In this document: positions 1 to 64,000 of the stretch, one piece after another
Position numbering within the stretch: the first letter of the stretch is position 1
Layout of the letters: each line of letters starts with the position of its first letter
Assembly (NCBI RefSeq): GCF_037042905.1
Contig: NC_087258.1
Coordinates: 20,088,001-20,152,000 of the forward strand
DNA length: 64,000 nucleotides
Direction: 5' to 3'
Source of the DNA: Lytechinus pictus
Lineage: Eukaryota
Made by a program: the position numbers and the translations under genes
The notes under the pieces: generated by a model
What the model was told of the DNA's origin: nothing
The model's input: only the letters and a program-made list of their open reading frames with translations
Databases searched by the model: none

Positions 1-317
1 TGTTCATTAGAGTTGATAATGTTATTACATGCCAAATTAATGATATCTGTCTAATATCAAAATGTCACATATCAATTCGTAATTGTGTACTGAATGAACC
101 CATATCACAGAAATAAAACAAAAACCTTGTGACCTATAGATGACAACTTTGTATGCGTCTCATCATTTCGTTCACTCTCCATTTTTTTTATTTGTAAAGT
201 TATTGTGGCATAGATTGCAAAGAGAGCTTGCAGGATAAAATTCGTTTCTCATATTCATACTTTAAAAAAAGTTTAATCGTCATCATGCTGAAGAACGTAG
301 AAAGACAAATGACCAGA

Positions 318-669
318 CAATTCGGTGGATTCACAATATGGTGGCGCCATCTATCTGCCTCAGCGAACAGGCCACGTTTGTAACTTCGGGGTCGACATCG
401 CGCGCAGGCAGCGCACAGTGCTAGCGAGTGCTAGTTGTGCTGTCACGTGACTGTGATGCTTCAAAGTGAAAACCTTGTGGCAAGAATTCACCAAAAACGG
501 TCTAAATTTCGCAAAGAAATTTGCAGGCAAATTTTTCTCCAACCTCCTGGACCGTAGTAAACGGCATGTTCGGTAGAACCGCGTCGGCCAGCGCATTCAG
601 TACGAGCGAATTTCGGCCTGTCCGCTACAACCGACAGATGGCGTACCATATTGTGAATCCACCGAATTG
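318..669. mobile_element. MITE-like element with ~35-bp terminal inverted repeats
   Basis: CAATTCGGTGGATTCACAATATGGT at 318 is the exact reverse complement of ACCATATTGTGAATCCACCGAATTG ending at 669, and the match extends inward through CGCCATCT/AGATGGCG. The interior is GC-richer and non-coding. The outer AATT could be a 4-bp TSD. Confidence 0.7.
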
Positions 670-1292
670 AACTTGTATTATCACTATTAAAGGGAATATC
701 AAGATTTGAGATAGAGCCAGTGACTATAAACTTATCACTTCATATAAGAGTTTATTACCCTTTGAAGAAGGCTACATGTATATGTTATTACATTTAGACG
801 ACTATGCATCGTTCAATACAATATTACGTATATTCTATACAAGATCGTTCACTTCAGAAAAACAGTGAATTGTAAACAAATGCATGGTACTCTTATTCTG
901 TTGGGTAAAACCGCGGTAAAGTCGAAGATTTATTTCGAAGAGCCTGACGCAATTTGAGATTTTCACCGTCTTGCACGTGATCTTCTTTTTCAAACAGCAG
1001 AATTTAACGAGTCCATTTCCGATTTTATTTAAAATGTTCTTCATTGTTTTCTTCCTATCATTTTCCCTTCCACACAAATAATGTCATTACTACGAGTCAT
1101 TTAAAAAAAATGCTAAAGCACGTACTAATAGGCTTCATGAATGGTCCTTATTTCTTGAGAACAACTCGAAGTTTTGCGAAACTGTTCTTTGACAAGGGGT
1201 TCAGCTAGAAAAGGAAAAATCTAAGTACTTGAATTTCTGTTGACATTATTCGAAATATTGTGAGGAGTGCATCGCGAACGAATGAATTCACC

Positions 1293-2264
1293 TTAGCGAA
1301 CAAACTTGTTAGATGCATCCCGAAATATTTTGAGGAAGGCTTGGCGAAACTCTTTGTCTCTATGATGGTATATAAAGGGATTGAGTGCAGCAGCGACAGC
1401 CACTTCAAACAGGAAAACGAGATTCAGATACACCATGAAATCATCATCTGCTAACGCTGTTACTTGTAGACTGAAAAATAGGATATACGGATACCAAAGG
1501 AATACAAGGACAGCGACTATGATCCCGGTTGTCTTGGCCGCTTTGAGCCTGCGCCCGATCTCTTCCCGTTCAACGCGGTTGTTCTGACCGCTTCTTAATT
1601 CATTTTCTATCGCTCTTGCTTGCTTGACAGCAATGCGCATTATGAGGAGATTTGAAGTGACCAACAGCAGCAGCGTAATGATCAGGAAAGTGACGATGAA
1701 CCACGTGTGGATTACGAACCCAAGGTTATGACGCTGCGCTCTTGCACCGCCGACAGCTTTCGGAATTCCACAGACTTCTATGTAACTGCAGATTGCGGCA
1801 TCACTCAAGCAGATTGTCCAAATGGATGCTACGACGTAGCCCGCGCGTTTATTGGTCACCAACGTGGGGTATTGAAGCGGTTTTGTTACGGCGATATACC
1901 GATCTACCGTCAACGCGACAATGTGGAGCATTGTACTTCCAGATAACATGAACAGCGGTATCCGTAGCAATTGCGCCGTAGAAGGAAACCACGGATACAT
2001 CCCGAAAGCCATTGGGTATGAATCCAGCGCAACTGCCACGCTTGTAACCATATCATTCACTGCCAGACTTGACAATATGAAGTTTGTCGGAGTTCGGAGA
2101 TTGTAGTTCTTGTAAACGGCCATCACGACAAACAAGTTTCCAATTAATATGAATGGTGCGAGCACGGCAGAAACTGTTAACATCAACGCAAAGGAAATTC
2201 CATTTTCCTGCGAGTATTGGTTGTTGGTGAAATTCATCATGTCTAACTCATTTTTTTTAATCAT
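1293..2264 (-). CDS. Intronless rhodopsin-class (class A) GPCR, divergent from the tandem cluster
   Basis: 323-aa ORF with seven hydrophobic segments, GN (TM1), LRTPTN, LAVND (TM2), DRY (TM3), W-x-P (TM6), NPFIY (TM7) and helix-8 EFRQAF. N-terminal sequon NFT. The true start may be the MMNFT methionines. Confidence 0.93.
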   Translation of the reverse strand: MIKKNELDMMNFTNNQYSQENGISFALMLTVSAVLAPFILIGNLFVVMAVYKNYNLRTPTNFILSSLAVNDMVTSVAVALDSYPMAFGMYPWFPSTAQLLRIPLFMLSGSTMLHIVALTVDRYIAVTKPLQYPTLVTNKRAGYVVASIWTICLSDAAICSYIEVCGIPKAVGGARAQRHNLGFVIHTWFIVTFLIITLLLLVTSNLLIMRIAVKQARAIENELRSGQNNRVEREEIGRRLKAAKTTGIIVAVLVFLWYPYILFFSLQVTALADDDFMVYLNLVFLFEVAVAAALNPFIYHHRDKEFRQAFLKIFRDASNKFVR

Positions 2265-3637
2265 CTAATGACTTAAATCGTAGTTCAGATTATTCTTGTT
2301 CTTTTGCGAATTGTACTCGTATTAAGCCAAATCAATCTTGCGAAAGACCGTTACGATCTTCATCTGCGGATTTCATGGTTCTGATAGTAAAAAAGAAGGT
2401 CCACCGATTTTCGTTTTAAACTGACACTTTTTAAACACGTCGGCAGACTAGCGATATATCAGCGCCCACAGTAGTTCCTGCAGAAACTAGCAGTGTTGGT
2501 CTTAAACGAGCGTGTCCTGCCGCTGCAAAATCTGTTGTTTGATTATTTTGACGAATAATCAAAGAGCAAGCCAAATTGATGATCACTGATGGACGATTTT
2601 CGTCACACTCATCCTTTGGACCAAAAACAGTGTATTCGTCTTTGACGCGTCTTTCACACATTTCTCGCTATACCGTTACTCTGACAATTAATGATGTTTT
2701 ACCTGTCAGGAATATTTGATAGTGGCCTATTAATGGATTTTCATTAAGCAGGGCCTAATTGACAGATTGCAATCCACGCCACAATACATTCATGATGAAA
2801 CACAATATGCTTCGTACTCTCACCGTAAATCACAAAAGCTGGAAGTTGATCTTTGAGCTTGTGTTGTAAAATTGGAGCGTGTAGAACCAGAAATAATCAA
2901 AACATTCATTATGTTGTAATGCATATTATCATTCTTTTTGCGTTGCTTCTCTTTCCCTTTCATTACTTCGCCCACCTTCTAATATTTTTGAATATTTTCG
3001 TATTGTCTCACTTTTACATGTTTTTAATGTTCACGGACTTGCTGAAAAGCAGTCTGTTATGACTGAATGTAAGTTTTACCGTGATTAAATAAATACAATA
3101 CAATACAATACAATACCTTCGATCTCTGTTTTCTCACTATATTTTACTTCTTTCTTTTCGTTCTTACATGGTCTCTTTCATCCTTTCTCTTCAGATAGCT
3201 TTCAGCCGTATTTAATTTCACCCGTTTTGAATTCTTTGCCCTTATGGATAAATTATTTGCCAATTCCTTTTCATGTTGTATTGTAATACATACTTATTTC
3301 TATATCCTTCAATGTTTGATATTGTATAATTTATACACATTTAGTGTTTAATTAATACTTTATATTATTGTATATGTCCTGCCAGTGCTGAGTACAAATG
3401 TCTATGTTTTGAATTTGGATCTGAATCTGAGATCTCCAACTGGCGGCAAATATGTCTAGATGTTTTGCCATAAGAATAAATTAGTTATCTGATAATGAAA
3501 ATGCACCATGTCTACATCTTATGGAGATGACAGACGAATGCGCGACTTCCATGCATTTTTTAAAGCAAATGTACTACAAACAAAACTACACAATATACTT
3601 GTAAACGACACAGACTATTCAAGTGTAAAGGCTTTTT

Positions 3638-3803
3638 NNNNNNNNNNNNNNNNNNNNNNNNNNNNNNNNNNNNNNNNNNNNNNNNNNNNNNNNNNNNNNN
3701 NNNNNNNNNNNNNNNNNNNNNNNNNNNNNNNNNNNNNNNNNNNNNNNNNNNNNNNNNNNNNNNNNNNNNNNNNNNNNNNNNNNNNNNNNNNNNNNNNNNN
3801 NNN
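3638..3803. other. Assembly gap (N run)
   Basis: Run of N characters. Confidence 1.
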
Positions 3804-3903
3804 GTAATGAAAAGTATTTCACGAATTTTCATTACGGAGTTTTTATTTCTTTTTGAATTGTTTATTGGACCAACTCCGAGCAGAACATTTCCACTTTGTT
3901 TAT

Positions 3904-3939
<36 letters not shown>

Positions 3940-4764
3940 GAAGAGCTCACTTGCAAAGGGATTAGGTCCATTTTTCATCAAATTTGATTTTTTTTTTGTC
4001 TCAATGTATAGATTTTTAGTAGTTTTATAAGATGATATCAAAGAAAAGTTGAAATTCCTATTTAAAATTGATCAAAAATGGCAAAGAAAAATCACTTTTT
4101 TTTCAAAAAGGGGTTAGGTCCGTTTCAGTTTAGTTGCAAAAGGGATTAGGTCCACACCGAAATTTTTTTTGGAAAATAATATTTTAAAAAATATGAAGAA
4201 AGGTAGATTTCTTTTATTTCTTTTATACCCAATTTTATGTTGTCATGGAGGGAATCTTTAAAATTTAGTTTCGCATAAGAATATGCAATATAGCAGAATA
4301 AAAAAAAAAAAATTTCTTAGAGTGGACCAAAGCCCTTTTGCAAACAAACTCTTCTGAAGAGCTCATTTGTCAAAAGGGGTTAGGTCCATTGTTCATAAAT
4401 TTTATTGTTTTCTGTCTCAAAACCTCTAAATTTTTAGTTGTTTTGATGAAAACAAAGAAAATTTGAAATTTACATGAAAACGTGAAAGAAGTGGCAAAGA
4501 AAAATCACTTTTTTAATCAAAATAGATTGGATTCATTTCAGTTTACTTGCAAAAGGGCTTAGGTCCACAATGATAATTTTTAAAAGAATTTATAGAGAAA
4601 AATTGAAGACAGGTAGATTTCTTTTATACCCAATTTTATGTTCACATGATAGGGTAGTACATCATGACAATTTAGTTTCTCATAAGAATATTGCAGCAAG
4701 TGAGAATAAAAAAACATGGTTTTGGTCCAAAGTGGACCTAAGCCCTTTTGCAACTAAACTCTTC
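3940..4764. mobile_element. Head-to-tail dimer of related ~410-bp MITEs (3940-4354 and 4356-4764) inside a (TA)n tract
   Basis: Each unit starts GAAGAGCTCA...AAAGGG.TTAGGTCC and ends GGACC.AAGCCCTTTTGCAA...CTCTTC (imperfect TIRs). The units are colinear but diverged. (TA)n flanks both outer ends. Confidence 0.7.
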
Positions 4765-5683
4765 ATATATATATATATATATATATATCGGGGATAGCTG
4801 GGATCATGAGGCGGAGAAGAGAGTGAGATAGAGACAGAAAAGAGTGCATGAGAGAGAGAGAGAGATAGGCAAGAAAGAAAAGAAGAGAAAACGGGTGAAA
4901 CGTATTTGAAATTAATAGTCAGATTAAAATATAATCCGATAAGAATGGTTCATCGTTTTAATTGGTTGTTTGAAGACAGGGAAAACGTCTAGACTGTTCA
5001 TTCTTCATCTCGAACTCAGTAATAAAGATTGATTCTGCTGAGTGCACTTGTCACGCCATTACCAGTAGAGGCTAGCCAATAATTTGGTTTCTATGCCATT
5101 CTTCTCCCGTCTACCACTAAACAGGTACAGCGCCTCTTTGATTCCTTTTGGCCTTGCTTGTCCTTCTGTATCGACATCATAAAAAAGTGTGGTATATTTT
5201 CTTCATCTCGACGTATTGCTATTGCTCTGATCTAGCAGCTTGAATAGGAAAAGCCTGTGTGACTTTGGAGATTATTTGAGACAATCAAACACGAGCAAAC
5301 TTTGATATTTCCTGACAAAATTGTCAAGATCAAACGCTCCAAATTGATATCGTCATGAAGCAGACCGTCTACTAAGTTGTGAAACTTTGCAATATTACCC
5401 AGTTTAATAAAATATTCTCGTAAGCTGCCTAAGAAATTTATTCTTAATCGTAATGTTGTCTACCATTCTAGATATGACAGATGTGCTAAACTTGAAAGGG
5501 TCTCTAAGTTCAGTCTCAATTATCGACATTTCCGTATTCATTTTGAACTTCTTAAAGGAGATTGGTAATTGGATTGGTTGGAGAGCAAGCAAGCAAGCAG
5601 GCCATGTTATGCACAGACTGGCGATCTTTAAAGAACACCAATGCATCTACACAACCAGAACTGTGACTGCATCTCATCTAGAC

Positions 5684-6826
5684 TGTAGGATCTTATTCAA
5701 AGTTAGATAACCCTTTTGTTAAAGTCCATGTTTTGTTAAACTCTTTTGTTAAACTCCATGTACAGATGTGGACTGCATACCTTAGTAACTGAACTATAGG
5801 CATGATAGGTTGCCTGGTATTTCAACAGGCTGGGTTGTCATAATAAGTAGACTATAGGTTAACAGGTGTGTAGGATGACAGACTCTTTGTGTTACATATT
5901 TCTGTTCGGTGTGCTGGCAAGAAAAGCCAAGCCAGCTCACTCTGACTTCTGATTTTGGAGAGGAAGGTCCGTTTTGGGGTGTTTCCTAACCAAGGAAAAG
6001 GGCGTGTGCCACAGTGCGGGCAGGTTCCTTTCTACTCATGCCGAATTGTAAGTAATGTTTGGTTTATATGGTTTTAATGTTAATACAATTCTTATGCTTA
6101 ATATGGCATGTCTGTTTTCGGAAAGAAAGATAGATTTACATATATATATTCTGCTCATTTTGTCAACCTAGGGTCAACCCAGGGTTAATGTAGAGTCAAC
6201 GTACGTAGGTCAGGGTAGCACCTATACCCGCTATGTCAAGGTCATGAGTCACAGAGGGGAATGACTCACTTCAGTCAGCCGAAGCTTCTGTTCGTCGGAC
6301 TCGACCATAATTCTTCCTAGTTATAGAGCTTCAACTCAACTATGGTTCTTCGTTCTTCAAGGACACGTGTCTTCGCTGATGTGCGTCGCGTTTTCATCGT
6401 CCCATAATTGTTCTTCGTTGTCGTCGATCATCGACATGTTCTTCGTCGTAATCGTCGCCTCTTCGTAGTCGCCGTGGTTTGTCGATCTCTTCTGTTTTTC
6501 GAACTCCACTTTACCCGATTAAGACTTTCGGTAACATAATTTAAAGGCCTATTTTTAGATCGATCTCTTCCCATAAACAATCGATGATGATTATATTCCT
6601 CTTATGCATATATGGCATTTTATGATTTTTTATATGCAAAGATTTATTGAATATCCATTTGCCAATATACTTATGTTCTCAACGATTCAATGTTAATGGC
6701 TTATTATATTTTATGACATTAAATTGATCACTTCATTTATATCTTGAATATCCTTTGGTCTTTTATTCAGGGTGGTTAAGTAGCCTGTAGATTAATGAGT
6801 TAATTAGAGCAGTTTCGCTCGTGACA
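5684..6826 (+). repeat. 5' LTR of the Gmr1-like element
   Basis: TGTAGGATCT...CTCGTGACA, a direct repeat of 11958-13100. Only three substitutions were noticed by eye. Confidence 0.97.
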
Positions 6827-6828
6827 TT

Positions 6829-6845
6829 TGGGGGCTTGTCCGGGA
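6829..6845 (+). promoter_or_regulatory. Primer binding site, tRNA-Pro type
   Basis: TGGGGGCTTGTCCGGGA lies 2 nt after the LTR. It matches the tRNA-Pro PBS TGGGGGCTCGTCCGGGA with one wobble-compatible change. Confidence 0.85.
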
Positions 6846-7185
6846 AGGTACTTAGCTGTAAAATTCCTAGTTAAAGTCAAGGATTATTCATGTTGAAGGG
6901 AAATAGTTAACTGTCATATTCCTATAAATTTTCAAGGCTTATTGATGTTGAAATTTGCGAGTGTAACATGTATGTTCATGAGATGTGTTTATTGGTTTTG
7001 TCCTTCTGATTAGGTATTTCAGATCAGTGACATTTGTGACGGTTTGAGGAGACGGGAACTCTCGCACTGTGGTTGCAAGCTTCTGGCACAAGCAAGTGAC
7101 ATTGGGATATTGGTAAGAGAAAGCAAATTCTAAACAAAGAGTCTGTTAACCTAACATATCTATTTCTAACAGTTTAGGATCAACC

Positions 7186-10100
7186 ATGGATTCAAATTTG
7201 TTTGAGTTAGGGAGAGAGTTAGGCTTTACAGGTCAAGACCTTTTGTCATTTGTTGAACAGAGAGAAAAATTAGCTCGAGATGAGCGACATGCAGCTAGGG
7301 AAGATAGGCAACAACAGATCGAGTTACAAAAACAAGAGGGAATGTTATTAGATAAGAAACTTGAATTAGCTCGTATCCAGAGTAGTTCTGAAGTAGGAAG
7401 TAGTGACGGTGACCGTCGTTCTTTGGCCCCTTCCCCTAAACTCCCTCCTTTCACGGAAGGAAAGGATAGTATGGATGCATATCTTAATAGATTTGAACGC
7501 TATGCTGAAAATCAGGGTTGGCCACAGACTAGCTGGGCCATAAGTCTTAGTGCTTTACTTCGTGGTAAGTCGTTAGATGTGTACTCAAGGTTGTCAGCTG
7601 ATCAGGCAAAAGATTATGCAACACTGAAGGATGCTTTGTTGAAGAGATTTGAACTCACGGCAGATGATTTCCGTAAGAAGTTCAGATTTTCTAATCCCGA
7701 GGTAGGAGAGACTCCTAGTCAGTTTGTTGTGAGGTTGTCCCATTATTTAGATAAGTGGATAGAATTGTCTGAAGCTCAGCACTCATATGATGGTATTGTA
7801 CAATTACTTCTAATGCAGCAAGTCTTAGAAAAAGGAGGTCAAGCACTAGCATTATTTCTAAAAGAAAGAAAACCAAAATCTGCAGATGAAATGGCAGGTC
7901 TGGCAGATACATTTGTTGAGGCACATGGGGGTCACTATGGAGTACCTAAAAAGAACTCCCCCTTGAACCATAAGAGTAAACCTAAGGGTAGTACTGCGGT
8001 ATCCAATGCGCCAATTGCTGAGAACAAGGTTAAGGGTGAACAATCAGGCCATCGTAGGAAGGGTCCATGCTTTGTTTGTAACAAAATGGGTCATTTTGCG
8101 CAAGATTGTAATGTTAGACTCCAAGGCGCGAGTTTAGTTAGTTCTCAGAAGCCACCAATAGGTAAGCGTAGGAACCAAAAGAATCAGTTAAGAGAAACTC
8201 AGGAAGATTTAGTAGGGAAACAGACATCAGGTAGTTGTCCCACTTGTAGTTCTTCTGGGTCTCAGGAAACTCAGATCACTGACAGTATAGAGTTAGGAGA
8301 GTTCTTAGTGTCTTCTGCTGAGTATATTGAATCTCCTTCTAAAGAAATTCTAGAGATAGAAAAGCATAGGGAAGTCACTAGTATGTGTGCTACTTGTAAG
8401 CGTCGTTGGCATGATAAGCTTCCAGTTAGGAATGGAAAACTTGAATCACATGATGTGAGTGTCCTTAGGGATACAGGTTGTTCAGGTGTAATCGTGAAGA
8501 AGTCACTGGTATTGCCAGAACAGTTTACTGGTCAGTCTAAGTGGTGTGTCTTAATTGACCAAACAATTAGGAAGTTCCCAATAGCTAGGGTCAACATTGA
8601 TTCTCCTTGGTCTGTTGGCAAGGTAGAAGCTTTGTGCGTAGAGACGCCTGTATTTGACGTAGTTCTTGGTGAAATTGACAATGTGAGACCAGCAAAGGAT
8701 CCAATTCCAGATTGGAAACCTGGTCAACCATGCAAGTCGCATGACAATGTGAACATGGCAGTTCAGACTCTAGCTCAAGTTCGTGAAGCTCAGCGGCCAC
8801 GGCCGACTTTGAAGGTTCCGTCAGCCATACCTGATGTTTCTTCAGAAGATATCAAAGAGGCTCAGATGGCTGACCCAACGCTAAAGAAAGCGATGGAGTA
8901 TGCTAGTTTGAATAGTAAAGATCGTGAAGATAGTGAAATTTCAGGACATAGTTCATATTTTGTCTTTGATGGTGGATTGTTACACAGGGTTTTTCAACCA
9001 AAGTCTGTGCTTAGTGGTAATGAAGTTAGGCAGTTAGTTGTTCCTAAACCTTATAGGCAAGCTGTGTTGAAGTTAGCTCATGAGAGTATAATGGGGGGTC
9101 ACCAAGGTGTAAAGAAAGTAACTGATAAGGTCTTAGCTAATTTCTATTGGCCTGGTGTCCAAGCAGATATTACTCGGTATTGTAGGTCTTGCGATATCTG
9201 TCAGCGAACAGTCCCCAAGGGCAGAATTCCTAAGGTCCCTCTAGGCAAGATGCCTGTGATAGATGTTCCTTTTCTTAGAGTAGCTGTCGATTTGGTAGGC
9301 CCAATTAAACCAGTAACTGCTAGAAAGAACATGTATATTCTCACAATAGTAGACTATGCAACCCGCTATCCTGAGGCGGTTGCATTGGCAAACATTGAGA
9401 CTAGTACAGTAGCTGAAGCTATGGTAGAGGTCTTTTGTAGAGTTGGGGTTCCCCAAGAGATTCTATCGGATCGTGGTACCCAATTTACCTCGGAGATGAT
9501 GCGAGAAGTAGGGAGGTTATTGTCGATTCGACAGTTAACAACCACACCCTACCACCCCGCTTGTAACGGGTTAGTTGAGAGGTTTAATCAAACACTTAAG
9601 CAGATCTTGAAGAGAGTATGTGCAGACCGTCCAAGTGATTGGGACCGGTACTTGGCACCTGTTCTATTTGCGTACAGAGCAGCCCCTCAGGCTTCACTTG
9701 GCTTCTCGCCTTTCGAACTCTTGTATGGCAGACAGGTTCGAGGTCCTCTTAAGATACTTAAGGAACTTTGGAGTGGTCAGGCTAATGATTCTGAATTGAA
9801 GACTACATATCAGTACATTGTTGATCTTAAGGATAGGCTTGAGAGTACCATGGAAGTAGCACAGGAAGAGTTAAGTAAGTCAACCTCGCGAAATATGAGA
9901 TACTATAATGCCAAGAGTAGGGTTAGGAAGTTTGTTGCCGGAGATAAGGTTCTGCTTCTCCTTCCATCAGATCACAACAAATTGCTGTTACAATGGAAGG
10001 GTCCTTTCAAGGTAGTCCATAAATTGAGTGATCTTGATTATCGTCTCGACATGAACGGAAAAGTGAAAACCTTTCATGCTAATCTCTTAAAGAGATACAT

Positions 10101-11688
10101 TGACCGGGCAGAAAGGCCTGATGTTCCTTCGTCTGTTGACAAGTCTGAGGAAGATACCACTTCTGCTGGAGCTTTAGAGGTAGTTGTTGGAGCTTCAGTT
10201 ATAGATGGGTATGAGGATACTAGTCAAGAGACCCCCTCTATTCCAAGTAGTATAAGGATAGGTATCCCAGTGTTAGAAGCACAGGAAACCATTGATGATG
10301 TTGAACTTGGTTCTGATTTGTCGACTCAACAGAGACACGAAGTTAGTTCTCTACTTGAGGATTTTCCGGATGTGATGACTGATGTGCCAGGTAAAACACT
10401 TTTAGGCAGTCATTCTATTCGTTTGACTTCTGCTGATCCCATTCGACAAAGACCATATCCCGTCCCACATGCACTTCGTTCTGTGATACAGGATGAGACA
10501 GAGAAGATGGTCAAAATGGGAGTGATAGAGAAGTCAAATTCACCTTATTCGTCCCCAATAGTCATAGTAAAGAAATCAGATGGCAGCAATCGTTTCTGTA
10601 TAGATTTCCGTAGACTGAATCGCATCACAATATTTGATGCAGAACCTTTGCCAAGTGCAGATGAAATCTTCGCTAGTCTTTCTGGATCTTGTTACTTTTC
10701 TAAGGTGGACTTAAGCAAAGGCTACTGGCAAATCCCTTTGTCAGAAGATGCCAAAGCAAAGACAGCTTTTCAGAGTCCAAGTGGATTGTTCCAGTTTCGT
10801 GTCATGCCGTTTGGTTTGGTCAATGCACCTGCCACTTTTAGCAGGGTCATGAGGTCTTTGTTGGCAGACATGAAACACGTCACTAATTATCTGGATGACA
10901 TTCTCATTCATACTTCGACTTGGTCAGAACACATATCTACCTTGTATGAGCTTTTGGGAAGATTGCGAGCAGCAGGGCTCACTGCTCGACCCAGCAAGTG
11001 CCAACTCGGTTGCACAAAGGTAGAATTCTTAGGGCATATTGTCCAAGCAGGTAAGATCCAACCCATGTTGGATAAGGTAGAGAAGATCCGTGATGCTAAG
11101 AAGCCTGAAACTAAGAAGCAGCTTCGTGCATTCATCGGATTAGCCAGCTATTACCGGCGCTTTATCCCAAATTTTGCGTCGAAAGCATCACGTCTGACAG
11201 ACAAGACAAGGAACCGGGAGCCTAACCAGTTGAAATGGACTGCTGAAGAAGAGGCCGCCTTCAAAGTTTTGAAGGAAAGTCTCACACAGAGCCCCATCCT
11301 TTGTCTGCCTGATGTTCAGAAGAAGTTCATTTTAAGAACAGATGCATCTTCTACTGGACTTGGTGCTGTACTCCTTCAGGAGCATGATGGAGAGAAACAG
11401 CCTGTTGCTTATGCAAGTCGCAAGCTTCTTCCGCGTGAACAAGCCTACTCGACTATTGAGCGTGAATGTCTCGGATTGGTATGGGGAATAAGTAAATTCC
11501 GTGTTTACCTTGAAGGTACAGACTTTGTCCTTGAAACAGACCACAAACCACTTCTATACCTCAATCGAGCAAAATGTATCAACAGTAGGGTAATGAGGTG
11601 GGCCCTTTCCCTCCAGCCATTTCGCTACCGCATTGAGGCAATTCGCGGCTCCGAGAACGTAGGAGCAGACTTTCTCAGTAGGTTGTAA
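7186..11688 (+). CDS. Gag-Pol polyprotein, domain order Gag-ZnK-PR-IN-RT-RNaseH
   Basis: CCHC knuckle CFVCNKMGHFAQDC; protease LRDTGCS; integrase HHCC (HESIMGGH...CRSCDIC) and DDE (VAVDLVG, SDRGTQF, NGLVERFN) plus a GPF motif; then RT (FCIDFRRLN, MPFGL, YLDD) and RNase H (TDAS, ERECL, TDHKPL, ADFLSR). Confidence 0.97.
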   Translation: MDSNLFELGRELGFTGQDLLSFVEQREKLARDERHAAREDRQQQIELQKQEGMLLDKKLELARIQSSSEVGSSDGDRRSLAPSPKLPPFTEGKDSMDAYLNRFERYAENQGWPQTSWAISLSALLRGKSLDVYSRLSADQAKDYATLKDALLKRFELTADDFRKKFRFSNPEVGETPSQFVVRLSHYLDKWIELSEAQHSYDGIVQLLLMQQVLEKGGQALALFLKERKPKSADEMAGLADTFVEAHGGHYGVPKKNSPLNHKSKPKGSTAVSNAPIAENKVKGEQSGHRRKGPCFVCNKMGHFAQDCNVRLQGASLVSSQKPPIGKRRNQKNQLRETQEDLVGKQTSGSCPTCSSSGSQETQITDSIELGEFLVSSAEYIESPSKEILEIEKHREVTSMCATCKRRWHDKLPVRNGKLESHDVSVLRDTGCSGVIVKKSLVLPEQFTGQSKWCVLIDQTIRKFPIARVNIDSPWSVGKVEALCVETPVFDVVLGEIDNVRPAKDPIPDWKPGQPCKSHDNVNMAVQTLAQVREAQRPRPTLKVPSAIPDVSSEDIKEAQMADPTLKKAMEYASLNSKDREDSEISGHSSYFVFDGGLLHRVFQPKSVLSGNEVRQLVVPKPYRQAVLKLAHESIMGGHQGVKKVTDKVLANFYWPGVQADITRYCRSCDICQRTVPKGRIPKVPLGKMPVIDVPFLRVAVDLVGPIKPVTARKNMYILTIVDYATRYPEAVALANIETSTVAEAMVEVFCRVGVPQEILSDRGTQFTSEMMREVGRLLSIRQLTTTPYHPACNGLVERFNQTLKQILKRVCADRPSDWDRYLAPVLFAYRAAPQASLGFSPFELLYGRQVRGPLKILKELWSGQANDSELKTTYQYIVDLKDRLESTMEVAQEELSKSTSRNMRYYNAKSRVRKFVAGDKVLLLLPSDHNKLLLQWKGPFKVVHKLSDLDYRLDMNGKVKTFHANLLKRYIDRAERPDVPSSVDKSEEDTTSAGALEVVVGASVIDGYEDTSQETPSIPSSIRIGIPVLEAQETIDDVELGSDLSTQQRHEVSSLLEDFPDVMTDVPGKTLLGSHSIRLTSADPIRQRPYPVPHALRSVIQDETEKMVKMGVIEKSNSPYSSPIVIVKKSDGSNRFCIDFRRLNRITIFDAEPLPSADEIFASLSGSCYFSKVDLSKGYWQIPLSEDAKAKTAFQSPSGLFQFRVMPFGLVNAPATFSRVMRSLLADMKHVTNYLDDILIHTSTWSEHISTLYELLGRLRAAGLTARPSKCQLGCTKVEFLGHIVQAGKIQPMLDKVEKIRDAKKPETKKQLRAFIGLASYYRRFIPNFASKASRLTDKTRNREPNQLKWTAEEEAAFKVLKESLTQSPILCLPDVQKKFILRTDASSTGLGAVLLQEHDGEKQPVAYASRKLLPREQAYSTIERECLGLVWGISKFRVYLEGTDFVLETDHKPLLYLNRAKCINSRVMRWALSLQPFRYRIEAIRGSENVGADFLSRL

Positions 11689-11957
11689 GAAAAAAGGCAC
11701 CGAATATTGAAATGCATGCAATTTAAAAGATTGAAAATTGTATTGCAAAATAAAACTGATTTAATTTGATTTAAATTTGGAAAACATTTAAGTCGATTCT
11801 TTATACACCTAAACCAAGATAGTAAATTACTGTGCTATATAGTGAGCATATTAATATTTCACATTTATCCTGCGAATCATATATTTTTACACATTGAATA
11901 AGATTAAACTCATTTCTGGAAGAAAATCAGAGCATTTTCTTTAAATTGGGGAGTAAT

Positions 11958-13100
11958 TGTAGGATCTTATTCAAAGTTAGATAACCCTTTTGTTAAAGTC
12001 CATGTTTTGTTAAACTCTTTTGTTAAACTCCATGTACAGATGTGGACTGCATACCTTAGTAACTGAACTATAGGCATGATAGGTTGCCTGGTATTTCAAC
12101 AGGCTGGGTTGTCATAATAAGTAGACTATAGGTTAACAGGTGTGTAGGATGACAGACTCTTTGTGTTACATATTTCTGTTCGGTGTGCTGGCAAGAAAAG
12201 CCAAGCCAGCTCACTCTGACTTCTGATTTTGGAGAGGAAGGTCCGTTTTGGGGTGTTTCCTAACCAAGGAAAAGGGCGTGTGCCACAGTGCGGGCAGGTT
12301 CCTTTCTACTCATGCCGAATTGTAAGTAATGTTTGGTTTATATGGTTTTAATGTTAATACAATTCTTATGCTTAATATGGCATGTCTGTTTTCGGAAAGA
12401 AAGATAGATTTACATATATATATTCTGCTCATTTTGTCAACCTAGGGTCAACCCAGGGTTAATGTAGAGTCAACGTACGTAGGTCAGGGTAGCACCTATA
12501 CCCGCTATGTCAAGGTCATGAGTCACAGAGGGGAATGACTCACTTGAGTCAGCCGAAGCTTATGTTCGTCGGACTCGACCATAATTCTTCCTAGTTATAG
12601 AGCTTCAACTCAACTATGGTTCTTCGTTCTTCAAGGACACGTGTCTTCGCTGATGTGCGTCGCGTTTTCATCGTCCCATAATTGTTCTTCGTTGTCGTCG
12701 ATCATCGACATGTTCTTCGTCGTAATCGTCGCCTCTTCGTAGTCGCCGTGGTTTGTCGATCTCTTCTGTTTTTCGAACTCCACTTTACCCGATTAAGACT
12801 TTCGGTAACATAATTTAAAGGCCTATTTTTAGATCGATCTCTTCCCATAAACAATCGATGATGATTATATTCCTCTTATGCATATATGGCATTTTATGAT
12901 TTTTTATATGCAAAGATTTATTGAATATCCATTTGCCAATATACTTATGTTCTCAACGATTCAATGTTAATGGCTTATTATATTTTATGACATTAAATTG
13001 ATCACTTCATTTATATCTTGAATATCCTTTGGTCTTTTATTCAGGGTGGTTAAGTAGCCTGTAGATTAATGAGTTTATTAGAGCAGTTTCGCTCGTGACA
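11958..13100 (+). repeat. 3' LTR of the Gmr1-like element
   Basis: Direct repeat of 5684-6826, preceded by GGGGAG and followed by TSD TAGAC. Confidence 0.97.
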
Positions 13101-13297
13101 TAGACATATTCTCATTCTGGTATTGGTATCAGTACATCTGGTAAAGAATGCCCTTCCATTAAAGAAACACCATAGGAATCTTAAAACTAAGTTTATCGTC
13201 TTATCATTCTGCAGTGAATATTGATGTCATAGTTTGACAGATGCAGGAAAGTCCGTAGAGGTCTCTACCATTAAATTCTGTAACGGGTGTCATCACA

Positions 13298-13783
13298 ATG
13301 GGCGAAGTTATGGACCAAGCTGTTTTCGTTAATCACCAGTTTGCTGGAAAATACTGATGGCGTGTATTTCTCCACTTTTGCCATTCATCATCGTCAGCAA
13401 CGCACTGTTGATTGTGATAGTTTACAGGAATCACTGCCTCCGTACACCAACGAATACCATCGTTGCGAGTCTTGCCTTTTCAAATCTCCTCGACGCCCTT
13501 GTCGGACTTCTGTTGACTGCTGATCGATACATAGCTGTTACAAAACCGTTGCGCTATGTTCAGATAGTGACGCTAAGACGCATTGCAATCGTATTGGGAT
13601 CTTTCTGGATTCTCAGTACGTTGCTGAACAGCGTTCGATTTGTTGGCTTAAAACATCAAACAAACTCGACAATGCTGGATAGCAATAAAACAATATGCGG
13701 AATGCCCTATTCTGGATCAACGACTTTAACCTTCGGATGGCTGTTTTTTTTTGGATAATCATGGTCTTGATGGTCGCGCTACC
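13298..13783 (+). pseudogene. GPCR cluster copy 1 (truncated pseudogene)
   Basis: Starts ATGGGCGAAGTTATGGAC like the intact copies. It has a 1-bp deletion near 13348, a 117-bp in-frame deletion (DALVGL joins LTADRY) and a frameshift in a T-run near 13750. It is cut off in TM5 by LTR sequence. Confidence 0.92.
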
Positions 13784-15082
13784 CCAGTGACGTCAGCTAA
13801 CTTCAAGGAAGAAGTATGACTCACACTTCCAGCCCCAGTCACTTGCACAGAGAATCACCACACCCCTTATACCAGAGAAAGTTTGATAGACAGTTACCAT
13901 GTAGACCAATCAGATCAAGTTTAGATCCCTCCAACCTTAATTGTTACACCCCCAGAACTAATGATATAAATAAGACTTTTTGATTAATGGAGAGAGATAA
14001 TATTAGACCCACACTCATTCAGATAGACTGACTGACTTCAAGACTTAGAGGTCCATCGAATATTAATTTAACTTCACTCCGGATCTCAATCTTATACTTC
14101 TAAATTATTTTATATTCATCGTCTCCTATGATATCTGAATCTTCATGTACTTCGAACTGTAGCTGAATATTGATGATTAAACACCCAGTGATTTGAACTG
14201 TATGACTTTCTCCAATATTCTTCATTACGCTTCCCTTCTATATTATAATTAACGATCCCAACACGACATGGTGGAGAACCCGGCTTTTTGATTGAGAACA
14301 AGCTTTAATAAAAACTTCTTCAAGAGTCCATATTTAACAAATTGCAGAGCCAAAAAACTTATGACTTTGCCAACCAGCTACAAATTAAAAGACGAACTGG
14401 ATATACTTCATACTTCAAAATTGGACAATTGAATCTGTGAGTAGACAGCCTCAACCTACAATAACATAAGCTCGATTCGACAGAACCGGTCCAAGAAGAA
14501 AAAAAATTTAAACCATACAGACGGACAGATCAGACGGACAGAACAGACGGATAGAGCAGACGGAAGACACAGACGGAAGATACAGACGGTAGGATAAAGA
14601 GCATATACTACAAAAACAACAACGACTTGAAGCCTGAAAGGACGACACCTTCAACAACGATTACCATCGCTACGAGTGATTATCAACTTGACCCTTCTTT
14701 ATACATAAATGACTGACTCTTTCGCTGGATTAATTGACTCTTAACTTTAATTCATTCCACTGTGCAATTGTTTCATTAATTTCGGAGGACATCTTTCAAT
14801 TCTCCCTTCAATCCTCTGATAGTTAAGTGAAACCATTTCTCTTATTGTTCCACTGGTAAAAGAGTGTGTGAGAGGTTAAGTTTTCAGATTGTTTACTTGT
14901 CCAACTGAGAGTGATTTTAATACGTTTTCTGTTTCTTTTTGCCAAATTGTGATTAACTGTAGTAATTTGATTGCCAGGATTACTCTTAATTAGTAGCCTA
15001 GCAATACTTTGTATTTTACGGTTCAATTCTGATAAACGATTTTGATTTTATCACTTAAATTAATTACCCTGTATCAATAATC

Positions 15083-16121
15083 ATGACTTCAACCACTACG
15101 ACAAACCCTACGACAGACTGATTTTCTCCCATCCCGTTTTTCGGGTGAAAAACTTGATAGGGACAACTCGACTGCGCACTTTTTGACTTTCGACGATTAT
15201 CTAGATGCGCATGACATTGACACTGCCGACCCCCAGCAATTCCCGACAATACTGCGAACGTTTAGACGGACTTTACAAGGTCAAGCGCGACTTTGGATTG
15301 ACGGACTTGAATAATTTAATACTTATAGCGACCTAAAGGATGGGTTCATAAGACGGTTTAGTCCCGCCAAATCGTCATACAGCCATGTGACGGACTTTCA
15401 GAATATGACCATGACAAATGACGAGGGAGAGCGCAGAGGCGTACCTGCAAAGGTTGCGAACAACAGCAGCCTACATCGAATATGGGGAAACCCAGATTAG
15501 GCATAAGTTGTTGGATTCTTTGCCGTCAGACTGCCGCGCGACTATCTTAATGACCGCCCCGACCTGACTTTAGACGAAATAGCGGCGAAAGCCCAACTTT
15601 TTTTGGACCTCAATCATAGACAGACTAAGCCGACCAAAGAACTATCGTTTTCTGTTCAAGTGGAAATAGATCAATTAAAGGAGCAGATACACTACTTAAA
15701 CCTCAAAACAGACAGGGACAATGATAATAGGCCGAAATCCCCCACCCAACGACCCCCAATCCCACGACATCACAGTGCTAGCCGCAGCGTAAGCCGCGAA
15801 AGACGACGTGACATCAGTCACGATAGACAAGACAACCGGCGCGATGACGTGCAAAACAGACGCGGTAGGAGCCCCTATCGATCGGACGGACGGACAAACC
15901 GACCACCAACACGCCCCAGACTTACATGCAACTACTGTCGAAAAAGACTTGGGGACATGACGACCCCACCACCCCCCTTCCCTGACTACCATGACTACTA
16001 TGCCCCTGCATACGGTAGCTATGCCAACCACCAATACTACCCACAACAACAACAACAGCCCCAATATCAACAACCCCACTACCGACCAACAACAACCCCA
16101 AACTCAACCACGCCCACATAA
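15083..16121 (+). pseudogene. Gag remnant of the decayed Gypsy element
   Basis: Frameshifted reading gives PSRFSGE...FRRTLQGQARLW, then an Arg/Ser-rich region and a partial knuckle CNYC (ORF 15603-16121). Confidence 0.75.
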
Positions 16122-16193
16122 TTTTTAAGACGGGAGAGAGCCAATAGCGCTCATTGTTCTTTCTCCCCGACTAGGAATAGGCCTGACAATGAC

Positions 16194-19100
16194 ATGACAT
16201 CTACTTATTTAGGGATTGACGTAGTTGAGTTACAACTAACGGAACGCAACTTTACTAAGGGACGGCTGCCAGATAGGACAACTGCACTAATTCTTTTTGA
16301 CAGTGGTGCATCAAAATCCATCATATCCGGACGACTTTTGAAATCCTCCCCCTATCTCTCTAAATTGACACCAACCAAAGTATCCCCAGTTAGATTCAAA
16401 TTAGGCAACGGACAATTTCTGACATCAGACAAAGCAGTAACATTTCGACTAGAAATTCAGGGACACAAATTTGAAATCACAGCACTAATTGCCATCAATC
16501 TTGAAGGCGTAGACCTAATATTAGGCACCAACACGCTCTTTGATTTGGATGGAACGCTCCACTTCAGAAATAACAGGTTCAGAATCAAGTCAAAACACAT
16601 TTCCTATGCCCCACCGAATACAGTGATAGTTTCCCCAAGTGAGTCGACATTCCTGACTTTGCAAGGCAAGACCCCACCCCACATCCGGAACTCCGATGTT
16701 GTACTAAAGTCTAATAAATATCTATCTCGCTATTGCCCCACGACAAGCATCGTTTCCCTGCATAGAGGGCGAGCTCAAGTCCTCGTAACTAATTTGACTG
16801 ACAGACCTCTAACCTTCTCTAAAGGTAGACCAATAGCTTTCCTAGACACTACAAGACTAATTAATGCCACCCAAGACCTCCCAACGGACTGCTTGAACAT
16901 GACAATGAATTCGAATAACAACCGGTACACTAGACAACATCATGATCATGATGACTCAGTCAAACAGAATAATCTTAGGAAATACCCTCATCTTGACCCC
17001 AATGACCCCATTCCTAACATGACAGAAGATGAAATTATCCGTAAACAAATTGACCTTAATAGTAGCATTCTCACTCCTCCCGAACAGCAAGAAATAAGAA
17101 ACATACTAAAGGGAAACAGAGATGCTTTCTCTTTGTATGGTGAAATTTCTAGCTGCCCTGACTTTGAAGTTGACATTGAACTGAATAATGATGACCCCTT
17201 CTTCATAAGACCATACTTCGCTACTGAAGATGGCAAGACTACCATTGAAAAGGAATTGAGTAACCTTGTCAAACTAGGAATACTAGAAATAGGCCACCAA
17301 CCATACACCTCTCCAGTTCTTCTCCTATCAAAGAAGAACACGTCTGAAAAGAGAGTTGTTACAGACTTTAGATTCCTTAATTCACGTATCAAGAGAAGAA
17401 ATCACCCTTTCCCACTATTTTCGGAAACTCTCAAAAGAATCGGCAATGCTAACACAAAAGTACTAAGTGTAATTGATCTGAAATCTGCATTTCATTGCAT
17501 CCCCCTCTCAAAATCCGCTCAAAAGTACACAGGCATAGCTTCCTATCATGGAGGAAAGCACTACTACTACAAACGACTAGCCCAAGGACTAAATGTATCC
17601 CCTGCCATTTTCCAGGCCAAATTGATGAAATATTGGCCACCATACCCAATTCTAGAAACTTTTGTATTGCCCATCATGACGACATTATCCTCTTCAGCCC
17701 TGACAAAGAATCCCACAAGACCCATTTGACCAGTGTATTAGAAGCCCTATCAAGTAATGGACTTAAAGTCAGCCCCAAGAAGTGTAAACTTTTTAGGAAT
17801 GACGTAGAATACATGGGACACAGAATCATGATTACTCCTCATGGAGAAGCATGTTTCAAACCGATGGCAGATAGAGGCAAAGCGATTGCAAATCTAGCTA
17901 GGCCCAAAACTCCAAGACAAGTCAGACGATTTGTTGGAGCAGTTAATTATGTAGCAGGACTTTACCCCAATACACAGACTATCCTAAAGCCCCTTCATCA
18001 ACTAACTAGAAAGAAGAATAAATTCCATTGGACCGATGAACACGAGAATGCCTTTAATAAGATTAAACAACTAATGACTAATCCACCCATCTTACACATG
18101 CCCCATTCAACTGGACGATTTTCGCTTTTACAATGATACATCTCGTACTGCGACAGGTTTATACAGGGCCGTAGCCAGAAGCATTTTGTTGGGGGGGTGT
18201 ACCAGCTAAATTTGCCAACTAAATTTGGCGTGACAGCGCCAACGTGAGCACAGGGGGAGACTGGTGGGGTATGTGCCCCCCTACAATAATCACATGCTAA
18301 AAGGTTGAATTTTTAGAATTGAATTAGTGGCATTTGGTGAATACTTTGAGGTTTATCATACAAAGACATACACAAATATTTGCACTGTAAAAATAAACAT
18401 TTTGGATCAAAATAGAAAGGCTAGTGTGCCGTAGCTGCTAACCTGCAGTATAATGATATACCCTATGCATTAATAATATCAAAATCAAAGATTTGTTAAT
18501 TTTTAATTGACCTTCTGTGCAATATGTCTCAACTAAAATTTCAAGAGTGCTACTGCTAACAGTGGTGTATCGTGGGTCACGGCATTGGGGGGGGGGGCAC
18601 CAGCAAAAATTTTGAGTCATTAAGTGGGCGCGAAACGCGCTCAATTGCCAGGTATACTGACCTAATAGAGACATTTTAAGGACTGTGCCATTAAATGGAT
18701 ATGTATCTTAGTGATCAAATAATGCGAGCGCGAAGCGCGAGCTGAAATTTTTTTGATATTCAGTCCTAAAAAGGGACATTATAAGCAAAGTTTTGTAATC
18801 ATGATACGTACCTGTCTCACAAAACAAACAATGCAAGCGCGAAGCGTGAGCTGATTTTTTTGTGTATAACTTAACTCTAAAAAGGGACATTTTAAGGACT
18901 ATCTTTTGGAATTCATGAAGTGCGTACGCATCTCATCATAGTCATCTAATGCGAGCGCCAAGCGCTTGCTGATTTTGTTAGGCACATGAAGCACTTTTTA
19001 TGGTCATTGTAATCATGAACATGATACGTATTTCACTAATGAAATATTGCGGGCGAGAAGCGCGAGCTGACAATTTTTGAAATTCAGACCTGAAGAGGGG

Positions 19101-20978
19101 CATTCTATGGCTTGTTTGTAGGAACTTATTACTTCACTAATTAAGTGATGCGAGCGCGAAGCGCGAGCTGAAAATTTCTTATAATTAGATCAGAAAAAGG
19201 GACATTTTAAGGACTGTCTTTAGGAATTCGTGCACTGCAAAAACGCCGGTGTTGATTCAACACCAGCCCGGTATCTATAACGGTCCACACCAATGCGAAC
19301 GTAAGCACAGACTGGAAAAGGTTTATGAAGGCCTTAAAAGGGGGCAATCACTTTAAGTATATAGTCATGAAAAAAGCATATGTCACTACATAAAACAATA
19401 ATAACTTGAAGTGCGAGGAGATAATTTGGTGCATAATCTTTATGGACTTAAAATACAACAGGACTATATTATCATTAGTCAGACAATGCGGGCACCAGGA
19501 ATGATGCATCCCCAACCTGCCCCCACTCCCACCCATCCCCACCCCAAGCACATTCTGACACCATAAATTAAAAAAAAAATCTTCGGCGACAGAATTTAAT
19601 AAAAATAACTTAGAACATTTTTGTGTTTTTTGCCAACTGCAAACTTTTAGACAAGTCTACAAGTTGTAGACTTGTCTTCATGAATTTGCCAACTGCAGAG
19701 TTACCAGTTTTTTAAGTCTTGTGTTCTGTTCTTTTCAGATCTGAAACGGGGCAGTACTTGTACATCACTTTGCTGACTGGTAGATCGTATAGTGTTCTGC
19801 CACGTTTATAGGCCCATTTTATAATTTGCCAACTATACTTTGGCTTTGATTATTCAACTTAAACCTTGTAATTTCATCCCAACCCATATTTATTTACCTA
19901 GTCTTGCCTTCTAATTTTAGTAAACTAATGTTTGTTAAATCGTCAATAATTGTGGTATAATTTGCTAACTCACAAGCTTGTTTATATTGGGGGAGGACCG
20001 GGGGCTTACTTTGTGTGTTATTATAGCTCCATCTGTTTTGTCATTTGTATTTTGCTGACTAGTAGGGCCCTAAGCCTGGCTACATGGACTTGGATTTGCC
20101 AACTGGTTGTCTTTACTCTAAAAGACGTAACCTTCTTCGAAGTTAGTACCCCTATTTTTCTTTACTTTTTTTTTTCTTTCTTTCTTTCTTTCTTTCTCCC
20201 CCTCTCTCTCTCCTTCTTTCTTTTTTCTCTTCCTTTCTTTCCCTCTTTCTTTTTCTCCCCTATCCTCCATTTTGCCAACTGGTACATAATTTTGCCGACT
20301 GCCATGAATGTTGGGGGGGGGTGTCACACCCCCCATACCCCCCCCCCCCCTCTAGCTACGGCCCTGGGTTCATACCTAACCCAGGTTATTAACGGAAAAG
20401 AACAAATAATCGGATATTATTCCAAAGTACTCCCAGACGCATGTAAACGTTACAGTGTGACAGAATTGGAATTGTTTGGATTGTTGATCAACGTCACAGC
20501 CTTTAAGCATTTGCTAAAAGGATGTGAATTTGATGCATTCGTTGACCACAGTTCGATAGTTCAAATTCTCAAATCCAAGGAAGCCCCATGTACAAACAGA
20601 TTAGAGAAATTGGAATTATCCCAATACCCATTCAAGATAGGATATAAGAAAGGTACTGATTTAGTATTAGCAGACTTTCTTTCTAGAGCACCAACCACTG
20701 GCGAGTCAGAAATAGATAGAGTAATCCCAATTGCTTATTGTTTGTTTGATGAGACCGATTTGACTGACATGAACACCTTAAACCCAGCCCAACAAACCGA
20801 TCGCATAGTTACTCGAGCCTATGCAAAGAAAATGGGTATCCCCATTCCTGAAAACTGTGAACAAACCCCTCCAAGTGCCAATCTCCCTACACAAAAGCAA
20901 GCCGACAAACCAAACCTTAACAAATCCCCATCTCTACAACCTAGACCTTCTAATTCACAACTGAGAGAGGCATTATGA
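16194..20978 (+). pseudogene. Pol remnant (protease-RT-RNase H), frameshifted and split by a hAT insertion
   Basis: LFDSGAS protease; RT motifs VTDFRFLN, IDLKSAF, QGLNVSP and AHHDD; frameshifts near 17620 and 18125. RNase H DTSRTATG resumes as GSYLTQ...YSVTELEL...DH...ADFLSR after 20367. Confidence 0.9.
18164..20366. mobile_element. Non-autonomous hAT-like DNA transposon (2.2 kb) nested in Gypsy RNase H
   Basis: 16-bp TIRs CAGGGCCGTAGCCAGA / TCTAGCTACGGCCCTG; 8-bp TSD GGTTTATA / GGTTCATA (1 mismatch). The interior has repeated GCGAGCGCGAAGCGCGAGC and TTGCCAACT motifs and no transposase ORF. Confidence 0.9.
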
Positions 20979-23789
20979 AGAAATACTACTGACAAGGAAC
21001 AATGGTGCATAATCACAATAAACTTCATCAATGAAAATGATGAAAAATTGCCCGAATTCCACGTTACACCAGTAGAATGTTCCCAGATGACTAACTCAGT
21101 TGATACATCAGACATGCCATAACAGAAAACAATGGATTAGCTTCTCCCACCCCTTTAACAAAACCAGAACTAGATAGGCGACTTGACCTCATGGCTTCCC
21201 CCAATAATGGACACATGAAAATACACAGAGGACGATTCAAGGACGGACAATTACAGATCCTGACGTCATATGATAAAGTATGTGATGATAAACCCACAGA
21301 AATTAGGTTTTGGTGGAACATTGGAATGTACAAAGACACTGAGACAGGTACTCCACAAAGATTTTTCAGACAATTGTATTTGATGTAAATAGTAATTGCT
21401 TAACATTTAATGTATGTGATTGAATAATATTGTTGACAATGTGTTTAATTTAGTTTAGTATACATTTTATTGAACAAATATCATCGCAAGGTTGATTACC
21501 AAGATAAGTTTGATTATACTTGTCATATGATGATATCTAACAAGTTTGAAAGTACTTGTTATATTGTTTTTTTTTTATAACATGAATAAGGAAAGATATT
21601 TTTCCAAAAGGATAGGAGTGATAGTAATAATTGAATTCTATGTTGATTGCTTCATTTGAAGGACGTATTGGCTGGCCTTCCCAACATAGAGAAACTATCA
21701 TTTCTAGAGCGCACCTGTTTAACTTTCCGCTAGTTATCATGTTCATCAGATGCTAAGATTTAGCATACATACATAGCATACATATTTTTTCTTGTTATTA
21801 CTGTTATTCCTTGAGCTAGTTTCGTTTTTCAGTTATTTCAAAGTGCATAAGTCTGCACCGATTAATGTAAAATAGCATCAATATTGATTGATTCTTTGTT
21901 TTATGAGATTTGTGAATTAATGTCATCTAAGAATTCCTAAACCCCCAATACCATTTAACTCCTAAACCTTGACCATAAAAAGACCAACCCTCAGTGACGT
22001 CAGCTAACTTCAAGGAAGAAGTATGACTCACACTTCCAGCCCCAGTCACTTGCACAGAGAATCACCACACCCCTTATACCAGAGAAAGTTTGATAGACAG
22101 TTACCCTGTAGACCAATCAGATCAAGTTTAGATCCATCCAACCTTAATTGTTACACCCCCAGAACTAATGATATAAATAAGACTTTTTGATTAATGGAGA
22201 GAGATAATACTAGACCCACACTCATCCAGATAGACTGACTCACTTCAAGACTTAAACGTCCATCGAATATTAATTTAACTTCACTCCGGATCTCAATCTT
22301 ATACTTCTAAATTATTTTACATTCATCGTCTCCTATGATATCTGAATCTTCATGTACTTCGAACTGTAGCTGAATATTGATGATTAAACACCCAGTGATT
22401 TGAACTGTATGACTTTCTCCAATATTCTTCATTACGCTTCCCTTCTATATTATAATTAACGATCCCAACACGACATTTATTGCGTATGTCCTGCCAGTGC
22501 TGAGGACAAATGTCTATATGTTTTAAATTTGGATCAATAAATGAATCTGAATCTGAGAAGATCTCGAGCTGGCGGCAACAATATGTAAAGGTTATGCCAT
22601 CATAATAAATTACTTATTTGATCATGAAAATGCACCATGTCTACATCTTATGGAGATGACAGACGAATGCGCGATTTCCATGCATGTTTTAAAGCAAATG
22701 TACTACAAACCAAACTACACAATATATTTGTATACGACACAGACTATTAAAGTACATAGGCGTTAAAAACTTTCATATCACACTCTCACACACACACCCA
22801 CATATATATGTATATATAATAAAGTTCCTTTCTTTTTTAGGTGTATGGTTCCCCATCCATAAATTCCTACATTGGTAAAAGTTATTCATGTCAATGTTTC
22901 GTTGAGTGATGTGCATGATAAACATTCAGAGGTGCATAATTTTTCATCGACGATAGCTAGGATCATGCGGTGGAGAAAATAACAAGATAGAGAGAGAGAG
23001 GGAGAGAGAGAGGGAGAGAGAGAGATAGAGAGATAGACAAGAAAAAAAAGAAGAGAAAACGGGTGAAACGTATTTGAAATAAGTAGTCAGATTAAAATCT
23101 AATCCGATAAGAATGGTTCATCGTTTTAATTGGTTGTTTGATTGACTTAATCTTGACATATACAAATTCGACATGGACAAAGAACGTCTAGACTGTTCAT
23201 CCTTCATCACGAATTCGGTAATAAAGATTGATTCTGCTGAGTTCATTTGTCACGCCATTACCAGTAGGAGCTAGCCAATACTTTGGTTTTTGTATGCCAT
23301 TCTTCTCCCGTCTACCACTAAGAAGGTACCGCGCCTCTTTGATTCCTTTTGGCCTTGCTTGTCCTTCTGTGTCGAACTCATAAAAAAGTGTGGTATATTT
23401 TCTTCATCTCGACGTATTGCTATTGTTCTGATCAAGCAGCTTGAAATGGAAAAGCCTGTGTGACTTTGGAGATTATTTGAGACAATCAAACACGAGCAGA
23501 CTTAGATATTTCCTGACAAAATTGTTAAGTTCAAACGCTCCAAATTAATACCGTCATGAAGCAGACTGTCTACAAAGTCGTGACAACTTTGCAATGTTAC
23601 CCAGTTAAAAAAATTCTTCTCGAAGCTAGGTTACCTGAAAAATTTATTCTCAACCGTAATGTTGCCTATACCATTCCAAACATGACAGATGTGCTAAACT
23701 TGCATGGGTCTCGCTGTACAGTGTCAATGATCGTCATTTCCGTATTCAATTTAAACTTCTTATAGGAGAGTGGTAAATGGTGGACAATT

Positions 23790-24048
23790 CTGTTTCTGTT
23801 TATGGTAACTCCCGTAGAACTCGGCAGGACAGCGTTTTTTGCTGGTAAACGTTAAGCTGGTATATAACCAATTACCTATGAAACATTTTACGTCTAGGTT
23901 AACCAGTCATAATGGCTGACCTCATAGACGACAGATAATACTCTCGGGCCTGTTTATAAAAGTGGAGACAATGGCAGAGTGGAGATTCGAACTCACAACC
24001 TTGCGAGTATAAGTCCAATGCTCATGCTACTGGACCACACGACCCGTG
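23790..24048 (-). mobile_element. tRNA-derived SINE upstream of GPCR copy 2 (paralogous copies 33117-33374, 44455-44712, 56745-57008)
   Basis: Minus strand has an A-box (TGGTCCAGTAG), a B-box (GAGTTCGAATC) and an (AAACAG)n-like tail, flanked by AATT/AATT. An empty site GGACAGTTGATTTCTAATG is seen upstream of copy 6 (~59531). Confidence 0.75.
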
Positions 24049-24371
24049 AATTGATTTCTAATGTACAGCAGCGTAACTTGGAGAGCAAGCAAGCCATGTT
24101 ATGCACAGCTAGACTGACAATCTTTACAGAACGCCAATGCATCTACACAACCAAAACTGTTACTGCTTCTCTTCTGGACACATTCTTATTCTGGAACCGG
24201 TATCAGTTCATCTGGTAAATAATACCCTTCCATTAAAGAAACACCATAGGAATATTAAAACTGAGTTTATCATCTTATCATTCTCCAATTAATATTGATG
24301 TCATAGTTTGACAGATGCAGGAAAGTCCGTAGAGGTCTTTACCATTAAATTCTGTAACGGGTGTCATCAAA

Positions 24372-25340
24372 ATGGGCGAAGTTATGGACCAAGCTGTTTT
24401 CGCTAATCACGAGTTTGCTGGCAAAATACTGATGGCGTGCATTTCTCCACTTTTCCCATTCACCATCGTCAGCAACGCATTGTTGATTTTGATAGTTTAC
24501 AGGAATCACAGCCTCCGTACACCAACGAATATCATCGTTGCGAGTCTCGCCTTTTCAACTCTCCTTGACGCCCTTGTCGGACTTCCGCTGAATACGTATG
24601 GAGTTGTATTTAAGATAGAAGAGGCGTGCACAGGTGATAGAGATACTCTGTATTATTTGCCCCTGCAAATAGTAGCAGGTGTTTCGTTTTGCCACATTGT
24701 AGCGTTGACTGCTGATCGATACATTGCTGTTACAAAACCGTTACGCTATGTTCAGATAGTGACGCTGGGGCGCATTGCAATCGTATTGGGATCTTTCTGG
24801 ATTCTCAGTACGTTGCTGAACAGCGTTCGATATGTTGCATTAAAACTTCAAACAAACTCGACAATCCTGGATAGCAATAAAACAATATGTGGTATGCCCT
24901 ATTCTGGATCAACGACTTTAACCTTCGGATGGCTGCTTTTTTGGGTAATCATGGTCTTGATGGTCGCGCTACCTGTTATCAATTTTTTGCTACTTCGCAT
25001 TGCGATGAAGCAAGCGAGAAAAATTGCGATTCAGAGAATGGTGATAGGTCTCCGCCAAGATCAACCTCCTGCTCAAAATGACCGGTTGAAGGCATTAAAA
25101 ACAATATCGCTTGTTGTGTCATTCTTCGTAATCTTCTGGTTTCCCTTTCCTCTGCATCTCGTTTGGCGGCTTACGACGTTAATGTCACCTCTAACATTTT
25201 CAGTATATAATCATTGCTTTCTTGTGTGGCATACAATCAGTTTGATTGTTAATCCCATATTGTATGGTTTCAGGGATCGGGCTTTTCGAAGAGGCTTTCA
25301 AAATATCTTGCGTCAATGTAGGGCGTGTTACAACCGATAA
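24372..25340 (+). CDS. GPCR cluster copy 2 (intact, 322 aa; last 4 codons and stop derived from a transposon)
   Basis: 7TM ORF with LRTPTN, DRY, FWFP, NPILY and helix 8. It ends CRA-CYNR* instead of CRAP*. Confidence 0.93.
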   Translation: MGEVMDQAVFANHEFAGKILMACISPLFPFTIVSNALLILIVYRNHSLRTPTNIIVASLAFSTLLDALVGLPLNTYGVVFKIEEACTGDRDTLYYLPLQIVAGVSFCHIVALTADRYIAVTKPLRYVQIVTLGRIAIVLGSFWILSTLLNSVRYVALKLQTNSTILDSNKTICGMPYSGSTTLTFGWLLFWVIMVLMVALPVINFLLLRIAMKQARKIAIQRMVIGLRQDQPPAQNDRLKALKTISLVVSFFVIFWFPFPLHLVWRLTTLMSPLTFSVYNHCFLVWHTISLIVNPILYGFRDRAFRRGFQNILRQCRACYNR

Positions 25341-28163
25341 TGTCGCACCAACGCATAATGTCGCAGCAACGCATAATGTCGCAGATTGCGACATTATGCC
25401 AAGAGCGTCCGACGCATTATGTCGCAGTCAACGCATAATGTCGTAGCTTTTCTAACGCATAACGTCGCACGTCACAACGCATAATGTCGCAGCAAAGTGT
25501 CAACGCATAATGTCACATGTCGCAACGCATAATGTCGCAGAGGTATTTTCTTCAGGACTCGAGCTACAGATAAGATATAAAATATGCTTTCAAGTATTTT
25601 GAGACACGAGAAAGAGAATTTGGAAATCAGGATTACTCTTTGTATGGATATTTATCGGTTTATTGCCATTTCGTCTACCGTCTTTTTCCCCACTATCGCA
25701 TCGTCTGATATCATTTCGTCTACCATTAGTTAGTCAACAACTATCAACATAGTCCAATAACCATTTCGTCTAATTACTATCTCGTCTAATAGCCTGTTGG
25801 TCTACTAGCCGTTTTGTTTATTATCATTTAGTCTAATTGTATATTTTTTTCAATTGGTCCAATATCTACTTTGTCTACCCTCATTTCGCCCACGTTCCAT
25901 TTGGTCTAACTTCAGTTGGTTCCTTATTACTTTGCCTAAACCCATTTCGGCTAACAATCATTTGGTATCGTTGCCATGGGTCCAATCACCAATAAGTCCA
26001 ATCACCGGGATTTTCTTCAGGACTCGAGTTACATAACAACACAATTCACGGCAGCGCGAGCCGAGAAAAATAGATTTTGGATCTAAGAACAGGACACTCT
26101 TTTATTGTTTTGTAAATCGTAAAATGGATAGGTAACTAGGCATCTTTCTTCCTACATTAATGTTAATAATGCGAGCAGAAGTTTTTTTATATTCTAATCT
26201 AAAACTGGATAATTCAAGCACGTTATAAATATATCGAACAAGCTGCGTATCTCAATAAACTTGGGTGCTGAGTGCGCGTTTTTTTTTAGATTTAGACCTA
26301 GAATTTAGGCATTCTGAATACATGTTTAATCATTTCATTTTATTTCCGTTTCACAATGTTGTATATAATGAACATATCATAAAGATAAAGAATATAACAA
26401 AACATAACATCTTATAAAACATAATAAGGCCTATACATTTGATAAACACAATTAATAACATTAAGCTGCCTTAAATGATTTTTTTTTGTATTTTAGAGTA
26501 AAGCGGAGGGGCTGCCGAAAATAAGCAATGCTTGTATGTTAGGCCAGCCCCAAAACTTAGTTTCATTACTTAATTTTACACAAATGCATAAATATAACTT
26601 CGTAATAGTAAAAACAATAATAGCAATAATTATCGATGTACACTTTGCACAGCAAATCAGAACTGAAAAAGCATAAAAATATAAAGCGAGAGCGAAGCGC
26701 GAGCTAAAAATACTTCATATTCCAGTCCGAAAAGGGGTAAATTTAAGCACTTTTTCAAGCACTATGCATGAAAATTCTGAAGTGGATGTGGATGCGAGCG
26801 AAAAATTTAGCCTATATAGTACATGGTGATTTTTTTTTACCTGGTTGCTAAGAAAGCATGAATGCTTGTAAGCAAGCAACCAACCAGAAACCGACGGCTT
26901 AAGGTCCTCTCCAAGGGACCTGGTAGGCATAATGACTATTATGCCTTACCAAGTGACAATAACGCACCAATTACGAATCAAATACATGTCACCGGAATCA
27001 GAAACCCCCGTTTTACCGACTGAGCTATCGCGCCTCTTTTGAGACATGAAAGATTTTATATATTTTCCAAGTCTTCACCTCACCCTATTTTATTCACTCT
27101 TCTGTCTCCTCTTATTTTTCCTCATTTTCCCTCCTCTCTTTCCCCGTTTTTTCTATTTTCTTTCGTTCCCCTTCCTTTTTTTAATATGCGGGGGGGGGGG
27201 GGGGGCGGGGGAGCCGGGCCTTTCCCTGGATCCGCCTATGCCCTGTCGGCGGATGGTAAAGGGTTTTTTGCGCTCGCGAGCTGATCTGAACCACAAATCA
27301 GGAGCAGTACTGCAACAAGTCGGCAATGATACATAGACTCACCGTAGAGGTCTAGTGCCAGTAGACCATTATGGTTATAAGATGAAATGAATATGCCTAT
27401 TGGACGAAATGATGATTGGACGAGATGGTGATTGGACCTATTGGTGATTGGACCCATGACAACGATACCAAATGATTGTTAGCCGAAATGGGTTTAGACA
27501 AAGTGATAGCGAACCAACTGAAGTCAGACCAAATGGAACATGGACGAAATGAGAGTAGACCAAGTGGTTATTAGGCCAATTGGCTATTAGACCAAAAGGT
27601 AATAGACGTGGTGATATTGGACCAAGTGGATATTGGACCAATTAAAAAAAATACAATTATACTAAATGATAATAAACAAAACGGCTAGTAGACCAACTGG
27701 CTATTAGACGAGATGGTAATTAGACGAAATGGTTATTGGTTTATGTTGATAGTTGTTGACTATTAACTGATGGTAGACGAAATGATATCAAACCATGCGA
27801 TAGTGGGGAAAAAGGCAGTAGACGAAATGGCAATAAACCGATAAATATCCATACAATGAGTAATCCTTATTTCCACATCACTTAATTCTCTTTCTCGTGT
27901 CTCAAAATACTTAGTGAAAGCACATTTTATATCTTATCTGTAGCTCGAGTCCTGAAGAAAATACCGCTGCGACATTATGCGTTGCGACATGTGACATTAT
28001 GCGTTGAAACTTTGCTGCGACATTATGCGTTGCGACATGTGACGTTATGCGTTAGAAAAACTACGACATTATGCGTTGACTGCGACATTATGCGTCGAAC
28101 GCTCTTGGCATAATGTCGCAATCTGCGACATTATGCGTTGGTGCGACATTATCGGTTGTAACA
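25326..28163. mobile_element. Foldback-type non-autonomous DNA transposon (2.8 kb) with ~700-bp inverted arms
   Basis: TGTTACAACCGATAATGTCGCA...TGCGACATTATCGGTTGTAACA termini; 5-bp TSD GGGCG (25321-25325 and 28164-28168). Arms ~25326-26006 and ~27427-28163 contain tandem AACGCATAATGTCGCA units and TT(C/G)GTCTA-type repeats. Confidence 0.93.
26825..27036 (-). mobile_element. Degenerate tRNA-derived SINE fragment within the foldback spacer
   Basis: Minus strand begins GGCGCGATAGCTCAGTCGGTA (tRNA-like A-box), followed by a CCTTGGAGAGGACCTTAAGCCGTCGG body. Boundaries approximate. Confidence 0.5.
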
Positions 28164-28388
28164 GGGCGCCGTAGTAATAATCCATTCGCACACTCTCGAG
28201 GCTTATTGTACAATATCACATTGGGTTATCTTGTCCAGTCGGACAATCGCGTAATCCGCATATTGCAGAAAAGGGCTCCCTAAATTCCCGAAAGTCATGT
28301 CCTGTTTACCCGGCCCTTTGTGAAAATCATCAGTCAAGTATACGAATGTTCGGGTTCAATTTACCCCATGTTTTGTGAAAATTGTAAC

Positions 28389-29715
28389 AATAATAATAAT
28401 GATTATAATAAAAATACTCAATATTTATATAGCGCAAATTACAGCTAAGTCTCTTAGCGCTCTAAAAGTTAGTATAAGAAAAAAAGAGAGAGAGAAAAAG
28501 AGAAGAAAAACACTCATATTGAACCTAAATAAACCATTAAGAATAACCTTAAAACATCATTATACACTACTAGTATTTGAGACTGAATTTTGATAATTTT
28601 GAACTAAATAATGCACTATTAGGAAATTTGAATTTATCTTTGGAAATGGTAACACTTTAACATAAATTTAAAAAGATCAAGACAAGGGACTAAGAATATT
28701 GAAATGCTCTATGCCCATGTGACATTTTATTTACATTTAGGGGAATAAGCTACGAAGTATAGGAGAAACTGATTCTCAAGACCGTTTTTTAGTGACAACC
28801 CTGGCTGCAGAATTTTCAATCCACTGCAGTCTACTGATACATGAACATGAACAAGTCTTGCTTTAGTGTCCTAATCAAGATCTTGAATACACTATCAGAA
28901 GCAGAACGACATTTCTTGTTCATATGACTAGACAATGTCAATTGACTATCAATCATAAACCCTAGGTTCCTAGCACACTTTGCCGGTTAGAGATTGGATT
29001 GATTGGAAGAGACAGGAGGAAGCAAACTTCTTGTTCGATGACGGGAAGACAGGTGAAGAAGTTAAGTTTTTCCTTCATTGATTGAAAGTCTATTTGCAGA
29101 TGACCAGGGGCGGATCCAGAATTTTCCACAGGGGGGGGGGGGCAAATTTTGTGGAGGAAAATTTTGATAAGTCAAAAAAAAAAGTTTTCACCCACAAATT
29201 AAGGATATTTCGTACCCGCAAAACAATTGACAAGCACAAAAAAAGTCTTCAATTTCAAAGGGGGGGGGGGCACACCTCGGTTTTTCTTCTCAAAGGGGGG
29301 GGGGGGGCACGTGCACCCCTCCCTGGATCCGCGCCTGCAGATGACCATGCCGATATTTCCTGCCGGCACACTCTAGTTTAGCCATCACATTCAATCGGTC
29401 ATTACGATTAACTACGGCATATACAGCTGAGTGTCGTCAGCATACATATTTAGAGTGACCAAATCCGTGTGCCCTGATGATATATTCGAAGGGTGAGAAA
29501 TACATCGTAAAAACAATGGGGCCCAACGCTGAGCCTTGCGGCACACCTCGTAGCAGTACTTGCCTGGAAGATTTCTTTTCTTCAATGACAGAAAGAAGAC
29601 TGAAAACGGCCGATGATGTAGATTCAATCCAATTAAAAGCAACACCAGTGAATTCAAATATGCTGCGCAGCCGACGGAGAAGGATACTATGAGATAAAGT
29701 GTCATGTCACATATA
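28389..29715 (-). mobile_element. 5'-truncated L2/CR1-group LINE fragment (paralogous copies ~34872-36246, ~46210-47595, partial ~48430-48806)
   Basis: Minus-strand RT motifs GVPQGSALGP, YADDTQLY and IFKLLVIAFK; 3' end GCGCTATATAAAT...(ATT)n. Boundaries approximate. Confidence 0.85.
29105..29337. mobile_element. hAT-like MITE nested in the LINE fragment (copies 35638-35869, 46974-47217)
   Basis: TIR CAGGGGCGGATCCAG / CTGGATCCGCGCCTG with a perfect 8-bp TSD CAGATGAC. Confidence 0.9.
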
Positions 29716-29747
29716 TACAAAGGGTCGGGTAAACTGGACCAAACAAA

Positions 29748-30254
29748 TTTATTGAATTTTAAAGATGTGCATTATTCTGGTGAAACAGTTTTAGGCTTGT
29801 CCTAATGAAAATTCATTAAGTGTGCTGCTGATGTCATATCCCCACTTGTTCTCTTGTTTTTTTATTATATGAAATTAGGTATATTCAGATATTTTCTACC
29901 AAGAACTAAAACAATTGAATTAACAACAAACTAAGTGCGATAGTTATTTCTTGCTGAAACTTATTTCATCATAATGGAGACACATCGTTCATACATTTAT
30001 GAAAACATGAAACAATTATGATTTCATGTAATAACATAAGAAAAAGGAAAGTGGGGATGTGACATCATCAGCACACCTAATGAATATTCATGAAGACATG
30101 CCGAGAACTGTTTCACCTGAATAATGCAAATCTTTAAGAATTCAATAACTTAGTTATTTGTTATCCGATTTTGATGAAATTTTCAGCATTTTGCTCTGTT
30201 AATTTTACTCTATGTATTCAAATATAAATATTTTCAGCCCGGAGTATCCTTTAA
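29748..30254. mobile_element. Left-truncated TTAA-targeting MITE (copy ~36279-36784)
   Basis: Internal inverted arms, right end GGAGTATCCT-TTAA. An empty TTAA site in the same context (TTAATCATGCAATG) is at ~63161. Confidence 0.65.
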
Positions 30255-31007
30255 TCATGCAATGTGATACAAAAACATGTTTGTAGGCCTACATTAACGT
30301 CAAATATGATTGTAAACATAGATTATTAGGCTTATATGATTTGTTATTTGTATAATGTGAAATGGAAAGAATCATATAAAACAGTCTTTAAAAAGGGGAG
30401 CATAATGCATATTCTCGTCCTTTTTGCCTTGCTTCTCTCTCTTTTTCCTTCCAGCTATTTCTCTTTCCCTCACTTTCCCTTTCTTTACTTCGCCCACCTT
30501 CAATCTCTAATTTCTCTCGATATTTGACTTCTCTCTTTTCGCTCTTATACGTTGTCTCTTTCATCCTTTCTCTTCAGATAACTTAAAGCCGTATTTTATT
30601 TCATCCGTTTTTCATTCTTTGCCTTTATGGGTAAATTATTTGCCAATTCCTTTTCATGTTGCATTGTTATACATACTTATTTCTATTTCCTTCAATGTTT
30701 AATAATTCATACGCCTTAATAGTGTTTCCTTAATACTTTATATTGTTGTGTATGTCCTGCCAGCACTGAGGACAAATGTCTATGCTTTAAATTTGGATCA
30801 ATAAATGAATCTGAGACCTCCGACTGACGGTAAAAATGTGTAGATGTATTGCCATGAGAATGAATTACAGTACTTATCTGATATTTAAAGTCACCATGTC
30901 TACATCTTATGGAGATGACAGACGAATGCACGATTTCCATGCATTTTTAAAGCAAAGTACACAGTATACTTGTAAACATGGTAGAGGACACAGACTATTC
31001 AAGTATA

Positions 31008-31135
31008 NNNNNNNNNNNNNNNNNNNNNNNNNNNNNNNNNNNNNNNNNNNNNNNNNNNNNNNNNNNNNNNNNNNNNNNNNNNNNNNNNNNNNNNNNNNNN
31101 NNNNNNNNNNNNNNNNNNNNNNNNNNNNNNNNNNN
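31008..31135. other. Assembly gap (N run)
   Basis: Run of N characters. Confidence 1.
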
Positions 31136-31173
31136 TTGTACCAAACGCTCTTGAGGTGTGAGTATGAAACATA

Positions 31174-31462
31174 ATGAGATGAGGCCCACTCAAAAGATGA
31201 CGCAGGACACCATTCTTAGCTTACTCAAAAGATGACGCAGGACACCATTCTTAGCTTACTCAAAATATGATGCAGGACACCATTCTTAGCTTAACTCAAA
31301 AGATGACGCAGGACACCATTCTTAGCTTAAACTCAAAAGATGACGCAGGACACCATTTTTAGCTTAAACTCAAAGGATGACGCAGGACACCATTCTTAGC
31401 TAAGAATGGTGTCATGCGTAAGCTAAGAATAGTGTCCTGCGTCATCTTTTGAGTTGGCTTCA

Positions 31463-31468
<6 letters not shown>
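31174..31468. repeat. 35-bp tandem array closing into a palindrome (duplicated at 31867-32161)
   Basis: Six direct copies of ACTCAAAAGATGACGCAGGACACCATTCTTAGCTT start at 31188, 31223, 31258, 31294, 31331 and 31368. One partial and one full inverted copy follow. The array is bracketed by TGAGATGAGGCC / GGCTTCATCTCA. Confidence 0.95.
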
Positions 31469-31537
<69 letters not shown>

Positions 31538-31538
<1 letters not shown>

Positions 31539-31617
31539 CAAAATACAATGTGAATAAAACAACCGTAGAGAGAAAACTTAGATCAAATTTTCGCCCATAG
31601 GGCTTCGTCAGGAAATC
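31538..31617 (-). ncRNA. 80-bp (TA)n-flanked module with a hammerhead ribozyme-like core
   Basis: Minus strand CUGACGA-A-GCCC-UAU-GGGC-GAAA (31589-31611). Stems I and III are imperfect. A second copy is at 41116-41197. Confidence 0.55.
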
Positions 31618-31741
31618 ATATATATATATATATATATATATATTGTAAAGAAATGGATGAAGAGAACAATGGTAGGCGTAGCTTAAATCAAGGTTCCCCA
31701 GAGCTATCTACCCTTTGGAAAAATTGGTGATGCCGAAAAAA

Positions 31742-31813
31742 TGTCTCTGCCGGGAATCGAACCCGGGCCCCCAGCTTTGATCGCCGGTGCCTTAACCACT
31801 AGACCACAGAGAC
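31742..31813 (-). tRNA. tRNA-like cloverleaf, anticodon TCA, within a repeat (probable tRNA-derived mobile module or pseudo-tRNA)
   Basis: Perfect 7-bp acceptor GTCTCTG/CAGAGAC, D-stem GTCT/AGGC, anticodon stem CCGGC/GCTGG with loop GA-TCA-AA, T-arm CCGGG-TTCGATT-CCCGG, then T6. A33 is non-canonical in this copy. Confidence 0.65.
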
Positions 31814-32155
31814 GGGTTACTTGTTTACTTGTACCAAACGCTCTTGAGGTGTGAGTATGAAACATAATGAGATGAGGCCCACTCAAAAGATGACGCAGGA
31901 CACCATTCTTAGCTTACTCAAAAGATGACGCAGGACACCATTCTTAGCTTACTCAAAATATGATGCAGGACACCATTCTTAGCTTAACTCAAAAGATGAC
32001 GCAGGACACCATTCTTAGCTTAAACTCAAAAGATGACGCAGGACACCATTTTTAGCTTAAACTCAAAGGATGACGCAGGACACCATTCTTAGCTAAGAAT
32101 GGTGTCATGCGTAAGCTAAGAATAGTGTCCTGCGTCATCTTTTGAGTTGGCTTCA

Positions 32156-32200
<45 letters not shown>

Positions 32201-33702
32201 GTACAATCACACAAATGTAAATAATACAGTTCCTTTCTTTTAGTTATATGGTTGATTATTCCTACATTGGTTATGTCAATTTTCCATTGAGTCATATGCA
32301 TGCTAAACATTTAGTGATCGAGACTCTTTCATCGGGGATAGCTGGGATCATGAGGTGGAGAAGAGAGTGAGATAGAGAGAGTGCATGTGAGAGAGAGGTA
32401 GGCAAGAAAGAAAATAGAAAACGGGTAAAACTATTTTGAAATTAGTAGTCAGATTAAAATTAAATCCGATAAGAATCGTTCATTGTTTAAACATGTATCA
32501 ATCTGACACGTCTAGACTTCATCACGAACTATTCTTCATCACGAACTCAGTAATAAAGATCGATTCTGCTGAGTGCACTTGTCACGCCATTACCAGTAGG
32601 CGCTAGCCAATTCATTTGTTTCTACGCCATTCTTCTCCCTTCTACCTCTTATACGGTACCACGCCTCTTTGATTCCTTTTGGCCTTGCTTGTCCTTCTGT
32701 ATCGACATCATACAAAAAGTGTGGTATATTTTCTTCATCTCGACGTATTGCTATTGTTCTGATCAAGCAGCTTGAAATGGAAAAGCCTGTGTGACTTTGG
32801 AGATTATTTGAGACAATCAAACACGAGCAGACTTTGATATTTAAAAATTGTCAAGATCAAACGCTATACAAATTAATATCGTCATGAAGCAGACTGTCTA
32901 CAAAGTCGTGACAACTTTGCAATATTACCCAGTTTGATAAATTCTTCTCGAAGCTAGGTTACCTGAGAAATTTATTCTCAACCGTAATGTTGCCTATACC
33001 ATTCCAAACATGACAGATGTGCTAAACTTGCATGGGTCTCGCTGTACAGTGTCAATTATCGACATTCCGTATTCAATTTAAACTTCTTATAGGAGAGTGG
33101 TAAATGGCGGACAATTCTGTTTCTGTTTATGGTAACTCCCGTAGAACTCGGCAGGACAGCGTTTTTGCTGGTAAACGCCAAGCTGGTATATAACCAATTA
33201 CCTATGAAACATTTTACGTCTAGGTTAACCGGTCATAATGGCTGACCTCATAGACGACAGATATTACTCTCGGGCCTGTTTATAAAAGTGGAGACAATGG
33301 CAGAGTGGAAATTCGTACTCACAACCTTGCGATTGTGAGTCCAATGCTCTTACTACTGGACCACACGACCCGTGAATTGATTTCTAATGACATGTACAGC
33401 AGCGTAACTTGGAGAGCAAGCAAGCCATGTTATGCACAGCTAGACTGACAATCTTTACAGAACACCAATGCATCTACACAACCAGAACAGTTACTGCTTC
33501 TCTTCTGGACACATTCTCATTCTGGTACCGGTATCAGTTCACCTGGTAAATAATGCCCTTCCATTAAAGAAACACCATAGGAATCTTAAAACTGAGTTTA
33601 TCGTCTGATCATTCTGCAATGAATATTGATGTCATAGTTTGACAGATGCAGGAAAGTCCGAAGAGGTCTTTACCATTAAATTATGTAACGGGTGTCGTCA
33701 AA

Positions 33703-34662
33703 ATGGGCGAAGTTATGGACCAAGCTGTTTTCGTTAATCACCAGTTTGCTGGAAAAATACTGATGGCGTGCATTTCTCCACTTTTCCCATTCATCATCGT
33801 CAGCAACGCATTATTGATTTTGATAGTTTACAGGAATCACAGCCTCCGTACACCAACGAATACCATCGTTGCGAGTCTTGCCTTTTCAAGTTTCCTTGAC
33901 GCCCTTGTCGGACTTCCGCTGAATACGTATGGAGTTGTATTTAAGATAGAAGAGGCGTGCACAGGTGATGACGATACTCTGTATTACTTGCCCCTGCAAA
34001 TAATAGCAGGTGTTTCGTTTGGCCACATTGTAGCGTTGACTGCTGATCGATACATTGCTGTTACAAAACCGTTACGCTATGTTCAGATAGTGACGCTAAG
34101 GCGCATTGCAATCGTATTGGGATCTTTCTGGATTCTCAGTACGTTGCTGAACAGCGTTCGATATGTTGGATTAAAACTTGAAACAAACTCGACAATCCTG
34201 GATAGCAATAAAACAATATGTGGTATGCCCTATTCTGGATCAACGACTTTAACCTTCGGATGGCTGCTTTTGTGGGTAATCATGGTCTTGATGGTCGCGC
34301 TACCTGTTATCAATATTTTGCTACTTCGCATTGCGATGAAGCAAGCGAGAAAAATTGCAATTCAGAGAGTGGTGATAGGTCTCCGCCAAGATCAACCTCT
34401 TGCTCAAAATGACCGGTTGAAGGCATTAAAAACAATATCGCTTGTTGTGTCACTCTTCGTAATCTTCTGGTTTCCCTTTCCTCTGCATCTCGTTTGGCGG
34501 CTTACGACGTTCATGTCACCTCTAACATTTTCAGTATATAATCATTGCTTTCTTGTGTGGCATACTATCAGTTTGATTGTTAATCCCATATTGTATGGTT
34601 TCAGGGATCGGGCTTTTCGAAAAGGCTTTCAAAATATCTTGCGTCAATGTAGGGCGCCGTAG
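33703..34662 (+). CDS. GPCR cluster copy 3 (intact, 319 aa; possible 19-aa extension from ATG 33646)
   Basis: 7TM ORF, DRY, FWFP, NPILY; nearly identical to copy 4. Confidence 0.94.
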   Translation: MGEVMDQAVFVNHQFAGKILMACISPLFPFIIVSNALLILIVYRNHSLRTPTNTIVASLAFSSFLDALVGLPLNTYGVVFKIEEACTGDDDTLYYLPLQIIAGVSFGHIVALTADRYIAVTKPLRYVQIVTLRRIAIVLGSFWILSTLLNSVRYVGLKLETNSTILDSNKTICGMPYSGSTTLTFGWLLLWVIMVLMVALPVINILLLRIAMKQARKIAIQRVVIGLRQDQPLAQNDRLKALKTISLVVSLFVIFWFPFPLHLVWRLTTFMSPLTFSVYNHCFLVWHTISLIVNPILYGFRDRAFRKGFQNILRQCRAP

Positions 34663-37554
34663 TAATAATCCATTCGCACACTCTCGAGGCTTATTGTACA
34701 ATATCACATCGGGTTATGTTGTCCAGTCGGACAATCGCGTAATCCGCATATTGCAGAAAAGGGCTCCCTAAATTCCCGAATGTCAGGTCCTGTTTACCCG
34801 GCCCTTTGTGAAAATCATCAGTCAAGTATACGAATGTTCGGGTTCAATTTACCCGATGTTTTGTGAAAATTGTAATAATAATAATGATAATAATAATAAA
34901 AATACTCAATTTTTATATAGCACAAATTACAGCTAAGTCTCTTAGCGCTCTAAAAGTTAGTATAAGAAAGAAAGATGGAGAGAGAAAGAAAAAGAAAAAC
35001 ACTCATATTGAACCTAAATACACCATTAAAAATAACCTTAAAACATCATTATACACTATTTGAGACTGAATTTTGAGGATTTTGAACTAAATAATGCACC
35101 ATTAGGAAATTTGAATTTATCTTTGGAAAAGGTAACGCTTTAACATAAATATAAAAAGATCAAGATGAGGGACTAAGAATATTGAAATGCCCTTTGCCCA
35201 TGTGACATTTTATTTACATTTAGTGGAATGAACATCTTTCTGTTAGTTCAAGGTAGTTACCTAACTGGGTGATACTCATTGAGAAGCTGTTGTAAGTATT
35301 AAGGGACCACTTTATGCTGACATTTAAAAGCAATTACAAGAAGTTTAAAAATCAATCTTTCACTGATAACCAATATAAGCTGCAAAGTATAGGAGAAACT
35401 GATTCTCGAGACCGTCTTTAGTGACAACCCTGGCAGCAGACATATCTTGTTCATATGACAAGACATTGTCAATTGACTATCAATCATAAACCCTATAGGT
35501 TCCTAGCACACTTTGCCGGTTAGAGATTGGATTGATTGGAAGAGACAGGAGGAAGAAAACTTCTTGTTCGATGACGGGAAGACAGGTGAAGAAGTTAAGT
35601 TTTTCCTTCATTGATTGAAAGTCTATTTGCAGATGACCAGGGGCGGATCCAGGATTTTCCAAAAGGGCGGGGGCAAATTTTGTGGAGGAAAATTTTGACA
35701 AGCCAAAAAAAAAAGTTTTCACCCACAAATTAAGGATATTTCGTACCCGCAAAACAATTGACAAGCACAAAAAAAGTCTTCAATTTCAAAGGGGGGGGGG
35801 GGCACACCTCGGTTTTTCTTCTCAAAGGGGGGGGGGGGGCACGTGCACCCCTCCCTGGATCTGCGCCTGCAGATGACCATGCCGATATTTCCTGCCGGCA
35901 CACTCTAGTTTAGCCATCACATTCAATCGGTCATTACGATTAACTACGGCATACAGTCGAGTGTCGTCAGCATGCATATTCAGCGTGACCAAATCCGTGT
36001 GCCCTGATGATATATTCGAAGGGTGAGAAATACATCGTAAAAACAATGGGGCCCAACGCTGAGCCTTGCGGCACACCTCGTAGCAGTACTTGCCTGGAAG
36101 ATTTCTTTTCTTCAATGACAGAAAGAAGACTGAAAACGGCCGATGATGTATGATTCAATCCAATTAAAAGCAACACCAGTGAATTCAAATATGCTGCGCA
36201 GCCGACGGAGAAGGATACTATGAGATAAATTGTCATGTCACATATATACAAAGGGTCGGGTAAACTGGACCAAACAAAGTTATTGAATTTTAAAGATGTG
36301 CATTATTCCGGTGAAACAGTTTTAGGCTTGTCCTAATGAAAATTCATTAAGTGTGCTGATTATGTCATATCCCCACTTGTTCTCTTGTTTTTTTATTATA
36401 TGAAATTAGGTATATTCAGATATTTTCTACCAAGAACTAAAACAATTGAATTAACAACAGACTAAGTGCGATAGTTATTTCCTGCTGAAACTTATTTCAT
36501 CATAATGGAGACACATCGTTCATACATTTATGAAAACATGAAACAATTATGATTTCATGTAATAACATAAGAAAAAGGAAAGTGGGGATGTGACATCATC
36601 AGCACACCTAATGAATATTCATGAAGACATGCCTAGAACTGTTTCACCTGAATAATGCAAATCTTTAAGAATTCAATAACTTAGTTATTTGTTATCCGAT
36701 TTAGATGAAATTTTCAGCATTTTGCTCTGTTAATTTTACTCTATGTATTCAGATATAAATATTTTCAGCCCGGAGTATCCTTTATTCTTGCAATGTAATA
36801 TAAAAACATGTTTGTAGGCCTACATTAACGTCAAATAAAATTGTAAACATAGATTATTAGGCTTATATGATTTGTTATGTGTATAATGTGAAATGGAAAG
36901 AATCATATAAAACAGTCTTTAGAAAAAGGTGCATAATGCATATTCTCGTCCTTTTTGCCTTGCTTCTCTCTCTTTTTCCTTCCAGCTATTTCTCTTTCCC
37001 TCACTTTCCCTTTCTTTACTTCGCCCACCTTCAATCTCTAATTTCTGTCTATATTTGACTTCTCTCTTTTCGCTCTTATACGTTGTCTCTTTAATCCTTT
37101 CTCTTCATATAACTTAAAGCCGTATTTTATTTCACCCGTTTTTCATTCTTTGCCTTTATGGGTAAATTATTTGCCAATTCCTTTTCATGTTGCATTGTTA
37201 TACATACTTATTTCTATTTCCTTCAATGTTTAATAATTCATACGCCTTTATAGTGTTTCCTTAATACTTTATATTATTGTGTATGTCCTGCCAGCACTGA
37301 GGACAAATGTCTATGTTTTAAATTTGGATCAATAAATGAATCTGAGACCTCCAACTGACGGTAAAAATGTGTAGATGTATTGCCATGAGAATGAATTACA
37401 GTACTTATATCTGATATTTAAAGTCACCATGTCTACATCTTATGGAGATGACAGACGAATGCACGATTTCCATGCATTTTTAAAGCAAAGTACACAGTAT
37501 ACTTGTAAACATGGTAGAGGACACAGACTATTCAAGTATATAGGCTTTAAAAAC

Positions 37555-37596
<42 letters not shown>

Positions 37597-38599
37597 GCAA
37601 TTGAGATACACACCTGAAAGTTGACCCTGAGTCAACCGACTTGAAGTCAATTTACTCAGAGTCATGTTCAGGACTTAGAATTTTTTTGAGCTCAGAGAGT
37701 GTACTGCGGGCGGCAACGGAGTGCTATATCACGATTGCAGTTTCTTTCAGTTGATTTTTCTAACATGTTGTCTGTTTTCTTCATAACTGTTCAACTGGTT
37801 TGAGTTATTGCTTGGTTATTCATCTCTATTTGCGTTTCCTGTATTAATCATAATGCCTTAATAACAAAATAATGAGTCTAGATTTGTCATTGTAATGTTC
37901 CACGCAGAGCGATTAATGTGGGGGTTGTGGTCGCTTATTAGAACAGCCACTATACGTACGTGCATAGACCTACTGCGTACTCTGCGGAGCGAGAGCCGAT
38001 TTTGAGTAATTGTGTAGTCTTATTCCAGGAATAAATAAATAAGTAAAATAATAATTATAACAATGCTCTAAAATTTTTTGGTTTTGTTTTTGTTGTTCAA
38101 ACTGTGGTGTGATATTATGGTTCGACGCTTATTTTCCAAGATTCGTCAATTTTGACATCCAATAAAGTGTACTGACATGGCGTAGGCCTACTTCTGGTAG
38201 GGTTTGTGTCTTTGTGGGGCGCGCTGCTGTTCCCCCATCCCCCCCCCCCATCCCCCATATTTTCTTCAAAAGGTTTGTGTGTGTATGTGTGTGAGTGTGT
38301 GTGTGTGTGTTTGTGTGCCAACCACTGGGCGTACTCCCCCTGTTCGGCGGCCAAAAAAAAAAGAAAAGAAAAGAAAATTAACTCAATCGTATAAAGTATA
38401 GATATCAAAGTAGACAATCAATAGACAAAATAAATATCAAAATAGACAAATTCGAAATAGACGATGAAGGTCCTTATACTTTTTCGTAAAGGGTGTATAT
38501 TTGTCTCCCAAATGTTATTAGGTAATCTTTATTATCCAACAAGAGATAGAATACGGAAACAAATAGAATTCTTGGGAAAAAAAAGTCACATCTTTACTC

Positions 38600-38825
38600 T
38601 TGTAATTATTCTGTAATTTTAGGAAGGGATTTCAATATAATTCTAAATGAGTCTTTTGATTACATGGGACCTAAAACTCACTCACAGACTAGGTTTTCAA
38701 GTAGCTTGGACCTGTTTCTTAAGAAATGTGATTTGTCAGATATATGGAGGAAAAGAAACCCAAGCAGGAAACAATACACTTTTAGGCAAAAGAGCCCACC
38801 AGTACAAACACACTTAGATTATAGG
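38600..38825 (+). pseudogene. L1/Tx1-type LINE endonuclease fragment inside the TIR element
   Basis: Translates VILGRDFN...DLSDIWRKRNPSRKQYTFRQKSPPVQTHLDY, matching the APE motifs GDFN / D.WR..NP....YT / RLDY. Confidence 0.7.
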
Positions 38826-39049
38826 TTTGAATCTCATCATCAAACAAAAACAAAATGGCATGAGGTAGTATGATACATGTCAGGCTAAATTAAATGTCTC
38901 TAGACGTAATGTACTTAAATGAAAACTCATTTAGTTAGCCATAACCTCAAATTAAGTTAATACTACCCAAATAAACCTCAAGTCATCTTACAAAACCATG
39001 TCATCACTCTCAGTCGATTATAAGTCGATTATAACAGGTTGTTTTATTT

Positions 39050-39930
39050 TCAGTTTTATGCAAAACATAATATGAACTGCCTCCCCCCACCAAAAAAAAA
39101 TTACCTAGACAGGATATGGAATATGGTAATGTTTACTAGACATGAAAATCCATCAAGGGAGCCTTAACAACTTCAAGTAAAGTAAGTACTACAAGGTACT
39201 AAAAAAGAAAATACATACAAAAATGTATACATTAAGACATGGACAGGATATTGGAATAAAGTAATGTTATCTAGTCCTGAAAATCCACAAAGTGAGCCAT
39301 AATAACTTCAGGTAAGGTAAATACCACCTTTATTGACCTCAGGTAAGCAACATAAAACATATCATTACTTTGATTCGATTTTAATAAGGTATATAGTCAC
39401 ACGGCAGAGGTTGTTTTATTTTCAGCTTCCTGCTAAAGTAAGATACCAACTGCTCTACCCCCCCAAAAAAAATTATATTAAGATATGGACAGGATATTGG
39501 AATAAGGTAATCTTATCTATTCCTGAAAATCCACAAAGTGAGCCATAATAACTTGAGGTAAGATGAACACCACCATTATTGACCTCAAGTCAGCAAACTA
39601 AAACATATCATCACTTTGAGTCGATTTTAATGAGGGATATCTTACTTTAGATACTTTATATATTTTAGGTCAGTTTCACGCTAAAGTAAGATACCAACTG
39701 CTCCACCCCCCAAAAAAAAAATTATATTAAGATATGGACAGGATATTGGAATAAGGTAATCTTATCTATTCCTGAAAATCCACAAAGAGAGTCATAACAA
39801 CTTGAGGTAAGATGAACACCACCATTATTGACCTCAAGTCCGCTAAGTAAAACATATCACTTTGAATCGATTATATTAAGGGATATAAGGTAATGTAATC
39901 TATTCCTGAAAATCCAGAAAGAGAGTCATA
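39050..39930. repeat. Degenerate ~250-bp tandem repeats inside the TIR element
   Basis: GGACAGGATATTGGAATAA.GTAAT.TTATCTA.TCCTGAAAATCCACAAAG recurs at ~39241, ~39487 and ~39737. Confidence 0.75.
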
Positions 39931-41079
39931 ACAACACACAGTCCCATTCGCACGAAATCGCGTGGGCATTGCTGCGTTAAGTCTCCATGCTGCAGAACTA
40001 CTGGCGAGGAATGTGCGTCATTAAATATCAACCCCCCCCCAAATAAAAAATAAATAAATAAATAAATGAATAAATGGGAAAAAATAGTATGAGTAGGTAT
40101 GATACGTGGATGTCGGACATGCCGGGATAAATTAAATGTCTCTAGACAATGTACACACATGAAAACCATAAAGTGACCCAAAACTTCAAGTAAAGTTAAT
40201 ACTACCCACAAAACCCTCAAGTCATCTAATAAAAAAACATGTCATCACTTTTAGTCAGTTACATGAAGGAATATAATCACACGACTGAGGTTGTTTTATA
40301 AACAGTTTTATGCAAAATCATGGTATCAATTCCCCCCCCCCCCCCCGCTGGAAAAAAAAAGTAATAGACAGGGTATGGGATGAGGTATGTTATCTAAACA
40401 TGAAAATCCATCAAGTTAGCATTAAAAGCATGGAAATAAGTACATCTCATTTTAACACACGTGTTTATAATACAAACAGAACATACACCCCCCCCCACAC
40501 ACACACACACACACAAACTCAATGATGGCACACACACAGATGTATACACAAACACATACACACACAGACACAAACACATACACCCTGACAGACACACAGG
40601 CACATGCACACACACAAACTTTAAGTTTACGTTTTGGAGTAAATATGGGGTAACTGCAGCCCTGAAAACCCTACTAATCTAGGCCTCAGTACACTTAATT
40701 GGATGTAATCCAAATTGAATTGAATGAACAAATATTTTGGTGATTAATCTTGGAACCATATTATTCAACTACAAAAAAAAATCAAAATTTTACTCTTTTT
40801 TTTTCTTAGTTATTTATTCGTTCCTGGAATAAGACTACACTATTTCACAAAATCAGCTCTCGCTCCGCAGAACACACATCAGGTCTATGAATGTACGTAG
40901 TGGCTGTTCTAATAAGCGATCACACCCCCAACTGTGTTTCCCATCGTGAAAGCACTCCATTGCCGCCCGTAGTACACTCTCCGAGCTCAAAAAAATTTCT
41001 AAGTTCTGAACATGACCCTGAGTCAATGACTTCAAGTCGGTTGACTCAGGGTCGACTTTCAGGTGTGAATCTCCATTGC

Positions 41080-41115
<36 letters not shown>

Positions 41116-41117
<2 letters not shown>

Positions 41118-41197
41118 ACAAAATACAAGGTGAATAAAACAACCGTAGAGAGAAAACTTAGATCAAATTTTCGCCCATAGGGCTTCATCAGGAAATC
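41116..41197 (-). ncRNA. Second 80-bp hammerhead-core module between (TA)n tracts
   Basis: Minus strand CUGAUGA-A-GCCC-UAU-GGGC-GAAA (41169-41191); near-identical to 31538-31617. Confidence 0.55.
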
Positions 41198-41404
41198 ATA
41201 TATATATATATAGTGGATACGCAGATAGCCTGTCCTACACGAATGACCAACCAAGACGGAAAAGAAAAGAAAAAACAGGCAGCGTAATATTATCTGGTTT
41301 AACCCACCATTCAGCAAGAACGTATCAACCAATATCGGCTGCATCTTCTTAAAGCTGGTCGACAAACACTTCCCAAAGAAATCCAAACTCAATCGCATCT
41401 TTAA

Positions 41405-41987
41405 AGGAGAATGAAACCCTTGAAACCAGCTGAATCCATATCAAAGAGAAAAATCAAAGGAACACATTGTTGAAAGTTTGAGGAAGATTGAATGAATAAT
41501 AAGAAAGTTATGAGCATTTGAATATTGAGATCACTAGTGCCATGTAGATCCTCCCATTGGCAATGCGACCAAGATCTGTGATGTCACACACGTACAACTC
41601 TCCCATTTGGACACTGAAAATATACCCCAAAACATTTCTTTTTGCTCATTCTAATCATATGACAAACGATTCATCAATGATATAATGTTGTGAAACCTCT
41701 GTACTTGTCATCTCATAAAGAGAACACCTCACCTTGTGATAGACTCTATAAAAGTGAGAATATAAATGAAATAAGTACTAAAGTAATGAGGGAGTTGTAC
41801 GTGTGTGATATCACAGATCTTGGTCGCATTGCCGATGGGAGGATCTACATGGCACTAGTGATCTCAATATTCAAATGCTCATAACTTTCTTATTATTCAT
41901 TCAATCTTCCTCAAACTTTCAACAATGTGTTCCTTTGATTTTTCTCTTTGATATGGATTCAGCTGGTTTCAAGGGTTTCATTCTCCT
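41405..41987. mobile_element. Kolobok-like MITE, TTAA TSD, ~200-bp TIRs
   Basis: TTAA-AGGAGAATGAAACCCTTGAAACCAGC...GCTGGTTTCAAGGGTTTCATTCTCCT-TTAA. Excision restores R-I-F-N-R-N of the Penelope ORF. Confidence 0.92.
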
Positions 41988-42219
41988 TTAATAGAAACAC
42001 GCTCAAAGTGAGTTACAGCTGCATGCCGAACGTCGCCAGCATCATCAAAACTCACAACAAGCAAGCCCTGAAGGTAGACAATAAGTCAAACAGCAAAACA
42101 TGCAACTGCCGGAAAAAAGACCTCTGCCCTCTCCAAAGGAATTGCTTGGCTACCAACGTCATCTACAACGCGGAAGTAACAACCCCAGACAAGAGGATGA
42201 CCAACATTGGCCTCACGGA

Positions 42220-42779
42220 CCCGGGGGGGGGGGGGCCACTTACATTGACGAGTGGATACCATGCGCGACCCCAAAAACACGTAAAAAGGATGTCTTTTTC
42301 AAGATAGGGCACGTTACGTACGTAACGTGATAAGGGTGTCAAAAACACAAAAATAATGAAAAAAGGGTATCTATATATTTCGCTAGGAAAGTTACGTGTT
42401 TAGGGTCAAATTAGCGGGGATGATAAAACAAAATTAAAATGTTTTATAAAAGATGTCCTTTTTGCCCAAACACTACGTGTTTAGAGTCCGATTTGCGCGA
42501 GGTGTGGAAGTGGGATCGTACTAAACCAAATAAAAACCGACGACCTAAGGACCCGTGACATAACAATAAAATATTCCTGTACTTGTTTAGGGGCTCATTT
42601 CAGGGAATATTTGCCAAGGGTATGGTTTTGTTCCCAATACTTGTTAAGGGTAGGATTTCACACGCCAATACCTCTTTAGGGGTGCATTTTCAGAATATGG
42701 AAATTACGTGTTTAGGGTGCTTTTCGAGACCCCATGGTCGCGCATGGTATCCACTCGTCAATGGAAGTGGCCCCCCGGG
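42220..42779. mobile_element. MITE with CCCGGG termini and 8-bp TSD
   Basis: TIR CCCGGG(G)nCCACTT.CATTGACGAGTGGATACCATGCGCGACC; TSD CTCACGGA (42212-42219 and 42780-42787). Excision restores I-G-L-T-E. Confidence 0.92.
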
Positions 42780-43411
42780 CTCACGGAGCCCCCCTTCAAG
42801 TCCACATACTATAACCACCTCCAATCCTTCCGACACGAACGGTACCAGAACAGCACGGAACTGTCGAAGTTCATCTGGGACCTGAAACGATGCGACACGC
42901 CTTATACCATCAAGTGGTCCATCGCCAGCCATGCGCAAGCATACTCCAACGAGACAAAGAGATGTGACCTGTGCCTCACCGAAAAACGTCTCATTATGAA
43001 CGCTGATAAACTGCTGAACAAACGCCCAGAACTCGTTTCGAAATGCCGCCACCAAAACAAGTTCAAGTTATGCAATTTCAAAGACAATCTTCCGTAATCA
43101 CCATGCACGCACATCGTATAATGCAGTGACATCACCAATACTAGTGATGCAGCCTTTGTAGGCATAATTTTCATTTTCACTTTCATTATTATAAATTCTA
43201 TGGCATCTCATCTTATTATCGATTAATCGATCAACCACCCATCGCGGAGTATCGATTATTTGAAAAACATTTGAAAAACATTCAAATCATAAAAACCTCA
43301 GCGCGCACTGGTTACCTAGTTTCCTGCGCCCAGTATGTGCGTGTTTGGTGTAACGCGCTCCGCGCGATCGCGACATGCGCGCACTGTTCAATGGTATTGA
43401 AAAGTTTTATC

Positions 43412-43465
43412 AGTTGCCTGAAGATCGCACCTCACGTAGGTTGCGTGAAACTCAGAGTTGCAATT
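43412..43465 (+). ncRNA. Type I minimal hammerhead ribozyme in the Penelope 3' end
   Basis: Stem I AGUUGC/GCAAUU; core CUGAAGA; stem II CGCACCU/AGGUUGCG; GAAA; short stem III ACUC-A-GAGU; cleavage triplet GUU (43457-43459). Confidence 0.8.
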
Positions 43466-45040
43466 AAATTTGATGAACCTCCAGTCAACCTTGTGAACTT
43501 GTGTTTATTATATATATATATATATACATGTATATACAATGTACAATCACACAAATGTAAATGATACAGTTCCTTTCTTTTAGTTATATGGTTGATTATT
43601 CTCACATTGGTTATTCATGTCAATTTTCCGTTGAGTCATATGCATGCTAAACATTCAGTGATCGAGACTCTTTCATCGGGGATAGCTGGGATCATGAGGT
43701 GGAGAAGAGAGTGAGATAGAGACAGGAAGAGAGAGTGCATGAGAGGGAGAGGTAGGCAAGAAAGAAAAGAGAAAAGGGGTAAAACCTATTTGAAATTAGT
43801 AGTCAGATTAAAATTAAATCCGGTAAGAATCGTTCATTGTTTAAACATGGTTCAATTCGACACGTCTAGACTTCATCACGAACTATTCTTCATCACGAAC
43901 TCAGTAATAAAGATCGATTCTGCTGAGTGCACTTGTCACGCCATTACCAGTAGGCGCTAGCCAATTCATTTGTTTCTATGCCATTCTTCTCCCGTCTACC
44001 ACTTATACGGTACCACGCCTCTTTGATTCCTTTTGGCCTTGCTTGTCCTTCTGTATCGACATCATATTTTCTTCATCTCGACGTATTGCTATTGTTCTGA
44101 TCAAGCAGCTTGAAATGGAAAAGCCTGTGTGACTTTGGAGATTATTTGAGACAATCAAACACGAGCAGACTTTGATATTTAAAAATTGTCAAGATCAAAC
44201 GCTATACAAATTAATATCGTCATGAAGCAGACTGTCTACAAAGTCGTGACAACTTTGCGATATTACCCAGTTTGATAAATTCTTCTCGAAGCTAGGTTAC
44301 CTGAGAACTTTATTCCCAACCGTAATGTTGCCTATACCATTCCAAACATGACAGATGTGCTAAACTTGCATGGGTCTCGCTGTACAGTGTCAATTATCGA
44401 CATTCCGTATTCAATTTAAACTTCTTATAGGAGAGTGGTAAATGGTGGACAATTCTGTTTCTGTTTATGGTAACTCCCGTAGAACTCGGCAGGACAGCGT
44501 TTTTGCTGGTTAACGCCAAGCTGGTATATAACCAATTACCTATGAAACATTTTACGTCTAGGTTAACCAGTCATAATGGCTGACCTCATAGACGACAGAT
44601 ATTACTCTCGGGCCTGTTTATAAAAGTGGAGACAATGGCAGAGTGGAGATTCGTACTCACAACCTTGCGATTATGAGTCCAATGCTCTTACTACTGGACC
44701 ACACAACCCGTGAATTGATTTCTAATGACATGTACAGCAGCGTAACTTGGAGAGCAAGCAAGCCATGTTATGCACAGCTAGACTGACAATCTTTACAGAA
44801 CACCAATGCATCTACACAACCAGAACAGTTACTGCTTCTCTTCTGGACACATTCTCATTCTGGTACCGGTATCAGTTCACCTGGTAAATAATGCCCTTCC
44901 ATTAAAGAAACACCATAGGAATCTTAAAACTGAGTTTATCGTCTGATCATTCTGCAATGAATATTGATGTCATAGTTTGACAGATGCAGGAAAGTCCGTA
45001 GAGGTCTTTACCATTAAATTCTGTAACGGGTGTCATCAAA

Positions 45041-46000
45041 ATGGGCGAAGTTATGGACCAAGCTGTTTTTGTTAATCACCAGTTTGCTGGCAAAATACTG
45101 ATGGCGTGCATTTCTCCACTTTTCCCATTCATCATCATCAGCAACGCATTATTGATTTTGATAGTTTACAGGAATCACAGCCTCCGTACACCAACGAATA
45201 CCATCGTTGCGAGTCTTGCCTTTTCAAGTTTCCTTGACGCCCTTGTCGGACTTCCGCTGAATACGTATGGAGTTGTATTTAAGATAGAAGAGGCGTGCAC
45301 AGGTGATGAAGATACTCTGTATTACTTGCCCCTGCAAATAATAGCAGGTGTTTCGTTTGGCCACATTGTAGCGTTGACTGCTGATCGATACATTGCTGTT
45401 ACAAAACCGTTACGCTATGTTCAGATAGTGACGCTGAGGCGCATTGCAATCGTATTGGGATTTTTCTGGATTCTCAGTACGTTGCTGAACAGCGTTCGAT
45501 ATGTTGGATTAAAACTTGAAACAAACTCGACAATCCTGGATAGCAATAAAACAATATGTGGTATGCCCTATTCTGGATCAACGACTTTAACCTTCGGATG
45601 GCTGCTTTTGTGGGTAATCATGGTCTTGATGGTCGCGCTACCTGTTATCAATATTTTGCTACTTCGCATTGCGATGAAGCAAGCGAGAAAAATTGCAATT
45701 CAGAGAGTGGTGATAGGTCTCCGCCAAGATCAACCTCTTGCTCAAAATGACCGGTTGAAGGCATTAAAAACAATATCGCTTGTTGTGTCACTCTTCGTAA
45801 TCTTCTGGTTTCCCTTTCCTCTGCATCTCGTTTGGCGGCTTACGACGTTCATGTCACCTCTAACATTTTCAGTATATAATCATTGCTTTCTTGTGTGGCA
45901 TACAATCAGTTTGATTGTTAATCCCATATTGTATGGTTTCAGGGATCGGGCTTTTCGAAGAGGCTTTCAAAATATCTTGCGTCAATGTAGGGCGCCGTAG
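45041..46000 (+). CDS. GPCR cluster copy 4 (intact, 319 aa)
   Basis: 7TM ORF, DRY, FWFP, NPILY. Confidence 0.94.
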   Translation: MGEVMDQAVFVNHQFAGKILMACISPLFPFIIISNALLILIVYRNHSLRTPTNTIVASLAFSSFLDALVGLPLNTYGVVFKIEEACTGDEDTLYYLPLQIIAGVSFGHIVALTADRYIAVTKPLRYVQIVTLRRIAIVLGFFWILSTLLNSVRYVGLKLETNSTILDSNKTICGMPYSGSTTLTFGWLLLWVIMVLMVALPVINILLLRIAMKQARKIAIQRVVIGLRQDQPLAQNDRLKALKTISLVVSLFVIFWFPFPLHLVWRLTTFMSPLTFSVYNHCFLVWHTISLIVNPILYGFRDRAFRRGFQNILRQCRAP

Positions 46001-47161
46001 TAATAATCCATTCGCACACTCTCGAGGCTTATTGTACAATATCACATCGGGTTATGTTGTCCAGTCGGACAATCGCGTAATCCGCATATTGCAGAAAAGG
46101 GCTCCCTAAATTCCCGAAAGTCAGGTCCTGTTTACCCGGCCCTTTGTGAAAATCATCAGTCAAGTATACGAATGTTCGGGTTCAATTTACCCCATGTTTT
46201 GTGAAAATTGTAATAATAATAATGATAATAATAATAAAAATACTCAATTTTTATATAGCGCAAATTACAGCTAAGTCTCTTAGCGCTCTAAAAGTTAGTA
46301 TAAGAAAGAAAGATGGAGAGAGAAAGAAAAAGAAAAACACTCATATTGAACCTAAATACACCATTAAAAATAACCTTAAAACATCATTATACACTATTTG
46401 AGACTGAATTTTGAGGATTTTGAACTAAATAATGCACCATTAGGAAATTTGAATTTATCTTTGGAAAAGGTAACGCTTTAACATAAATTTAAAAAGATCA
46501 AGATAAGGGACTAAGAATATTGAAATGCTCTTTGCCCATGTGACATTTTATTTACATTTAGGGGAATGAACATCTTTCTGTTAGTTCAAGGTAGTTACCT
46601 AACTGGGTGATACTCATTGAGAAGCTGTTGTAAGTATTAAGGGACCACTTTATGCTGAGATTTAAAAGCAATTACAAGAAGTTTAAAAATCAATCTTTCA
46701 CTGATAACCAATATAAGCTGCAAAGTATAGGAGAAACTGATTCTCGATACCGTTTTTAGTGACAACCCTGGCAGCAGACATATCTTGTTCATATGACAAG
46801 ACAATGTCAATTGACTATCAATCATAAACCCTAGGTTCCTAGCACACTTTACCGGCTAGAGATTGGATTGATTGGAAGAGACAGGAGGAAGAAAACTTCT
46901 TGTTCGATGACGGGAAGACAGGTGAAGAAGTTAAGTTTTTCCTTCATTGATTGAAAGTCTATTTGCAGATGACCAGGGGCGGATCCAGGATTTTCCAAAA
47001 GGGCGGGGGGCAAATTTTGTGGAGGAAAATTTTGACAAGCCAAAAAAAAAAGTTTTCAACCACAATTTAAGAATATTTCGTACCAGCAAAACAATTGACA
47101 AGCACAAAAAAAGGCTTCAATTTAAAAGGAGGGGGGCACACCTCTGTTTTTCTTTTCAAAT

Positions 47162-49591
47162 GGGGGGGGGGGGGGGCACGTGCCCCCCCCCCCCCCCCTC
47201 TCCTGGATCCGCGCCTGCAGATGACCATGCCGATATTTCCTGCCGGCACACTCTAGTTTAGCCATCACATTCAATCGGTCATTACGATTAACTACGGCAT
47301 ATACAGCTGAGTGTCGTCAGCATACATATCTAGAGTGACCAAATCCGTGTGCCCTGATGATATATTCGAAGGGTGAGAAATACATCGTAAATACAATGGG
47401 GCCCAACGCTGAGCCTTGCGGCACACCTCGTATCAGTACTTGCCTGGAAGATTTCTTTTCTCCAATGACAGAAAGAAGACTGAAAACGGCCGATGATGTA
47501 TGATTCAATCCAATTAAAAGCAACACCAGTGAATTCAAATATGCTGCGCAGCCGACGGAGAAGGATACTTTATGATAAAATGTCATGTCACATATATACA
47601 AAGGGCCGTGTAAACTGGACCAAACCTTTCGGGAATTTAGGTGGCCTTTTTTCCTAATGGTTGGGTTACGCGATTGCCAGACGAGAAGGGATAACCCGAT
47701 GTGATGGCACAGGCCGGAACTCAAAGTTATTTAGTTGTATGAGCTTATTTCATACTTATAAATTGCAAAAACACTTCGTGTCTTCAAGTTTGGTGTTCTT
47801 GCAAGATACTAACTTTGATGACAAGCATCCTTTCATCGTGTACCTTGTAAAGATGGTTCTTTTGTAGAACCTATAAATCATGTTCCAGAGTGTCTTATAC
47901 CACTTTCAGAACTCGCTGGTCCGGACCAGCTCTGGGCTAAGTCGGAAATTTAGAGTTTATGAAAGGCGTGGTCTAAACTAATCCGCGTCGGGAATGGGCT
48001 ATCAAGGTGCTGCTTTTATCAACACCAGACCAGCGCCATCCCTTTTCTGCCCTGGTATTTGAATGGTTGATCATAAAAGTAGCGCTACTCTGCCGTATAG
48101 TTACTGAACGCTCGTGGTGCGGACTATTTTCGACACTATACCAATTATAATTTCCTTTGTCGGGTGAAGGTGGGTTTCGAACAATGACAAAAGAGTTGCC
48201 AAAGCTGTTGTACATGTATACCTTTACACATTTGTATACTTTCTCCCATACGTGTACTGTATCAAAGCAATAGCTTTGATCCAGCTGAAGCATGGCGGCT
48301 TGTCATTGTTCGAAACCCAACTTCACCCGACAAAGCGGAAATTATAATTGGTTTAGTGTCGAAAATCTGTCTATCTGACGGGGGGGGGGGGGGCACGTGC
48401 CCCCCCCCCCCTCCTGGATCCGCGCCTGCAGATGACCATGCCGATATTTCCTGCCGGCACACTCTAGTTTAGCCATCACATTCAATCGGTCATTACGATT
48501 AACTACGGCATATACAGCTTAGTGTCGTCAGCATACATATTTAGAGTGACCAAATCCGTGTGCCCTGATGATATATTCGAAGGGTGAGAAATACATCGTA
48601 AATACATTGGGGCCCAACGCTGAGCCTTGCGGCACACCTCGTATCAGTACTTGCCTGGAAGATTTCTTTTCTCCAATGACAGAAAGAAGACTGAAAACGG
48701 CCGATGATGTATGATTCAATCCAATTAAAAGCAACACCAGTGAATTCAAATATGCTGCGCAGCCGACGGAGAAGGATACTTTGAGATAAAGTGTCATGTC
48801 ACATATATACAAAGGGCCGTGTAAACTGGACCAAACCTTTCGGGAATTTAGGTGGCCTTTTTTCCGAATGGTTGGGTTACGCGATTGCCAGACGAGAAGG
48901 GATAACCCGATGTGATGGCACAGGCCGGAACTCAAAGTTATTTAGTTGTATGAGCTTATTTCATACTTATAAATTGCAAAAACACTTCGTGTCTTCAAGT
49001 TTGGTGTTCTTGCAAGATACTAACTTTGATGACAAGCATCCTTTCATCGTGTACCTTGTAAAGATGGTTCTTTTGTAGAACCTATAAATCATGTTCCAGA
49101 GTGTCTTATACCACTTTCAGAACTCGCTGGTCCGGACCAGCTCTGGGCTAAGTCGGAAATTTAGAGTTTATGAAAGGCGTGGTCTAAACTAATCCGCGTC
49201 GGAAATGGGCTATCAAGGTGCTGCTTTTATCAACACCAGACCAGCGCCATCCCTTTTCTGCCCGGGTATTTGAATGGTTGATCATAAAAGTAGCGCTACT
49301 CTGCCGTATAGTTACTGAACGCTTGTGGTGCGGACTATTTTCGACACTATACCAATTATAATTTCCTTTGTCGGGTGAAGGTGGGTTTCGAACAATGACA
49401 AAAGAGTTGCCAAAGCTGTTGTACATGTATACCTTTACACATTTGTATACTTTCTCCCATACGTGTACTGTATCAAAGCAATAGCTTTGATCCAGCTGAA
49501 GCATGGCGGCTTGTCATTGTTCGAAACCCAACTTCACCTGACAAAGCGGAAATTATAATTGGTTTAGTGTCGAAAATCTGTCTATCTGACG
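47162..49591 (+). repeat. Near-identical tandem duplication, period 1211 bp
   Basis: The block from the poly-G of the hAT MITE to CTATCTGACG repeats. Paired ORFs 47317/48528 and 47973/49184 are offset by 1211. Confidence 0.93.
48126..48366. mobile_element. Small MITE-like inverted-repeat element (duplicate 49337-49577)
   Basis: ATTTTCGACACTATACCAATTATAATTTCC...TTTCGAACAATGACAA is mirrored by TTGTCATTGTTCGAAA...GGAAATTATAATTGGTTTAGTGTCGAAAAT (~65-bp arms). Confidence 0.7.
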
Positions 49592-49626
49592 ATCAATCAG
49601 ATCGGGGTCGCCCTAGCCACTAGCCC

Positions 49627-49698
49627 GTCTCTTTGGTCTAGTGGTTAAGGCACCGGCGTTCAAAGCTGGGGGCCCGGGTTCGATTCCCGGCAGAGACA
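49627..49698 (+). tRNA. tRNA-like cloverleaf, anticodon TCA (49660-49662), second copy
   Basis: Same fold as 31742-31813, loop GT-TCA-AA with canonical U33 and one acceptor mismatch at position 7. T6 terminator at 49699-49704, then the same ~95-nt tail ending in (TA)n. Confidence 0.65.
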
Positions 49699-49793
49699 TT
49701 TTTTCGGCGTCACCAATTTTTCCAAAGGGTAGATAACTCTGGGGAACCTTGATTTAAGCTACGCCTACCATTGTTCTCTTCATCCATTTCTTT

Positions 49794-49844
<51 letters not shown>

Positions 49845-49847
<3 letters not shown>

Positions 49848-52800
49848 ATCAAAGCACGCAAAATGTTTAAACACAAAAGAATAACGATACAAGAGGATCT
49901 AACTCCCCGAAACGCTAGTCTGTACAAAAAAACCTACCAGTCGTCCAATGTGGAGTCCGCCTGGACACACGATGGAAAAAATAATATCTGTAGTGAAAGC
50001 TAGCGGTGGGAAAAAAGTAACCAAACTCATCGGAAGTGAGCTTGATCTCCGATCGCTATGAACCTTATCATGAGGGTCTTGACCCTTCTGCTGATCCTGA
50101 CTTTGAATAAATCAAAGATATATTTATATGTCTCTGGTTGCAAACGTCGTTGCGAACTCATTGTCACCTTTTTATCTCACTTGATTAGTTGTATTTACTC
50201 ATTTATTTTAACATTTTACCCTTTGTGTTAGTTTAATGTCACAAAATTTTGCTTGTGAACTTTGTGAAAGGCAAATTTCCGATATAAATAATCTAACTTG
50301 TCTAGCTTGTGAAGATCACTTAGATTCATTACGGGCTCTGGAAGATGATTTTGGTCCAAATACTCATTACTATACTTTACCTGAATACAATACAGACATT
50401 TCAAATACAAGCTGTGTGGATAAGTTCTTAACCATTCCTCATTTTAACTGTAGAAGTTTGACTAAGAATATTGACAGTCTTGAATATGTATTATCTGAAA
50501 CCGAATGCTCATTTTCTATAATAGCAGTATCGTATATCGTATATGTACAAATTGATGGTCATCAATTTGTCGGAAAAGGTAGAAATGACAGACGTGGTGG
50601 TGGAGTAGGTTTTTATTTAAAAACTGGATTGAAATTCAGAAGACGTCTAGAACTTGATATTTTTCATGACTTTATTGAGATTCTCTTCATTGAAGTTTAT
50701 GGTAAATATTCAAGTACTATCTTTGCTGTCTGTTATAGGCCACCTACTCAATCGATGACATGTTTTTTAAGTGAACTGGAAGTACTAATTTATAAAATAT
50801 CTAAAGAAAAAAAAAAGAATGTGTCTTAATCGGAGATTTTAATTTAGATTTATTAAAGACTACTTCTTACAATAATGTAAATAGTTTTATTGATACGCTT
50901 AAGTCTTTTTCTTATGCTCCCTTAATTTTAAGACCTACCAGAATAATTATGCAATCTGTAACTCTTTATCAATAGACCTGAAAATATAAAAAATTCAGGA
51001 ATAATTCTCACCGACGTGAGTGATCATTTTTCAATCTTTGGTCACTTAAGATCTGTTTTTGAAGATGATCGCTGTGATGTAGTCTTAAAGCGTGCAATAA
51101 ATGACTTTAATATTTCTTTGATTTGTGAAACGGTACTTAACACAAACTGGGATCAGATATTAGATTGTACATATGCAGATTGTACTTTTGAACAAATGTT
51201 AGATTGTACATTTGTAGATAGTACTTTGATCTATTAATGAAATATTTTCTAAAATCTTATGACATATACTTTCCATTAAAAGAAATGAAATTAAAACAGA
51301 GAAAACAACATCCTTGGTTTGATGTAGAACTCAAAAGAATGTGCAAAAAAGAAAAATATCTTATTTCGGAAGTATCTAAAAAATCCATCCTCTTATCGAA
51401 AAGATGTATATTCTTGTTATAGAAACTTTGTAAACAATGAGATACGAAAATGTAAACGAGAATATTATTTTTCTAGATTTAAAAGTGTCAAAGGTAATAT
51501 CAAGGCAACTTTGAAAACTACAAATGACATTTTGATGAAAGTTAAGGGATGTGTGCAATATGATTTTATAGAACAAAATGGTATACAGATAAACAGCAAA
51601 CAGGCCATTGCCCAAGCTTTTAAATATTTTTTTTAGCACTATTGGCAGGGATACTGTAAATAGTATACTTAATGCCTCTGTTGACGTTTTGCATTTTTCA
51701 CCAAATAGGGATTTTTCACAGTCTATGTTAATGAAACCAGTTGAAACTTCAGAAATACTTGAAATTGTAAAAAAAAACTTGACTCATGCAAATCCCCTGG
51801 ATATGATGATATTAATATTGATGTTCTAAAGAAGTCTATTGCTTCCTTTGTTGTACCGATTTGCAATCTATTTAATATGTCCTTACAAGCTGGTGTATTT
51901 CCTATTGCTCTAAAGAAGGCTAAAGTGATTCCTCTACATAAAAAGGCGATAAAAATATTTTAAGTAATTATAGACCTATATCAATTTTATCCACTTTTTC
52001 AAAAATCTTAGAAAAGCTTGTGTATAGTCGTTTATTTTCCTTCTTGTCAAAAAGATATATACTGTACCATAAACAATACGGGTTTAGACAAAACTTACAT
52101 GGCTCTTTTAGATTTTACTAATATTATTGCTAAATCATTTGAAAATAAAAGAGTTGTTTATGTATCTTTTTAGATTTAATTAAGGCATTCGATTACATAA
52201 GTCATGAATATGTATGTGTAAATAATGCATCTTCTGAATCACACATAACACCTATGGTGTCCCTCAAGGATCAGTATTAGGTCCCTTTTTTATTTTGTTG
52301 TTCATAAACGACATTCAATATGTAAGTAGTATATTACAATCGATAATTTTTGCGGATGATACAAGTTTATTGCTACCTGGTGAAAATATTGATAGATTGT
52401 GTCTAACTTTTAATATAGAACTTAAAAAACTGATACTTGGTTTAAAGCAAACAAATTAAAATTAATTGCAGAAAAAACTTCCTGTATGTTATTTCAGCCA
52501 AATAACAAAAATATCAATATTTCTTGTATAAGAACACATATCAACCAACAAATTATATCGATTGTAAATTATCCAAATTTTTTTAGGAGTTAAAATTGAC
52601 AATAAGTTGACATGGAAAGAGCATGTATCTTATGTATCATGTCAAATATCTAAAGCTGTTGGTGCAATGAATAGAATAGAGAAAATTGTTCCTTTTTATA
52701 TTCTTCTTAAATTGTATAATAGCATGATCTTGCCATATCTTAACTACTGTAATATAGTATGGGGTGGCTGTGCAAAGACCTTAAGGACGTTCCACAGTTA

Positions 52801-54438
52801 TGTTTGTGCGCATTATAATCTGCGCATAGTTTACACTCTGCGCGCTGACGTCACAATGGATGAACAGGTGACTAATAAGCTGCGGGTATGAGCTGATTTT
52901 TCTCATCATCTGCACTTTAACTGCAGATCCGATGCGTTATTTCATGAAGCTAATAAATGAAATTATTCCATGGACCATTCAAAGAAAAATTTATCTACAT
53001 TTCAAAATACTTTACTCTGCAGTGCTGCCAAGAATCACGAATATTACCCCGAGTTTGAATAAATGGGAGAGTGGTTTTGATTGTTTCTTCACATAGATAC
53101 AAAGCATTCGGCGCATTTTTGGTGTTTTAAAAAGCACATTTGCTCTAATGAAAATGCTGATAGTTTAAAAACAAGCACATGAACCCCTATTCTTTAATGT
53201 TTGTACCTCTTAGGTATACCTTCCTCTACAACTCTGCAAATTTTTGTGAAAATGACATGGATTTTGAATAAAGTGCAGCATTTATTGTACGTTTGTAGTT
53301 TGTTACTGAAATTTCACATTTTTTAGATTGGGATTTTGTTATCTTTTACGCCATTTTTAAGAACTGACAATTCTGTTAAACTTAAAATTGCAAACAAATA
53401 GCACTATAAATAGATTATCCATTCTAATGATACAATTATTAACTCTCTTGCGAAACTTCATGACTTTTTCGTGTATTTTGACAGAGTAATAGAGGTTTAA
53501 ACTCATTGTAGTAATCTTGGGCGGTCTAAAAATGCCAAATTCTTGTGAATGCGCGATTCTTAAGAACATCAATTTGGGTGAACTTTGAAGCTTTATAGCA
53601 AAAAATCAAGCACATGGACCTATGTTAATTTTTGCATATTTCGAATATTAAGGTTCTAAAGTATATATGTGCAAAGTTTGGTGAAAATGACATGGATTTT
53701 ACTTTAACTGTGGAACGTCCTTAATAGAGTTTTCATTCTCCAAAAACGAGCAATACGAATTATGTTTAATTTACATCCTTACTCACACACTGATCCTGTC
53801 TTTAAAAACTTCAGTATATTAAATTTGTTTTATATACGTAAACAACAGATTGGCATATTAATGTTTCGTACTCCAAAAATATACTTCCGAAGTATTTAGA
53901 AAATTGTTTTGTATAGAATAAAATTGTATGTAAATATGCGACCCGTCAATCAAATCTTTTCCATCTACCAACCCTAAATTATAATTTCTCAAGAACTACC
54001 ATTTCTTATGCAGGACCTAAGTTTTGGAACAAATTGCCACAAGAAATAAATATACTTTGAATATGTTTAAAAGAAAACTAAAAAAATACCTAGTTGAAAA
54101 TGGATCCTAGAATAAAGCTAACAAAGTATTGCCGGGGAATGGGGTCCCGGATGTCCGGTTGTCTTTTGTTATTTAATTTACACTTATATTTCTGAATTCC
54201 ATGTGTGTCTATTTCTTTTTCCATTGTTTTGTGTTATATTTTGTATATATTTAAGAAACATTTTATGTAAATTTTATTACCTTTAGGAATAACCCTGATA
54301 GGCCTTTGTCAATTCCCACTACATTATGATTTCGAACTGAATATGTTTCATTTTAATGTTTTTTATTGTATATATCTATCTGCATATGAATTTGTACTTG
54401 TGTTTCTAATCAGATGTGGAAATAAATTTGAATTGAAT
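49845..54438 (+). mobile_element. Decayed CR1/L2-group LINE (end of ORF1, ORF2 APE-RT)
   Basis: ORF1-like EDLTPRN...AWTHDGK; APE motifs HFNCRSL, GGGVGFY, CYRPP, GDFN, SDHF; RT motifs YRPISIL, QYGFR, KAFD, GVPQGSVLGP, FADDT. Many stops and frameshifts; AATAAA and (TTGAA)n-like tail. Confidence 0.9.
52785..53720. mobile_element. Kolobok-like non-autonomous element nested in the LINE
   Basis: TTAA-GGACGTTCCACAGTTA...TAACTGTGGAACGTCC-TTAA; 16-bp perfect TIR. Confidence 0.92.
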
Positions 54439-54880
54439 ATATAAATGTACATATATACATATATATATATAATGTACACACACATATAAAAAATACAGTT
54501 TCTTTCTTTTAGTTATATGGTTGTTCACCATCCATGATTGTTCCTATAACATTGGTAAAAGTTATTCATGTCAATTATCCGTCGAGTCATATGCATGCTA
54601 AACATTCAGTGATCGAGACTCTTTCATCGGGGATAGCTAGGATCATAAAGCGGAGAAGAGAGTGAGATAGAGACAGAGAGAGAGAGAGAGAGAGATAGGC
54701 AAGAAAGAAAATATGATAAAACGGTTGAGGCGTATTTGAAATAAGTAGTCAGATTAAAATCTAATCCGATAAGAATCGTACATCGTTTTATTTGGTTGTT
54801 TGATTGACTTAATCTCGACATATACAAATCGACATGGACAACGTCTAGACTGTTCATCCTTCATCACGAACTCGGTAATA

Positions 54881-56189
54881 CAGTGCGTATAAAAAAACGG
54901 GACAGATTTGAAGTCTATAAAATTTTTGTTTCAAATTATGATGTCTATATTTTGGTGTAAATAGGTGCTTTAGGGTCTTATCTTTGAAATGCAATTAAAA
55001 AAAAAACTTTGTTCATGCTTGAGCGAACACAGGACGTTTTTATTGGGGGTTCAAAAAGAGGCTTGCGCCAGAATTGCAGAATATGAGTAATATGATGATC
55101 AGACTTCTTGCTAATCAGGAGACTTCCTCTTGACCTTTTCATTATCTGTGCCACAATTTTCGAACTATGCTGTCAAATTTTATTTACAAATTTATTTATT
55201 TATTTACTTGAATTATTTTGTTTTTTCATTTAAACTTCTCTTACCTTTTAATTTTCCTTCATAAGTAACTGAGAAAAGAAGATTTTGTGTCAACCCAAGC
55301 AAAAAGATTTGCATTATTAATTGGGAAAACTTGTAATTATTCAAATCCTTTTATTATTGTGAAACAAATTATGTTATGTACATTTAAAAGACATGAATCT
55401 ATTTTTCAAGGGGTCATTGATTCCTTGACCAAGTTTAATTGCTTGACAGGAAACAAAGGAAGGGATTCATGTCTTTCAATGACAATGGTGTATCGAGTCA
55501 ATTTTGAAGGAGCTAGATATGGCAGATCTGGTAAAATGTATTAAAAAGTTGTGAGCGAGCGATTCAGAAAATAATATCATATCTTACTTTTTATCTTTCC
55601 TTTTATTTCCTGTCCACTTTTTTTCTTGGTCATGATTTTTTTTAATTGAGGGGGGGGGGGTGAGCATCCCAAGCCCCCGCCCATCTGTGTGGCACTGTTC
55701 AAAAGGCACCATAACCTTTGTAGCACACAATGAAAGGATTTGAAGGAAAAAAATCCATGCTCTCCCATACGTCGGTTGAAACAAAATTGTTTTAGCTTGA
55801 AGAAGGAATATTCAAAGCTAACAGAGAGCATATTATTAAACAACAACAGAACAATTCAAGCAAATAAAAATATCTGAAAATGAATTTTGACCGCATGATT
55901 TGAAAATTATGGCAAAGATAATGAAAAGGTTAAGAGGAAGTCTGCTAGTTAGCAAGAAGTCCGATCATCATATTTATAATTGTATGCCATTTTGGCGCAA
56001 GCCTCCTTTTTAACCCCAGACAAAAATTATTCCGTGTTCGCTCAAGCATGAACGAAACTAAATTTTTTAATAGCATTTGAAAGATAAGACCTTAGAACAC
56101 CTGTTAACACCAAAATATAGACATTACTATTTGAAACAAAAATTTTATAGACTTTTCAAATCTGTCCCGTTTTTTTTTTATACGCACTG
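54881..56189. mobile_element. Tc1/mariner-type non-autonomous element (1.3 kb)
   Basis: TA-CAGTGCGTATAAAAAAACGGGACAGATTTG...CAAATCTGTCCCGTTTTTTTTTTATACGCACTG-TA; long TIRs. An empty site GTAATAAAGAT is present in the other units. Confidence 0.93.
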
Positions 56190-57332
56190 TAAAGATTGAT
56201 TCTGCTGAGCGCATGTTTCACGACATTACCAGTAGAAGCTAGCCAATACTTTGGTTTCTATGCCATTCTTCTCCCGTCTACCACTAATACGGTACCACGC
56301 CTCTTTGATTCCTTTTGGCCTTGCTTGTCCTTCTGTATCGACATCATACAAAAAGTGAGGTAAATTTCTTCATCTCGACGTATTGCTCGAAGCTAGCAGC
56401 TTGAAATGGAAAATCTTGTATGACTTTGGAGAATATTTGTTAACCAAACACGAGCAGACTTTGATATTTCCGGACAAAATTGTCAAGATCAAACGCTACA
56501 AATTAATATCGTCATGGAGCAGACTGTCTTCCAAGTTGTAAACTTTGCAATATTACCCAGTTTGATAAATTCTTCTCGAAGCTAGGTTGCCTGAGAAATT
56601 TATTCTTAACCGCAATGTTGTCTATACCATTCCAAACATGACAGATGTGCTAAACTTGCATGGGTCTCGCTGTACAGTGTCAATTATCGACTTTTCCGTA
56701 TTCAATTTGAACTTCTTATAGCAGAGTGGTAAATGGGGACAATTCTGTTTCTGTTTCTGTTTATGGTAACTCCGGTAGAACTCGGCAGGACAGCAGTTTT
56801 GCTGGTAAACGCCAAGCTGGTATATAACCAATTACCTATGAAACATTTTACGTCTAGGTTAACCAGTCATAATGGCTGACCTCATAGACGACAGATATTA
56901 CACTCGGGCCTGTTTATAAAAGTGGAGACAATGGCAGAGTGGAGATTCGTACTCACAACCTTGCGATTATGAGTCCAATGCTCTTATTACTGGACCACAC
57001 GACCCGTGAATTGATTTCTAATGACATGTACAGCAGCGTAACTTGGAGAGCAAGCAAGCCATGTTATGCACAGACTGACAATCTTAACAGAACACCAATG
57101 CATCTACACAACCAGAACTGTTACTGCTTCTCTTCTGGACACATTCTCATTCTGGTACCGGTATCAGTTCATCTGGTAAATAATACAATTCCATTAAAGA
57201 AACACCATAGGAATCTTAAAACTGAGTTTATCGTCTTATCATTCTGCAATGAATATTGATGTCATAGTTTGACAGATGCAGGAAAGTCCGTAGTGGTCTT
57301 TACCATTAAATTCTGTAACGGGTGTCATCAAA

Positions 57333-58289
57333 ATGGGCGAAGTTATGGACCAAGCTGTTTTCGTTAATCACCAGTTTGCTGGCAAAATACTGATGGCGTG
57401 CATTTCTCCACTTTTCCCATTCATCATCGTCAGCAACGCATTGTTGATTTTGATAGTTTACAGGAATCACAGCCTCCGTACACCAACGAATATCATTGTT
57501 GCGAGTCTTGCCTTTTCAAATCTCGTCGACGCCCTTATCAGACTTCCGCTGAATACGTATGGAGTTGTATTTAAGATAGAAGAGGCGTGCACAGGTGATG
57601 AAGATTCTCTGTATCATTTGCCCCTGCAAATAATAGCAGGTGTTTCGTTTGGCCACATTGTAGCGTTGACTGCTGATCGATACATTGCTGTTACAAAACC
57701 GTTACGCTATGTTCAGATAGTGACGCTAACGCGCATTGCAATCGTATTGGGATCTCTCTGGATTCTCAGTACGTTGCTGAACAGCGTTCGATATGTTGGC
57801 TTCAAACTTCAAACAAACTCGACAATTCTGGATCGCAATAAAACAATATGTGATAGGCCCTATTCTGGATCAATGTCTTTCAACTTCGGATGGCTACTCT
57901 TAAGCGTGGTCGTGGTCTTAATGGTTGCTTTACATGTCATCAATACTTTGCTACTTCGAATTGCGATGAAGCAAAAGAGAAAAATTGCAATTCAGAGAGT
58001 GGTGATAGGTTTTCACCAAGATCAACCTCCTGCTCAAAATGACCGGTTGAAGGCATTTAAAACAATATCGCTTGTCGTGTTACTCTTCGTTATCTTCTGG
58101 TTTCCATTTCCTGTGTATCTCGTTTTGTGGCTTACAACGTACGTGTCACCTCAAACATTTTCAGTATATTGTAATTGCTTTCTTGTGTGGCATACGATAA
58201 GTTTGATTGTCAATCCCTTATATGGTTTCAGGGATCGGGCTTTTCGAAAGAACTTTCAGAATATCTTTCGTCAATGTAGGGCACCATAG
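57333..58289 (+). CDS. GPCR cluster copy 5 (intact ORF, 318 aa, NPxxY shortened to NPLY)
   Basis: 7TM ORF, DRY, FWFP; one-codon deletion in TM7; more diverged ECL2-TM5. Confidence 0.9.
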   Translation: MGEVMDQAVFVNHQFAGKILMACISPLFPFIIVSNALLILIVYRNHSLRTPTNIIVASLAFSNLVDALIRLPLNTYGVVFKIEEACTGDEDSLYHLPLQIIAGVSFGHIVALTADRYIAVTKPLRYVQIVTLTRIAIVLGSLWILSTLLNSVRYVGFKLQTNSTILDRNKTICDRPYSGSMSFNFGWLLLSVVVVLMVALHVINTLLLRIAMKQKRKIAIQRVVIGFHQDQPPAQNDRLKAFKTISLVVLLFVIFWFPFPVYLVLWLTTYVSPQTFSVYCNCFLVWHTISLIVNPLYGFRDRAFRKNFQNIFRQCRAP

Positions 58290-59833
58290 TAATAATCCAT
58301 TCGCACACACTCGAGTCTTGTACCATCACTTCGGGTTATCGCGTCTGGTCGGGCAGTTGCGTATCCCGCACATTCCAAAAAAAGGGCTCCCTAAATTCCC
58401 GAGAGTCGGGTCTTGTGGTGTTTCATCAATGCTGTCAGCACTGCATCATTATTCCTAGATTGATAAAAATTGTTCATGTCAATTTTATGTTCATCCATGC
58501 ATGATAAAAGTTTAGGCGTACAGACACCTCCCCTCATGGATAGCTGGGATCATGAGGAGGAGAAGAGAGGGAGAGAAAGAGAGGGGACAGTGAAGTGAGA
58601 AAAAGAGAGAATCGGGTGAAACGTCTTGTTCGTAAGTAGTCAGATTAGAATCCAATTCCAATAAGAATCGGTCATCGTTTTAATTGGCCGTTTGATTGAC
58701 ATATTTTTTACATGATTTCCTAAATCGACAGCGACAACGTCTAAACTGCCGATTAATTCTTCATCACGAACTCGGTAATAAAAAATTGATGCTGCGATCG
58801 GAGAGCACTGGTCACGCCATTATTAATATTGACTCAATTTGACTTTGGATTTTTTTTTAGTGATTAGTCAGAGTAGAATCCTATTCCATTAAAAATCATT
58901 CATCTTTGGTTATTTGATTGGCTTAATTTACCATAAAATTATGTACAAAATCGCCAGGGACAACGCCTGAATGGCAAATTCTTCATCACGAACTTGGTAC
59001 TAATGAATGGTTCTGCCGAGCGCACTTGTCACGCCATTACCGGTAGGAGCGAGCTAATACTTAATGGTTTCTATGCCATTCCTTTTCTGTCTACCGCTGA
59101 TCAGGTACCGCGACTCTGTGGTTCCTTTTGGCCTTGCTTGTCACAGTTTCATGTCAAGTGTGGTTTATTTTCTTAATCTATTGCTATTGCTCTGATCTAG
59201 CAGCTTGAAATGGAAAATACTGCATGATTTATAGATTATTTGAAACAACCATACACAAGCAGACTTAGATATTTCCTGACATAATTGTCAACATCAAACG
59301 CTACAGATTAAAATCGTTATAAAGCGGACTGTGTACAAGGTGGTGACGCGTGTGCAATATCCTCGGCCAGATTTGGACATTCTTCTCATCGGTTGCTTGA
59401 GAAATTTATTCTTGACCGTAAACTGATTATACCAATCTACACATGCCAGATATGCTGAACTTTGGTGCTCTCTGTGTAGGGTCGATTTTTGCGTGTTCAG
59501 AATGAACTTCGTAGAGGAGAGTGGCAAATAGGACAGTTGATTTCTAATGACTGGTAAAACATGCACAGCCCAGGAGGCATCTTCACGACCAGGACTAAAT
59601 TTCCTCCAGACATGCCCTCATTCTGGCATTAGCCTCAGTAAATAGTATAACCTTCAAATAAAGAAATATTGTAAATAGATTATCGGAATCTTCAAACTGA
59701 CAAGTTAATCATGATATAATTCTGCAATGAATATTCATGTATTAGCGTGGTAGGAGCAAGGTCAGATGCAGGACGTCCATTGAAATTTTCACCATGACTA
59801 CTGTAACAGCTAGGCATTACAGGTATCATCACA

Positions 59834-60783
59834 ATGATCGACGTTTTGGACCCAGCTTTTTTCGTTAATCACCAGTTTGCTGGCAAAATACTGATGGCGT
59901 GTATTTCTCCACTTTTCCCTTTCATCATCGTCAGCAACGCACTGTTGATTCTGATAGTTTACAGAAATCACATCCTCCGTACACCAACGAATGTCATCGT
60001 TGCGAGTCTTGCCTTTCAAATCTCGTAGATGCCCTTGTTGGACTTCCGCTTAATACGTACGGAGTTGTATTTAAAATAGGAGAGGCGTGCACAGGGGATA
60101 TAGATACTCTGTATTACTTACCCCTTCAAATGATAGCAGGTGTTTCGTTTTTGCACATCGTAGCGTTGACTGCTGATCGATACATTGCTGTTACAAAACC
60201 GTTACGCAGATAGTGACGCTTAAACGCATTGCAATGGTATTGGGATCTTTCTGGATTCTTAGTGCGTTGCTTAACATCGTTCGATTTGTTGACTTATTCA
60301 AAGACCTTCAAACAAACACGACGATCCCGGATCACAATCCAACAATATGCGGAATGCCCTATTCTGATGGATCAACGACTTTAACCTTCGGATGGATAGT
60401 TTTATCCGTCTTCGTGGTCTTAATGTTCGCGCTACCTGTTACCAATAATTTATTACTTCGAATTGCGTTGAAGCAAGCGAGAAAAATTGCAATTCAGAGA
60501 GTAGTGATAAGTGTCCAGCAAGATCAACCTCCTCCTCAAGATGACCGGTTGAAAGCACTTAAAACAATTTTACTTGTCGTGTCACTCTTCGTCATCTTCT
60601 CGTTTCCCTTTCCCGTGTATCTCGTTTTGCGGCTTACAACGTACATGTCATCTCTAACATTTTCAGTATTTTGAAATTGCTTTCTTGTGTGGCATACGAC
60701 CGGTTTGATTGTTCATCCCTTATTATATGGTTTCAGGGATCGGGCTATTCGAAAAGGCTTTCAAAATATCTTGCGTCAATGTA
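59834..60783 (+). pseudogene. GPCR cluster copy 6 (pseudogene, most diverged)
   Basis: Colinear with the intact copies across three ORF pieces: 1-bp deletion ~60013, 7-bp deletion ~60207, TGA at 60672. It lacks its own stop and 3' flank. Confidence 0.92.
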
Positions 60784-60821
60784 AGTCTTTACCATTAAAC
60801 TCTGTAACGGGTGTCATCAAA

Positions 60822-61781
60822 ATGGGCGAAGTTATGGACCAAGCTGTTTTCGTTAATCACCAGTTTGCTGGCAAAATACTGATGGCGTGCATTTCTCCAC
60901 TTTTCCCATTCATCATCGTCAGCAACGCATTGTTGATTTTGGTAGTTTACAGGAATCACAGCCTCCGTACACCAACGAATATCATCGTTGCGAGTCTTGC
61001 CTTTTCAACTCTCCTTGACGCCCTTGTCGGACTTCCGCTGAATACGTATGGAGTTGTATATAAGATGGAAGAGGCGTGCACAGCTGATGGAGATACTCTG
61101 TATTATTTGCCCCTGCAAATAATAGCAGGTGTTTCGTTTTGCAACATTGTAGCGTTGACTGCTGATCGATATATTGCTGTTACAAAACCGTTACGCTATG
61201 TTCAGATAGTGACGCTAAGGCGCATTGCAATCGTATTGGGACCTTTCTGGATTCTCAGTACGTTGCTGAACAGCGTTCGATATGTTGGATTAAAACTTCA
61301 AACAAACTCGACAATCCTGGATAGCAATAAAACAATATGTGGTACGCCCTATTCTGGATCAACGACTTTAACATTCGGATGGCTGCTTTTTTGGGTAATC
61401 ATGGTCTTGATGGTCGCGCTACCTGTTATCAATTTTTTGCTACTTCGCATTGCGATGAAGCAAGCGAGAAAAATTGCAATTCAGAGAGTGGTGATAGGTC
61501 TCCGCCAAGATCAACCTCCTGCTCAAAATGACCGGTTGAAGGCATTTAAAACAATATCGCTTGTTGTGTCACTCTTCGTTATCTTCTGGTTTCCCTTTCC
61601 TCTGCATCTCGTTTTGCGGCTTACGACGTTCATGTCACCTCTAACATTTTCAGTATATAGTTATTGTTTTCTTGTGTGGCATACTATCAGTTTGATTGTC
61701 AATCCCTTATTATATGGTTTCAGGGATCGGGCTTTTCGAAAATGTTTTAAAAATATCTTTCGTCAATGTAGGTGGCCGTAG
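60822..61781 (+). CDS. GPCR cluster copy 7 (intact, 319 aa)
   Basis: 7TM ORF from MGEVMDQ, DRY, FWFP, NPLLY. Only ~38 bp of its own leader is retained upstream. Confidence 0.92.
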   Translation: MGEVMDQAVFVNHQFAGKILMACISPLFPFIIVSNALLILVVYRNHSLRTPTNIIVASLAFSTLLDALVGLPLNTYGVVYKMEEACTADGDTLYYLPLQIIAGVSFCNIVALTADRYIAVTKPLRYVQIVTLRRIAIVLGPFWILSTLLNSVRYVGLKLQTNSTILDSNKTICGTPYSGSTTLTFGWLLFWVIMVLMVALPVINFLLLRIAMKQARKIAIQRVVIGLRQDQPPAQNDRLKAFKTISLVVSLFVIFWFPFPLHLVLRLTTFMSPLTFSVYSYCFLVWHTISLIVNPLLYGFRDRAFRKCFKNIFRQCRWP

Positions 61782-61807
61782 TAAGAATCCATTCGAACAC
61801 ACTCGAG

Positions 61808-62116
61808 GCTTGTGTCATCACATCGGGTTATCGCGTCTGGTCGGGCAGTCGCGTAACCCGACCATTGGAGTACAGGGCTCCCTAAATTTTCGAAAGTAGG
61901 GTCCTGTTTACCCGACGCATTGTGAAATTATCAGTAAAATATACGTATGTTCGGGTTCAATTTACCCGATGTTTTGTGAAAATTGTAAGCCAAATTTATC
62001 AAAGATCAGGTAAACTGGACCAAACCTTTTGGAAATTTATAGGTGGTCCTGTTTTCGAATGGTCAGGTTACGCGATTGCCTGACTAGAAGGGATAACCCG
62101 ATGCGATGGCACAAGC
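61808..62116. repeat. Old inverted repeat (~110-bp arms) immediately 3' of the GPCR stop
   Basis: GCTTGTGTCATCACATCGGGTTATC...GGTCCTGTTTACC is mirrored by GGTAAACTGGACC...GATAACCCGATGCGATGGCACAAGC. The left arm follows every intact copy. Confidence 0.75.
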
Positions 62117-63207
62117 CCACACTCGAAGTTATTTCGTTGTATGAGTTTATTTCATAAATATATTGCAAAAAACATTTCGTGTCTCCATGTCTGGTGTTCT
62201 TGCAAGATATTGACTTTGATGATAAGCATCCTTTCAACGTGAACCTTGTAAAGATTGTTCTTTTGTAGAACCTATAAACCATGTTCCAGCGTATCTTATA
62301 CCGCTTTCAGTAACTGGCTGGTCCAGACTAGGCTGGCTAAGTCGGAAAATTTTGAGTTTATGAATGGCGCGGGCTTAACTAACCCGCGCCTGGAACGGGC
62401 TATTCAGGTGCTGTTTTTAGCAACACCAGACCAGGGCCATCCCTTATCAGCCCGAGGCTTTTGGTGGTTGATCATAAAAGTATCGCTACCCTGCTATATT
62501 GTTACTGAACGCTTGTGATGCGGAGTATTTTAGTGCGGGCCTGGTGCAGACCAAAAAATCACGATTTACTGAAAACGGAATTATATTGTTTCTATGAGTT
62601 GATTGTTCTTTAATTTTCAGACCAAAGAGAAACATACGAACCTGATGAGACAGTATGCAGTGCTTTTTTTATGAATTGATTAGTCAGATATCACTACTGT
62701 AGAATTAAGGAGATATTTTTGTTTTGTTTTGTCTTTAACAGGTTCAGAAATCAGCTGAGTACATTCATGGTTAAAGTGGATTATCATTTTTTTAATTCTC
62801 GTAGAGAAAGATGATCTATATGATCTTTACCAGCATCATATATCTTTAGATTATTCTATACCCATTTTTCGTATGCTTGGCAAACAATGCAATATATGTA
62901 GGGGATCAAAATCCATCCTTCGTCAAGTTTTAAATTACTTATTGTCGTTTGAATCACTTGGTCATGACGTTGCCGGCCGGAAAGGTCACTTTCTTTAAAA
63001 AAAATGCTAGGAAATAGGCAATTATTTATGATATCATTAAGCTTTAATGAAATAAGAGAAGGGTTTCATTTTCTTTCACCGTCCCCATACCACCCCCCCC
63101 CCCCTTCATTTCCTGACAGATGCCTCTATGCATCAATCTTGAAAGATGGTTTGTTTACAGTTAATCATGCAATGTAATGTAAAAACATGTTTGTAAGCCT
63201 ACATTAA

Positions 63208-63722
63208 TATACAAATAGCGAATAGGCATGAGTGCGATGGTGCGAGATTTCGCATGAGGTGAAAGAAAGATGCTCTATTCAACGAGGCGTTAGCCGAGTT
63301 GAATAGAGTGTTTCTTTCTTTCACCGAATGCGAAATCTCGCACCATTGCACGAATACGAATATTCGCTATTTGTGTTGTACAACGCCTCGGAGTTTAGCG
63401 AATTTATGAAAAAACAAAGAGTTTTTCCTGCAGTAATCTATGAAAAGGGAGCAAAAATATGAAAAGCGAAAAGCAAAATCCCACAAGCGAACACCTCGGG
63501 CATCATTGCGCATTTAGCCAGCAGGCTATACGCGTATTGCACCTGCATTTTTACTGAGCGCAATGAATTGAATCGTATTGTGACGTCACCTCCTGAAGCC
63601 GTGCAACGGTACATTTTGGACGGTACATTTTGGATGGTACGTCTTTTGTGCAACGGTACGAATGTTTGACATTCAGCCTCCCATTTGCTCGCGTACAACA
63701 AGCTAAGTAGGCGTTGTACAAC
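63208..63722. mobile_element. Unclassified ~515-bp insertion with a long terminal hairpin
   Basis: Absent at the equivalent site of other units (CCTACATTAA|CGTCAAATATG at ~30288). Hairpin 63211-63374 centred on GAGGCGTTAGCCGAG, and a second IR GTTGTACAACGCCT / AGGCGTTGTACAAC. Confidence 0.75.
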
Positions 63723-64000
63723 TTCAAATATGATTGTAAAATGGATTATTAGGCTTATATGATTTGTTATATCATGCATAATGTGAAATTGAATGAATGA
63801 TATAAAACAGAATTAAGAAAAAGGGTTTATAATGCATATTCTCATTCTTTTTGCCTTGCTTCTCTCTCTCTTCTTCCCTCTATTTCCCTTTCTCTCACTT
63901 TCCCTTTCTTTACTTCGCCCACCTTCAATCTCTAATTTCTGTCTATATTTGACTTCTCTCTTTTCGCTCGTATACGTTGTCTTTTCATCCTTCCTCTTCA

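What the first reader, a model, noticed from the sequence alone, without database searches (positions are those of the whole stretch)
31136..32198. Candidate Penelope-parasitic composite: palindromic array + UCA-tRNA + hammerhead module, all lodged in (TA)n
Seen: on the minus strand the order is fold-back 35-bp array, 72-nt cloverleaf, T6, ~95-nt tail, (TA)n, hammerhead core, (TA)n, then the array again (period 693 bp). The tRNA-like unit and the ribozyme core share a strand, there is no ORF, and every visible junction is (TA)n. Established: Penelope-like elements carry minimal hammerheads at their ends, some clades favour microsatellites, and animal non-LTR retrozymes are non-coding hammerhead-bearing tandem repeats thought to use Penelope machinery. 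Inference: this could be a non-autonomous RNA element combining a Pol III promoter/tRNA with ribozyme processing, mobilised by the kind of TA-associated Penelope element found 10 kb downstream. Caveats: the modules may be independent insertions in one hotspot (each also occurs without the other in this window), and the left copy abuts a gap.
Basis: partly seen in the sequence, partly recalled or inferred. Interest (0 to 1): 0.78.

Follow-up and report, generated by a model that had tools for sequence, protein, structure and literature searches.

The report
Three Penelope-type inserts, one TA hotspot
The supposed composite mobile element is really three unrelated short retro-insertions of the Penelope type that landed side by side in one (TA)n microsatellite of a sea-urchin genome, which is an ordinary outcome for elements that all aim at TA repeats.

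Summary
They do not form one element. Genome-wide, the three modules are separate repeat families with very different copy numbers, and the window's order and junctions occur nowhere else.

- **Hammerhead module:** the last 80 nt of a canonical Penelope-like element (PLE; RT plus C-terminal GIY-YIG). It carries a minimal-hammerhead motif. About 110 copies.
- **tRNA module:** the 3' 176 nt of a 405/406-bp tRNA(UCA)-bearing repeat. About 2,360 copies, some in long tandem arrays.
- **Array:** a head-to-head double copy of the 3' end of a ~0.7-kb non-coding family. About 260 3' ends. Longer copies carry a clean minimal hammerhead that the window copy lacks.

All three families insert in (TA)n. All show PLE insertion signatures: 5' truncation, inverted or partial-tandem pairs, and an optional one-sided tail at the 3' end.

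A recently duplicated copy of the same (TA)n site, 6 kb away, holds a different set of inserts.

The 693-bp period rests on two 100% identical array copies beside the N stretch. Public reads could not test it.

Earlier notes of this scan describe the tRNA repeat and solo PLE hammerhead tails on other DNA of this genome. Verdict: an ordinary insertion nest, low interest.

The parts
31009..31135 (.). N stretch (assembly gap or masked). Not read or filled.
Evidence: The table lists a match range that reaches 6 positions into it.
31136..31466 (-). Left copy of the 'array'. It is a head-to-head (fold-back) double copy of the 3' end of repeat family 2. Parts: visible part of the one-sided tail 31136-31173; long arm with six 35-37-bp units 31174-31401; short inverted arm 31402-31466.
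31467..31537 (.). (TA)35 microsatellite, the target tract.
31538..31617 (-). 5'-truncated copy (last 80 nt) of canonical Penelope-like element PLE-1, ending directly in (TA)n without the optional 36-nt tail.
31583..31613 (-). Minimal-hammerhead motif of PLE-1. Helix I is 2 bp. Then CUGACGA (31611-31605), unpaired A (31604), helix II GCCC/GGGC with loop UAU (31603-31593), GAAA (31592-31589), palindromic A-U, then U16.1 U17. The predicted cut lies between 31585 and 31584.
   Evidence: features as defined in PMC4209133
31618..31643 (.). (TA)13
31644..31819 (-). 3' 176 nt of the 405/406-bp tRNA-bearing repeat. Parts: 6 nt of leader 31814-31819; tRNA(UCA) 31742-31813, with a U33-to-A change not seen in the public contigs laid on it; T6 31736-31741; 92-nt tail 31644-31735.
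31820..31822 (-). 3-nt filler (AAG on the minus strand) between the cut-short family-2 tail and the tRNA unit. No (TA)n at this junction.
31823..32159 (-). Right copy of the family-2 fold-back. Parts: tail cut short at 44 of 55 nt, 31823-31866; long arm 31867-32094; short inverted arm 32095-32159.
32160..32198 (.). (TA)19, followed by the unique right flank.
41118..41197 (-). Second 80-nt PLE-1 3' end (97.5% identical), in the duplicated copy of the same (TA)n site.
41216..43510 (+). 5'-truncated copy of a second canonical PLE (PLE-2; C-terminal GIY-YIG part plus 3' UTR), flanked by (TA)n. Two nested MITEs interrupt it: 41401-41991 and about 42218-42787.
49330..49845 (+). Near-full tRNA-bearing unit (about 49400-49798) with an inverted 5'-truncated partner upstream and (TA)n downstream. 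No array or hammerhead beside it.

Best explanation
The region is an insertion nest, not an element. A (TA)n microsatellite is present in both copies of a recent segmental duplication in this window. Retroelements whose machinery targets TA repeats have hit it repeatedly. In this copy, three unrelated pieces lie in the same orientation.

1. A head-to-head double copy of the 3' end of a ~0.7-kb ORF-less, hammerhead-bearing family, with its terminal 35-37-nt unit locally expanded to six copies. This is the 'array'.
2. A 5'-truncated copy of a 405-bp tRNA(UCA)-bearing repeat.
3. The last 80 nt of a canonical Penelope-like element (RT plus C-terminal GIY-YIG), with its minimal-hammerhead motif.

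Shown here: each family has its own copy number and its own full-length form, and the families are not linked elsewhere in the genome. Also shown: each carries the structural signatures described for PLE insertions, namely (TA)n target, 5' truncation, inverted or partial-tandem pairs, and an optional tail at the 3' end.

Inferred: all three were reverse-transcribed onto nicked TA tracts by PLE RT/GIY-YIG proteins. The two ORF-less families would act as passengers. The direct array-tRNA joint with 3 filler bases may be a template switch during one such event.

The 693-bp period is a local duplication of the array copy. It is either an assembly error at a contig start or an unequal exchange between TA tracts. 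It does not mark a mobile unit.
For: **Independent families**
- The PLE-1 core has 110 copies at <=2 mismatches. The tRNA unit has 2,361. The family-2 3' end has 259.
- No other locus repeats the composite: 0/28 hammerhead loci, 0/29 tRNA loci and 0/28 array loci within +-1.5 kb.
- Four hammerhead loci hold tRNA-unit pieces, in mixed order and strand.
- The array-tRNA junction matches full-length only at the window itself.

**Identity of the hammerhead module**
- Homology runs upstream through a ~430-nt CT-rich UTR into a GIY-YIG ORF (Pfam PF01541, E 3.4e-5) and an RT-like ORF.

**Identity of the tRNA module**
- The unit is 405/406 bp: leader, tRNA, T6, tail. It forms tandem arrays, partial tandems with an upstream truncated copy, and head-to-head pairs, flanked by (TA)n in the copies read.

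**Identity of the array**
- Other copies are palindromic to the centre, with variable arm length. Solo 5'-truncated copies exist, and a 55-nt tail sits at one end only.

**Two alternative 3' ends in all three families**
- PLE-1: 14 with tail, 14 directly in (TA)n.
- tRNA repeat: 13 and 8.
- Family 2: 23 and 12.

**Same hotspot, other inserts**
- The duplicated site at 37513-43562 has the same flanks and the same PLE-1 end. Otherwise it holds a 3.5-kb inverted-termini element and a second PLE.
Against: - All three pieces share one strand. The chance of that for independent insertions is 1 in 4, so it carries little weight.
- The array-tRNA joint lacks (TA)n, so these two pieces may stem from one event.
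- The block [array-(TA)n-hammerhead-(TA)n-tRNA] is followed by a second identical array. That could be read as 1.5 tandem units.
- No autonomous partner was tied to the two ORF-less families by shared 3' sequence.
- PLE machinery is inferred from insertion architecture alone.
- My sample is about 30 loci per family, not the whole genome.
Confidence: 0.88

Rival explanations
1. One reading: one non-autonomous composite retroelement (array + Pol III tRNA + hammerhead), 693 bp per unit, mobilised as a whole by a TA-targeting Penelope element.
For: The modules share a strand. The array recurs at a 693-bp period. There is no ORF. PLE-type elements lie in the same window.
Against: No second copy of the arrangement or of its junctions exists in 811 Mb. 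Module copy numbers are 110, 2,361 and 259. Each module is a truncated end of its own longer family. Public contigs that leave the tRNA unit at 31819 continue into the family's own leader, not into the array.
Confidence: 0.03
2. Array and tRNA unit are one chimeric insertion. A PLE reverse transcriptase copying the tRNA-repeat RNA from the TA tract jumped, 6 nt upstream of the tRNA, onto a family-2 RNA within its tail. It then copied that RNA and folded back. This gives a one-off chimera, not a family. It is compatible with the best explanation.
For: The joint is direct, with 3 filler bases and no (TA)n. The family-2 tail is cut at 44 of 55 nt exactly at the joint. Both pieces share a strand.
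Against: Two successive insertions, or a deletion, would give the same picture. Template jumping by this enzyme was not tested. Only one such joint was seen.
Confidence: 0.3
3. The 'array' is a DNA-transposon MITE with terminal inverted repeats and a TA target-site duplication, unrelated to retroelements.
For: It has 47-54-nt inverted ends (I23-I25) and TA-rich flanks. Many copies are 250-800 bp.
Against: The copies are palindromic all the way to a variable centre, rather than TIRs around a unique core. Solo one-armed copies are truncated at different 5' points, up to ~700 nt. A 55-nt extension sits at one end only. A minimal hammerhead lies ~85 nt from the 3' end in longer copies.
Confidence: 0.05
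4. The second array copy, and hence the 693-bp period, is an assembly artefact at the start of a contig. The true locus has one array.
For: The left copy begins right after the N stretch. It is 100% identical over 331 bp, including a slippage-prone internal array. Fold-backs and long (TA)n tracts are known to cause assembly problems around PLE insertions (PMC8557442).
Against: Both copies lie on the same side of the N stretch, inside one contig, which is not the usual gap-flanking overlap. The (TA)n tracts after the two copies differ in length (35 and 19 repeats). Unequal exchange between TA tracts would give the same structure. No public run covered the unique flanks, so this stays untested.
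Confidence: 0.5

Closest known systems
Canonical EN+ Penelope-like elements (Neptune/Penelope-Poseidon type) with minimal hammerheads in their terminal repeats (Cervera & De la Pena 2014, PMC4209133; Craig et al. 2021, PMC8557442)
   Same: - RT-like ORF followed by a C-terminal GIY-YIG domain, preceded by a CX4CxxC motif.
- (TA)n target, 5'-truncated copies and head-to-head pairs.
- Optional 36-nt tail.
- CUGANGA...GAAA core with an extra base after A9, a G10.1-C11.1 pair and a palindromic 15.2-16.2 pair.
   Different: Helix I of the PLE-1 motif is only 2 bp. A 2-bp helix I has been reported, but only for the D. virilis variant. Helix II is 4 bp rather than the usual 6-8. The clade was not determined by phylogeny. 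Cleavage is untested.
Animal non-LTR retrozymes, i.e. non-autonomous PLE derivatives (PMC7229834; bioRxiv 10.64898/2026.07.22.740005)
   Same: These are short ORF-less repeats linked to PLE terminal regions. Family 2 has a clean minimal hammerhead. The tRNA repeat forms long head-to-tail arrays with a ~400-bp unit.
   Different: The 693-bp 'composite' is not a family at all. The tRNA repeat has no hammerhead. Family 2 was seen as fold-backs and solo copies, not as tandem arrays. No circular RNA evidence was obtained.
tRNA-derived SINEs
   Same: An intact tRNA cloverleaf with A and B boxes. A short, abundant retroposon with 5'-truncated copies.
   Different: The tRNA lies 229 nt inside the unit, not at its head. 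A T6 terminator follows it directly. The 3' end is (TA)n-associated, with a PLE-type tail, tandem units and inverted pairs instead of a LINE-derived tail.
Small-RNA-gene-bearing non-SINE retroelements (Cassandra, Helenus/Ajax; PMC10886601)
   Same: A small-RNA gene is carried inside a non-autonomous retroelement of another class.
   Different: Those are LTR-type elements. Here the insertion architecture is PLE-type. I took this only from the paper's title and abstract.

Membership tests
   Outside the window, 0/28 hammerhead, 0/29 tRNA and 0/28 array loci repeat it. The junction is unique.
   110, 2,361 and 259 copies
Penelope-like element, canonical EN+ (for the hammerhead module's family, PLE-1) | ORF with RT followed by a C-terminal GIY-YIG endonuclease | tested here: met
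   On the minus strand of L091: GIY-YIG ORF at 836-1411 (Pfam PF01541, E 3.4e-5, above the curated cutoff) and an RT-like ORF at 2027-3034. Pfam gave no hit for the latter. The nearest Atlas clusters are 'reverse transcriptase domain-containing', score 0.97. This copy is itself degenerate.
Penelope-like element, canonical EN+ (PLE-1) | Optional 30-40-bp tail at the insertion end | tested here: met
   Of 32 sampled 3' ends, 14 carry a 36-nt tail and 14 end directly in (TA)n. Definition from PMC11167929 and PMC8557442.
Penelope-like element, canonical EN+ (PLE-1) | Partial-tandem or inverted 5'-truncated insertion structures | tested here: met
   Head-to-head pairs in L003, L012, L015, L021 and L027/L028
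PLE minimal hammerhead (min-HHR, PMC4209133) | CUGANGA and GAAA boxes, an unpaired base between 9 and 10.1, a G10.1-C11.1 pair, and a palindromic 15.2-16.2 pair | tested here: met
   There are 2 sites in the window against 0.0 in 300 shuffles. Family 2 keeps the same architecture with a different helix II sequence (GUCUU/AAGAC).
PLE minimal hammerhead (min-HHR, PMC4209133) | Helix I of 4-5 bp | tested here: not met
   PLE-1 has only 2 bp (G-C, A-U). Family 2 has 4 bp. In full-length PLE-1 copies, my reading of the sequence (no fold was run) is that a 7-bp hairpin UUCAUCA/UGAUGAA could sequester the core.
PLE minimal hammerhead (min-HHR, PMC4209133) | Self-cleavage (as a dimer) | not testable with these tools
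   No assay was possible. Truncated genomic copies do not start at the predicted cut site.
Rfam hammerhead families | Match to a hammerhead covariance model | tested here: not met
   No hit at E<=10 in the window region or in full-length 3' ends. The control is uninformative: the clean family-2 motif is also missed.
Non-LTR retrozyme | Genomic tandem repeats, each unit carrying a type I hammerhead | tested here: not met
   The 693-bp block occurs once, as 1.5 units. The tRNA repeat is tandem but has no hammerhead.
tRNA-derived SINE (for the tRNA module) | Pol III tRNA-like head at the 5' end, with no terminator before the 3' end | tested here: not met
   The tRNA sits after a 229-nt leader and is followed at once by T6.
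tRNA-Sec (ARAGORN's label) | Extended acceptor/T arms and a long variable arm | tested here: not met
   A 72-nt standard cloverleaf aligned end to end with the general tRNA model. The label follows from the TCA anticodon only.
TIR DNA transposon / MITE (for the array) | Symmetric termini around a unique core, and no 5'-truncated solo copies | tested here: not met
   One-sided 55-nt tail, palindromy to a variable centre, and solo truncated copies

The most novel reading that the evidence does not exclude
The tRNA module belongs to a 405-bp, ~2,400-copy, hammerhead-free tandem retroelement with PLE-type insertion signatures. In it, an intact tRNA gene followed by T6 might do the job that the hammerhead does in retrozymes. 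RNase P/Z would cut multimeric transcripts to unit length, or Pol III would supply the transcript. A recurrent 5' truncation point in the anticodon loop (5 independent loci) would then reflect the RNA being handled as a tRNA. Earlier notes of this scan already describe this family on other DNA of the genome. Nothing here shows processing or decoding.
Probability: 0.12. Interest if true: 0.65.

Novelty: new member of a known kind. Interest (0 to 1): 0.22.

Why it matters
As proposed, the finding would have been a new class of chimeric RNA parasite. It is not one.

What remains is a clear example of how TA-targeting Penelope-type retroelements and their passengers pile up in one microsatellite. 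Such nests mimic composite elements and complicate both assembly and annotation.

The by-products have modest value for repeat annotation of this sea-urchin genome:
- a (TA)n-targeting canonical PLE with an atypically short-stemmed hammerhead motif;
- a 0.7-kb ORF-less hammerhead family;
- the abundant tRNA-bearing tandem repeat.

They also bear on the open question of what PLE hammerheads are for.

Tried and rejected
- **Rfam.** I scanned the whole window at gathering thresholds, the region at E<=10, full-length PLE-1 ends and family-2 loci. Only the tRNA matched; no hammerhead did. The miRNA-like hits are just the fold-back and (TA)n.
- **Public reads**. No run holds more than 18% of the sampled words. 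None covers the unique flanks, and the (TA)n-hammerhead stretch was skipped as repeat. So neither the 693-bp duplication nor any RNA spanning the junctions could be tested. One run guessed to be RNA has contigs over tRNA plus tail, but DNA carry-over cannot be excluded.
- **Looking for the autonomous partner** of the two ORF-less families. I aligned 3' ends plus tails of PLE-1, PLE-2, the tRNA repeat and family 2 locally. No score exceeded the shuffles.
- **Pfam** gave nothing for the RT piece of PLE-1 or for the three pieces of the window's PLE-2 ORF. I searched these pieces apart and never joined them. Their identity rests on the protein-atlas leads and on an 810-aa open frame in another genomic copy.
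- **tblastn** of the PLE-1 proteins found no PLE-1 coding sequence in the window.
- **Alternative hammerhead topologies** for PLE-1, considered by hand:
  - Type III, cut upstream: helix III is possible, but there is no helix I hairpin.
  - A distal helix I: not convincing.
- **Literature.** I found no paper describing a tRNA-bearing PLE-dependent repeat in sea urchins. Repbase and Dfam were not available.
- **The N stretch** was not read or filled.
Full report
**Observation.** The region reads as described. On the minus strand the order is:
- a fold-back of 35-37-bp units (Tandem Repeats Finder: period 37, 5.9 copies, plus a short inverted arm);
- a 72-nt cloverleaf with anticodon UCA (ARAGORN; Rfam tRNA 52.4 bits against a cutoff of 29);
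- T6 and a 92-nt tail;
- (TA)13;
- an 80-nt block holding CUGACGA-A-GCCC-UAU-GGGC-GAAA;
- (TA)35;
- the fold-back again.

The two fold-backs (31136-31466 and 31829-32159) are 100% identical and 693 bp apart. The left one starts right after the N stretch at 31009-31135. No ORF longer than 67 aa lies wholly within the real sequence. The joint between array and tRNA unit is not (TA)n: it is direct, with 3 bases in between (31820-31822).

**Are the modules one element?** I searched the window's own 811-Mb assembly with each module and examined about 30 loci per module, each with 1.5 kb of flank on both sides.
- None of the 28 other hammerhead loci holds the array, and 24 hold nothing else from the region. 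Four hold tRNA-unit pieces, in a different order and on either strand.
- None of the 29 other tRNA loci holds the hammerhead block or the array.
- None of the 28 other array loci holds the hammerhead block. One holds a 31-nt tRNA-tail fragment.
- Pattern counts over the whole assembly are 110 (hammerhead core, <=2 mismatches), 2,361 (tRNA-T6 joint, <=2) and 259 (array-family 3' end, <=3). The reversed-pattern controls give zero.
- A 101-nt probe across the array-tRNA joint matches in full only at the window itself. All other hits stop at the end of the array family.

Four of 28 hammerhead loci having a tRNA-unit piece within 3 kb is well above the roughly 0.2 expected from 2,361 copies in 811 Mb. 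That fits a shared target, not a shared element.

**The hammerhead block.** Flank alignment shows that the 80 nt are the 3' end of a longer element. Homology runs upstream through a ~430-nt CT-rich stretch into coding sequence. In a longer copy (L091), the minus strand carries two ORFs:
- a 191-aa ORF with a CX4CxxC motif and a GIY-YIG domain (Pfam PF01541, E 3.4e-5, above the curated cutoff);
- upstream of it, a 335-aa RT-like ORF. Pfam gave no hit. The nearest protein-atlas clusters are 'reverse transcriptase domain-containing' at 0.97.

This is the layout of a canonical EN+ Penelope-like element, called PLE-1 here. Copies end in (TA)n, are 5'-truncated at many points, and often sit in head-to-head pairs. 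Half of them carry an extra 36-nt tail after the usual end (14 with, 14 without, of 32).

Craig et al. describe (TA)n targets, inverted or partial-tandem insertions and a 30-40-bp tail for PLEs (PMC8557442). [quoted passage not shown]

**Is the motif a hammerhead?** Rfam gives no hammerhead hit at E<=10, either in the window or on full-length ends. Rfam also misses a textbook-clean minimal hammerhead in the array family, so this blank says nothing.

I then compared the motif with the minimal hammerhead that Cervera and De la Pena defined for PLEs (PMC4209133):
- Met: both core boxes, the extra base between A9 and G10.1, the G10.1-C11.1 pair, and a palindromic 15.2-16.2 pair (AAUU, which allows a dimer helix III).
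- Not met: helix I is only 2 bp, and helix II is 4 bp. A 2-bp helix I has been reported, but only for the Drosophila virilis Penelope variant.

My descriptor finds two sites in the 64-kb window, both PLE-1 ends, against none in 300 shuffles. In full-length copies, by my reading of the aligned sequence (no fold was run), a 7-bp hairpin UUCAUCA/UGAUGAA could lock up the core. I therefore call it a PLE minimal-hammerhead motif of uncertain activity. Cleavage was not testable, and the truncated copies do not begin at the predicted cut.

**The tRNA module.** The 176 nt are the 3' part of a 405/406-bp unit. The unit has a 229-nt leader with an internal inverted repeat, the tRNA, T6 and a ~95-nt tail. 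Its copies show these features:
- Units occur head to tail without spacer. One run of 43 or more units with a 406-bp period lies on contig 2.
- They occur as partial tandems with a truncated copy upstream of a full one (L033, L034, L041, L045, L049).
- They occur as head-to-head pairs (L036, L052).
- The outer 3' ends abut (TA)n, either directly or after the first ~49 nt of the next unit.

These are the PLE insertion signatures again, without any hammerhead core. The window copy is cut 6 nt upstream of the tRNA and has A instead of U at position 33. All public contigs that cover the site read the U form, so the A looks specific to this copy. ARAGORN's 'SeC' label reflects only the anticodon, because the fold is a standard 72-nt cloverleaf. 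Earlier notes of this scan describe the same 405-bp repeat, about 2,000 copies in (TA)n with PLE-like architecture. I re-derived those points independently here.

**The array.** Genome-wide matches cover only its two ends. Other copies are perfect palindromes up to a variable centre, with arms from ~50 to ~380 nt. Solo one-armed copies are truncated at different 5' points, up to ~700 nt, and have no ORF. A 55-nt extension sits at one end only.

Longer copies carry, ~85 nt from the 3' end, GCUU-CUGACGA-A-GUCUU-AUUA-AAGAC-GAAA-GC-UA|AAGC. This is a minimal hammerhead with a 4-bp helix I. The family is therefore a short non-coding hammerhead-bearing retroelement inserted in the PLE manner, not a TIR transposon. 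In the window copy the arms are too short to include the hammerhead, and the terminal 35-37-nt unit has been expanded to six copies.

**The hotspot.** The unique flanks of the site recur once in the window, at 37513-37540 and 43538-43562, within a segmental duplication about 1% diverged. That second site has the same 80-nt PLE-1 end on the same strand (97.5% identical), so this insert probably predates the duplication. Otherwise it holds:
- a 3.5-kb element with 89-nt inverted termini;
- a 5'-truncated second PLE. Its GIY-YIG-type C-terminal pieces were searched separately. The best genomic relative has an 810-aa open frame ending in this part. Two nested MITEs interrupt the window copy.

Within about 1% of sequence divergence, the two copies of the site acquired different passengers.

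**The 693-bp period.** Public runs hold only the repeat parts (<=18% of words) and none covers the unique flanks, so it could not be tested. Both copies lie in one contig on the same side of the N stretch, and the TA tracts after them differ in length (35 and 19 repeats). An assembly error at a contig start and an unequal exchange between TA tracts remain about equally likely. Neither would make the block a mobile unit. I did not read or fill the N stretch. The table lists a match range reaching 6 positions into it, which I did not follow up.

**Mechanism.**
- Shown: three separate families, their anatomy, their shared target, and their PLE-type insertion signatures.
- Inferred: PLE RT/GIY-YIG proteins nick TA tracts and prime reverse transcription of their own RNA and of passenger RNAs. 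Incomplete copying gives 5' truncation. Two start sites give the optional tail. Strand or template switches give inverted and tandem forms.
- The direct array-tRNA joint with three filler bases, exactly where the array family's tail is cut short, may be such a template switch. I put that at 0.3.
- No 3'-end similarity links the passengers to PLE-1 or PLE-2, so their partner is unknown.

**Verdict.** The region is an ordinary insertion nest made of new members of known kinds, so interest is low. The most novel reading still open concerns the tRNA repeat itself, not this locus.

Noticed in passing
L053, L054, L056, L057, L059, L052 (loci fetched): 5'-truncated copies of the 405-bp tRNA repeat start repeatedly in the anticodon loop (target repeat, then TCAAAGCTGGGGG) at five independent loci. 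One head-to-head joint lies at the same place. This could be an RT stop or an RNA cut at nt 33-34, or only microhomology with (TA)n/(AATC)n.
   Followed up: partly
window 37585-41083: A 3.5-kb element with 89-nt inverted termini (GCAGCAATTGAGATACACACCTGAAAG...) sits in the duplicated (TA)n site. The same terminus lies beside a PLE-1 end in L005, on another contig, as it does in the window itself (locus L002). It may be another TA-targeting family.
   Followed up: no
window 41401-41991 and about 42218-42787: Two MITEs are nested in the truncated PLE-2 copy. One has 207-bp inverted arms flanked by TTAA. The other has an 8-bp duplication, CTCACGGA.
   Followed up: no
G000 contig 2, 8866116-8883606: At least 43 consecutive tRNA(UCA) units at a 406-bp period, a satellite-like array of the tRNA-bearing repeat.
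   Followed up: no
window 31781: The window's tRNA copy has A at position 33 of the anticodon loop. Every public contig covering the site reads the U form. The copy at 49627-49698 keeps U33.
   Followed up: yes
window 12987-61654: The window is built of 9.3-12.3-kb segmental repeats (up to 7 copies, 95-99% identical) that carry ORFs such as 45041-46000 (319 aa). The gene family was not identified.
   Followed up: no
L066 1470-1515, L075 1470-1515: Rfam release 15 hammerhead models miss a clean PLE-type minimal hammerhead at E<=10. A blank from Rfam is therefore no evidence against such motifs in this genome.
   Followed up: yes
window 43400-43470: The 3' UTR of the PLE-2 copy holds CUGAAGA ... 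UGAAAC around an imperfect stem. It does not fit the minimal-hammerhead descriptor: 10.1-11.1 is C-G and there is an extra U before G12.
   Followed up: partly
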